Assembly: GCA_020348445.1 (NCBI GenBank)
Contig: CP070751.1
Location: 3,546,165-3,591,649, forward strand
DNA: 45,485 nucleotides
Source of the DNA: Thermoplasmata archaeon
Lineage (GTDB): Archaea > Thermoplasmatota > Thermoplasmata > GCA-020350865
Direction of reading: 5' to 3'
Below are positions 1 through 45,485 of the stretch, piece after piece (position 1 is the first letter of the stretch; every line of letters begins with the position of its first letter). The notes beneath the pieces are model-generated. The model was given only the letters and a program-made list of their open reading frames with translations, was not told the DNA's origin and did not search any database. Position numbers and translations under genes: made by a program.

Positions 1-97
1 TTCAGCACAAAGAACAGGTTTAGGGCTATTGAGGCTTGGTTGAGAACGATCGTATGGAATATAACCATCTATCCGAGGTGATTTAATTACACAAAGC
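1..97 (+). mobile_element. Right end of a probable IS5-family (IS903-like) insertion sequence: transposase C-terminus (1..81) plus right inverted repeat (80..97)
   Basis: Frame 1 reads FSTKNRFRAIEAWLRTIVWNITIYPR* (TGA 79-81), resembling the C-terminal R..E..L..I.WN pattern of IS5/IS4-type DDE transposases. It is followed at once by GATTTAATTACACAAAGC, whose reverse complement GCTTTGTGTAATTAAATC resembles the IS903 terminal repeat GGCTTTGTTGAATAAATC. The left end is outside the window. Confidence 0.5.
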
Positions 98-432
98 AGA
101 GTTTTACCAAAAGTATATATCTGAATGAAGAGGAGAATTTGTCTGCTATAACCCATTAATAACAGATAATAGTCCTTTCCGCCCCAATTCTATCACGCAT
201 ATCTTAAGGCTACTCCCTTGAGAGGATAATAATTTTACTAATATTAAAATTTTCCTACAAGAATTCTTTTATACAAATTCCATCAGACCTTATTTATTAC
301 CAATCAATTAAATATCCATTGGATATTCATCAACCTGAGTAAGGGGTTAAATTTTTATACGTCTCATGATATATGAAGTCCTTGATATAATCCATATGAG
401 AATATTAGACGATTGACAATGGGGCTGAGGCA

Positions 433-2658
433 ATGAAAGATAAAGTATTGTTGATTTCTGCTTTGATGTTGGCGAGCCTGTTGATTATTGTTATACAACC
501 TGTTGAGGCTCCGCTTTCTGAAGATGACTACAACATGACAAAATATGATCCACAAGACGATGCCATGAGGCTAAGGCAAGGCAGTGCATTTAAATTCGAG
601 CCTTACAACAATGTTGAAATAACGAAGATAACCTCGACATACGATGATACAAATCCAGTAATCCCCAAAATCGAATTAAGCATGCAGGTTGCAGGTTCCA
701 TTGTTAGTTCCGATGATAAATATAAATATGCTTTCGGCGTATTAGCAGACGGAGAAGAATATATTATTGGTTACAGTGCTGGTGTGGGTGCAGGTTTTAA
801 ATTGGGTGGTGAAACATTTGTAGTGTCACCAACTGTAAGTGGCAACACCCTCAGAATAAAATTCCTTTTAAGTGATATTTCTGATGATGGGAGTCTTGAT
901 AATCAGTACGATTTCTCAGGAGCAGCAGTTTACACCCATGAAGATGAATACGAACGGTATCTGGACTTGGCTCCAGACAAGCTGCTTCTTATCACCGAAC
1001 CCTCGGATCAGTCCACTGTGGATGGTGAAATTTATGTGAGAGGAGTTGTAAGAAACAGCATAGATAACAAACCAGGGGGTAAAGTGAAGATAAAGATCGG
1101 TAACGGTCCTGAGGAGGATGTATCAGGTGGAACTTCATGGTCCTATCGATTGGATACCACAACCCTTGAACCGGGTGAAGAAACCAAAATAGAGGTGTAT
1201 ATGGACGGTGAAGATTTAGATAATGCCAAAGACGAAATCTGGATTTTGGCGGACCAAAACACTGGTAATTACGCCCAGATTACCAAAAAACCCGTGGTCA
1301 ACATTGGTGATCAATACCATTACAAGAGCGTTGGTCAGACGCAAATAATCGGCATACCAATAGAAATCTCCAATGAGATGTACACAAAGGTTGTGGGTTA
1401 TGAAACAGTTAATGTGGGCGGAACAGATTACGATGCCTATATAGTTCATACTCATACTGAAGGTTCACAGGATCTGGGGTACGTTGAGTATAGGAACAAT
1501 GTGGACAGGTGGTCTTGGAAGGAAGATACCAATTATGGAACTGTGCAGGAACGAACTATATCCACAGGTGAGGTAATAGGCAGCCCTGAAAAGACTGTAG
1601 ATACACTCACCACATATTCCCCAAAACCCCTGGAAACTCACGAGAATTTTGAGGCCAAGGTTGGTTGGAGTAATAAATGGACCTTGGACACTACAGCAAG
1701 TTCACAATCAAACACTACGGAAGGTAGTGGATCACCAACACAGAATCCGGATTACACTGATCAATTAAGTATTTCAGGCGAATGCCTCTTTTATCGGAGT
1801 AGTTTTACTGATAATGATATTTCAGGTTCTTATGACAATGTATATGCCATCAAAACCCAATATGAGAATCCTGGTGTATCTGTTATCGAATACTATTCAG
1901 AAGATCTAGGAGTGCCTGTTAAAATTGAAACCTACGATCCAAGCCGGAATAAGCTCTTCAGCCTGGGCTTGGATTCGTACACAAAGCCGCCTACCTCATT
2001 GGTGATAGAGGATGTGACATTCAGCCCTTCCACCCCCAAAGTCGAAACAGAGAACAAGATAATTGTTCACATCAAAAACATTGGCGAAGAAAGCGCAACT
2101 GATTATCAAATAACTGTTAATGATGGTGATACTGAAGTTGCAAAGGAAACTCTGCCCAATATCGAGGCAGGTGCCACTTTGGATTATGAGGCAAATTGGA
2201 ATCCAAGTTCAGAGGGTAGTCACAATATCACTGTGGTTATATCATATGACGGTACCAATGTCGCTTCAAAGGTTTTGAGTATCAATGTTGCTCCAAAATC
2301 TGAAGATGATCCGGAGATTATGATGTTCGTTGTACCTATTATCGTCGTCATTATAATCCTTGTCATATTGCTAGTGGTAATAATGAAGCGCAGGGGAGCA
2401 GGTGCTCCTGAGGGCAAGGCCAAAGAAGCTGAAGCACCAGCTGAAGAGGCTGCAGCGGCAGCTGCACCTGTGACTATAGCGACAGAGGAGGAGCCCGAAA
2501 AAACTCCTCCTGCTGAGACTGAACCTGAAGCTGAGCCCCAAATGATGACTGAATCAATACAGTGTCCGTCCTGCAAAAAGGGCTTTACAGTAAAATACGA
2601 AAGTAAACCCATTCGTGTAAAATGCCCTTCCTGCGGGACAGAAGGCGTTTTGAAATGA
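433..2658 (+). CDS. Single-pass cell-surface protein: signal peptide, beta-rich/Ig-like domains, CARDB domain, TM anchor, Ala/Glu/Pro linker, C-terminal zinc ribbon
   Basis: Hydrophobic N-terminus; CARDB-like segment (LVIEDVTFSP...VHIKNIG...WNPSSEGSHNITVVI); TM MMFVVPIIVVIIILVILLVVIM followed by KRRG; terminal CPSC-x17-CPSC; GAGG upstream of the ATG. Confidence 0.8.
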   Translation: MKDKVLLISALMLASLLIIVIQPVEAPLSEDDYNMTKYDPQDDAMRLRQGSAFKFEPYNNVEITKITSTYDDTNPVIPKIELSMQVAGSIVSSDDKYKYAFGVLADGEEYIIGYSAGVGAGFKLGGETFVVSPTVSGNTLRIKFLLSDISDDGSLDNQYDFSGAAVYTHEDEYERYLDLAPDKLLLITEPSDQSTVDGEIYVRGVVRNSIDNKPGGKVKIKIGNGPEEDVSGGTSWSYRLDTTTLEPGEETKIEVYMDGEDLDNAKDEIWILADQNTGNYAQITKKPVVNIGDQYHYKSVGQTQIIGIPIEISNEMYTKVVGYETVNVGGTDYDAYIVHTHTEGSQDLGYVEYRNNVDRWSWKEDTNYGTVQERTISTGEVIGSPEKTVDTLTTYSPKPLETHENFEAKVGWSNKWTLDTTASSQSNTTEGSGSPTQNPDYTDQLSISGECLFYRSSFTDNDISGSYDNVYAIKTQYENPGVSVIEYYSEDLGVPVKIETYDPSRNKLFSLGLDSYTKPPTSLVIEDVTFSPSTPKVETENKIIVHIKNIGEESATDYQITVNDGDTEVAKETLPNIEAGATLDYEANWNPSSEGSHNITVVISYDGTNVASKVLSINVAPKSEDDPEIMMFVVPIIVVIIILVILLVVIMKRRGAGAPEGKAKEAEAPAEEAAAAAAPVTIATEEEPEKTPPAETEPEAEPQMMTESIQCPSCKKGFTVKYESKPIRVKCPSCGTEGVLK

Positions 2659-2682
2659 GCAAAGACTTAAAAAAGGTAATCT

Positions 2683-4584
2683 TTAGTTTACTTCAATTAG
2701 ATATACTACAATAATCTCGGTTTCATAATATATACTGGTTTTGTCATTGTAGAGTTCATATTCAGTGATCCACATTTTTGCCTGGCTCATTATATACTCA
2801 GCTTCGTAATTTCCAATATTGACAATCATTCTGAATGGATAAGGTCTCTTTTCAATAAATATGAATGTATAGGTCGTCTGGGGTGTGTAATTGATAGGTG
2901 ATTCATACAAAAGATCATGAAGCTCAATGTGTATTCCCTTTGGCTCGATTAAGGTTCTTTCCCTATTTATAAGAAATATTTTTTCTGAATAAACAGTCGT
3001 GTCTTCCAATGGATAATTATCTGTTATTGATAACATCGCATCTATTGGGTCCTCATATCCAATGGGTGTCAAAGCAGGTGGGGATGTTGGGATAAAAAAG
3101 ACACCTGTTACCATGAGGATGACACAAGCCATCACCTTCAACCTGGTATTATTAGATAACCAAAAAATCCTATGTTTATCAAGGAAACTTGAGAATACAC
3201 CTGTGTTAATTAAATGGAATATCTCACTTAATCCTACGCCTATAAGCCAAGTTGCGCAGATAGCAAAAAATGGCATAACCCTGCTTAAAGGCAGTCTTGA
3301 TATGGTGAGATAGCCTGTACTCTCAATAAAACCCAAGAGAATGCATGAAGTACTCACAAAAATTATGGCAATTCGTCTGTTTTTATCCTTAATAAAATAA
3401 CAATATATAATGAACAGCATGGAAATAGAGATAATGGTCCATGTAGAAAAGGATGGAATGACAGAGCCTTTAAATTCTAGAAGATCCTGAACAACGGGAC
3501 CCCAATCGATGATATATAATTGAAATGTTTTACCGATAAAATAACTGCTGACAACAAAAATGAGAGCTCCCACAAGACAGATTACAAATATCGTACGAAT
3601 TCTTTTCTGGTAAATGATACCGATTGCTATCAGAATAAATAGAATATAGAGGGTCATCATGAGGGTATATGGATGTATCGCATACAATGTAAGAGCTGAA
3701 ATAAAAAATAACACGCTATTTTTATCGATGAATCCAAGAAATGAGCGGTGTTTTTGCGCCATTACCATTTCATACATGGAAAATATCGTTATAGGCATGA
3801 TCATTATCGCCAATACCTCTGGTATGGATTGGGTTTGTCGAACAATTAATACATTTATTTGCGGAATAACAATAAGACCGGAATAAAAAATAGCTGAAAT
3901 GCAGCCTGCCAATTTGTCCCTAATATTGGATATCAAGCAGTAAATGGAACCAATGGATATTATTCCCAGAAACCCTCCAAGAAATCTTAGAATTGAATAC
4001 ATATCCACCTGGGAGTAAAAATGAATAGTGGTTGCGACTGCATGAAAACCCCTTACCCCACCGTCATAATAACCTATTGAAGTGTGTAAAGTTCCTTTTG
4101 CAAGTAGTTTTGATACAAGCAGATGTCCATACGGATCTATGCTCGGTAGGAGCATGCTATTAAAAGAATAGGACAGCCTTGTATAGAATCCCAAAATAAA
4201 GGCCATGGTAAGTAAGATGAAAATAGGGGATTTTATTGTTGATATGATCTTTGGTTTTAATGCATTTATATCTGATTTTCTAATAGATGATATCCATCTA
4301 AGCGCTTCCCAATTAGATCTGTAGAAGTAATATACATTTATTGAAACGATTAATGCTAGATAACATAGTAAAAAAGTGTATGGATTATAGACGTTACCTA
4401 CTGCCAGTAAAATTACCAATGCAATGGAGCAGGATAAACCCAGAACCATGCTTATGTAGATTTTAATGATCCTCCCTTTTTCAGAAAATAGTCTGTGAGT
4501 TACATATAAAAAAGGCAATATAAAGAGTATTATGTAAGCAAAGGCAATGGTTGCCAATGATGTTATATCCTGGAATGTATCCAT
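2683..4584 (-). CDS. Polytopic membrane protein, possible GT-C-fold glycosyltransferase-like (AglB/STT3-distantly related)
   Basis: 633 aa with about 13-15 hydrophobic segments; a DPYGH motif in the first large loop (cf. D-P/x-Y-x-H of GT-C enzymes); short soluble C-terminal domain. The function is inferred. Confidence 0.55.
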   Translation of the reverse strand: MDTFQDITSLATIAFAYIILFILPFLYVTHRLFSEKGRIIKIYISMVLGLSCSIALVILLAVGNVYNPYTFLLCYLALIVSINVYYFYRSNWEALRWISSIRKSDINALKPKIISTIKSPIFILLTMAFILGFYTRLSYSFNSMLLPSIDPYGHLLVSKLLAKGTLHTSIGYYDGGVRGFHAVATTIHFYSQVDMYSILRFLGGFLGIISIGSIYCLISNIRDKLAGCISAIFYSGLIVIPQINVLIVRQTQSIPEVLAIMIMPITIFSMYEMVMAQKHRSFLGFIDKNSVLFFISALTLYAIHPYTLMMTLYILFILIAIGIIYQKRIRTIFVICLVGALIFVVSSYFIGKTFQLYIIDWGPVVQDLLEFKGSVIPSFSTWTIISISMLFIIYCYFIKDKNRRIAIIFVSTSCILLGFIESTGYLTISRLPLSRVMPFFAICATWLIGVGLSEIFHLINTGVFSSFLDKHRIFWLSNNTRLKVMACVILMVTGVFFIPTSPPALTPIGYEDPIDAMLSITDNYPLEDTTVYSEKIFLINRERTLIEPKGIHIELHDLLYESPINYTPQTTYTFIFIEKRPYPFRMIVNIGNYEAEYIMSQAKMWITEYELYNDKTSIYYETEIIVVYLIEVN

Positions 4585-4611
4585 GATTCCGACCGATCAT
4601 ACGGGATAGGT

Positions 4612-5310
4612 TTATGCCTTTTCTATGATGTCTTTCGTGGGAAGTTTAAATGTCTCTTCCTTTTCGTCCCACACCTCTCTAAAAACTTCGCGTTCGTAGC
4701 CGTACTTTTCAACTTTTATACAGTGCAGAGTAATGATTACCTCGTCTCCTTCTTCGAAATCATCAGTTAGGTCGCCTTTAAAGGTAATATCATAGTCTTC
4801 GTATTCATTCCAATAACTATCGTACCAATCGTCGATGTCTTCATTTTTATGTTCACTTTTAAACCAAAAGTAGGTAACGGTTTCCTCATACCAATCATCG
4901 TATTCTGATGCAATGTAAATAATTTCATCTTTTATTTTCAGTGTATCGCCAGGTTTGAGGGATTTATATCCCCATGTATCTTCTGTGTAAGTTATATCGT
5001 CCATAAGTTCTTTCGCAGTCATGGTTACTGTTTTTCCGTTCCCATTCCCGCCTAGCATCATCATCGCGAATACGGCGACAATTATCACTACAACTACAGC
5101 CACGACCACGCCGATTAGAAGGGGGCCTTTGGACGGTCCACCTGCAGGAGGTGGCATGGGTGTTGGTTGCATTGGCTGTTGCATTGGTTGTTGCTGCTGT
5201 GGAGGATACTGTTGGTAGGCTTGTTGTGGTTGCATTATGCTCTGTCCGCAGTTTGGACAGACATTAAATCCTTCTGCTACTTGGTTTCCGCAATTTTGAC
5301 AAAACGGCAT
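4612..5310 (-). CDS. Zinc-ribbon / Gln-Pro linker / single TM / acidic extracellular-domain protein, paralogue 1
   Basis: Start moved from the ORF-track 5562 to ATG 5310 (MPFCQNC), which follows GAGGG and matches the starts of the other paralogues; CxxC-x10-CxxC; TM LLIGVVVAVVVVIIVAVFAMMML. Confidence 0.85.
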   Translation of the reverse strand: MPFCQNCGNQVAEGFNVCPNCGQSIMQPQQAYQQYPPQQQQPMQQPMQPTPMPPPAGGPSKGPLLIGVVVAVVVVIIVAVFAMMMLGGNGNGKTVTMTAKELMDDITYTEDTWGYKSLKPGDTLKIKDEIIYIASEYDDWYEETVTYFWFKSEHKNEDIDDWYDSYWNEYEDYDITFKGDLTDDFEEGDEVIITLHCIKVEKYGYEREVFREVWDEKEETFKLPTKDIIEKA

Positions 5311-5342
5311 AATAAACCCTCTTTTTATGGTAATGGTTTTTA

Positions 5343-5359
5343 CATTTATATTATTTTCT
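5343..5359 (-). promoter_or_regulatory. BRE/TATA promoter of paralogue 1
   Basis: Minus strand AGAAAAT-AATATAAATG; ends 33 nt from the start codon, the same spacing as in the other two copies. Confidence 0.6.
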
Positions 5360-5458
5360 GAGTATTTGATATAATTATAGTGGTTCTGGTTTTTTTCCCA
5401 GGATTCCAAATAGACAAAAGAAAGAAAAAACACGATATATAGCCTGTATCTTGGATAT

Positions 5459-6148
5459 TCACGCCTTCTTAATGCATGTTCTAGGAAGGTTTTGTGGTGT
5501 TTCATTTTCTTTGTTCCACATCTCCTCGAAAAACTCCGAATCGTAGCCGTTCCATATGACATCTATGACATGCAGGGTGATGACAACGTCATCCCCCACC
5601 TTGAAATCATCGGTTAGATTGCCTTTAAATGTAAAATCATAGTTATGATAATAATATTTATCCTCGCGGGAACTATAGGCATACCAAAACTCAGTATCTT
5701 CACCTTCATGTTCGCTCTTAAACCAGATGCGGGTGGCGATCTCATAATCTGATTCGTCATATCCTGACGCAATGAATATTATTTCATCTTCTACTCTCAA
5801 TGTATCCCCAGGTTCGAGGGATATAAAATCGAGTATGTATTTTCCATTGTATGTTATATCATCCTCAAGTTCTGCATAAGTCATGGTTACATCATTTCCA
5901 TTTTCATTTATATCTAATTTTCCATTTCGACCTTGTAAAATCACTGCGAATACAGCGATTATTATCACAACTACAATAACCAGTACAAGGCCAATTATTA
6001 GGGGGCCTTTGGATGGCGTTTTTGAGGGTGGTTGCCGTTGTGGAGGATACTGCGGTTTTGCTCGAGGTTGAAAAAAGCCAATTCCACAGTATGGACAAAT
6101 TGACAATCCCTCAGTTATCTGGTTTCTACAATTCGGGCAAAACGGCGT
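5459..6148 (-). CDS. Zinc-ribbon single-TM protein, paralogue 2 (start codon mutated ATG to ACG; possibly an incipient pseudogene)
   Basis: Homology with paralogue 3 extends upstream of the ORF-track TTG 6106 to ACG CCG TTT TGC at 6148. An in-frame TGA lies four codons upstream, so no earlier start is possible. Confidence 0.7.
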   Translation of the reverse strand, partial: TPFCPNCRNQITEGLSICPYCGIGFFQPRAKPQYPPQRQPPSKTPSKGPLIIGLVLVIVVVIIIAVFAVILQGRNGKLDINENGNDVTMTYAELEDDITYNGKYILDFISLEPGDTLRVEDEIIFIASGYDESDYEIATRIWFKSEHEGEDTEFWYAYSSREDKYYYHNYDFTFKGNLTDDFKVGDDVVITLHVIDVIWNGYDSEFFEEMWNKENETPQNLPRTCIKKA

Positions 6149-6180
6149 ATCATTCCCTCATTTTACCCCACTGTTATCTT

Positions 6181-6197
6181 TATTTATATTATTTTCT
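6181..6197 (-). promoter_or_regulatory. BRE/TATA promoter of paralogue 2
   Basis: Minus strand AGAAAAT-AATATAAATA; 33 nt from the ACG at 6148. Confidence 0.6.
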
Positions 6198-6395
6198 GAA
6201 CTTTGGAGTTTATCATAACATTTCTTTCACTATTTCCAAAATTCCATTTATGTAAAAGAATAAAATAAATGGTATTTGATGCAAAGTGGTTTTATATTGG
6301 GATTTATCACAAGCTTAATGGAAAAAAAGGTCAAAGGCAATAATTGGGATAATCCTCATGACCATATCATAGGTTACAGCCTGTATTTTTGATAT

Positions 6396-7106
6396 TCACG
6401 CCTTCTTGATGCATGAGCTAGGGAGATTTTGAACTGTTTGAGCGTCTTCGTCCCACATCTCCTCGAAATATTCCCTTTCATAGCCGTACATATCAATTTT
6501 TATTACATGCAAAGTAACCACCACATCGTCTTCCACATCGAAATCATTAGTTAAGTTACCTTTGAAGGTAAAATCATAGTTATAGTAGTCATCCCAATAA
6601 TCATCATACCAATCATCGATGTCTTCACTTTTATGTGCGCTTTTAAACCATATATAGGTAACAGTTTCCTCATCCCATTCATCATATTCTGATGCAATGT
6701 AAACAATCTCATCTTCGATTTTCAGTGTATCACCAGGTTCAAGGGTTTTAAATTCTAATGTATTTTCTGAAGACTCTACATCCTCAATAAGTTCAGCAAA
6801 AGTCATGGTTATGGCAGATTCATCTCCGTTTCCATTTTCCTTTCCATTTTTGTCCCCGTTTCCATTATCTTTTCCATTTCCATCCCCGTCCAGCATAATC
6901 ACTGCAAATACAGCGATGATAATCACCACTACTACCGCCAATACTATACCGATTATTAACGGGCCTTTAGACGGTGCTTTCGAGGGTGGTTGCTGTTGCG
7001 GGGGATACTGCTGGGCGGCTTGTGGTTGTACAAAATCAATTCCACAGTATGGACAAATTGTCAATCCCTCACCTATCTGGTTTCTACAATTTGGGCAAAA
7101 CGGCAT
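6396..7106 (-). CDS. Zinc-ribbon single-TM protein, paralogue 3
   Basis: MPFCPNC...CPYC; QQYPPQQQPP linker; TM; GN/GD-rich spacer; C-terminal domain alignable to paralogues 1 and 2 (L.PGDTL.I.DEI.YIAS, WFKS.H, YD.TFKG.LT.DF, TLH.I, IKKA*). Confidence 0.85.
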   Translation of the reverse strand: MPFCPNCRNQIGEGLTICPYCGIDFVQPQAAQQYPPQQQPPSKAPSKGPLIIGIVLAVVVVIIIAVFAVIMLDGDGNGKDNGNGDKNGKENGNGDESAITMTFAELIEDVESSENTLEFKTLEPGDTLKIEDEIVYIASEYDEWDEETVTYIWFKSAHKSEDIDDWYDDYWDDYYNYDFTFKGNLTNDFDVEDDVVVTLHVIKIDMYGYEREYFEEMWDEDAQTVQNLPSSCIKKA

Positions 7107-7138
7107 ATTATTCCCTCATTTTGCCACAATGGTTTATG

Positions 7139-7155
7139 TATTTATATTGTTTTCT
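7139..7155 (-). promoter_or_regulatory. BRE/TATA promoter of paralogue 3
   Basis: Minus strand AGAAAAC-AATATAAATA; 33 nt from ATG 7106. Confidence 0.6.
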
Positions 7156-7251
7156 AAGTTTCAGCCCATCAAAATAGGGTTCTGGCAATAAATACAATAT
7201 CCATACATCAAAAGAACAAAATACACGATATGCCATATCATAAATGGTTCC

Positions 7252-9957
7252 ATGTTGAGGTTTATCGCCGATCTGGTGGAAAAAAGGCCAAAAGCCATCA
7301 TAATCGGCGTAATCATTATAACCATAATCACGGCCTATGTCCTGTACCCCATAAAGGGGATAAGCTTCACTGACGAGGAAGGAGAATTGAATCCAAAGGT
7401 GGATGGTGAACCAGCCATCTCCTTCAAGACTGATGTTGAAAAATTCCTGCCCGACAATCCCCTTGTAAAAGCACAGGAGCGGGTGGATGAATATTTTGGA
7501 GAGGAGTTCTACGCGCATGTGATATATTGTGAGGAAGACAACGAATGGGACAACGTCATAAAACCCAAGGTCATCAGGAGCATGTACAATGTGTCTGTGG
7601 CGGCAAGGAGCCTTCCCGGTGTCGACGGCTCTTTGAGCCTTGCGGACGCTATAAATGAAATCGTCAAGTGGCAGAGGGGGAATATTAGGGATCCTGAAAT
7701 TGACCTTTTAGATATGAATTATCAAAAAACAGATTATCTAATAAGCGATAAGGAGATTCAGGAGTATCTTGACATCATATTCGGGGTCCTAAACGGTTCT
7801 TTGAACATCACAGAATTTGCCGAGATCATCGGTGATCTGCCCATCAAGGAAGAAAACATAGTGGAGCTGGAGCTTGCATTGGGCCTCCTTTTTTCAGAGG
7901 ATTTCTCCATTGAGTCACAAAAGGCGAAATCCACCATCATCATCGTCCAGATGAATGGAACACTTTCCAGTGTAGAGGCAAAGGAACTGGCAGGTAAGAT
8001 CAGGGAAGTTATTGAGCAAAGGGAATACAACTACATTACGACCCAGCAGACCAGCCAGTATCTGATATCGTACGATATAGACTTGAACTCTGAGGACACC
8101 TTCACATTCCTTGCAGGCGGGATATTCGGCCTTATCATCCTGATTCTGGCTTTGAGCTTCAGAAAAATAAGCTATGTCCTGATACCGGTCATAACGCTGC
8201 TTATCGCAACCATCTGGACGATAGGAACCATGTATCTTTTAGGACTTTCTGTGACTGCAATGATGGTGGCCGTAATCCCCCTTCTAATCGGCCTGGGTGT
8301 GGATTATTCGGTGCATGTGCTAAGGCGGTATCAGGAGGAGCTGAGAAAGGGCAAAACAGTGAGTAAGGCAATAAGAAGCTCCATAATCAACGTCGGAGGA
8401 GCCATAGGCCTGGCAATGATAACAACTGTAATAGCCTTCTTATCCAATCTAACCTCGGCAGTTGTTCCGATTCGGGATTTCGGAATTAGCTGCGCAGCTG
8501 GTGTGTTCTACGCGTTCCTTCTTACAATGACGTTTCACTGTGCCATAAGATCCCTTCTAGATAAAAGGGCCATGACAAAATACATGAAGAACCCAACAGG
8601 AAAACACCCCCTGCTTATTGGCTCCTGGCATACTGAGAAGGACAAGAAGATGGGCCTTTATGACAGATTCTCTGATCTCATATCCAAGGCTGTAAGCAAA
8701 CATCCCGCAGTTATAGCCGGCCTGACCGTGTTTTTAACTGTGGGCTCGGTTATTGGCGCCATGAACGTTGAATCAGAGTTCACGATGCAGGAGTTTCTAC
8801 CCGAAGATTGGGATTCTGTGAAAACAAGCTACCTAATATTGGACAATTTCGAGATAGGAAGCTATGCTGTTTCGTATATATTGATAGAAGGGGACGACCT
8901 TGCCACTAAAGAAGCGCTAGCTGACATGAAATTGGTTGTTGAGCGTACCGAAGACGACAGGCATGTTGTCAGGATAAACACCTCAAAGGGCCCCAGGATC
9001 ATGACAGAGAGCATATTTGACATTAGCAAGATGATAGTTCAAAGAAATTCAACTGTCGGGCAAATATACAAGGTCACGGATGAGGGACTCCCCAACGAGA
9101 CAGCCACCAATTCTGACATAAGGGCCTTTTTTGATTACCTCTTGAGCAATGATGAGATATCAGATCCGCTATCTAACCAGACCTTTGGCCAAAGAGCAAG
9201 AAAGCTTATACACAGAAACCAGGAAGGCATGTACGACGCAGCCGTGATCAAGGTCTACATCTCTACCTTCACGTCCACAGATAACAGGGAGATGCACCAG
9301 GATTTAAAGGACAATGTCAAAGACCTTGACTTTGGAGTGGGCGCAAAGGTCACGGTAACTGGTCTTATGGTCCTAACAATCGAGACAGTTGATTCATTGC
9401 AGGCGAACATGATAAACTCCACCATCATAGCAGTAATTCTGGCTGCCATAATTCTGATCTTCCTCTATAGAAATGTACTTTTGGGAATTATGCCCCCCAT
9501 TCCTGTGGTTTTATGTTCACTGTGGATAGTCGGAACCATGTTCCTTTTATCTATTTCTCTGAATATCTTGACAGTGATGGTTACTGCCCTTACAATCGGA
9601 CTGGGCATAGATTATTCAATTCACGTCATGGAGCGTTTTAAAGAGGAGAGGGAAAAACAGCACAGAGGCATATATGAGTCGGTCCACATAACGATAATGA
9701 GCACAGGAACTGCGCTGACCATATCAGCTGTCACCACCATATTAGGTTTCGGTGTTTTGATATTCTCTCCCATGCCCATAGCCCAGCAGTTCGGAGTCAT
9801 CACGGCAATAACCATAATCTACAGCTTCCTTGCCGCTGTCTTGGTCCTACCAATAATCCTGATATTCTGGGCAAAGAGAAAAGAAAAAAAAGAAATAGCT
9901 GAGCTTCCGCAGTTTGCTTCCCTTGAAAAAATCGAGGTTAAAAAGGAAAAAAAATAG
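7252..9957 (+). CDS. RND-superfamily (MMPL/HAE3-type) transporter
   Basis: Two homologous halves, each one TM + large loop + five TMs, with motifs GLGVDYSVH and GLGIDYSIH; 901 aa. Confidence 0.9.
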   Translation: MLRFIADLVEKRPKAIIIGVIIITIITAYVLYPIKGISFTDEEGELNPKVDGEPAISFKTDVEKFLPDNPLVKAQERVDEYFGEEFYAHVIYCEEDNEWDNVIKPKVIRSMYNVSVAARSLPGVDGSLSLADAINEIVKWQRGNIRDPEIDLLDMNYQKTDYLISDKEIQEYLDIIFGVLNGSLNITEFAEIIGDLPIKEENIVELELALGLLFSEDFSIESQKAKSTIIIVQMNGTLSSVEAKELAGKIREVIEQREYNYITTQQTSQYLISYDIDLNSEDTFTFLAGGIFGLIILILALSFRKISYVLIPVITLLIATIWTIGTMYLLGLSVTAMMVAVIPLLIGLGVDYSVHVLRRYQEELRKGKTVSKAIRSSIINVGGAIGLAMITTVIAFLSNLTSAVVPIRDFGISCAAGVFYAFLLTMTFHCAIRSLLDKRAMTKYMKNPTGKHPLLIGSWHTEKDKKMGLYDRFSDLISKAVSKHPAVIAGLTVFLTVGSVIGAMNVESEFTMQEFLPEDWDSVKTSYLILDNFEIGSYAVSYILIEGDDLATKEALADMKLVVERTEDDRHVVRINTSKGPRIMTESIFDISKMIVQRNSTVGQIYKVTDEGLPNETATNSDIRAFFDYLLSNDEISDPLSNQTFGQRARKLIHRNQEGMYDAAVIKVYISTFTSTDNREMHQDLKDNVKDLDFGVGAKVTVTGLMVLTIETVDSLQANMINSTIIAVILAAIILIFLYRNVLLGIMPPIPVVLCSLWIVGTMFLLSISLNILTVMVTALTIGLGIDYSIHVMERFKEEREKQHRGIYESVHITIMSTGTALTISAVTTILGFGVLIFSPMPIAQQFGVITAITIIYSFLAAVLVLPIILIFWAKRKEKKEIAELPQFASLEKIEVKKEKK

Positions 9958-10057
9958 GAAAGAATGAGGGCGAATCCCCACTCAATCCTTAAATACCAGA
10001 ATGGCCATACTTATTTAAAAAGCATGTTTCTTTACAATATCTGTGAGGTGCACGTAC

Positions 10058-13000
10058 ATGAACAGAAATCCTAAATTTTCAGGATGGTTCGCATTATTGA
10101 TAGGCATAGGAATGTTGTTGTCCGGGCTTGGTACTTTACCACTCCTTATCGGTGATAACACCCAAGAGATTCCTTTATCTGGGAATAATGGGATAATTTA
10201 CGAGGAAATAAAACCGGCAACAGAGCCAAATTTACCCGAAAGAACCGGAACAAGGGCAGGCAGCCAGAGGATTGTTCTTGCCGAGCTTTTTACAAATTGG
10301 GGTTGTGGACCGTGCACCTATGCAAATCCCGCAATAAACGATCTATTGGATGTGTATAATCGATCTCAATTGATGATGATTGCATACCATACCTTGGGCC
10401 CGTCTTTTGACGATCCTTTTTATTGGCACAATTCTCCTGATAATAATGATCGAGTAGGTTACTATGGAATAAGCACCGTTCCTAGTATGTTCTTTGACGG
10501 TCCTCCCAATGTGCAACATGACTTTGGTAATACATACACATATTACAAGGGATATATCGATTCAGAATTGGCTGTTTCAAGCCCCCTCGAGATAACTGTG
10601 GATGGCTATCTTTACGGGACATCAGGTCAAGTGAATGTTTCGGTTTTATTTACTGATACGCTTCCTGGAAGTAACTTAAAAATTAGATATGGCATTGTGG
10701 AAGATAATAAATATGCTCATGGCCCAAATAATGAGGTTCGCCATAGATATGTAATGAGGGACATGCTCACCGATCCAGAACAACCCCTGCCTCCCCTCAG
10801 TATAGGCCAGACTTACTCAACTGCAAGGATTTTCGAGGTGAAACCCGAGTGGGATGAGGAGTGCCTTTCCATAGTCGTATTTGTCCAGAACGATGATGAT
10901 GGTGATGTTCTGCAGGCAGGCTATTATGACTTCCGTCCTCAGAAAATTCTGGTGGTGGATGATGACGCATCCGGCCATCCCGACGGACCTGAAGATTACT
11001 ATCATGAGCTTATGTGCGAGATGGGGGAATCCTTCGATGGTTGGGCTCTTAATGAAAAGGGCAGCCCCACATATTCAGACCTTTCACCCTACGAAGTCGT
11101 GATATGGCAGACATCAACAGAATTTACCTCAACTCTCACCTCCTCAGACCAAAGTGCGATTTCTGACTATCTCGATTATGGAACAGGCAGCCTGTTTTTA
11201 ATTGGTCAGGATATAGGCGCAGATATCGGCTCCACAGCCTTTTTTTCCGATTATCTCCATGCCGATTTCATCACAACCGATACCGGCGATGTGAGTGTAA
11301 AGGGAATAGAGGATGATCCCATAAGCGATCCTTTCTATGGCACTTCCATCCCAGTTAGATGGACTTCGCCCAGTGAGATCAATCCTATAGGCACTGCAAC
11401 CACTATTTTCAAATATACAGCTTCAAATAAGAACGCGGCAATTAGAGCAGGGCATGACTCTGATTCTCGGATAGTGTACTTTGCCTTCGTTTACTTCGAG
11501 GAAGATTCATCCACATCAAATAAAATGACTGTGATGGGAAAGGTGCTTTCTTGGATAAATATTGATGTGGATTACACTTTAATTAGAGACGCGCCCCAAG
11601 GAACAGGAAATGAGGTCACACAAAAGGTCGTCGAAGTGGGCACAAGTACCACATTATGGGTTGCCTGTTACAACAACAGATTGGGTTTTGTGGAGGATGG
11701 CGATTTCACAATATGGAGCGAGGACAGCGGCGGTTCATTGATTACCATCACCTCTCCAGGGAGCTCAACGCTCATTCAAGCTGGTATGGACGGGGGTATC
11801 GTTAATCTCACAGCCGATTATTTGGGACTTGTGATTTATGCTGACATCTGGGTTCCCACAGTGGATTTTATAAACATGACAAACACTCCCGGTGGTGTGG
11901 AGCTTACCACTGTATTGATGGGTGCAAATCAATATGTTACGGCCTATGCCTCTGGTTTTAATTCCACAACAGGATATGTGAAATTGATAGATGTGGACTG
12001 GGATGAATCAGCGGGATTGGGAGTTCTTTCCAATGATTCGGGTACATCCACAACATTCACCTCTGGTGTCACTGGAGGTTTAACAACAATAACAGGACAG
12101 AACCTCAGCCTAGTCAATTCATTTGAGGTGAACATCTCAACAGCAAAGGTGGATTACATTCAAATCAGGGACAGTCCCGATAATGGAGGCTCCATAGTAA
12201 CCAGCATAACCTTGGATGTGGGGGAGTCGGATAAGCTGTACGCTGCAGCCTTTAATTTAAGTGCCGGATACCTTGGGGATTATATTACCACCACCTGGTC
12301 TGAAAGCAGCACAGGAAGTGTGATTACTGTGTCGCCAGATGGAGGCTTTACAACGGTTACGGCTCAGTTGATAGGGGGAGTATCAACCATAACGGCGGAC
12401 AACGATGGTGCTCAGAACTTTACAACAGTTTCTGTAAATGCACCCACTACTGACTATATTTTGATCAGAGATGCACCATATGGAGGAGGTAAAAATCTTT
12501 GCGATATAGCAAATTACCCAAGTTATCCTGTGGGTCATACAACTGAATTCTATGGTGCAAAATATAATGTCACAGCAGACTACATTGGTGCCGTCCCGAC
12601 ATCCTCTACTTGGAGCAGTGGTAACTCGAATTTAGTGGGTTATACGACCCCAGGAAACTCATCAACTATTTCGTGCAGCTCCACATTGCACGGCACAACA
12701 ACCATAACATTAAATATGCCAGGACATTCAGCATCAACCCAGGTCATGGTGCTTGAACCAACTGTTGATTTTATTTTAATAAGAGATTCACCGGATGGAG
12801 GGGGCAACGCCGTTTCAAATCCAACCTATGATGTGGGAGATGAGGACACCTACTACGCCGCAAGCTACAACGATACAGCCTGGTATCTTGAAGATGTAAC
12901 TGTCATTTGGAATTGCACTGATTTTAATGTGTGCACCATCACACCCCAAAATGAATCGGTAAAGTTTCAAGCCATAGCGATAGGTAGTTGCAAAATCACA

Positions 13001-14473
13001 GCAAGATATAATGGAGTAACATACTCAACACCCATCATCACCGTTGATGATATCACCCCCCCAACAGCAGATTGCGGCTCAGACGATACCATCGGCGAAG
13101 ATACTGTATACACTTTCGATGCAACAGCCTCAAATGACAACTCAGAGATTATTTTGTTTGAATGGGATTTCGGCGATGGCAATAGTCTTTCTGGCACTGA
13201 GCAAACACCCACTAACATATATTATGTGCCAGGGATCTATACCGTGACTTTGGTTGTAACAGATACCGGGGGAAACACAGATTATGACAGTATAACCATA
13301 ACCGTGTTGGATGTGACCTACCCTGTGGCTGTTGTAAGCCTCCCAGAATATGCTGAGGAAAAAGCTCCATGCACCCTAGACGGAAGCAGTTCATATGATA
13401 ATGTGGACATAGTTAGCTATAAATGGGTATTGGGCGACGGGACACAATATTATGGGCTATATGATACAATCTCCCATATATTCCAGGAACCTGGGAATTA
13501 CACCGTGAATCTCACTGTAAAGGATTCATATGGCTATGAGCATACAACTTCGACCTACCTCCCTGTTTTGGATGTCACACCGCCTTCGCAACCCAAAGGC
13601 CTGCGAATAACACAGGTCGAAACGGGGGGAGTGTTGGTAATAAGTTGGGATGCAAATCTAGATATAGATTTTGATCATTACGAGCTCTTTTGCGCGAAGG
13701 GAAATGGATCCTTTGATAAGATAGCAGATATCGATGCAGGTATTACTGCCTTTACCCATGAGAATCTGGAAAATGGCCAGGTTTATACATATTATTTGAT
13801 TGCAGTTGATACTTCTCACAATCCTTCACCTCCATCGATTGAGGTGGAAGGCATCCCTGATTTAGATACTGACGGTGATGGTATTTTCAATCTAGAGGAT
13901 TATGATGATGACAACGATGGTCTCTCTGATAATGAGGAGGTTAGAAGGGGATTGGATCCATTGGATTCAGATTCAGATGATGACTCTCATGGGGATGGTG
14001 ATGATGCGTTTCCCAAGGATCCAAAGGAGTGGAAAGACTCTGATGGTGATGGCTACGGTGACGCTTTTGGGGATACATTCCCAAGAGATCCAGATGAATG
14101 GAAGGACTCAGACGGGGACGGTATAGGCGACAACAGCGATGATTTCCAAGATCTGGACAACACCATGGTCTGGATGATTATCATCATAGTAATCATCGTT
14201 GTATTGGTGGTCGTTCTCTTGGCTGTTCGGCAATTTACTAAAAAGGGAAGGGGGCCCCAACCTCCTGTTGCGGGACCTCAAAAATCCACTGCACCACCGA
14301 TAGCAAAACCCTTGGAATCCGATACATCTCCAAAAACAGAACCCACTAAACCTGCACCCCAGCCAAAAGCAGAACCTGCAAAACCAGGTGAACCTCCAAA
14401 AGCGAAACCTGATGCAGAGCCTGGCAAAACTCCCCCTAAATCCCGTCCTCCACCCCCGAGAAAGAAGAGGTAA
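10058..14473 (+). CDS. Large surface-anchored multidomain protein: Omp28/thioredoxin-like CxxC domain, five VD(Y/F)I.IRD.P-type Ig-like repeats, two PKD, FN3, thrombospondin type-3-like Ca-binding repeats, TM, Pro/Lys tail
   Basis: ELFTNWGCGPC...IAYH; PKD motifs FEWDFGDG and YKWVLGDG; FN3 ISWDAN...YYLIAVD; D.DGDG repeats at about 13860-14150; TM followed by RQFTKKGR. Start set at ATG 10058 behind GAGGTG. Confidence 0.8.
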   Translation: MNRNPKFSGWFALLIGIGMLLSGLGTLPLLIGDNTQEIPLSGNNGIIYEEIKPATEPNLPERTGTRAGSQRIVLAELFTNWGCGPCTYANPAINDLLDVYNRSQLMMIAYHTLGPSFDDPFYWHNSPDNNDRVGYYGISTVPSMFFDGPPNVQHDFGNTYTYYKGYIDSELAVSSPLEITVDGYLYGTSGQVNVSVLFTDTLPGSNLKIRYGIVEDNKYAHGPNNEVRHRYVMRDMLTDPEQPLPPLSIGQTYSTARIFEVKPEWDEECLSIVVFVQNDDDGDVLQAGYYDFRPQKILVVDDDASGHPDGPEDYYHELMCEMGESFDGWALNEKGSPTYSDLSPYEVVIWQTSTEFTSTLTSSDQSAISDYLDYGTGSLFLIGQDIGADIGSTAFFSDYLHADFITTDTGDVSVKGIEDDPISDPFYGTSIPVRWTSPSEINPIGTATTIFKYTASNKNAAIRAGHDSDSRIVYFAFVYFEEDSSTSNKMTVMGKVLSWINIDVDYTLIRDAPQGTGNEVTQKVVEVGTSTTLWVACYNNRLGFVEDGDFTIWSEDSGGSLITITSPGSSTLIQAGMDGGIVNLTADYLGLVIYADIWVPTVDFINMTNTPGGVELTTVLMGANQYVTAYASGFNSTTGYVKLIDVDWDESAGLGVLSNDSGTSTTFTSGVTGGLTTITGQNLSLVNSFEVNISTAKVDYIQIRDSPDNGGSIVTSITLDVGESDKLYAAAFNLSAGYLGDYITTTWSESSTGSVITVSPDGGFTTVTAQLIGGVSTITADNDGAQNFTTVSVNAPTTDYILIRDAPYGGGKNLCDIANYPSYPVGHTTEFYGAKYNVTADYIGAVPTSSTWSSGNSNLVGYTTPGNSSTISCSSTLHGTTTITLNMPGHSASTQVMVLEPTVDFILIRDSPDGGGNAVSNPTYDVGDEDTYYAASYNDTAWYLEDVTVIWNCTDFNVCTITPQNESVKFQAIAIGSCKITARYNGVTYSTPIITVDDITPPTADCGSDDTIGEDTVYTFDATASNDNSEIILFEWDFGDGNSLSGTEQTPTNIYYVPGIYTVTLVVTDTGGNTDYDSITITVLDVTYPVAVVSLPEYAEEKAPCTLDGSSSYDNVDIVSYKWVLGDGTQYYGLYDTISHIFQEPGNYTVNLTVKDSYGYEHTTSTYLPVLDVTPPSQPKGLRITQVETGGVLVISWDANLDIDFDHYELFCAKGNGSFDKIADIDAGITAFTHENLENGQVYTYYLIAVDTSHNPSPPSIEVEGIPDLDTDGDGIFNLEDYDDDNDGLSDNEEVRRGLDPLDSDSDDDSHGDGDDAFPKDPKEWKDSDGDGYGDAFGDTFPRDPDEWKDSDGDGIGDNSDDFQDLDNTMVWMIIIIVIIVVLVVVLLAVRQFTKKGRGPQPPVAGPQKSTAPPIAKPLESDTSPKTEPTKPAPQPKAEPAKPGEPPKAKPDAEPGKTPPKSRPPPPRKKR

Positions 14474-14501
14474 TTGTAGTTCTATTTCTCTACACCTAAA
14501 T

Positions 14502-15191
14502 CTATTTGTCGATTAACACCGCTTCAGTCACTATATACTGGCCACTTTGCCCATCCCATATATTTTCTGCATCAAGTATCTTTATCTGTTTTTTAAAAAA
14601 AGGTGCATCAAGAACCAAGGTTTCGAATTCTCCACCTTCACCAGCTGTGCAAACATAACAGGTGTTGTGCAAATCTGAGAGCTCTTTGATTATTTCATGA
14701 TCTATTTTCCTGCCTAACCATTCAGGGCCAAGCCCTCCTGCAGCAACAGCACTGATTACTATCTTGAACCCATATTCAACCATCTCTTTCAGCATATCCT
14801 TGGGTTTCATCTTCCAAAGGGGACTTAAACTTTGGATTCCTAAATCAGAGCATATAATATCTATTCTCTCCCTTTGGTAATTGGAATATATGGCCCCGCT
14901 CACAACCCCTTCAATATTATGACTTTCCATGGCCTCCCCAATAGCATTTTTCAGGTCCTTCAGTTCCTCTTCTTTTACACCCTTGGTGGTCTTATAGATG
15001 ATGGGGATTTCCATGGCCTCGGCCTGCAGTTTTGTGAGACTGATGTTTGGGACATGAAACATATAAGATTCAGGATTCTCGGAGCTGATGGTGATGAGGG
15101 TCTTTACATCATGTCCTTCTTGCTGAGCCTTAAACATCGCATATGCGGAATCCTTTCCACCTGAGAATAATGCTCCAATATTCATGCACAT
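14502..15191 (-). CDS. dph6: Diphthine--ammonia ligase (PP-loop ATPase, DUF71 family)
   Basis: N-terminal LFSGGKDS PP-loop, SYMFH, GAIYSNYQ..R, SPLW and GEGGEFETLV motifs. Confidence 0.9.
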   Translation of the reverse strand: MCMNIGALFSGGKDSAYAMFKAQQEGHDVKTLITISSENPESYMFHVPNISLTKLQAEAMEIPIIYKTTKGVKEEELKDLKNAIGEAMESHNIEGVVSGAIYSNYQRERIDIICSDLGIQSLSPLWKMKPKDMLKEMVEYGFKIVISAVAAGGLGPEWLGRKIDHEIIKELSDLHNTCYVCTAGEGGEFETLVLDAPFFKKQIKILDAENIWDGQSGQYIVTEAVLIDK

Positions 15192-15298
15192 CGAAATGGT
15201 TTTGAGATAATAAATATTTGGCTGAGCTGAACAATCAAAAAAATATACTCACAATTCCCAACACCGGAAATTTGTATTTCTTCTTTGTATAATCTTCA

Positions 15299-15490
15299 TT
15301 ATAGTTTTCCGAGCACTATCCTGTGCTCAAGCAGGTTTGCCTCTGTTATCCTTACTCCCTCAACTTCTTTTCTATCCCCCAGAAGATTGATGCAAATGAC
15401 CTTGTCATCGAAAACCTCTATTTTGACGACATTCTGCATAAATTCCGAGAAATCGTCTTCAGTATGGAGGAATACATTTGATTCACACAT
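15299..15490 (-). CDS. CooT-family small nickel-binding protein
   Basis: MCESNVFL start, about 63 aa, NLLGD..E and EHRIVL, typical of the CooT/PF10133 family. Confidence 0.75.
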   Translation of the reverse strand: MCESNVFLHTEDDFSEFMQNVVKIEVFDDKVICINLLGDRKEVEGVRITEANLLEHRIVLGKL

Positions 15491-15577
15491 GCAGTACCAC
15501 CAAAAAACGAAGTTTATGCCTCATATATAATCCTTTTGATTAAAATATCTTTAAAACGCAAAATCAATTGATCTGAA

Positions 15578-16423
15578 TTACAAAAGATGTGAACCGTCAC
15601 AACTGCCTGCAGTGTTCAGATTCAGTCCTTCCCTGCAGACTCCAAAGGTCATATCGTTCTCCAATACAAGTTCCCGTACCTGACTCAGCATCCTATGTCG
15701 CAGCTCTTTTGGAAGATATCGCGAGCCCTGGATTCTTTCCCCTTCCTCAAAATAAAGTCTTTTTGTCTTCTGTGCAATTTCAGGGAAGGTTCTCTCGAAT
15801 CTCTTCCATGAATCGGCCCTGGGTTTAAACGTAGAGGCTGTGATATGAAGGGCACCTGCTTTTTTCGCAGATATTACCACATCTTCAATGTCTTGGGAGA
15901 TTCCAGGTATGAGGGGATCAAATCTTATCCCTGCCGGTATGTTCTTCTTTCTCAGTTTCACCAGAGCTTCCAATCTCCTTTGTGGGGAGGGGGCATTTGG
16001 CTCCAACTTCGTGCTCGTTTTTCCAAGGGTAGTTATGGAGAACATTACAACTGAGGGCATCTCCCTCAGAATATCGATGTCTCTTACCACGATATCTGAT
16101 TTGGTTACGATGAGTGTGGGATGCTGCTTTTTTGAAAGAATCTTCAAAACTCCCCTTGTCTGCTTTAATTTCCTCTCAATTGGAGGGTAGGGATCAGAGC
16201 TGTTGGACATGGAAATTGGTTTTTTATCAATCTTTTTGAGGTCCTTGGTAACCCTCCCTAAAAGATCCTTTTTGGGTCTGCAATTAAAGGCTTTTGGAAT
16301 ATAGGATGTGATATAACAGTAGATACATTGATGGGAGCACCCTGTATATGGATTGAGGGAGTACTTGTTTCTGCACGTGCAGAGCGTACCTTCCCAGGGA
16401 TCAAAGGGTTTGATTAAGTCCAT
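15578..16423 (-). CDS. Radical SAM protein (SplB/COG1533-like)
   Basis: LNPYTGCSHQCIYC cluster motif, SNSSDPYPP, LEPNAPSP..RL. Start set to M22 of the ORF-track protein; ATG 16450 is an alternative. Confidence 0.85.
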   Translation of the reverse strand: MDLIKPFDPWEGTLCTCRNKYSLNPYTGCSHQCIYCYITSYIPKAFNCRPKKDLLGRVTKDLKKIDKKPISMSNSSDPYPPIERKLKQTRGVLKILSKKQHPTLIVTKSDIVVRDIDILREMPSVVMFSITTLGKTSTKLEPNAPSPQRRLEALVKLRKKNIPAGIRFDPLIPGISQDIEDVVISAKKAGALHITASTFKPRADSWKRFERTFPEIAQKTKRLYFEEGERIQGSRYLPKELRHRMLSQVRELVLENDMTFGVCREGLNLNTAGSCDGSHLL

Positions 16424-16554
16424 CAAAATCTTCAATGTGGTTTTGGACATAAATAGTTGTTCATGAAAATGTAATCCTAGTATCAATTGTTTATCTAAAA
16501 AAGTGGATTAAAAAGTATAATTAAAGGGAATAATTCCATTAATACAGATAATTA

Positions 16555-16570
16555 TTAACATATATGTTAA
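16555..16570. promoter_or_regulatory. Perfect 16-bp palindrome in a divergent promoter region
   Basis: TTAACATATATGTTAA is its own reverse complement and lies between the radical SAM and MscS-like starts. The context is AT-rich, so chance occurrence is possible. Confidence 0.35.
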
Positions 16571-16652
16571 CAACAATAATATCTTCATCCCAAAACTTAA
16601 TAATCTTTTAAGATAATCACCTATCTAATAGGGATTTGGGAGGTCGAGAATC

Positions 16653-18431
16653 ATGGATAATGTAAGTAAGAATAGAAAGAGGCTTTATAGTGGAATTTTG
16701 GCAATTGTGATCCTGCTTTTGATGGGAATGATGTTATTGCCTGGAGCGTCGGCTCAACCGCGTGTCATCGATACCGACCCAAACATCAATGCATCTGATG
16801 TTCCCGTAGATACCTGGATTATAATTCGATTTAACCAGAGTATAGTTGCAGACGATGTAGAGGTGGAAATTCGTCCAGATCTTGATCCTTATGGATTTAG
16901 GATTGAGTGGAGTAACAATGACAGGGAGTTGATAATCAAACCCAATGCTGCATTGGTTTATGGACGGAATTATACTATTACTTTAAGGAATGCGAAGAAT
17001 GCAGATGGAGAGGCATTAGAGAATCCAATTATTCGGTTTAAAACCGAAAGCGAGCCTGGAATTTTTGAAAACTTTGGACAGGTTTTCGAATCGATCTGGG
17101 ATGGTTTTATTGCCATAATACCCAAATTGATCATGACCATCGCGTTATTGATCGTGGGCTATATTATAGCCAAGGCCGCAAGTTGGGTTTTCCGTAAGAC
17201 ACTGAAGAAAGTGGGCTTCGATGATGCAATGGAAAAGGTGGGTGTTGGTGCTCAGCTCAGAACGATTGGGATAGAATCTGTTTCAAAATTCCTGGGGATA
17301 TTTGTTTTCTGGTTCATATTCGTTATAGTTCTTCAAATTGCTATCGCAGGATTGGGGGTGCCCAGTGTTACTGATATATTGGCACCGATTATTCTTTTCA
17401 TCCCAAGGATTCTCGTTGCAGCCATCGTTGTGTTGGTTGGGTTATATATCGCAAATGTTGTTGCTAACAGATTGATGGAGAAGTTCCAAGAAACCTCGGT
17501 TGGAAAGCAGCTTGCTGACATCGATGAGAAAACCAAAAAAGCAGGTATCTCAATGATTCAGGTGGTCTCGATGTTCATCAAGATATTCATTTTACTATTC
17601 TTCGTCCAAGTTGCCCTGGAGATAGTTAATATCGGTGTCTTGGCCGAGATAATAACCCCCATCATGATCATATTACCACTGGTTCTGGTGGCTCTTTTCA
17701 TAGTGCTTGTGGGTATTTTGGTTGCAGAATTTATAATCAAGACTATAATGAAGCTAGCAAAGGAGTTCGATATTGATGATCTGATAAAGCCTGTGGAAGA
17801 GACAATAGGACGAGAGGGCGTGATAATGAGGATTTTCACCTTCGTGGTGAGGATCTTCGTGCTTTTGATATTCATCCAAATCGCAATAGGTGTTTTGAAT
17901 GCAACAGGTGCGTTCAATGCACTGGCAGAATTGATCAACACGGCAATACTTTGGATACCGAATGTGGTGGCGGCCCTCTTCATCGTCCTAATAGGCTTTT
18001 GGTTCGGAGGATGGGTTTACGAAAGAATGCTTACCTCTGGCAAGGAGATAGAAGTACCGTATCCTGAGACATTGGCAGTGGCGGTAAAGTACCTCATTAT
18101 CTACGTTGCATGTGTTATCGCTATCGCTCAAATCGGAATTGCAGTGGACATCCTTTACATCATAACAGCCATCGTCTTGGGTGCGGTGTTCATAGGAATT
18201 GGTGCCGGATTTGCAATTGGATCCAAGGATATATTTGCGAATGTAGGGGGGCATCTGCAGAGTAAAAAGGTATTAACTGTGGGAAAGCGCGTCAAAATCG
18301 ACGATAAATATGTGGGTAAAGTGGAAGAAGTGGGGAGATTCACCACAACCATAATCGCGGACAATGGGGATAAGATCGTTCTTCCCAATTCAAAGCTAAC
18401 AAAAGCAGTAATTGTGGAGAGCCCCAGTTAA
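16653..18431 (+). CDS. MscS-family (CmpX-like) channel with an N-terminal Ig-like (SbsA/Big_5-type) domain and four conserved TM-helix repeats
   Basis: Ig-like segment IDTDP...VPVDTWIIIRFNQ...LVYGRNYTITL; four repeats of (F/I/W)(I/L)P.(L/I/V)..A...L..G; terminal GFAIGSKDIFAN...G..VKI..YVG.VEE.G.FTT.I...G..I.LPNS. Confidence 0.75.
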   Translation: MDNVSKNRKRLYSGILAIVILLLMGMMLLPGASAQPRVIDTDPNINASDVPVDTWIIIRFNQSIVADDVEVEIRPDLDPYGFRIEWSNNDRELIIKPNAALVYGRNYTITLRNAKNADGEALENPIIRFKTESEPGIFENFGQVFESIWDGFIAIIPKLIMTIALLIVGYIIAKAASWVFRKTLKKVGFDDAMEKVGVGAQLRTIGIESVSKFLGIFVFWFIFVIVLQIAIAGLGVPSVTDILAPIILFIPRILVAAIVVLVGLYIANVVANRLMEKFQETSVGKQLADIDEKTKKAGISMIQVVSMFIKIFILLFFVQVALEIVNIGVLAEIITPIMIILPLVLVALFIVLVGILVAEFIIKTIMKLAKEFDIDDLIKPVEETIGREGVIMRIFTFVVRIFVLLIFIQIAIGVLNATGAFNALAELINTAILWIPNVVAALFIVLIGFWFGGWVYERMLTSGKEIEVPYPETLAVAVKYLIIYVACVIAIAQIGIAVDILYIITAIVLGAVFIGIGAGFAIGSKDIFANVGGHLQSKKVLTVGKRVKIDDKYVGKVEEVGRFTTTIIADNGDKIVLPNSKLTKAVIVESPS

Positions 18432-18488
18432 TTGTAATGCTCAGTTTGATCCTCGGGGTGTCATTTACGATATCCATTAGAGAATATT

Positions 18489-19538
18489 CTATTTAATGTA
18501 CTTCTCACAATGATTGCAGAACCAACATCTGTATCGATCAATATATTCCAAGGATTCTCCGCAGGTTTTGCATGTGGGTTTTTGTGTTTTTTTCATGGGA
18601 TCGGGGGGCCACTCTCCCGATTTCAAATGTTTGTATGGTATTGCGGTGGCTACAACCTTGAATCTCTCATCCAGTGAATTCTGCAGTGCCTGCGCCCTTT
18701 CCACCTGCTCACTTATCAATTCGTTTGTGATCTCCTCGGCTTGTATTGTGGTGTGCATGCACATCTGGAATTCCTCATCCATGAACTGAGACTTAGCTTG
18801 ATCAAGGTGTTTTTCAGCTGGTTCTATGTTTGCGCCAATATCTCTTGCTTGATGAATCATCCTTTCCACGAATCCCACTGCCTCCTTGATTATTGTTATC
18901 CTGTCTTCCCTGGTCTTTGCTAGGAGCTCTTTCGCCATTTTTAAGGTCTCATGACAATCAAAAAGTATGTCATTTTCCAAAAATGCCTTTGCCTCGATTA
19001 AAAGACGCTCGGTCTCGATGAGGTTTGCGCCTATGCGCTTTGCCATTTTAATATCCTCTTCGATATCAACGATTGCAACAAGGAGCCTTTCCTTGTAATT
19101 TTTCTTTAATGTTGGGATGACATCATTGAATTCCTTAATACCCGAAATGGCCTTGTCGTACATACCGTTTTCAAAATTTTCCTTTGAATAGGATAGTATG
19201 AGCTCAGCTTCGCTCGTATCAAGGCCAATTGCCGAAAGAGAATCCAGGAATTTCTCTGAAGAGAGAATGGCAATGGAGAGTCCCTTGCCATGGAACCTTT
19301 TCACGGCTGTTTCACCGATAGGCAAGGTATTTTTTATATTATTCAGAAGCTCGTAATATCTTCCGGTTTTAAATATCTGCTCTGTATCATAGAAAAGTTC
19401 CTCTACCTGGCTTAGATCCACATGCTCGTTGAAAATCGTTGATTTGAAATCGGAGCCCCTGGCCTCTTCGCCTTCATTACCTTCTTTAAAACCTTCCTGG
19501 TTTTTATAAATAGGATCTTCTTCTAGCATCCCATCCAC
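18489..19538 (-). CDS. Hypothetical helical-repeat protein with a C-terminal zinc ribbon
   Basis: Repeated A..IGA.I..AE..L..AK amphipathic units; terminal CKTC...WFCNHC. Confidence 0.7.
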   Translation of the reverse strand: MDGMLEEDPIYKNQEGFKEGNEGEEARGSDFKSTIFNEHVDLSQVEELFYDTEQIFKTGRYYELLNNIKNTLPIGETAVKRFHGKGLSIAILSSEKFLDSLSAIGLDTSEAELILSYSKENFENGMYDKAISGIKEFNDVIPTLKKNYKERLLVAIVDIEEDIKMAKRIGANLIETERLLIEAKAFLENDILFDCHETLKMAKELLAKTREDRITIIKEAVGFVERMIHQARDIGANIEPAEKHLDQAKSQFMDEEFQMCMHTTIQAEEITNELISEQVERAQALQNSLDERFKVVATAIPYKHLKSGEWPPDPMKKTQKPTCKTCGESLEYIDRYRCWFCNHCEKYIK

Positions 19539-19614
19539 CGTCCTTTTAATAAAACGATTTATTTAAAGGGTAAATGTGTTTAAACAAAATAAAGATTTCT
19601 GTTGGTCCCTATCC

Positions 19615-20625
19615 TCACTTTCCAAATGAATTGGACCTGCGAGAAACAATGGGAATGTCAAGAGGTAAAGCCTCCTCCCTTATAGCACATAAAAATCTTG
19701 GAGGTTTTGCATAAATTATTTTTTCAAATAAAGAAGCTTTATGGTATTTCTCATAGCCTGGGTTGTACCAAATGATTATATGTTGGTGTATCACAAAATC
19801 CCGCTCGATCTTTGAAATACCCATGAAGGAATCCAAACGGGCGCTGCTCTCAGCCTCTATTTGATCTATCACCTGTTTTTTATCCGATAATTTAACTTTC
19901 TCATCATTCAGGTAAAGTATTGTACGTGTCTGATCCCTCACACTTGATTCAACGAGTTTGTCCAAGAAGCCCTCTCCAACTCCAAATGGTTTTTTTGGCA
20001 TCTTCTGACCGGGTGCATATCTGTAAACGAGATCAAGCCCTGGAGCGCCGTAAACATCTTCGGAGATAATCCATGGTATCGTCCTGAGAAATTCCTCAAA
20101 CTCGGATGTGAACTCAGTTTTAAAAATCATTTTTGTGATGGCAGCTTCCGGATTTTGCGCTCCAAGAACCTCGCTCCATTGCGCAGGTGAAAGCTCTTTT
20201 ATGAGCGCAACCTCAACATAGAATTTCTTAAGTAGCTCCTGTGCGCTATTTTGGGAGGGAGACCATGTCTTTTTATGATTTGGAAAGAACAAACCCACCA
20301 TTCTCCCAGGGGGAACCTCCATGGGAGTGAGAAGTAAACCATATGCCTGTTTAAGATATTGGAGGTAGTCCTCCTTTGTGCGGTACTCTGTTCTTCTGTA
20401 AAATGGATGGAGCTTGGAAAGCAGTTTTGGTATGGCTTTTTCTCTTCTTTCTGGGACAACATCGTCCAAAAGGGAGAGCGTGTTTCCTGTGGATTTCGCT
20501 TTTTCTATCAGCTCTTGGCATCTGTCACTTTCCACGATTTCCTCGATTCTCTTCTCCACACCTCTATCATATTGGTAAATATCACCGAAGATCTCCTCTT
20601 TCTTTGGCCATAACTGCTTTTCCAT
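19615..20625 (-). CDS. Hypothetical soluble protein (no family recognised)
   Basis: 336-codon ORF with normal globular composition; fills the gap between same-strand neighbours. Confidence 0.65.
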   Translation of the reverse strand: MEKQLWPKKEEIFGDIYQYDRGVEKRIEEIVESDRCQELIEKAKSTGNTLSLLDDVVPERREKAIPKLLSKLHPFYRRTEYRTKEDYLQYLKQAYGLLLTPMEVPPGRMVGLFFPNHKKTWSPSQNSAQELLKKFYVEVALIKELSPAQWSEVLGAQNPEAAITKMIFKTEFTSEFEEFLRTIPWIISEDVYGAPGLDLVYRYAPGQKMPKKPFGVGEGFLDKLVESSVRDQTRTILYLNDEKVKLSDKKQVIDQIEAESSARLDSFMGISKIERDFVIHQHIIIWYNPGYEKYHKASLFEKIIYAKPPRFLCAIREEALPLDIPIVSRRSNSFGK

Positions 20626-20693
20626 GGGTATTATTAGGTTTTCAGTAAATAAAAGATTTTCGACAAAAACGCATTTTCATACAAAATAATAAT

Positions 20694-20701
20694 AAAAAAA
20701 A
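20694..20701 (-). terminator. Oligo-T tract after the ftsZ-like gene
   Basis: T8 followed by ATTATTATTTT on the minus strand, about 55 nt after the stop; archaeal terminators are often T-tracts. Confidence 0.35.
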
Positions 20702-20754
20702 GATGAAAACACCGAAGCTCAGTGCCTCATCAGATCTTTTCACTCGGAGATTAA

Positions 20755-21603
20755 CTATGCCAACTCCGTGGTTTTAAACCCCATTGTACCGTGCCCTAAG
20801 GGATTTTGCATTTTATCGTTTAGAAGATCCGCGTGTATAGGCACCGGTGCCACGACATTTGGTATCCTGTCAACCTGGGGTTCCTTCTCCTTTATCTCGC
20901 CTGTGGGCAATTCTCCTATTATCTCATCGATGTCCAGGCTCTTTGTTGCCATGATCGTCTGAAGAAGTGTATTTCTCGTGCTGATGATAACCTTGGATAT
21001 CATGGAATTCATGATATCGAGGCTCTCCTCTGCCGAAAGATCGGGCGCGATCTTAAGGAGCTTGTTGTTATCCAAAAGGATGACGCTTTCGGCGACGTTC
21101 TTCAGTTCTTCAAATCCTTTTCGTGCCCGCTTTCTCCTGTTAACCTCGGCAGCAAAAGGCATAATCCCTATCCCTATCACCACCGCTCCCTGCTCCTTTG
21201 CCAATCTTCCGATGACAGGCGTTGCACCCAACCCCGTTCCTCCACCGAGCCCTGCCACTAAAAACACGATATCCGAGTCTCTGACCATTTCCAAGAGGGA
21301 TTCTGCGGCAAGCTCCGCTGCCTGACATCCGATCTCCTTATGTCCTCCGCAACCTCTTCCTCGGGTTATCGTCTTTCCAATGAACATCTTCTTATCGGCT
21401 TCAATTTCCTCCAGATGCTTCTCATCGGTATTTATCCCGATGGTTGTAATACCTTCTTCGCCCAGTTTGTGGAAGTGATCCACAAGGTTGTTTCCAGCCC
21501 CCCCGCAGCCAATGACCAAAGTCACAGGCTCATCGAGATTTTCGTAGGGTGCTCGCATTCTTTCCACAATTTCGGTTACGGTTTCAGTCCTTTTATTCTT
21601 CAT
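20755..21603 (-). CDS. ftsZ: FtsZ-family GTPase homologue, truncated (GTP-binding domain only)
   Basis: VIGCGGAGNN, INTD..HL, TRGRGCGG, AGLGGGTGLGA, PF..E..R and DNNKLL motifs. The sequence ends in a 55-aa Pro/Glu-rich tail just after the T7-loop position. The symbol denotes family membership only. Confidence 0.85.
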   Translation of the reverse strand: MKNKRTETVTEIVERMRAPYENLDEPVTLVIGCGGAGNNLVDHFHKLGEEGITTIGINTDEKHLEEIEADKKMFIGKTITRGRGCGGHKEIGCQAAELAAESLLEMVRDSDIVFLVAGLGGGTGLGATPVIGRLAKEQGAVVIGIGIMPFAAEVNRRKRARKGFEELKNVAESVILLDNNKLLKIAPDLSAEESLDIMNSMISKVIISTRNTLLQTIMATKSLDIDEIIGELPTGEIKEKEPQVDRIPNVVAPVPIHADLLNDKMQNPLGHGTMGFKTTELA

Positions 21604-21887
21604 TTTAACTCCTCCGAGTTCCCCTACCAGTGGGGGTTTCGAAAAAGGTGACCCGCAATCTTTGGGAACGAAGTTTTCGTTCTTCGATAGAGTGGAATCT
21701 TTAGGGCCACCTTTTGTTTCGAATATACGGTGGCTGCTTTACGGTGAAAAATCGCATCCCATCCCTTCTGTCCAATGCTGGATAACCCGAGAAAATCTCG
21801 GGAGATAAGCTTGAAACCAAACCAAGGGCAATGATTCACACCGTGTGTTTCAGCTTTCATTCCGCGTGCGTATGCAATGTCTTACTC

Positions 21888-22292
21888 TCAATGCTTGAGA
21901 TAGTTATTCTCGATCTCCTTCTCCATCATCTTGGCATCCGCGAGCTTGTACTTGATCTCCTGGAGCTTCTCCTCGTGCTTCTCAATTTTATCCCAGGGAA
22001 GAGCTTCGAGGTAATCCCTTAGGATCTCGAAAAGGGCGGCTTCCAGTGACTTGAAGCGTCCTTTTTTAATCAGATAGTCTATGGCAGATATCTGATCATT
22101 TGATACAGGCACGAAGGTCTCACCTGGATGGCCTTTTTCAAGGGCTATCCTTCTGTCGATCAATTCCTTGGCTGCTACTCGAAGCAGCTCTGACCTGCTG
22201 GAAAACGTTTCCTCCTCGAGAAAGGAATCGATTATCCGTAGGTCTTTTTCAGGAAGGCGTATGGTGATTCTTTCTCCTTTGGCCCGCAACAA
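21888..22292 (-). CDS. CopG/MetJ/Arc ribbon-helix-helix regulator, CdrS-like, with a second RHH-like repeat and a coiled-coil tail
   Basis: ERITIRLP...IDSFL....FSSRSELLR.A; second unit TFVPVS...IDYLIKKGRFKS..AA; TTG start behind GGAGG; upstream of an ftsZ-family gene, as in archaeal cdrS-ftsZ2 loci. Confidence 0.8.
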   Translation of the reverse strand: MLRAKGERITIRLPEKDLRIIDSFLEEETFSSRSELLRVAAKELIDRRIALEKGHPGETFVPVSNDQISAIDYLIKKGRFKSLEAALFEILRDYLEALPWDKIEKHEEKLQEIKYKLADAKMMEKEIENNYLKH

Positions 22293-22317
22293 ATCGCCTC
22301 CAATCCGCTATTTTGTC

Positions 22318-22415
22318 TGACATTTGTCATTTATCCCAAATAATATAGTAAGACACTTGTAGCACCCTGTATAGTTTATAAGCATATAAATATTTCGTTA
22401 AGCTGACAAATGTCC
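22318..22415. promoter_or_regulatory. Candidate operator sites flanking the promoter of the RHH gene
   Basis: TGACATTTGTCA at 22318-22329 and TGACAAATGTCC at 22404-22415, with a weaker AGACACTTGTAG at 22351-22362, around a TATA-like stretch at about 22375-22390. Confidence 0.5.
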
Positions 22416-22777
22416 TACCTTTCTTACCTAGCCTTTTAAAGCCAGTATAATGTTCAATTTTATTAAATTTTTGTATGACATCGGGATTTTTCAATAAATA
22501 CGAGCACTACTTCATTCACCTTAAAGTATTATCACAAGACTTTTATGAAAATATTGTGATACTGGTTATGTATTTCGAAGTATTCGCGGTAGGATCGAGG
22601 ATTAATGATAAGATAAAAGCCCCTTCGCGTGAAAAATTATCGAGATTTAAAGACACAAATCTAGGAGGGAATGATTAAAAACTCTTAAAACTGAGAAAGT
22701 GATGTAAAGGATCTCATCATTTTCATTTGGCTAAAAGATTCACTCAAACTTAGAAGAAAAACAAAGGTGGTATTAAA

Positions 22778-25273
22778 ATGAAAAAAATCGGAAAAATCAT
22801 GACTTTTGTGGTATTTGGAATGTTGATCTTGAATTTTGTGGCAGCAATACCCGTGGGTAATCCGGGTGATGTGGTTTTAGAAACAGATGTTGTGGATACC
22901 GAAGAAACCGAGCTCACAATCCCTGAAAATCCAGCTTCGCCTGAGAACCGGAAATTACCTGCCGATCCCTCAGATTCCGAAGATACAACAAATAACGTGG
23001 ATTCAACTCCACCAGAATCAACAGGATCTGGAAGTCCACCACCTCCACCACCCCCAACGGGATTCGATACTCCCGTTACTCCTTTGACAGGTAGTATACC
23101 ATTGCTCACTGTTTTTATGGAATGGACCGATGGACCTGGGGAAACTCCCCCTTCATTTGTCCAACAGCAACTGTTCGGACCTAGACCGAGCCTACAGGAC
23201 TTCATGATTGAAATGTCATATTTCCAGTTCACCTTCAGTGATGCAGGACATTATACATGGATACCTGCATGGGATGATCCACTCACGCCTGATGATGAGT
23301 CCACTAGGACGTTTTGGGAATCATTTCCCGATCCTAAAGATGGCGGAACATTCATTTCCCATGGTCTAGTAAGTCTTGATCAAGCAGGTTATAATTTTGC
23401 TCCTTTCGATACCAATAACGACGGTACAATCGAATTTGGCAAAGAAGTTGCTTACCTCATGATTGATGCAATGGACCCAGGGCTTGGGGGAAATTACAGA
23501 GGAGGGAGCACAAGAGGTATGCCGGTTTTGACATTGGATGGAAAAACAGCCTCAGGTAGAGTAAGCACCGTTTCCGAGGATTCCCCCTGGATCACACTAT
23601 ATGCACATGAACTGGGCCACCAGGTTTTACGACTTCCAGATTACTACGGTATTCTCCCCTGTCCTGTAAATAAGTTTACACTAATGGGTGTTAGTGGCTC
23701 ATACAATTGGCAAACGCCAATAGGACCACATCACATAGATTCATATTCTAAAATGAAACTTGGATGGTTCTCCCCAACTGTTGTAACTTCCGACGGTTAT
23801 TACGATATCCCTGATATGGAAACAAATCCAGTGGCTTACATCCTCCATGATCCTGCTCATGGAAAAGATGAGTACTTTATTGTGGAGAACCGATGGAAGG
23901 GCGACTCTTATGATAACTCAAATGGATTAATTGATCCTTTAGTTTCTCCACTTCCACCGGCTGATGCTCCTGCCGATATCCCAGACCAAGGTCTTTTAAT
24001 TTGGCATGTGGATGAAACTCGGAATTGGAATGGTAGTCAAACTGGTGGATTCCCAAAAGTGAATCTCACCCGCCGTTTTTATAATGATAAATACGCAGCC
24101 TTCAATGCCGATGATTTGGACTATTACGATTTTTATGATGGATCTTCGCCGATGAATGCAAAATGGTACACAGGAGCCAACAGCAAGTGCGGTGTCTGGG
24201 CTGTGTCAGATGCAGGTGAAAACATGCGCGCATGGCTGGATGTTCCCGGACCTGGTATACTTGAGCAACTCCTTACGCCTTCAGTTACTGCAATACCAGG
24301 CTCAGCGGGAACCTTGATGGTGAAAGTGGTGAACACTGGGGATGCAACTGACACGTTTTCATTCTCGGTTGTGGGTCTTCCCTCTGATCTCACTGCAGTA
24401 CCCCCGGGACCTGTTACCCTTAATTCCAAAGAGCAAACATACGAGGAATTTGATATAACTCCGATTAGGCATTGGACAACAGCTCCTGGAATAAGGACAT
24501 TCAAGCTGAGAGTGGAGAGCGACACCAATCCATCTGTTTTTACTGAAATAGATGCCACATTGGAGGTCCTTCCTTTTGGCCAACCCAAGGTGTCCATACC
24601 AATAGATTTTGCTGAAATCGATCCTGGAATGACTGCATATTACACAATAGAAATTACGAACGAGGGAAATGTGGTGGACACATTCTATCTTAACTTCATT
24701 GCCCTGGATTTTGGCTCAGCCTATGAGGCAATCCCAACTGCAATCGATTTCTCCTGGATTTTGTTTACTCCAAAATATCCTTCAGCAGTTCCGGGAGCTA
24801 CGACAACCACCACGCTAAGTATATCAGTTCCTTGGGATTGGGCAGCAATGGAAGATGCAATCTACGACTTCATAGTTACAGCAACAAGCTCGATCACACC
24901 TGATAGTGATTCAGACACAGGACAACTTAAGGTTCACGCAACTCCCCTTAGCATGATGTTCTGGGTTAAGGCCGAAATCGAGGATTTGATTTCTGACGTC
25001 GAAGCATTACCACCCTCTGATGTAAGGGATGGACTTCATGACAAGGCAACTGCAGCTTATAATAAAATCAATCAATCAATTAACAGATACCTTCTGGGGG
25101 ACGACCCACCTGCAAGCAACCTGCTAAAAACAACCAAGAACATGTTAAGGGCATTCTTGCATCTTCTGGATGCTCAAAGAGGTAAAGCTTTGACAGTTGC
25201 CCAAGCAGATTACCTGGCAGCAAAAGCCCAGAAGATAAGAGAGGACATCGACGCAATTCTGCTTGTTATATAA
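22778..25273 (+). CDS. Secreted M6 (immune inhibitor A)-like zinc metallopeptidase with Ig-like domains and a C-terminal helical (FIMAH-like) domain
   Basis: Signal peptide; HELGH..LRLPDYY zinc motif; LMG..G, EYFIVENR and GLLIWHVDE motifs of M6 peptidases; two V.N.G...DTF Ig-like units. Confidence 0.85.
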   Translation: MKKIGKIMTFVVFGMLILNFVAAIPVGNPGDVVLETDVVDTEETELTIPENPASPENRKLPADPSDSEDTTNNVDSTPPESTGSGSPPPPPPPTGFDTPVTPLTGSIPLLTVFMEWTDGPGETPPSFVQQQLFGPRPSLQDFMIEMSYFQFTFSDAGHYTWIPAWDDPLTPDDESTRTFWESFPDPKDGGTFISHGLVSLDQAGYNFAPFDTNNDGTIEFGKEVAYLMIDAMDPGLGGNYRGGSTRGMPVLTLDGKTASGRVSTVSEDSPWITLYAHELGHQVLRLPDYYGILPCPVNKFTLMGVSGSYNWQTPIGPHHIDSYSKMKLGWFSPTVVTSDGYYDIPDMETNPVAYILHDPAHGKDEYFIVENRWKGDSYDNSNGLIDPLVSPLPPADAPADIPDQGLLIWHVDETRNWNGSQTGGFPKVNLTRRFYNDKYAAFNADDLDYYDFYDGSSPMNAKWYTGANSKCGVWAVSDAGENMRAWLDVPGPGILEQLLTPSVTAIPGSAGTLMVKVVNTGDATDTFSFSVVGLPSDLTAVPPGPVTLNSKEQTYEEFDITPIRHWTTAPGIRTFKLRVESDTNPSVFTEIDATLEVLPFGQPKVSIPIDFAEIDPGMTAYYTIEITNEGNVVDTFYLNFIALDFGSAYEAIPTAIDFSWILFTPKYPSAVPGATTTTTLSISVPWDWAAMEDAIYDFIVTATSSITPDSDSDTGQLKVHATPLSMMFWVKAEIEDLISDVEALPPSDVRDGLHDKATAAYNKINQSINRYLLGDDPPASNLLKTTKNMLRAFLHLLDAQRGKALTVAQADYLAAKAQKIREDIDAILLVI

Positions 25274-25298
25274 TTTGGTCTGGTAACATAAAAAAGAT

Positions 25299-25362
25299 TT
25301 TCGCAAAAGATACCTAATCCATGTTAACATATTCGCAATAGGTACCCCATCCACGTTAACAT
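25299..25362. repeat. Imperfect 32-bp tandem direct repeat (2 copies)
   Basis: TTTCGCAAAAGATACCTAATCCATGTTAACAT / ATTCGCAATAGGTACCCCATCCACGTTAACAT; 26 of 32 positions identical. Confidence 0.7.
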
Positions 25363-25732
25363 AACAACACCATAAAACAAATAAAAACATTTATGTACAT
25401 GTATTAACATTCCCCCTACCTGGGTTAACGTATTGGGATGGGAAACCCAACCAGGAGAAAAAATGCAACATAAACTGCCTGGACTTTGTTTTCCTAACAA
25501 TAACCTGACCTGAATAAGCTGTCAAACCAAAGGTTTATTGTTATACAATATTCCGAGGTATGACCTTAAGAATGAGCGCTGTGCCGAAGAAATAAGACAC
25601 AATTGATGTACGAATATATTTCTAGGCAAGTCGCTCTTCGAAGAAGAGCGCCGTGGTGGGGCGCGATGATAGGAAGGAAGATCAAATTCTTCTTTTCGTA
25701 AAATACCAACAAGGCATAGGATGGGAAATTAA

Positions 25733-27154
25733 ATGAAAAAAAGAAGTAGAATGCTATGGCTATCTGCAATAGCTATAGTAATAAGTTTAGTGATTTCAGG
25801 CATGCCAGCAACCTCTTCGGTAGAAGGCCCTGTTTCAGGCGCGTTATTTACCACAGATAAGGACGGCCTTCTAGTGAACGGCAACATCTATTCATCCAAA
25901 AGCGATGTGTATATAAGTGGAGGACCAGGACCAAATGCACCACCAGGTGCAGCGGGGCTTCCTGATGGGGAATACTATTTTCAAGTGACTGATCCCAGCG
26001 GGAAGAGACTGCTTAGCACCGACGACATATCAGAGCGGCATTTCAGGGTGCACGGCGGGATAATTGTCGAGTATCTTGGAAGTGTATTATTGAAGAAAAA
26101 CGGTGATCCGGCAAAGAATCAAAGGTTTGAGATCGTGGAGGAGATCGAAAATGAGTACGGTGAAAATGCCATAGTAATCAGGCTAATGCCGTACAAGAAC
26201 ACACCCAATAAAGGTGGAGTGTACAAGGCATGGGCGACTCCTGTAAACAGGTACGATCCCGAAGATCGGCACTCGTTCTATGGATTTATCCCGCAGTGGT
26301 CCAAGACAGACAACTACAAAATTAAATTGAAGGGTGGTGGAAAACCTGAGCCTCCAATACAATCGTTCTTAGAACTACACAAGTTCTACGATACCAATTA
26401 TAACGGGATCATCGATCCCTGTGAACCTGAGCTTACAGGGTGGATGTTCGCGGTAACTGATCCTCTGGGTGTGACAAACTTCTATTACTCACCTAGGGTA
26501 CTGGATATAACAGCTAATGAAGGAACATATACCATTACCGAGATATTTCCGCAGGGAACTTGGATTCAGACTGCTGTTGTTGTGAATGGTGTATATCAGA
26601 TGCCTGTAACTCCAACTGTTACTGTAACTATCCATGACAATGAAAGACACATTGTAAAGTACCTGAATTTTGCTTTAGGGTGGTACGGCGGCGGCCATAC
26701 ACCTGGATACTGGCATAATAAGAACGGCCAGGCAGAAATTGGACAGGACGATCTCGATTATGTGGAAGGTTTAAATCCGTTCGCAGGACCAAAACCTGAC
26801 TTCTATCCAACAGGAGTGGATGTACCATTCCAGACAAAGGAAGACATTGCGCTCTTTTTAGTTGGTAATATAGCCTCTGAAATGGCAAACAACATGCGCT
26901 ACAAGCTGGCAAAGTTCTTTTTGGCAATGGAGCTTAATGTCTACAATGGCTATGTGGATCCAGAATCAGTTATATATCTTGGACCTGGTGATTTCCAGAC
27001 AGTAGGTGATGTCTTGGATTATATCAATGCCGAGTATCCATGGGACGGTCCAGGTTGGAATGAGGCAAAACAAGCTTATTACAAGAATGCCTTGGATGCC
27101 GCCTGCAACAACGAGAACTTCCCGCACCCGACACCACCGCCGATAGTGTACTAA
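25733..27154 (+). CDS. Secreted protein with an SdrD-B/SpaA-like domain and a T.GYW.N motif domain
   Basis: Signal peptide; GALFTT...VNGNIY..K.DVY..GGP...GLPDGEYYFQVTDPSGK.LLSTD block; KFYDTNYNG..D..EP.L.GW Ca-binding start of an SdrD-B-like domain; GHTPGYWHNKNG. Confidence 0.7.
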   Translation: MKKRSRMLWLSAIAIVISLVISGMPATSSVEGPVSGALFTTDKDGLLVNGNIYSSKSDVYISGGPGPNAPPGAAGLPDGEYYFQVTDPSGKRLLSTDDISERHFRVHGGIIVEYLGSVLLKKNGDPAKNQRFEIVEEIENEYGENAIVIRLMPYKNTPNKGGVYKAWATPVNRYDPEDRHSFYGFIPQWSKTDNYKIKLKGGGKPEPPIQSFLELHKFYDTNYNGIIDPCEPELTGWMFAVTDPLGVTNFYYSPRVLDITANEGTYTITEIFPQGTWIQTAVVVNGVYQMPVTPTVTVTIHDNERHIVKYLNFALGWYGGGHTPGYWHNKNGQAEIGQDDLDYVEGLNPFAGPKPDFYPTGVDVPFQTKEDIALFLVGNIASEMANNMRYKLAKFFLAMELNVYNGYVDPESVIYLGPGDFQTVGDVLDYINAEYPWDGPGWNEAKQAYYKNALDAACNNENFPHPTPPPIVY

Positions 27155-27180
27155 AATGAATAAATAAAAATTAGCAATAA

Positions 27181-27215
27181 AATCCCCGTAATGGGGATTC
27201 TTTTATTATTTTTTT
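27181..27215. terminator. Probable bidirectional terminator between convergent genes
   Basis: AATCCCC-GTAAT-GGGGATT 7-bp stem followed by CTTTTATTATTTTTTT; the A-rich run on the other side gives a T-tract on the minus strand. Confidence 0.6.
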
Positions 27216-27217
27216 AT

Positions 27218-28333
27218 TCAATCTTGCACACACATTGCTACAATTTCACTAAGATCAAAGATCTTCAACGGTATCTTTTTCTTGGTGGCTGTGAACTTGA
27301 AGTTCATGTAGCACATTGGGCAGGATGTGACAAGAGCATCAACACCAAGAGGTAAGACTTCCCTTGACAGCTTCCTTTCCGCAATTTCCATGGGCATCTT
27401 CTGGTTCAAGGAAGGTAATCCCCCTCCTCCACCACAACAGCTTGAAAATTCTCTGTTTCTGTCCATCTCAATGAGTTCAAGCCCCCCGATTTTTTCTAAG
27501 ATTTTCCGGGGTTCATCGTATATCCCCGCATGCCTTCCCAATGTACAAGGATCATGGTATGTGACCTTCATAGGCTTCTCGAGTTTGAGGTTATTTAGAT
27601 TCTTTTCAAGGAATTGGGAGGAATGCAGAACCTCAGCTCCCGATAACTCCACTCCCAACATTTCAGGATACAATTTAGTGAACGCGTTGTAGCAACCTGA
27701 ACAAGGCACTATAACTTGCTCAACTCCAGCACCCTTTATTGCTTCAGCAACATTTTTAGCAATATCTTTTGCTTCATCCAGTAAACCAAGACAGATTAGA
27801 GGTTCACCACAACAGGGTTCGTCTTTTAGAATCTTGAATTTTTGCCCCCTATTATTCATCACCTTTGCAGTCGAACTAATGATGTTAGGGGCTTTAATAG
27901 AAGGGGTGCAACCGAGCCAAAATAATGTTTTTGGATCTTTTGAGGATTCTAAAGGAGGTGTGATACGGGAGGTTTTCTCTCTTCCTTTTAAAACATAAGG
28001 GCTCTTATTTTCATTGACTATATCAAGAAGCTCCCTTACCTCCTTTGGTGCAGCATTTTTCTCCAATGCCAATTCCCTTAGAGCCCAAACAAGTTTTGGA
28101 ATCTCAAGACCTTCTGTGCATAACTCTTTGCATCTGAAACATAAGGTGCACAACCAGGGATCTTTTTTCAAGAACTCTGGATCCTCATGTAGTTCAAGTT
28201 GAAGATGGCGAACAAGCTTTCTTATGTTGAAATCTGAGACCTCCTTGGTAGGGCAGCTTGCTGTGCATGTCCCGCATTGGGCGCACACCCTTATCAGTTC
28301 CTTGTACTGCTCAGTAATTTCTTCATTACTCAA
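27218..28333 (-). CDS. HdrD/GlpC-like Fe-S oxidoreductase (2x[4Fe-4S] domain plus two CCG domains)
   Basis: CAQCGTCTASCP and CTLCFRCKELC; CCG motifs EPCCGEP...PCSGC and YHDPC...CCGGGGG...TSCPMC. Start set at TTG 28333, overlapping the upstream TGA (TTGA). Confidence 0.85.
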   Translation of the reverse strand: MSNEEITEQYKELIRVCAQCGTCTASCPTKEVSDFNIRKLVRHLQLELHEDPEFLKKDPWLCTLCFRCKELCTEGLEIPKLVWALRELALEKNAAPKEVRELLDIVNENKSPYVLKGREKTSRITPPLESSKDPKTLFWLGCTPSIKAPNIISSTAKVMNNRGQKFKILKDEPCCGEPLICLGLLDEAKDIAKNVAEAIKGAGVEQVIVPCSGCYNAFTKLYPEMLGVELSGAEVLHSSQFLEKNLNNLKLEKPMKVTYHDPCTLGRHAGIYDEPRKILEKIGGLELIEMDRNREFSSCCGGGGGLPSLNQKMPMEIAERKLSREVLPLGVDALVTSCPMCYMNFKFTATKKKIPLKIFDLSEIVAMCVQD

Positions 28334-30375
28334 ACGTTCAACTCCGAAACCATATTCTTTACACAAGATGTGAACTTGGGGCCATCTGCGGCAGAAAGCC
28401 ATACAGTCCAAACCTTATCAGCATCCATTCCCTTCTTGGCCAACTTCTTCTTCAATTTCTCGATTCTGTCCTTACACTTGTAGTTCCCAGTTATGTAATG
28501 ACAAGTCGGGAATTCGCAACCCGCAACCAGAACTCCACCTGCTCCCAATTCCAATGCTTTCTCTACAAAAGTCTTGTCCACCCTTCCTGCACACATAACA
28601 CGAATGATCCTGATATTTGTAGGATACTCGGATCTTCCAACTCCTGCCATGTCAACTGCACCCATGGCGCACCAGTGACAGCAGAATGCAACGATCTTGT
28701 TCTCAGGCTCTTCTTCCAAGGCAGCTTCAACTTGGGACAATATCTGCTCGTTCGTGAAGTGAATTATATCAATTGCATCCTTGGAACACTCAGCTGCACA
28801 AGTTCCACATCCTTTACAAATAGCTTTTATGACCTCAGGTCTTTTCTCATCCAGTTCGATTGCCCCGAAAGCACAATTTTTAGCACAAAGACCGCACTCG
28901 TTGCAGTTCTCGTAATCGATATCGGCCACGATACCTTCGGCTTCAACATATCCCCTGTTCATGGGAATTGCTGCCCTCATTGCCGCTCCTTCTGCCTCCT
29001 CCATGCTCTCCCTTACATTTTTTGGAGAGCGGGCGCATCCTCCAAGATGCAATCCCGATGTCGCAAAGTCCAGTGGTGCAAGCTTGATGTGGGCCTCCTG
29101 GAAAAATCCATTAGAATTAGTAGATACCTTGAGCAATCCTTTTAGTTTATCAACTGTCTCATCACCTTGAAAAGCACATGTGAGAACTACAAGATCGGGA
29201 TTTATCCTGAGCTCCTTTCCTAGAAGAATGTCATGAACCTTTAAAACTAGCTTACCATCTTCTTCATTCACTTCTGGATTATGAAGATCGTTATATCGAA
29301 TAAGTTTGATATCAAATCTCTCTAAAACATCCTTTTGATAATTTACCTCATTCCCTCTTAGGTTGAGATCTTTGAAAAGAAGAAATATTTTAGCAGAGGG
29401 ATTAGCCGCCTTGATTGCCTTTGCATTCTTCATAGATATCAGGCAGCCTACGTTGCAACATCCCCGCTCCTCGTTTCTGGAATTTACACAGTTGATTATA
29501 GCTACCTCTTTTAAATCCGAAACCTCCTTTTGTTTCAGCAATCTTTCAAGTTGAAGCTGAGTTATTACTTTACTTGATTTTCCATAACTGTATTCACCTT
29601 TGGGAACGTGTTCTTTCATCCCAGTTGTTACGATAATGGTTGAGATATCACACTCCTTTTTTTCCCCTGATTTTGTAAGCTCCACCTTGTAGTTCCCCAC
29701 ATATCCTTTAACATCTTCAAGTTCGGTTTCTGTGAGAACCTCAATGTTATCATTTCCCTCGATCTTTTTCATTCTATCTTCGACAATCTCGCATGCTTTA
29801 ACATCGTAAGGTGCAATAGAATCTGCCTTATTCAATAGACCTCCAAGCTCCTTGTCTCTCTCCACAAGCTTGACATTGAAACCTGAATCTGCCAGGGCCA
29901 AGGCAGAGGTCATTCCTGAAATGCCTCCACCCACAACCAAGCAGTCCTTTCCAACTGAAAGGCGTGTTTCCTCTGCAGGCTCAAGCAGTCTCGCCTTTGC
30001 GACTCCCATTCGAACAAGGTCTTTTGCCTTCTCTGTAGCTGCAACTGGATCGGATTTATGCACCCAGGAGCTCTGCTCCCTTATACTTACGAATTCCAGA
30101 AGATATGGATTTAGGCCCCCTTCCTTCACAGTGGACTTGAATGTGGGCTCGTGGGTTCTTGGGGTACAGCAGGCAACTACAACGCGATTGAGATCGTGCT
30201 CTTTAATATACTCTTGAATCTTGGAAAGATAATCTACAGAGCATATCCATTTGCCCTCATCTGCGAAAACCACATCATCGAGGGTCCTTGCATACTCAAC
30301 AACAGAGGCAACATCCACCACGCCTGCAATATTGGATCCGCAGTCGCAGACAAAGACTCCCACCCTAATCTCCAT
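28330..30375 (-). CDS. hdrA: HdrA-like flavoprotein fused to C-terminal MvhD, lacking the inserted ferredoxin domain (QmoB-like architecture)
   Basis: N-terminal RVGVFVCDCG; VVGGGISG FAD motif; C-terminal 2x[4Fe-4S] (CNECGLC, CKGCGTC); then an MvhD unit AFCCHWC...RVMCAGRVD...GC...CHY..GN. Confidence 0.85.
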   Translation of the reverse strand: MEIRVGVFVCDCGSNIAGVVDVASVVEYARTLDDVVFADEGKWICSVDYLSKIQEYIKEHDLNRVVVACCTPRTHEPTFKSTVKEGGLNPYLLEFVSIREQSSWVHKSDPVAATEKAKDLVRMGVAKARLLEPAEETRLSVGKDCLVVGGGISGMTSALALADSGFNVKLVERDKELGGLLNKADSIAPYDVKACEIVEDRMKKIEGNDNIEVLTETELEDVKGYVGNYKVELTKSGEKKECDISTIIVTTGMKEHVPKGEYSYGKSSKVITQLQLERLLKQKEVSDLKEVAIINCVNSRNEERGCCNVGCLISMKNAKAIKAANPSAKIFLLFKDLNLRGNEVNYQKDVLERFDIKLIRYNDLHNPEVNEEDGKLVLKVHDILLGKELRINPDLVVLTCAFQGDETVDKLKGLLKVSTNSNGFFQEAHIKLAPLDFATSGLHLGGCARSPKNVRESMEEAEGAAMRAAIPMNRGYVEAEGIVADIDYENCNECGLCAKNCAFGAIELDEKRPEVIKAICKGCGTCAAECSKDAIDIIHFTNEQILSQVEAALEEEPENKIVAFCCHWCAMGAVDMAGVGRSEYPTNIRIIRVMCAGRVDKTFVEKALELGAGGVLVAGCEFPTCHYITGNYKCKDRIEKLKKKLAKKGMDADKVWTVWLSAADGPKFTSCVKNMVSELNV

Positions 30376-31756
30376 TTTCCCGCCTCCCTTTTGCTGCTTT
30401 CATACTGGCTGCAGTAGCCTGCACCACAGACTCTGAGATATCGATTGGACCTGTTGCCCCTCCGCAAAGATAAATGCCCTTTACATTCGTTTCCAAGGGA
30501 GCGTTCACAGGATCAGGCTCAGAAAAGAAACCATTTTCATCGAGTTGGATCTTTAACACCTTGGATAGTTTTTTATTTCTAGTGCTTGGGATCAAAGCAG
30601 TGGAGAGAACAAGAAGGTCAACTTCAAGCTCCTTTACATCCCCGGTTTCAAGATCCTCGTATCTTACGATCAAGTTCTTGGTCTTTGGATCTTCAAAGAC
30701 ATCTGAGGGTTTTCCGAGGATGTAATTTACTCCAAGCCCATTTGCCTTTGTATAAAACTCGTGAAATCCTTTACCGTAGGTTTTAAGATTGTTGTTGAAT
30801 ACAAAGGTTTCCACGTCCTCATGGTGCTCCTTTGTGATTATTGTCTGCTTGGTTGCTATCATGCAGCATACCTTGGAGCAGTAAGATATACCAATCCGTT
30901 TTTCGCGCCCAACGCATTGAATCCAAGCGATTTTCTTTGGATGAGAGCCGTCAGAAGGCCTTACTATATCACCCTCGGTTGGCCCCCCCGCATTCATCAA
31001 CCTTTCAAATTGTAGGTTCGTGATGACGTTTTCATATTTGCCATAACCATAGAGTCCCTCTGGTGGTTCGAATGCCTCAAGTCCTGAAGCCACCACTATA
31101 CTTCTTACATTGATATCAATAGGCTTTGCCTGCTGCCAAAGAAGTACAGCATCAGCCCCTTCATCCTTGCAGGCTTTGACGCATTTGGCAATTGGACATT
31201 CTCGGCATTGAATGCAGTCTATAATACATCCACCAATGCAGGCTCCATCTTCTCGCATCTTGCCGTACCGGCACAAATCATCAACAAGATAGGCATTGGG
31301 AACAGCCTGGGGAAATGGGATATAAATCAGCTTTCTCTGCCCAGAAATCTTGCCATCCAATTCATCAGGAACTGCAATAGGACAGACCTCTGCACATTTT
31401 CCACAGCCCTTGCATTTCTCTTCATCAATGAACCTGGGTTTTTTCTGAAGCCGAATATGAAAATCTCCAGCTGATCCCTTTACCCTTCTAACCTGGGTGT
31501 TGGCAAGAAGTTCTATATTTGGGTGTTTCTGCACTTCATACATCTTTGGGGCTTCGATACAGATTGAGCAATCATTTGTTGGAAATGTCTTGTCCAGTCT
31601 GGCCATAATGCCGCCTATTGAAGGGGTATCCTCCACAAGATAGACATGAAAACCAAAATCGGCCAGGTTTAGTGCAGCCTCGATACCTGCAATTCCCCCT
31701 CCGATTACGAGGACAGAATCAGATGATGTTGCTTCGTGCTCTGCCATTTGCTTCAC
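30365..31756 (-). CDS. hdrA: HdrA-like flavoprotein lacking the N-terminal and C-terminal domains, with inserted ferredoxin (QmoA-like architecture)
   Basis: Begins at VLVIGGGIAG; KTFPTNDCSICI; inserted ferredoxin with extra Cys (CIGGCIIDCIQCRECPIAKC); QC...YCSKVCC; ends after GP.DI.ESV.QA.AA. ATG 31747 is an alternative start. Confidence 0.85.
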   Translation of the reverse strand: MKQMAEHEATSSDSVLVIGGGIAGIEAALNLADFGFHVYLVEDTPSIGGIMARLDKTFPTNDCSICIEAPKMYEVQKHPNIELLANTQVRRVKGSAGDFHIRLQKKPRFIDEEKCKGCGKCAEVCPIAVPDELDGKISGQRKLIYIPFPQAVPNAYLVDDLCRYGKMREDGACIGGCIIDCIQCRECPIAKCVKACKDEGADAVLLWQQAKPIDINVRSIVVASGLEAFEPPEGLYGYGKYENVITNLQFERLMNAGGPTEGDIVRPSDGSHPKKIAWIQCVGREKRIGISYCSKVCCMIATKQTIITKEHHEDVETFVFNNNLKTYGKGFHEFYTKANGLGVNYILGKPSDVFEDPKTKNLIVRYEDLETGDVKELEVDLLVLSTALIPSTRNKKLSKVLKIQLDENGFFSEPDPVNAPLETNVKGIYLCGGATGPIDISESVVQATAASMKAAKGRRENGD

Positions 31757-31843
31757 TTTTTCCCTATTAATCGAGATTTGTGATTTGAAAACCGTAAAAT
31801 GGTTTCTATCTATATGAATATATATATATGTATCTTATTATAA

Positions 31844-32842
31844 TCAGGCCCTACCTTTTTGCTTTGATACCTTTTTCAATGCCTCTATTCCCTTTAAATT
31901 ACCGCCAAAACCCGAAATTGCCCTTACTTTCTCGGCTTGATGGAATTTTTTACATGTTGGACAAAGGCCGACAAAATCAGTGGATTGAGCTTTATCTGTA
32001 AGAATTTTCTCAATATCCGCTGCCATCATTAAAGGTAAAAAGGGCTTATTGCAACGTTCACATGCCAACATGCCAACCTCGGCCTTTTGGTCCACCTCGC
32101 CCTTTAAAAACCGTTTTAAATCAAATTCCTCTCTAATTTCCATGCAATCCTTTGGACAGATCTCTTGACATCTACCACATGCAGTGCATTTCCAGTAGGT
32201 GTTATTGATCAGTATGACATCATTTTCGATAGCAGTTGTCATGGCCTCATCCTTGCAAACATAACTGCAGGCTCCACATCCAATGCATTTGTTCTCATCC
32301 AATATGGCCTCTCCAAATCCTGGAAAGACAGCTTGAAATTTCACTCCTTCTTTCCCAAAAGCATCAGAAATAGATAACAACAAATCCCGCATAATCATCC
32401 TTTTGTGATTGGAATGTAATGACAGAGACTTTTGATTCTTAAGGGGGTTTGGGCCGAGTTTTTTTATGGTGTTCGTAAATTCACCTGCAAAATTAGCGAA
32501 CTCAATTCCCATGGCAGCAGATAAAAGATGAATACTCAACCTTTCCTCTTCCAAGCCAAGGGCCATTAATGCCTTTTTCAGGAATTCCACCCTCTTTTCT
32601 GCTTTAATATTTCCATCTACATAATGGCACTGCTCAGGAAGACACCCTCCCACAAATACTCCATCTGCACCGTTTTCAAAGGCTCTGAGAATATGGATTA
32701 TATCCACCTGTCCTGAGCATGGAACTCGAATAAGCCTGATGTTGGGGGGATAGCTTAACCTCGTTGTTCCAGCCAAGTCCGCTGCAGCGTACACGCATTC
32801 ATTGCATACGAATCCAACGATAACAGGCTCAAATTTTTTCAT
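31844..32842 (-). CDS. mvhD: MvhD-type [2Fe-2S] subunit fused to a 2x[4Fe-4S] ferredoxin and a C-terminal CxxC...CxxC module
   Basis: VGFVCNECVY.AAD.AG...YPPNIRLIRVPCSG.VD...GGC....CHY..GN; CIGCGACSYVC; CTACGRCQEIC; CERC...CPTC. Confidence 0.85.
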   Translation of the reverse strand: MKKFEPVIVGFVCNECVYAAADLAGTTRLSYPPNIRLIRVPCSGQVDIIHILRAFENGADGVFVGGCLPEQCHYVDGNIKAEKRVEFLKKALMALGLEEERLSIHLLSAAMGIEFANFAGEFTNTIKKLGPNPLKNQKSLSLHSNHKRMIMRDLLLSISDAFGKEGVKFQAVFPGFGEAILDENKCIGCGACSYVCKDEAMTTAIENDVILINNTYWKCTACGRCQEICPKDCMEIREEFDLKRFLKGEVDQKAEVGMLACERCNKPFLPLMMAADIEKILTDKAQSTDFVGLCPTCKKFHQAEKVRAISGFGGNLKGIEALKKVSKQKGRA

Positions 32843-34835
32843 TCAAATCCCTGCATATTCCATCAATCTGATCTATCATCTGATTGGTTGTGTAATGCTT
32901 AAGTTCAATTGCACCTGTGGGACATTCTGCTGCACATATCCCACAAGATTTGCACACTGCCTCGATAACAGATGCAGGTTGTCCAATTCCTCCTTCCTCC
33001 TTTTCCTCTATTTCAATTGCTTCATAAGGACAGGCCTCAATGCAAATTCCGCATTGATTGCATAGACCCTCATCTACATGAGCTATAGCAAGATTCATTG
33101 TGATTTCCTTTTTCGAAATAGCCTTCAAGGCAGCAACAGCCGCGGCCCTGGCCTGGGCCACAGAATCAGGAATATCCTTTGGGCCTTGGGCGCAACCACA
33201 TAAATAAATCCCATCGATTTTTGTGTCCACAGGAGCCAATTTGGGGTGCCTCTCAGTAAGGAAATTGTAGGAGTCTTTTTCAAGACGCAGCATTCTTGCT
33301 AGGTTTTCTGCACTTTCATCTGGGACTAGGCCTGTGGAAAGGACCACTAGGTCGGGTTCTATTGTCAATACTTCCCCAACATCTGTGTCCTCTAATCTCG
33401 CAACTAATTTACCCTTACTGCCTTTCATTACCTCGGCAATTTTGCTTCTCACAAAACGAACTCCCTCTTCAGTGGCCCTCTTGTAATATTCCTCATACCC
33501 CTTCCCAAAACTCCTTATATCTGTGTAGGCGAGGTAAATTTCTGCATCTGGATCTTGCTCAGATAAAATCATCATGGCATGCTTGATTGCACTCATGCAA
33601 CATACTCTAGAGCAATAAGGATTGTATTTTTCATCTCTTGAGCCTGCGCATTGAATCATAAGATATTTTTTCGGTATTTTTTCGTCAGAAGGTTTTATGA
33701 CCTTTCCTTCAGTGGGACCTGAAGGATCCATCATCCTGGCAAGCTGTAATTGTGTAATCACATCCTCATGCTCACCATAACCATATTCCAGAATCCCAGT
33801 TGGATCGAACTCCTGCGCGCCAGTTGCCACAATAATGGCTCCAACTTTTAATTCTATATCTTTGTCCTTATGTTTAAAGTCGATTGCATCAGCAGGACAT
33901 ACTTTCTTACACACCCCGCATTTATTCTTGGTTATCTTAATGCAGTTTTTTTTATCGATTACATATGTTCTTGGAAGAGCCTGTGGAAACTGCAGATAGA
34001 TTGCCTTTCTTTTTCCCATTCCCATATCCCATTCGTTTTCAACTTCAACTGGGCATTTCTCAGAGCAATCACCGCATCCCACGCATTTTTTTTTGTCTAC
34101 ATATCTCGCTTTCTTTCTAATGGTCACAACGAAATTACCTATGTATCCTTTTACGTCTACAACCTCTGAATAAGTAAGAATCTCGATTGCAGGATTTCTT
34201 GCAACCTCAGCCATTTTAGGAGATAAAATGCACATTGCACAATCACCTGTTGGAAAGGTCTCCACAAGGCGGGCCATATTGCCGCCAATTGATGGTTTCT
34301 TATCAACCAAAGTTACCTGAAATCCCATATCCGCAACATCCAAAGCCGCTTGAATTCCTGCGATACCCCCTCCTATAACAAGAACAGATTGGGTAACAGG
34401 CACTGTCATCTGGTCTATGGCCTCGAGTTTTTTTGCCCTTGCCACAGCACCTTTGACTATATGCTTTGCTTTTTCTGTGGCTTTTTTAGGCTCACTATGA
34501 TGCACCCATGAAACGTTCTCCCTAATGTTTGCCATCTCAAATTGATAAGGATTTAATCCTGCATCAGCAACTGTAACTCTAAAGGTATGTTCGTGCAGTC
34601 TAGGGGAACATGAAGCCACAACCACCCTGTCGAGCTTCTTCTTGGATATTGCATCAGAGATGGAGTTTTGGCCGTCCTCTGAGCACATGAACTGATGATC
34701 CATTGCAAAGGTAACATCAGGTAGCTTCCTTGCGAACTTGACAACATCCTTTACATCAACTGTGTTGGCAATGTTCGCCCCGCAGTGGCAGACAAAGACA
34801 CCGATGCGGATTTTTTCTTTTTTTGGTTTTTTCAT
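32829..34835 (-). CDS. hdrA: Full-length heterodisulfide reductase subunit A-like flavoprotein
   Basis: RIGVFVCHCG; ASCSPR.HE.TF; VIGGGIAG; TFPT.DC..C; inserted and C-terminal ferredoxin motifs; QC...YCSRVCC. Confidence 0.92.
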   Translation of the reverse strand: MKKPKKEKIRIGVFVCHCGANIANTVDVKDVVKFARKLPDVTFAMDHQFMCSEDGQNSISDAISKKKLDRVVVASCSPRLHEHTFRVTVADAGLNPYQFEMANIRENVSWVHHSEPKKATEKAKHIVKGAVARAKKLEAIDQMTVPVTQSVLVIGGGIAGIQAALDVADMGFQVTLVDKKPSIGGNMARLVETFPTGDCAMCILSPKMAEVARNPAIEILTYSEVVDVKGYIGNFVVTIRKKARYVDKKKCVGCGDCSEKCPVEVENEWDMGMGKRKAIYLQFPQALPRTYVIDKKNCIKITKNKCGVCKKVCPADAIDFKHKDKDIELKVGAIIVATGAQEFDPTGILEYGYGEHEDVITQLQLARMMDPSGPTEGKVIKPSDEKIPKKYLMIQCAGSRDEKYNPYCSRVCCMSAIKHAMMILSEQDPDAEIYLAYTDIRSFGKGYEEYYKRATEEGVRFVRSKIAEVMKGSKGKLVARLEDTDVGEVLTIEPDLVVLSTGLVPDESAENLARMLRLEKDSYNFLTERHPKLAPVDTKIDGIYLCGCAQGPKDIPDSVAQARAAAVAALKAISKKEITMNLAIAHVDEGLCNQCGICIEACPYEAIEIEEKEEGGIGQPASVIEAVCKSCGICAAECPTGAIELKHYTTNQMIDQIDGICRDLNEKI

Positions 34836-34966
34836 ATAATCGCACAGATGATAAATGGTATGGGATATTATAAACTCTTCTCTGAATATGACAATAGAAT
34901 TCGCAAGGTATGACTTTGCGAAGCTTTTTAGTATAAAAAGACCTTCTTGGGCCTTGAGGCATCACC

Positions 34967-36244
34967 TTGGATTTCAAATCGGCGTTCGAGGAGCTAAAGA
35001 AGAAGAAATGGGTATGGATAATATATGTCTCGCTCACAATTCCACTTGATCTGTTTTTGGCCCTTAGTCAAAATTGTTTATCATTGATATTCATTGCTCT
35101 TGTCACTTTTTTGATACCGTTTCTTTTCGGGGTAAGAAGCGTGAGGACATTTTTGATAACAGGAACATTAATCATCGTCATTGTAGGCCTATTATTTGGC
35201 GCGATATACACCCATTTCATGTACAATAGGATGTATTACCCCTATTTAGAAAGGGAATCTGTTGGCGATACATACCTTGTGGAGGGTAAAGTGACCCCTT
35301 ATCTCGGAAGCGAAAATACATCATTTAATTATACTGTTAGATACACAGGAGATGAATCCCCTACTAACATTACTGTTTATGCCAACATCACAAATACGTA
35401 TGGTGAAATTAAAAAGAGCATTCCATTGAGGTATGTCGATGGGCTGTACTACAATGAGACATATCTTGAAAAAGATGTTTTTGCCCATTATTTTGCCATT
35501 CACATCAATTCCACAAATGAATGGAAAACAACAGCAGTGGGTTATGGCCCCATAACTGTTCCCTACTCAGAAATCCTCATGTTACAGATGTTCTTTGGGG
35601 TTCTATCCCTATTAATGTACTCAGGTATGTTCTTCTATATGATCGTGGTTCTATTCTACTGGAGAAAGAGTGGCCAAGAGCAGAGAACGAGATGGGAAGA
35701 GGAACATAAAGCGGCAGAGGAAACAAAGGCTAAAGAACCCAAAGAAAAGACAAAAAAGGATGAATCGGCGGCATCTGGGGCGTTCACATGCACCTCCTGC
35801 GATGCAACAGTGGATGCTGGTGCAACAAGGTGCTGGAACTGCGGCGAGGAATTCGAGGGTGAAGAGGAGGAAAAGATCAAAAAAGAAGAGCCAAAAGAGG
35901 AATTCGAATGTACATCCTGTGGTGCCGATGTGAGTTCTGAGGCAAGTTTCTGTCCCAAATGTGGTGAACCTTTTGAAGATGAGGATGAAGAAGATAAAAA
36001 AGAAGAGGTAAAAGAGGAATTCACTTGCACCTCATGTGGAGCCGATGTGGATGCTGATGCCAACTTCTGTCCCAAATGTGGAGAGCCCTTTGAAGGCGAG
36101 GAAGAGGATGAGGGGGAGGAAGAGGAGAAAAAAGTGGAAGGAAAAAAGAAGGCAGTAAAAGAGGAATTCACATGTGACTCCTGTGGTGCTGATGTGGATG
36201 CAGATGCCACCTCATGCCCGAACTGTGGGGAGCCCTTTGATTAG
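34967..36244 (+). CDS. Membrane protein with an extracellular Ig-like loop and four C-terminal zinc ribbons
   Basis: Three N-terminal hydrophobic segments; loop with several N-x-S/T sequons; one further TM; then four F.C.SC...V......C..CGE.F(E/D) units separated by Glu/Lys linkers. TTG start behind GAGG. Confidence 0.8.
   Translation: MDFKSAFEELKKKKWVWIIYVSLTIPLDLFLALSQNCLSLIFIALVTFLIPFLFGVRSVRTFLITGTLIIVIVGLLFGAIYTHFMYNRMYYPYLERESVGDTYLVEGKVTPYLGSENTSFNYTVRYTGDESPTNITVYANITNTYGEIKKSIPLRYVDGLYYNETYLEKDVFAHYFAIHINSTNEWKTTAVGYGPITVPYSEILMLQMFFGVLSLLMYSGMFFYMIVVLFYWRKSGQEQRTRWEEEHKAAEETKAKEPKEKTKKDESAASGAFTCTSCDATVDAGATRCWNCGEEFEGEEEEKIKKEEPKEEFECTSCGADVSSEASFCPKCGEPFEDEDEEDKKEEVKEEFTCTSCGADVDADANFCPKCGEPFEGEEEDEGEEEEKKVEGKKKAVKEEFTCDSCGADVDADATSCPNCGEPFD
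35783..36241 (+). repeat. Intragenic repeats encoding four zinc ribbons
   Basis: AAAGAGGAATTC...TGTGG...CCC(T/C)TTTGA-type blocks start at 35894, 36011 and 36158 (spacing 117 and 147 nt); a more diverged first copy starts at about 35783. Confidence 0.85.
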
Positions 36245-36304
36245 GAGTAGAGTTTAAACTAGGTAACCCTTAAAAAAATAAGAAAAAGAGAGGGTTTTTG
36301 GATT

Positions 36305-37177
36305 TTAAAAAGTCCAGAGCCCTGCGTATTGATCATATATCTGTGGGTTCATGTTGTAGTTGTATTCAGTCAATACAAAGTTGTGTGCAAGTGGTGTCGC
36401 GTAGGTATATGAATCTTCAACAGTGTTGTATGTGTTCAATCCATCCATGTAGTAGTAGGTGAAGACACCATTTTTCATCCAGTCTGCACCATCCCAGGAT
36501 AACTCAGCTTCATCACAAGCTGCTACAACAACCCTGCCGGAGCCTGCCAGGTCGTCCATTCCTCCAGAATAGCACGAGTCAAATATGAATGCTATCTTCT
36601 GGCTCTCGAAGGAAGAGAATGCATCTCTTAAAAAGCCGTCCAGAATGTGTTTCAGTTCCCAGCATATGATGGTTTCATCGGTGTATTCGGTATCTCCATC
36701 GTTGTATCCATCGTATGTGCTGCCGTGACCGCTGTAAAAGAACACACATTCAGAGTCGGGTCCTTCCCAGCCTGCCATCCACTCTATTGCATCGTATATG
36801 GCCTGCCCTGTTGCCTTCTTGTTCAGTAACAGTTTGATGTTTCCTTCTGGATAGCCCTTGGATATCAGATAGCTTTTCATATCCCTGGCATCGTCGTCGG
36901 TGTATAATAGATCGTTGATTTTCCCTTTATAGTCTGCTATCCCAATGACCACTGCCCATTTGTCCACCGAGGGATCTTCAGGGTCACCCTCATCACCCGG
37001 TTTATCAGGCTTATCTGGTTTGCCTGGAGGCTTGTCCGGTTTGCCCTTGTCATACACGCCTTTGAATCCGTCTCCGTCCTTTTCACGTCCGATGCTTGCT
37101 ATAACTGGTGTTGCAATCGATAGTAAAAATAGTATACCGATTGCAATACATACTATTTTCAAGTAGTTTTTTGACAT
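36305..37177 (-). CDS. Secreted caspase-like (peptidase C14, ortho/metacaspase-type) cysteine protease
   Basis: Signal peptide; GKPDK repeats; WAVVIGIADY; DDA..M...L; His motif FFYSGHG; Cys motif IFDSCYSG; GVFTYY...GL. Confidence 0.88.
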   Translation of the reverse strand: MSKNYLKIVCIAIGILFLLSIATPVIASIGREKDGDGFKGVYDKGKPDKPPGKPDKPDKPGDEGDPEDPSVDKWAVVIGIADYKGKINDLLYTDDDARDMKSYLISKGYPEGNIKLLLNKKATGQAIYDAIEWMAGWEGPDSECVFFYSGHGSTYDGYNDGDTEYTDETIICWELKHILDGFLRDAFSSFESQKIAFIFDSCYSGGMDDLAGSGRVVVAACDEAELSWDGADWMKNGVFTYYYMDGLNTYNTVEDSYTYATPLAHNFVLTEYNYNMNPQIYDQYAGLWTF

Positions 37178-37379
37178 TCGTGTCCCTCCTATTATTTGTC
37201 AGGGTTTTATGGACATGTTAATATATAAACATATCCCCTGCAGACCTCGTATTTGCCCCAAAAACAGCCTTTTGGACTAAATAAAGCTCACGAAATACAG
37301 GTAGATGATCGTGATTTTGAATGAATTCCGAATAACTTTAATAATTGTTATAATTATATAGGGATATGATATAGGAGGC

Positions 37380-39125
37380 GTGAAGGTCATGAGAATTTAC
37401 CGGGTTTCAGTTTTAGCAATCATTGCGATATTGATGTTATCCTTCTATGGTCTATGGCTTGCACCAGAAGAATTAATGGTAAAAGCACAGGGAGTTATAA
37501 CATTAGAGCAGGAAGACGTTACCTATGATGATGATAGTGACGTAGACATCTTTGAGGTTTTTTATAAAAATGATAATGGCAAAGATGGTTCGGTATTTCT
37601 CATATTAGATGATTATCAATACACTATGTATTATTCAACTGGATCTCCTTCTAGTGGGCAAAAGTTCGAGTTAAATGTGGATACATCACTAATTTATGGG
37701 GATTCGGAGTTTTACTTCTATGCAAATGACACAGATGGCAATTACCTCTACTACTATGATCCTTACGGAGATCCGTTTCTAGTCTCTGATTACGTTAATT
37801 TTATTCCGAATTTATATGATCCCGAAGTCTACTCTACAGGTGCAAGTTACATGTTTGAGGTGGTCTATAAGGATTGGAATAGCGATATCGGAAGCGTGTG
37901 GCTAATCTTGGAGGACGATTGGAGCAATATTTGGGAGATGGAGACTCTGGATTATGATCCATATTATGGCCAGACATATTCTGTCTACGTTCCTAAATCC
38001 GAGGTCACATATGACACATTATTTTTCTTCAATGCAACAGATGAACAAGGTGCAGATAGATACCTTCCTGAATTATGGGAGCCATCATACGTGGTGAGGG
38101 ATTATGTGGCAAATGACCCTATTTTATCAAATCCTTATGTTTATTCTGAAGGTTCGGATTGGATTTTTAATGTTACCTACCGTGACCCAGATGGTGATAT
38201 TGGAACTGTTTGGCTATACATAGTAGAAGACGATGACATTGTACAAATGACCTCGTCTGATGCTGACCCTTATAAGGGCATGAATTACAAGATTAGAATA
38301 TCACCTTCGGAAATGACCATCGATGAGGACACCACTTTTTACCTTGGCGCTGATGATGGTGATGAGGGACTTTCTTTACTGTCAGGCACCGATGATTTAC
38401 CATTTAAAGTTGGAGATTTTCCTGAGCCAGGACAGCCCTCAGATAGCGATGGCGATGGCCTGCCCGATAGCTGGGAGCAGGAGCATTTTGGTAATTTGAA
38501 TCAAGATGCGAATGATGACCCTGATAATGATGGCAAAACAAACCTCCAGGAATATCAAGCTGGATCAGATCCCAATAAAAAAGAGGGAGGAGACGGGGAC
38601 GACGGGGGTGGATTCGGCCTTGAAGCAGGATGGGCAGAGGTACTTGTGGGGGTTGCCGCATTGGTGGCTTTGGCAGTTGGCTCTACCTATGGAATGATGA
38701 GAAAGAAGAAGAAGCAGAGCCGCTTTTCTGAGCTACTGACAGAGCTGGATAAGATCTACCGCGACTTTAAGATGTACCCACATAGATGTGAAATCGAGCT
38801 TGAAAAAATGAGGGCAGTGACCAACGAGGATCTGAAACGCGGTATTATAGACGAGAATAACTATTCTATACTCAAAGGCCGCATCGATGAGTTGATCAGG
38901 GAGGTCAGAAGCGACGCCATTCAATCCGAGGTTAAATCCGAGGTTAAGGACCTTCCAAAGGACATAGAGCTTCGCATCAAGGACATGCTGATAGACGGGA
39001 AGATCTCAAGGGATGAGTACGATAAATTGCTCCCCATCATCAAGGGATCAGATATGGCATCTGACGATAAGGAGAAGATGGAGAAAAAATTGGAATCCTG
39101 GGTGCAGGATGATCAAAAACAATGA
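37380..39125 (+). CDS. Surface-anchored protein with three internal repeats, Ca-binding D.DGDG repeats, TM and a cytoplasmic helical domain
   Basis: Repeats FEVFYKNDNGKDGSVFL / FEVVYKDWNSDIGSVWL / FNVTYRDPDGDIGTVWL; DSDGDGLPDSWE and DPDNDGKTNLQEY; TM followed by RKKKK; GTG start behind GGAGG. Confidence 0.75.
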   Translation: MKVMRIYRVSVLAIIAILMLSFYGLWLAPEELMVKAQGVITLEQEDVTYDDDSDVDIFEVFYKNDNGKDGSVFLILDDYQYTMYYSTGSPSSGQKFELNVDTSLIYGDSEFYFYANDTDGNYLYYYDPYGDPFLVSDYVNFIPNLYDPEVYSTGASYMFEVVYKDWNSDIGSVWLILEDDWSNIWEMETLDYDPYYGQTYSVYVPKSEVTYDTLFFFNATDEQGADRYLPELWEPSYVVRDYVANDPILSNPYVYSEGSDWIFNVTYRDPDGDIGTVWLYIVEDDDIVQMTSSDADPYKGMNYKIRISPSEMTIDEDTTFYLGADDGDEGLSLLSGTDDLPFKVGDFPEPGQPSDSDGDGLPDSWEQEHFGNLNQDANDDPDNDGKTNLQEYQAGSDPNKKEGGDGDDGGGFGLEAGWAEVLVGVAALVALAVGSTYGMMRKKKKQSRFSELLTELDKIYRDFKMYPHRCEIELEKMRAVTNEDLKRGIIDENNYSILKGRIDELIREVRSDAIQSEVKSEVKDLPKDIELRIKDMLIDGKISRDEYDKLLPIIKGSDMASDDKEKMEKKLESWVQDDQKQ

Positions 39126-39197
39126 GCGCGGGAAAATTATTTGATAATAAGCACATGTCTTAAAAGTCCCGAAATAAGGCAACAGTTGGGGTTTTTA

Positions 39198-41750
39198 TTA
39201 ATGTTTTTTTTCAGATTTGAATCTCCACCAAATGAAAAAAGAGAGTAATATAACCACGATAGCTATTACTATTAAAATCAAAAGATACATCCATATATTA
39301 AATCCGTTATCACTTCCACTAGGAGGAGCAGACTCAACTAATATAGTAACAACCATCGTATAGCTAGCTAAGCCATCGCTAACAGTGATGCTAACGTTAT
39401 AGATCCCCGCTTTAGAGAATTGATGTGTGGCATTTTTTAAGGTCGAGGTTGTTCCATCACCGAAATTCCAAAGATAGGTAAATGTATTGCTATCAATGTC
39501 AAAGACAGTTATATTGAAATATATAGTATCTGATGTAAAATGATTTGAGTTGTTTAATGGAGAAAGGATAGTCACTATTGGGGGATCATTGACTTCCATG
39601 ACCGTGATTGTGACATTCTCTGATATCAGGTCAGTTAGATTATCAGTTGTATAAAATGTTATAGTCTCGTCTCCTGCCCAATTCTCCAAGGGTATGAAAG
39701 TTACAGAGCCGTTTCGGTGAATTATTACGTTAACATTAGTGTTTCCAGAATAAGTATAGAACAAAGATGAGTTATCAGAATCAAAGAACACATACGTTAA
39801 ATTTACTGTCGTGGAATCTGAGGTATCCTCGTATATATTAAAGTTCGGTATAGGATTGACAATTATTGGGGCGTCATTCACATCTGTCACAGTCACTGTA
39901 AATTGATTGGAAACATTTGTTAAACCATGAGTATCGATGACTTCAATCATTATTTCTATCGTTCCAGTCCAATTATCGTTTGCAGAGTCTGTTAAAGCAT
40001 CCACGCGTAGAAAGTGTCCACTAAATATCGATATATTTACAATGGATGAATTTGAGTAACTAACAACACTGAAAGTCAATTCATCCCAGGAATCAAGGTC
40101 ATCGTTAGCGTATTCAGAGAGGTTTATCAATTGGTTTTCGATTGAATCCTCACTTAATATGTATGTAGACGGAATATTACTAAGCTCTGGCTCCCGATTT
40201 ACAAAGACTGATTTATTGGCTATATTATTTGAAAGATTTGTTTCAAGTGAATTTGTGATCCTGACATAGATATTATGGATTCCATTAGTGATAGGAATCC
40301 AATTAATCATAGCATTGACGCTCTCGCTAATATTTACCGTAACATCTGTAGAATCGATGAAAACACAGCTATTATCGGGATTGCCATCCCAAAATTCTAT
40401 TGTTGCTGAAACATTCTCATTGCCGATGTTTTGGATTATCGTGTTGATTTGGGTCAACACACCCAGATTTGGGACATTATCTGAAAAGGTTATGTCATCT
40501 GGAGATGTTGATAGGTCCGCAAAGACTGGATATTGTTTGTAGTAAATCTCAACATTATCATCCCTATTATCATCCCACACAATATTTATAAAACTTTCAC
40601 TCACTGATATATCAGCTTGCCCGGCACGTTCTGGGTCAAAAGTTAATCTCAAATTTTCGCCCCATGAATGTCCATTGTCGGTGCTATTAATGTAATAAAT
40701 TTCTCCATTGCCGTCAGGTTCTTCTATCCAACTGGTCCACCATACAACGCTGACATTTGCATCATACACATCTATTGAAGAGCCCCAATGATCTCGGTCC
40801 CAATCAGTTAATTGAACATCCTCGCTCCAAGATATCCCGCTATTTTCACTTCGTCTATAATGAGTTTCCCATACACCTGTTGCCCATTCGGAAAATGTGA
40901 CATGAATTATATCCCCATTTGCCACAATGTCAGGATAATCTGAATCTAAGTTCATTGGTGTCAGGTTAAAATCTTCAGACCAGGTTAGGCCACCATCAGA
41001 ACTATTTATATAGAATATAGCCCCCATTGTACTGGAACCAAATCTATCATAATAGTCCATCCAAACAATATGTATATCACTACAATTAACAGCTATTGAT
41101 GGTTCAACTGAGTTTCTAAATAATGAAGTTAATCTCTGTGTAGAGCTCCAAGTTTGGCCATTATCAGAACTATTAATATAATATAGTTGAAGATTTGAAT
41201 CAGAAGCTTCACTATGGTCACTGTATACAACATGAGCTTTACTTCCATTTAATACAATGTCTAACGATTCTGGACTACCTTTTGTTGTTACCGGGCTTAT
41301 TCTTCTTTCGCCTATCCAGGTCTCTCCTCCATCTTCGCTTCGATTATAAAATATTTTTACACCACCCTCTCTATCGTCACTCCAAATAACGTGAATATTA
41401 CTTCCGTTAACAGCAATTTTAGGAAAGAGACTGTAATGAGGAGCATTCGATAGTCTAACATCCTTACTCCAGGTTTTCCCATTATCAGTACTTTTCTTAA
41501 AATATATTTCATAATCGTCATAGGCACCGCCGTTACGCTCATCTTCCCATACAACATATATATTCTCACCATCAATTGAGATACTTGGGTCACCACTATA
41601 TAACGCGGCGTTGGTTAACCTTATATCATCACTCCAACCAGGAGGTTGGGCAATTACTGTTTTTTGATTAAGAACTAACATCAAAAACGTCATAATGAAT
41701 ATTAAGATCAAAACTGTAAAAACTGAATTTCTATACTTTTCTGACACCAC
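39198..41750 (-). CDS. Surface-anchored BNR/Asp-box beta-propeller (sialidase-like fold) protein with CARDB, cadherin-like and PKD domains
   Basis: Six S.D.G.TW-type Asp boxes (STDNGKTW, SEDGGETW, SSDNGQTW, SSDGGLTW, SENSGISW, STDNGHSW); CARDB; VTDVNDAP and EVNDPP cadherin-like joins; PKD YLWNFGDG; C-terminal TM plus RFKSEKKH. Confidence 0.8.
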   Translation of the reverse strand: MVSEKYRNSVFTVLILIFIMTFLMLVLNQKTVIAQPPGWSDDIRLTNAALYSGDPSISIDGENIYVVWEDERNGGAYDDYEIYFKKSTDNGKTWSKDVRLSNAPHYSLFPKIAVNGSNIHVIWSDDREGGVKIFYNRSEDGGETWIGERRISPVTTKGSPESLDIVLNGSKAHVVYSDHSEASDSNLQLYYINSSDNGQTWSSTQRLTSLFRNSVEPSIAVNCSDIHIVWMDYYDRFGSSTMGAIFYINSSDGGLTWSEDFNLTPMNLDSDYPDIVANGDIIHVTFSEWATGVWETHYRRSENSGISWSEDVQLTDWDRDHWGSSIDVYDANVSVVWWTSWIEEPDGNGEIYYINSTDNGHSWGENLRLTFDPERAGQADISVSESFINIVWDDNRDDNVEIYYKQYPVFADLSTSPDDITFSDNVPNLGVLTQINTIIQNIGNENVSATIEFWDGNPDNSCVFIDSTDVTVNISESVNAMINWIPITNGIHNIYVRITNSLETNLSNNIANKSVFVNREPELSNIPSTYILSEDSIENQLINLSEYANDDLDSWDELTFSVVSYSNSSIVNISIFSGHFLRVDALTDSANDNWTGTIEIMIEVIDTHGLTNVSNQFTVTVTDVNDAPIIVNPIPNFNIYEDTSDSTTVNLTYVFFDSDNSSLFYTYSGNTNVNVIIHRNGSVTFIPLENWAGDETITFYTTDNLTDLISENVTITVMEVNDPPIVTILSPLNNSNHFTSDTIYFNITVFDIDSNTFTYLWNFGDGTTSTLKNATHQFSKAGIYNVSITVSDGLASYTMVVTILVESAPPSGSDNGFNIWMYLLILIVIAIVVILLSFFIWWRFKSEKKH

Positions 41751-41952
41751 TTCAAATCTCCAGTCTATAATGAGAATAAGTGATATTTTAAAATATCGTA
41801 AGTTTTAATCTGATTCCGTGAAATTTAACATAGAATGTTATTTTTCAAGTTATTTTTATTACAGTTTTATACATATAATTACAACCTTATGCAAAAATAT
41901 TATATACACGTGAGTAGATGAGGAATAGATAAGTCAGATAGGCGGTGAGGGT

Positions 41953-44900
41953 ATGATAAATAAGATAAAATACAGTATAAAATTTGTTTCCAGTCTTGTG
42001 AATGTTTTATTGATTTTGGGAATATTTATTGTACTATTTCCATTATCTACGCCAGTAGTAAAAGCAGACACGATATGGTATGATAATTGGGATATTTTAT
42101 CCACCCAAGACATTACCCTTGTTGACGATCTTATTATAATTAATGGAAGTTTGAAGATATACGGAGTATTAACATTAGACAATTGCACAATTCAAATGAG
42201 ATATAAATCTCCAGATGATCCTGACGGAGATTTGATACGTGTTTATGGAGCTGGCACCTTCAACCTCATCAACAACTCCCTAATAACCACCTACCCCTCG
42301 GCCGAAGACCACTACGAATTTATAATAGACGGCATGGCCTTGATTGAGAATTCCACAGTTGAAAAGATGAAAGACTTAAATCTTCCTGAGGCAAGTGGAT
42401 GTGCAGACGGAATCCGAATATATTCTGATGATGTAGAAATTAAGAACTCGACTGTACAACTTGGACAAGGTACTGGCGTATATGTTAAGGATGGAACAGT
42501 TACAATAATCAATTCGAACATTATAAGTAATACCCATTATGGTATCTTTCTTTTTTCAGGATCCGCAAATAACTATATAAAAGGCAATAGCATTTCGAAC
42601 AACGGAGTAACTGGCGTCTTTATTGGGGAATCTTCAAGTACACACAATAATATAGAAGAAAACACTATTTTATCAAACACAGGCAATGGTATTGATATCT
42701 ATAAATCGAGTGGGAATAATATAACAGACAACAACATCTCGAATAATGGAGAGCCTGGTATCAAATTGTACAAATCATCATACAATAATATTATAAACAA
42801 TAACATCTTATGGAACAATGGTACCTTTGGTGGTATTTGGTTCAAGGAGGATAATTCTTATAACAATATTATAGGTAATGTAATATCGTCAAACTATGGA
42901 TATGGCATTTACATTAAAGGATCATCAACACACAATACCATTAAAAACAATACAATATCATCAAATAGTTACAACGGCATCTTTATTGGTGGATATCATA
43001 ACGATGTGATAAGTAATACTATTGCTTTAAACAGCCAGTGGGGAGTAGGAGGGCTTATCTATCATGCTGGAATCCATCTTCAATCAACCTCGGTCAATTT
43101 AATCAAAGACAATGATATCTTTTCGAATTATGGAAATGGCATTTTTCTTCAGTCATCATCTATTAATAGCATATGGGGGAATAATATAACATCAAATAGC
43201 GAGAATGGTATCTTTCTCTACTATTCATCAAGCAATACCATAAGAGACAATAATATTTTATCAAACAATAAGAACGGTATGTATCTTGCTTCCTCGTCAA
43301 GTAATTCAATCAAAAACAATAATATATTGCTCAACCAAAATGATGGGATCTATCTTGACTCATCATCAAACAACAATATCACAGGAAACAATGTTTCAAA
43401 TAATTCAGATGGTATTTATCTTGTTTCTTCAGATAAAAACAATTTAATAGGTAATAATGTCACCTTACAAAGGTTCGGTATCCATCTTTATAATTCTACT
43501 GAGACTGACATCATCAACAACATTGTTCTAATAAATAGCAAAGGTGTCTTTCTAGATCATTCCAATGAAAATAATATTAAAAACAATAATGCCTCTTCAA
43601 ATACGAATATTGGTATCGCTTTGACATTTTCTTTTTGGAATAATATAAGTTGCAATGACGTTTCTTTGAATGGAGGACCCGGCATTGAATTAAGGTCTTC
43701 TAATGGAAATAACATTACATACAATAATTGTTCCTTAAACATATGGGGTATCGGTCTATTATTTTCGAATTGGAATAATTTGACGAAAAACAACGCCTTA
43801 TTCAACATCAAGGGTATTGATCTTGATTATTCCAGCTGGAACAAAATCGGCGAGAATAATATACTCAACAACAGCTGGAATGGTGTATCTTTAACCTCTT
43901 CCTCTAATACCAATTTAATTACAAATAATAAGGTTTTAAACAATACATACAACGGAATATATTTGAGTAATTCCAGTAATAATATTGTTTTGGACAATGA
44001 TTTATACAATAATCAAATTGGGCTTAAGGTTTATTATAATTCTGATAACAATGAAATATACCACAACAACCTCAACAATACCAACACCAACGCCTATGAT
44101 TATGGTTCATACAACAATTGGGATAACGGATTAGAGGGCAATTGGTGGAGTGATATGGGTAACTATACTGATACCGATGGTGACGGGATATGTGATAATA
44201 ATTACCCAGGTACTAATTTTATTGATAATAAGCCGTTAGCAAATGAGGACAATGATAGGGTATTGGTTGATGATCCCTGGTTTTGGTTTATTCAGAGCGG
44301 TGTTAATTTTGCAGAGCCAGGTATGACGGTATATGCTACATCAAGCACCTATCTTGAAAATGTAACCATAAATAAGACACTTACAGTTATTGGTGAGGAT
44401 AGGAACTCCACAATAATTGATGCAAGAGGTAATGATACTGTGGTTCTTGTGGATAGTACGTCATATGTAAATGTTAGTGGATTTACAGTGCAAAATGGAA
44501 GCAAAGGATTCAATATTAGTAAATCCCACTATTGCGTATTGGAAAGTAATAAGATTATTGATAATGAATATGGCATATACGTAGGATATCAAATATCTAA
44601 TAACTCTTCAAATAATACCTTTGATCAAAATATTGTTAGAGATAACAATCAAGGCATAGTATTAAACTCATCCAATGATAATACGGTGTCAAATAATACA
44701 ATTGAATTTAATGATTATGAGGGAATCATGATAACGAGTTCTGACCACAATTATATATCCGATAATAACATCTCAAACAACACAAAAGGTATCTACTTAT
44801 TTACTCTTAGTGGAAATGATACCATTATAGAAAACAATAACGTTTTAAGTAACTTTATGGGAGTTGTTTTAGAATATTATACCTCTATTAATGTCCGATA

Positions 44901-45360
44901 CAATAATATATTCTATAATACCCAAGTTGGTATAAGAAACTACTTTTATTCCAACTCTATTATAGGTAATAATACAATTATAGGTAATTTAATGGGTATT
45001 TCAAATAAATATAATTCGAATAGCACTATCGATAATAACACCATTTTTGATGGTAGTTATGGTATAATATGCGAATCTTCTTCCCCTATTATTACTTTCA
45101 ACAATATAACATTTAATCTTTATGGTGGTGTATCTGATACAATTACTGGTCCAGGTCAGCCTGGGGGTCCATCTGATCCTGAGATCCATTGGAATAATAT
45201 ACATGATAACAGAGAATTTAATTTACAAAATAATGATGATGATATCACAATTGATGCAAGATGGAATTACTGGGAACCAACTCCTCCTGCTGGGATAGAT
45301 GGATTAGTAGATTGGGATCCATATGCACTTGACCCATTTGAAGATGCAGGACCTCAGTAA
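41953..45360 (+). CDS. Secreted right-handed parallel beta-helix (NosD/CASH-type) repeat protein
   Basis: Signal peptide; dozens of N.I..N.I..N...GI.L..S repeats; N.WD.G..GN.WSD and IQ.GVN.A.PG.TVY modules; no C-terminal anchor. Confidence 0.85.
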   Translation: MINKIKYSIKFVSSLVNVLLILGIFIVLFPLSTPVVKADTIWYDNWDILSTQDITLVDDLIIINGSLKIYGVLTLDNCTIQMRYKSPDDPDGDLIRVYGAGTFNLINNSLITTYPSAEDHYEFIIDGMALIENSTVEKMKDLNLPEASGCADGIRIYSDDVEIKNSTVQLGQGTGVYVKDGTVTIINSNIISNTHYGIFLFSGSANNYIKGNSISNNGVTGVFIGESSSTHNNIEENTILSNTGNGIDIYKSSGNNITDNNISNNGEPGIKLYKSSYNNIINNNILWNNGTFGGIWFKEDNSYNNIIGNVISSNYGYGIYIKGSSTHNTIKNNTISSNSYNGIFIGGYHNDVISNTIALNSQWGVGGLIYHAGIHLQSTSVNLIKDNDIFSNYGNGIFLQSSSINSIWGNNITSNSENGIFLYYSSSNTIRDNNILSNNKNGMYLASSSSNSIKNNNILLNQNDGIYLDSSSNNNITGNNVSNNSDGIYLVSSDKNNLIGNNVTLQRFGIHLYNSTETDIINNIVLINSKGVFLDHSNENNIKNNNASSNTNIGIALTFSFWNNISCNDVSLNGGPGIELRSSNGNNITYNNCSLNIWGIGLLFSNWNNLTKNNALFNIKGIDLDYSSWNKIGENNILNNSWNGVSLTSSSNTNLITNNKVLNNTYNGIYLSNSSNNIVLDNDLYNNQIGLKVYYNSDNNEIYHNNLNNTNTNAYDYGSYNNWDNGLEGNWWSDMGNYTDTDGDGICDNNYPGTNFIDNKPLANEDNDRVLVDDPWFWFIQSGVNFAEPGMTVYATSSTYLENVTINKTLTVIGEDRNSTIIDARGNDTVVLVDSTSYVNVSGFTVQNGSKGFNISKSHYCVLESNKIIDNEYGIYVGYQISNNSSNNTFDQNIVRDNNQGIVLNSSNDNTVSNNTIEFNDYEGIMITSSDHNYISDNNISNNTKGIYLFTLSGNDTIIENNNVLSNFMGVVLEYYTSINVRYNNIFYNTQVGIRNYFYSNSIIGNNTIIGNLMGISNKYNSNSTIDNNTIFDGSYGIICESSSPIITFNNITFNLYGGVSDTITGPGQPGGPSDPEIHWNNIHDNREFNLQNNDDDITIDARWNYWEPTPPAGIDGLVDWDPYALDPFEDAGPQ

Positions 45361-45485
45361 TTGGCTTAAATGGACCTTCAAAATATTTAATAAATCAATG
45401 GAAAGATAAAAATCTAAGATATCAAATTTAGACTTTAACCCCTAATCTCTACCCACCTTCTTCGAATGAATGTTGCTATCTTACC

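Follow-up and report, generated by a model that had tools for sequence, protein, structure and literature searches.

The window, the whole stretch of 45,485 nucleotides of a Thermoplasmata archaeon analysed here, encodes a short FtsZ without the C-terminal domain, and this protein belongs to an old, class-wide family that is not peculiar to this genome and is under purifying selection. FtsZ and tubulin are thought to require both of their globular halves for polymerisation and GTP hydrolysis. In this family the second half was lost before the Thermoplasmata lineages diverged, yet the protein is maintained by purifying selection and has its own regulator; nature thus provides a direct test of how much the nucleotide-binding half can do by itself. 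Judging from the residues that are kept and lost, the short FtsZ probably modulates division filaments and does not build them. Our tentative reading, quite possible if short of probable, is that an FtsZ2-derived short FtsZ from a duplicated module caps or marks the growing filament end, in a dose set by the regulator RHH-A and a shared upstream element. No publication describing the family was found.

The short ftsZ gene and its parts lie as follows.
20755..21603, (-) strand: short FtsZ coding sequence, an ORF of 282 aa with its stop codon TAG at 20755-20757
20938..21534, (-) strand: FtsZ nucleotide-binding domain and core helix H7 (residues 24-222), from AlphaFold and Foldseek
21226..21246, (-) strand: tubulin signature GGGTGLG (residues 120-126), with G120, G121 and G124 invariant in the family
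20923..20943, (-) strand: T7/H8 remnant KSLDIDE (residues 221-227), with D224 aligned to the last Asp of NxDxxD
20758..20922, (-) strand: disordered tail (residues 228-282), with AlphaFold pLDDT below 50 and disorder from residue 230

The protein is built from three parts: the FtsZ nucleotide-binding domain, core helix H7 and a disordered tail of 55 aa. Its ATG is preceded by GGAGGAG, and protein P0001 is 100% identical to the 282-aa sequence. Pfam returned PF00091 alone (1.8e-38, residues 29-186), with no match to FtsZ_C (PF12327) in the protein, and TIGR00065 aligned residues 23-207 to positions 15-200 of its 353, at 197.3 bits and therefore under the equivalog cut-off of 295.2. AlphaFold modelled residues ~30-220, comprising the N-domain and the long H7 (residues 191-222), with pLDDT above 90, and Foldseek superposed ~185 columns on FtsZ chains at 1.3-1.5 A, with a target coverage of only ~58%. 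No coiled coil was found in the short FtsZ. The first-pass annotation, which had claimed that the whole C-terminal domain is gone and that none is hidden by a frameshift, agrees with these models and with a six-frame search in which FtsZ_C was absent from every frame of the window; the residues it had quoted and the 55-residue tail are likewise all present, and both genes lie at the positions it gave.

Extending the six-frame search to the whole 5.16 Mb genome gave three FtsZ_C sites, each within a full-length ftsZ, and no free-standing FtsZ_C. Read-through of the TAG would add four codons before a TGA, which together with the six-frame result rules out a frameshift, read-through or split gene at this locus. 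That the gene is recently pseudogenised, misassembled or split from a separately encoded C-terminal domain has in its favour the bare absence of half of FtsZ and nothing more, and is already refuted. Database clusters (more than 45) and genomic loci (more than 60) share this architecture at 200-300 aa, the clade is monophyletic and under purifying selection, and the source genome is one 5.16 Mb contig. Of 41 Methanomethylophilaceae genomes, 39 likewise gave no Pfam FtsZ_C match, and in the other two the match was weak and lay within a diverged FtsZ2-like gene. The long database matches (731-840 aa, the top profile hits), considered as fused short forms, proved to be tandem fusions of two complete FtsZs.

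Two features follow the gene on its 3' side.
20680..20712, (-) strand: oligo-T run 3' of the short ftsZ stop, read from sequence
19615..20625, (-) strand: gene for a 336-aa protein with homologues in this genus alone

The oligo-T run, a likely archaeal terminator, lies between the short ftsZ and the 336-aa gene, which has its own TATA-like box. Homologues of the 336-aa protein are located 3' of short ftsZ in four loci of the genus, including a second paralogous locus of genome G001, and the protein gave no Pfam, NCBIfam or Atlas lead. Its confinement to this genus makes membership in the module doubtful, and both it and a 349-aa downstream gene were rejected as partners, being restricted to this genus, without a family or Atlas lead and separated by the oligo-T run.

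In the class Thermoplasmata, C-domain-less FtsZs of 200-300 aa occur in 13 or more families and extend to the Methanomassiliicoccales. The short forms were monophyletic, as a clade of 53 tips (support 0.964) and, in a second tree made by IQ-TREE fast search, as one of 28 tips (SH-aLRT 94.1). On the question of affiliation raised by the first-pass annotation, the short form branches with FtsZ2-type and not with FtsZ1-type or CetZ proteins: its clade is nested among the RHH-linked FtsZ2 of the class and apart from the ftsZ1-type clade (0.998 and 95.2), where the type labels come from gene context (secE-nusG-rpl11 for FtsZ1-type, an upstream RHH gene for FtsZ2-type) and not from labelled Haloferax references. 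In the large tree Poseidoniia and Nanoarchaeum FtsZ came out together as the sister group, a placement that is unreliable and probably reflects long-branch attraction. Structure matches were far better to FtsZ (1e-40) than to CetZ (1e-11), and membership in CetZ, FtsZl1 or TubZ was ruled out by sequence scores and architecture. Purifying selection acts on the domain, with dN/dS of ~0.06-0.16; in the tail dN/dS ranges from 0.16 to 0.7. The suspicion that close relatives might carry a full-length gene at this locus was not borne out, as every relative examined has the short form, and the truncation is conserved with dN/dS below 1. It is well supported that a module of tandem-RHH gene and ftsZ2 was duplicated in a Thermoplasmata ancestor, after which one copy lost the C-terminal GTPase-activating domain and retained the nucleotide-binding domain, H7 and a disordered tail with short motifs.

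The regulator gene of the module is located 5' of short ftsZ in nearly all loci of the family.
21888..22292, (-) strand: RHH-A coding sequence, 134 aa, with PF01402 on residues 8-47 (3.6e-8)
22143-22280, (-) strand: first RHH of RHH-A
21996-22124, (-) strand: second RHH of RHH-A
21894-21995, (-) strand: C-terminal helix of RHH-A, 34-35 residues

The predicted secondary structure of RHH-A is an extended segment plus two helices, twice over, followed by a 34-residue helix. Comparing the profiles of its N- and C-terminal halves (98.1% probability, E 9e-14) identified it as a tandem RHH, and its RHH units superposed on those of ParD and NikR at 0.9-2.0 A over ~44 residues, with weak overall Foldseek E-values. 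RHH-A and RHH-B, the protein encoded upstream of ftsZ2, are paralogous tandem-RHH proteins, and RHH-B is without the ~35-residue C-terminal helix. Repeats of the TGTCAGACA type are found upstream of both RHH genes. The first-pass annotation had read the locus as a cdrS-like regulator paired with FtsZ; an RHH gene is indeed paired here with a gene derived from ftsZ2, but RHH-A, a 134-aa tandem RHH, is not a CdrS equivalog (NF058555), scoring 29.6 bits against a cut-off of 100.

RHH-A and short ftsZ are the sole conserved neighbourhood, the remaining neighbours being housekeeping genes, and the occurrence of the module in at least 13 families beside different housekeeping genes argues against a mobile type II TA cassette with an RHH antitoxin. 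The constancy of the pair also fits a rather unlikely alternative, in which the short FtsZ is a GTP-dependent switch that binds RHH-A and links the transcription of genes for division or growth to its nucleotide state, with no filament contact. RHH-A might be contacted, for example, through its own specific C-terminal helix or through the tail motifs of the short FtsZ. Consistent with this, the pair persists in genomes in which no other FtsZ homologue was found, the ~35-residue helix is present in RHH-A and absent from RHH-B, and C-terminal partner-binding extensions are common in RHH proteins such as the ParD-type antitoxins (weak Foldseek matches). Against it, cdrS-ftsZ2 also pairs a regulator with its target gene and has no known protein-protein contact (PMC7439475), and R156 and E153, which are tied to hydrolysis at a composite site, are conserved although a simple switch would not need them.

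The two genes are separated by a spacer with its own conserved features.
21604..21887, (-) strand: spacer of 284 nt between RHH-A and short ftsZ, its core conserved across the genus
21752..21770, (-) strand: 19-nt element CAGAAGGGATGGGATGCGA, with an identical copy in the ftsZ2 upstream spacer

Six aligned orthologous spacers share, invariant, AGAAGGGATGGGATG.GATTTT.CACCG and a hairpin CCCGAGA/TCTCGGG; the synonymous sites of the flanking genes are saturated while the spacer core stays invariant. Rfam had no match in the 284-nt spacer. Only two exact copies of CAGAAGGGATGGGATGCGA exist in the 5.16 Mb genome, the second being at 4673377-4673395 between the RHH-B gene and ftsZ2. The core of the 19-nt element is found again in other families, where it lies upstream of genes for RHH proteins or FtsZ-family members. 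The short core GGGATGGGAT also precedes unrelated genes, which counts against our explanation. It was rejected as a Shine-Dalgarno sequence, because it pairs imperfectly (by hand) with the 16S, whose 3' end is the usual ...GGATCACCTCCT, and short ftsZ has its own GGAGGAG. The presence of RHH-A and of an element shared with the ftsZ2 upstream region suggests that the short FtsZ is expressed in step with the division genes, and its dose would probably be set by both.

Conservation of the GTP motifs T1, T2 (NTD), T4, T5 (PF..E..R) and T6 (N) in the short family equals that in full-length FtsZ. T3, the Asn and first Asp of T7, and all C-terminal-domain elements are relaxed or gone, so that the T3 residue G86, for example, is present in 46% of the short family compared to 97% of full-length FtsZ. 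The segment SLDIMN (residues 194-199, in H7) had been read as a lost guanine contact. It carries no such sign, since positions 195 and 199 vary family-wide between F/L/Y/M and N/D, respectively, and are L195 and N199 here. The NxDxxD synergy loop is not matched in the short FtsZ. The earlier description of T7 as degenerate holds for the lost Asn and first Asp but not for the whole loop, as its last position is still acidic in most members (D or E at residue 224 in 41 of 48, 85%). The tail has two motifs that recur in many subclades of the short family: P-x-P-[ILV]-[HY]-A, here APVPIHAD at residue 252, and a short hydrophobic one at the C-terminus. In archaeal FtsZ a nearly invariant C-terminal GID motif binds SepF (PMC8178401). 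This motif is absent from the short-family tails, and the FtsZ1a, FtsZ1b and FtsZ2 of the genome end in GID-, GIE- and GQD-type motifs.

The longitudinal contact of the S. aureus filament receives T2 D46, R143, T3, T5 and the H6-H7 loop from the lower subunit and T7 N208/D210/D213, H8, S9 and H10 from the upper one (bioRxiv 10.1101/2021.11.29.470395). According to the same preprint (bioRxiv 10.1101/2021.11.29.470395), mutation of N208, D210 or D213 abolishes assembly of S. aureus FtsZ, and incoming monomers add with their GTP-bound top face onto the T7-exposing end. The short FtsZ keeps the "lower"-subunit residues (T1-T6, D60, E153 and R156, with T3 relaxed family-wide) and has lost those of the "upper" subunit (T7 Asn and first Asp, S9 and H10), which makes binding or capping of filament ends the best-supported candidate mechanism. 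The capping or dominant-negative role proposed in the first-pass annotation would agree with this pattern of residues. The short FtsZ would bind GTP and occupy the "lower" position, presenting its nucleotide face (T1-T6, D60, E153 and R156) to the T7 loop of full-length FtsZ2 or FtsZ1. As S9, H10 and most of T7/H8 are absent, it would offer no matching face for a further subunit. It may therefore join the growing, T7-exposing end and stop or limit growth, or, alternatively, mark the end and recruit a partner via its tail. Two points count against capping or qualify it: T3, a part of the nucleotide face, is relaxed family-wide, and the acidic last T7 position in 85% of members suggests that the upper-subunit role is perhaps not wholly lost.

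That last point belongs also to a still less probable explanation, in which the short FtsZ is a minimal assembling form that makes GTP-dependent homopolymers or co-polymers with FtsZ2 in spite of the missing domain, its tail serving as linker and anchor peptide. The D/E at position 224 and the likeness of the disordered tail and terminal motif to the linker-plus-peptide layout of FtsZ would fit it, as would the state of G033, G044 and G068, where the short form has intact GTP motifs and no other FtsZ homologue beside it. It would also fit that SepF is retained in four out of five closed (single-contig) genomes of Methanomethylophilaceae that were searched, in which Pfam FtsZ_C was not found and a diverged FtsZ2-like gene is present. 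Minimal assembly is opposed by the loss of the N208 and D210 equivalents, each required in S. aureus FtsZ, by the lack of an upper-side partner for S9-T5 and for H10 with the H6-H7 loop, which are two of the four regions in longitudinal contact, by the missing GID motif, and by the position of residue 224 within a generally acidic stretch.

Capping requires partners, and these are present in the source genome. The first-pass annotation had left open whether full-length ftsZ exists elsewhere in it, and the single contig contains two ftsZ1-type genes and one ftsZ2-type gene with its RHH module, as well as sepF. The FtsZ2 paralogue is 44% identical to the short FtsZ. In examined genomes of 11 families that retain full-length ftsZ, ftsZ2 co-occurs with the short form. 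In most Methanomethylophilaceae genera an RHH-B gene is followed by a gene for an FtsZ2 that is very diverged and reduced in its C-terminal part. The genera g24 and g32 (genomes 95-99% complete, one in 2 contigs) had no detectable tubulin-family gene besides short ftsZ, with RHH-A upstream. The statement that Methanomethylophilaceae are entirely without canonical FtsZ is accordingly not correct. We also dropped the idea that losing SepF was linked in this family to losing the tail motif, because four of its closed genomes have SepF.

In three of the four sampled genomes of g32 the short protein is without T3 and has changed T2 and T4, which is what loss of a target would allow. At the same time, the short form being the sole FtsZ homologue found in g24 and g32 indicates that capping is not its whole function, and the intact GTP motifs in G033, G044 and G068 point to some function independent of other FtsZ. 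A broader and more doubtful proposal than capping here is a self-sufficient, GTP-dependent short FtsZ/RHH module, independent of canonical FtsZ, which would act as an FtsZ-derived cap at the growing filament end in genomes like this one and take part in a new kind of assembly or in RHH-A-gated transcription in the two Methanomethylophilaceae genera. If this were true, a tubulin fold without the C-domain would assemble by a new route or gate transcription in these gut-associated genera. The family bears on division of the Methanomassiliicoccales, among which are human-gut methanogens with a reduced or undetectable canonical FtsZ set. If capping is true, the short FtsZ could be the first known filament-end regulator derived from FtsZ itself. 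The element common to the short ftsZ and ftsZ2 upstream regions offers an entry to archaeal division regulation outside the haloarchaea.

Among known systems, MciZ and SulA are FtsZ inhibitors that limit polymer growth by occupying an interface. They are unrelated to FtsZ in sequence and fold and bind different faces, so their likeness to the short FtsZ is a functional analogy only. Du et al. (2018, PNAS) reportedly presented a growing-end model for FtsZ filaments and interface mutants. The short FtsZ resembles engineered FtsZ interface mutants, as they are cited in bioRxiv 10.1101/2021.11.29.470395, in having an intact GTP-bound top face and a defective T7 face; by analogy, such a protein would be expected to join a filament at its growing end and block further growth there. 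Unlike these laboratory point mutants of full-length FtsZ, the short FtsZ is natural, conserved and without a whole domain, and its capping is only predicted.

FtsZl1 (Makarova and Koonin 2010, PMC2875224) is a very diverged member of the FtsZ superfamily without T6-H7, which contains a coiled coil and, at the C-terminus, an alpha-helical domain of its own. Like the short FtsZ it has no recognisable FtsZ C-terminal domain, which puts filament formation in doubt (PMC2875224), but the short FtsZ keeps a confidently modelled H7, is 44% identical to FtsZ2 and has no coiled coil. FtsZ1 and FtsZ3 of Agrobacterium tumefaciens (Hyphomicrobiales; bioRxiv 10.1101/2025.09.29.679267) are also old, maintained, shortened duplicates that coexist with an essential full-length FtsZ. 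In the description given there, the Hyphomicrobiales paralogues keep the GTPase domain and have lost at least one C-terminal motif (linker, terminal domain); FtsZ1 reportedly co-polymerises with full-length FtsZ, and its overexpression blocks division, suggesting a tuning role (bioRxiv 10.1101/2025.09.29.679267). The short FtsZ differs in that the C-terminal globular subdomain is missing and the tail is kept, and in its independent archaeal origin and own regulator.

The closest parallel in gene order is cdrS-ftsZ2 of Halobacterium salinarum and Haloferax volcanii (Darnell et al. 2020, PMC7439475), in which an RHH gene immediately precedes a gene of the FtsZ2 lineage. The short form branches with FtsZ2-type proteins, and a full-length module is also present in the same genome here. 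In contrast to that system, the short FtsZ is without the C-terminal domain, the full T7 loop and the GID peptide; RHH-A (134 aa) has two RHHs in tandem and an additional helix, compared to the single RHH of the ~60-aa CdrS; and 284 nt of conserved spacer lie between the two genes.

The short ftsZ of the window encodes a genuine half-FtsZ, conserved and derived from FtsZ2, and is paired with a tandem-RHH regulator of its own; the two genes are arranged as follows:

21888-22292, (-): RHH-A gene, an ORF of 134 aa
20755-21603, (-): short ftsZ, an ORF of 282 aa, 284 nt downstream of the RHH-A gene

The sole Pfam match of the 282-aa protein is the tubulin/FtsZ GTPase domain (PF00091, 1.8e-38, residues 29-186), and the FtsZ equivalog TIGR00065 is matched over its first half only (its residues 23-207 align with model positions 15-200 of 353), scoring 197 bits, below the cut-off of 295. 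The motifs quoted in the first-pass annotation are all present (GGGTGLG at 120-126, SLDIMN at 194-199 and KSLDIDE at 221-227), as is the 55-residue tail that follows them. Its claim that the C-terminal domain is missing also stands: FtsZ_C (PF12327), sought in all six frames across the genome, occurs at three sites, none of them in the window, and reading through the TAG stop codon leads to a TGA four codons beyond. An AlphaFold model built from a family alignment of 39 sequences has a confident N-domain with a long H7 at residues 191-222, and disorder from residue 230 on. Foldseek aligned about 185 columns with FtsZ structures at 1.3-1.5 A, covering about 58% of each target. In sequence the protein is near to archaeal FtsZ and far from CetZ, with matches of 2e-40 to M. 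jannaschii FtsZ1 versus 1e-11 to CetZ.

The short form is no accident of the source genome (G000). Each of the genus's other four genomes carries it at 69-76% identity, one of them also having a second copy at 66%, and the close relatives examined, where a full-length gene at this locus had been considered, all have the short gene. Within the genus, dN/dS is below 1, a check named in the first-pass annotation: the domain gives 0.06-0.16 and the tail 0.16-0.7, figures that are approximate because synonymous sites are saturated. Roughly 45 clusters in the database, 246-319 aa long and labeled "cell division protein FtsZ" or "hypothetical", align over most of the query and contain PF00091 alone; searching 1.8 billion representatives with a profile added some 40 further clusters lacking the C-terminal domain, the shortest of which may in part be fragments. 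All 20 loci from many families of the class encode a 258-317-aa product without this domain. Among 150 sampled genomes of the phylum, open frames shorter than about 305 aa were confined to the same class with one exception, a match interrupted by a contig end.

Full-length ftsZ genes, whose presence elsewhere the first-pass annotation had left as a question, do exist in G000. Two are in tandem ahead of secE-nusG-rpl11, which is the ftsZ1 context, and one lies behind a 115-aa RHH gene (RHH-B), which is the ftsZ2 context; sepF is also present. The ftsZ1-type pair (genome 2902325-2904746, +) is directly 5' of secE-nusG-rpl11, and such a pair recurs in several genomes elsewhere in the class. The assembly is a single contig of 5.16 Mb with 82% estimated completeness, far above the 1.2-3.7 Mb of sampled class relatives.

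Phylogeny places the short clade with FtsZ2-type rather than FtsZ1-type proteins in both trees. FastTree, run on 152 N-domains, groups every protein that lacks the C-terminal domain in one clade (53 tips, support 0.964) within the FtsZ2-type part, split from the ftsZ1-type clade at 0.998; its exact sister in this tree is a mixed fast-evolving set and is not to be trusted. An IQ-TREE fast search on 70 class sequences recovered the short clade with an SH-aLRT of 94.1, RHH-linked FtsZ2 as its successive sisters (96.3 and 94.1), and the ftsZ1-type clade apart (95.2). The upstream genes agree with these trees, since RHH-A precedes short ftsZ and RHH-B precedes full-length ftsZ2, with both pairs in the same genomes. 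Both regulators are tandem double-RHH proteins (N-half versus C-half profiles, 98.1% probability, E 9e-14), and RHH-A is extended at its C-terminus by a further helix of some 35 residues. The simplest history is that the RHH-ftsZ2 module was duplicated as a whole and that the C-terminal domain was then lost once. The conserved neighborhood is the RHH-A and short ftsZ pair only, other neighbors being a class I aminoacyl-tRNA synthetase, an MFS transporter, an NAD kinase and similar genes.

Short-family sequences (49 distinct) were compared with 93 full-length FtsZs. Conservation was equal in both sets at T1 (G32, G34, G35, G37 and N39), T2 (N58, T59 and D60), T4 (G120-G124 and G126), T5 (P149, F150, E153 and R156) and T6 (N179). 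The short family is relaxed at T3 (G86 in 46% versus 97% of full-length sequences, and P89 too), at H7 position 195 (F/L/Y/M), at position 199 (N or D) and in the T7 loop, where the Asn and first Asp of NxDxxD have no counterpart; the last Asp aligns to D224 in both alignments and is D/E in 41 of 48 members. Within filaments of Staphylococcus aureus FtsZ, T2 D46, R143, T3, T5 and the H6-H7 loop come from the lower subunit, and T7 N208/D210/D213, H8, S9 and H10 from the upper; mutation of N208, D210 or D213 abolishes assembly, and incoming monomers have been proposed to join the T7-exposing growing end via their GTP-bound top face (bioRxiv 10.1101/2021.11.29.470395). Short FtsZ thus retains the lower-subunit contribution, with that of the upper subunit mostly gone. 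On FtsZ2 or FtsZ1 filaments, such a protein could join the growing end and terminate growth there, or alternatively mark that end. We infer from this pattern of kept and lost faces that end-binding or capping is the best-supported mechanism for an organism like G000, a tentative preference that we rate somewhat short of an even chance.

Evidence that capping is not the whole function comes from Candidatus Methanomethylophilaceae, sampled as 41 genomes in 15 genera. Pfam FtsZ_C was undetected in 39 of the 41, while the short-family profile matched 40. Most genera have a very diverged FtsZ2 of 279-321 aa behind an RHH-B gene, whose reduced C-terminal part is missed by Pfam FtsZ_C. No ftsZ1-type gene was found in the genomes of the family searched, and SepF was present in four of the five closed genomes in which it was sought; across the family it turned up in some genomes and not in others. 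Across G033-G078 (loci L036 and L077-L092), the FtsZ set is reduced stepwise. For two genera, g24 and g32, whose genomes are 95-99% complete (one in two contigs), no tubulin-family gene was detected besides short ftsZ, which has RHH-A upstream. The protein of three g32 genomes is down to about 205 aa, with T3 lost and T2 and T4 altered; this decay without a remaining partner agrees with a function that depends on other FtsZs. The sole copies in G033, G044 and G068 have intact GTP motifs, showing that some function persists without other FtsZs. These intact copies, with no other FtsZ detected beside them, keep alive two alternatives to capping: that short FtsZ is a GTP switch acting with RHH-A, or that it assembles without need of a C-terminal domain.

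The RHH-A/short ftsZ spacer (window 21604-21887, -) is strongly conserved in the genus despite saturated synonymous sites. The stretch AGAAGGGATGGGATG.GATTTT.CACCG and the hairpin CCCGAGA-TTTT-CTCGGG are invariant across the genus, and Rfam had no match in the spacer. A CCTTT stretch can pair with the GGAGG Shine-Dalgarno of short ftsZ, with weak covariation support. The 19-mer CAGAAGGGATGGGATGCGA (window 21752-21770, -) has exactly one other genome copy (4673377-4673395, -), located upstream of ftsZ2, 28 nt past the stop codon of RHH-B; the chance expectation for its 15-nt core is 0.006. A 17/19 copy lies in a hairpin of an unrelated intergenic region (1050966-1050984, -). The identical 19-mer is modest evidence that short ftsZ and ftsZ2 are co-regulated. 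In at least six families, exact copies of the core GGGATGGGAT(GC) lie upstream of short ftsZ, its RHH gene, ftsZ2 or ftsZ1-type genes, and 15 of the core's 16 exact matches in 556 kb of loci are at such regions, which is no formal test as the loci are related and were picked around ftsZ genes. In G000, GGGATGGGAT has 35 copies versus about 6 expected and is not exclusive to division genes, some copies being 3-6 nt ahead of start codons of unrelated genes. The core has no complementarity in the usual way to the 16S 3' end and is often within a hairpin loop. The core may serve as a DNA operator for the RHH proteins, as an RNA element, or as the beginning of a mini-ORF, ATG-GGA-TGC (MGC...). Upstream of both RHH genes (window 22314-22415; genome about 4673835), the 11-mer TGTCAGACAAA (8 genome copies versus 3.2 expected) lies in TGACA/TGTCA-type repeats, which point, only as a lead, to autoregulation or cross-regulation.

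The predicted disordered tail is not random in sequence. A P-x-P-[ILV]-[HYE]-A motif lies 20-30 residues from the end in many subclades, and over the final 5-10 residues the chain is often hydrophobic or aromatic (DLLQ, FLETYA, FDTFD, PSMFG). The GID motif, nearly invariant in SepF-binding C-terminal peptides of archaeal FtsZ (PMC8178401), was absent on inspection of the short FtsZ tails; GID-type motifs are present on the full-length paralogues of G000.

Two genus-specific genes (336 and 349 aa; window 18489-20625, -) follow short ftsZ on the same strand, and family searches with their proteins gave no match. Helical motifs repeat along the 349-aa protein, which ends in a zinc-ribbon-like CxxC...CxxC, and a homologue of the 336-aa gene is also 3' of the second short ftsZ paralogue in another genome (G001). 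On the other side (22778-25273, +), an 831-aa protein without a Pfam match has a signal-peptide-like start, a Pro-rich stretch and a HELGH zinc-protease-like motif, with 73% identity in one genus relative.

No account of an archaeal subfamily of FtsZ that lacks the C-terminal domain turned up in the literature searched. FtsZl1 (PMC2875224) is a different family, far more diverged than short FtsZ. The parent system is cdrS-ftsZ2 (PMC7439475), in which CdrS has the same fold and position as RHH-A, although RHH-A does not match the CdrS equivalog. Truncated paralogues that keep the GTPase domain and lack C-terminal motifs have been described in the bacterial Hyphomicrobiales, where shortened FtsZs are able to tune division (bioRxiv 10.1101/2025.09.29.679267), but their truncation differs from that of the archaeal short FtsZ.
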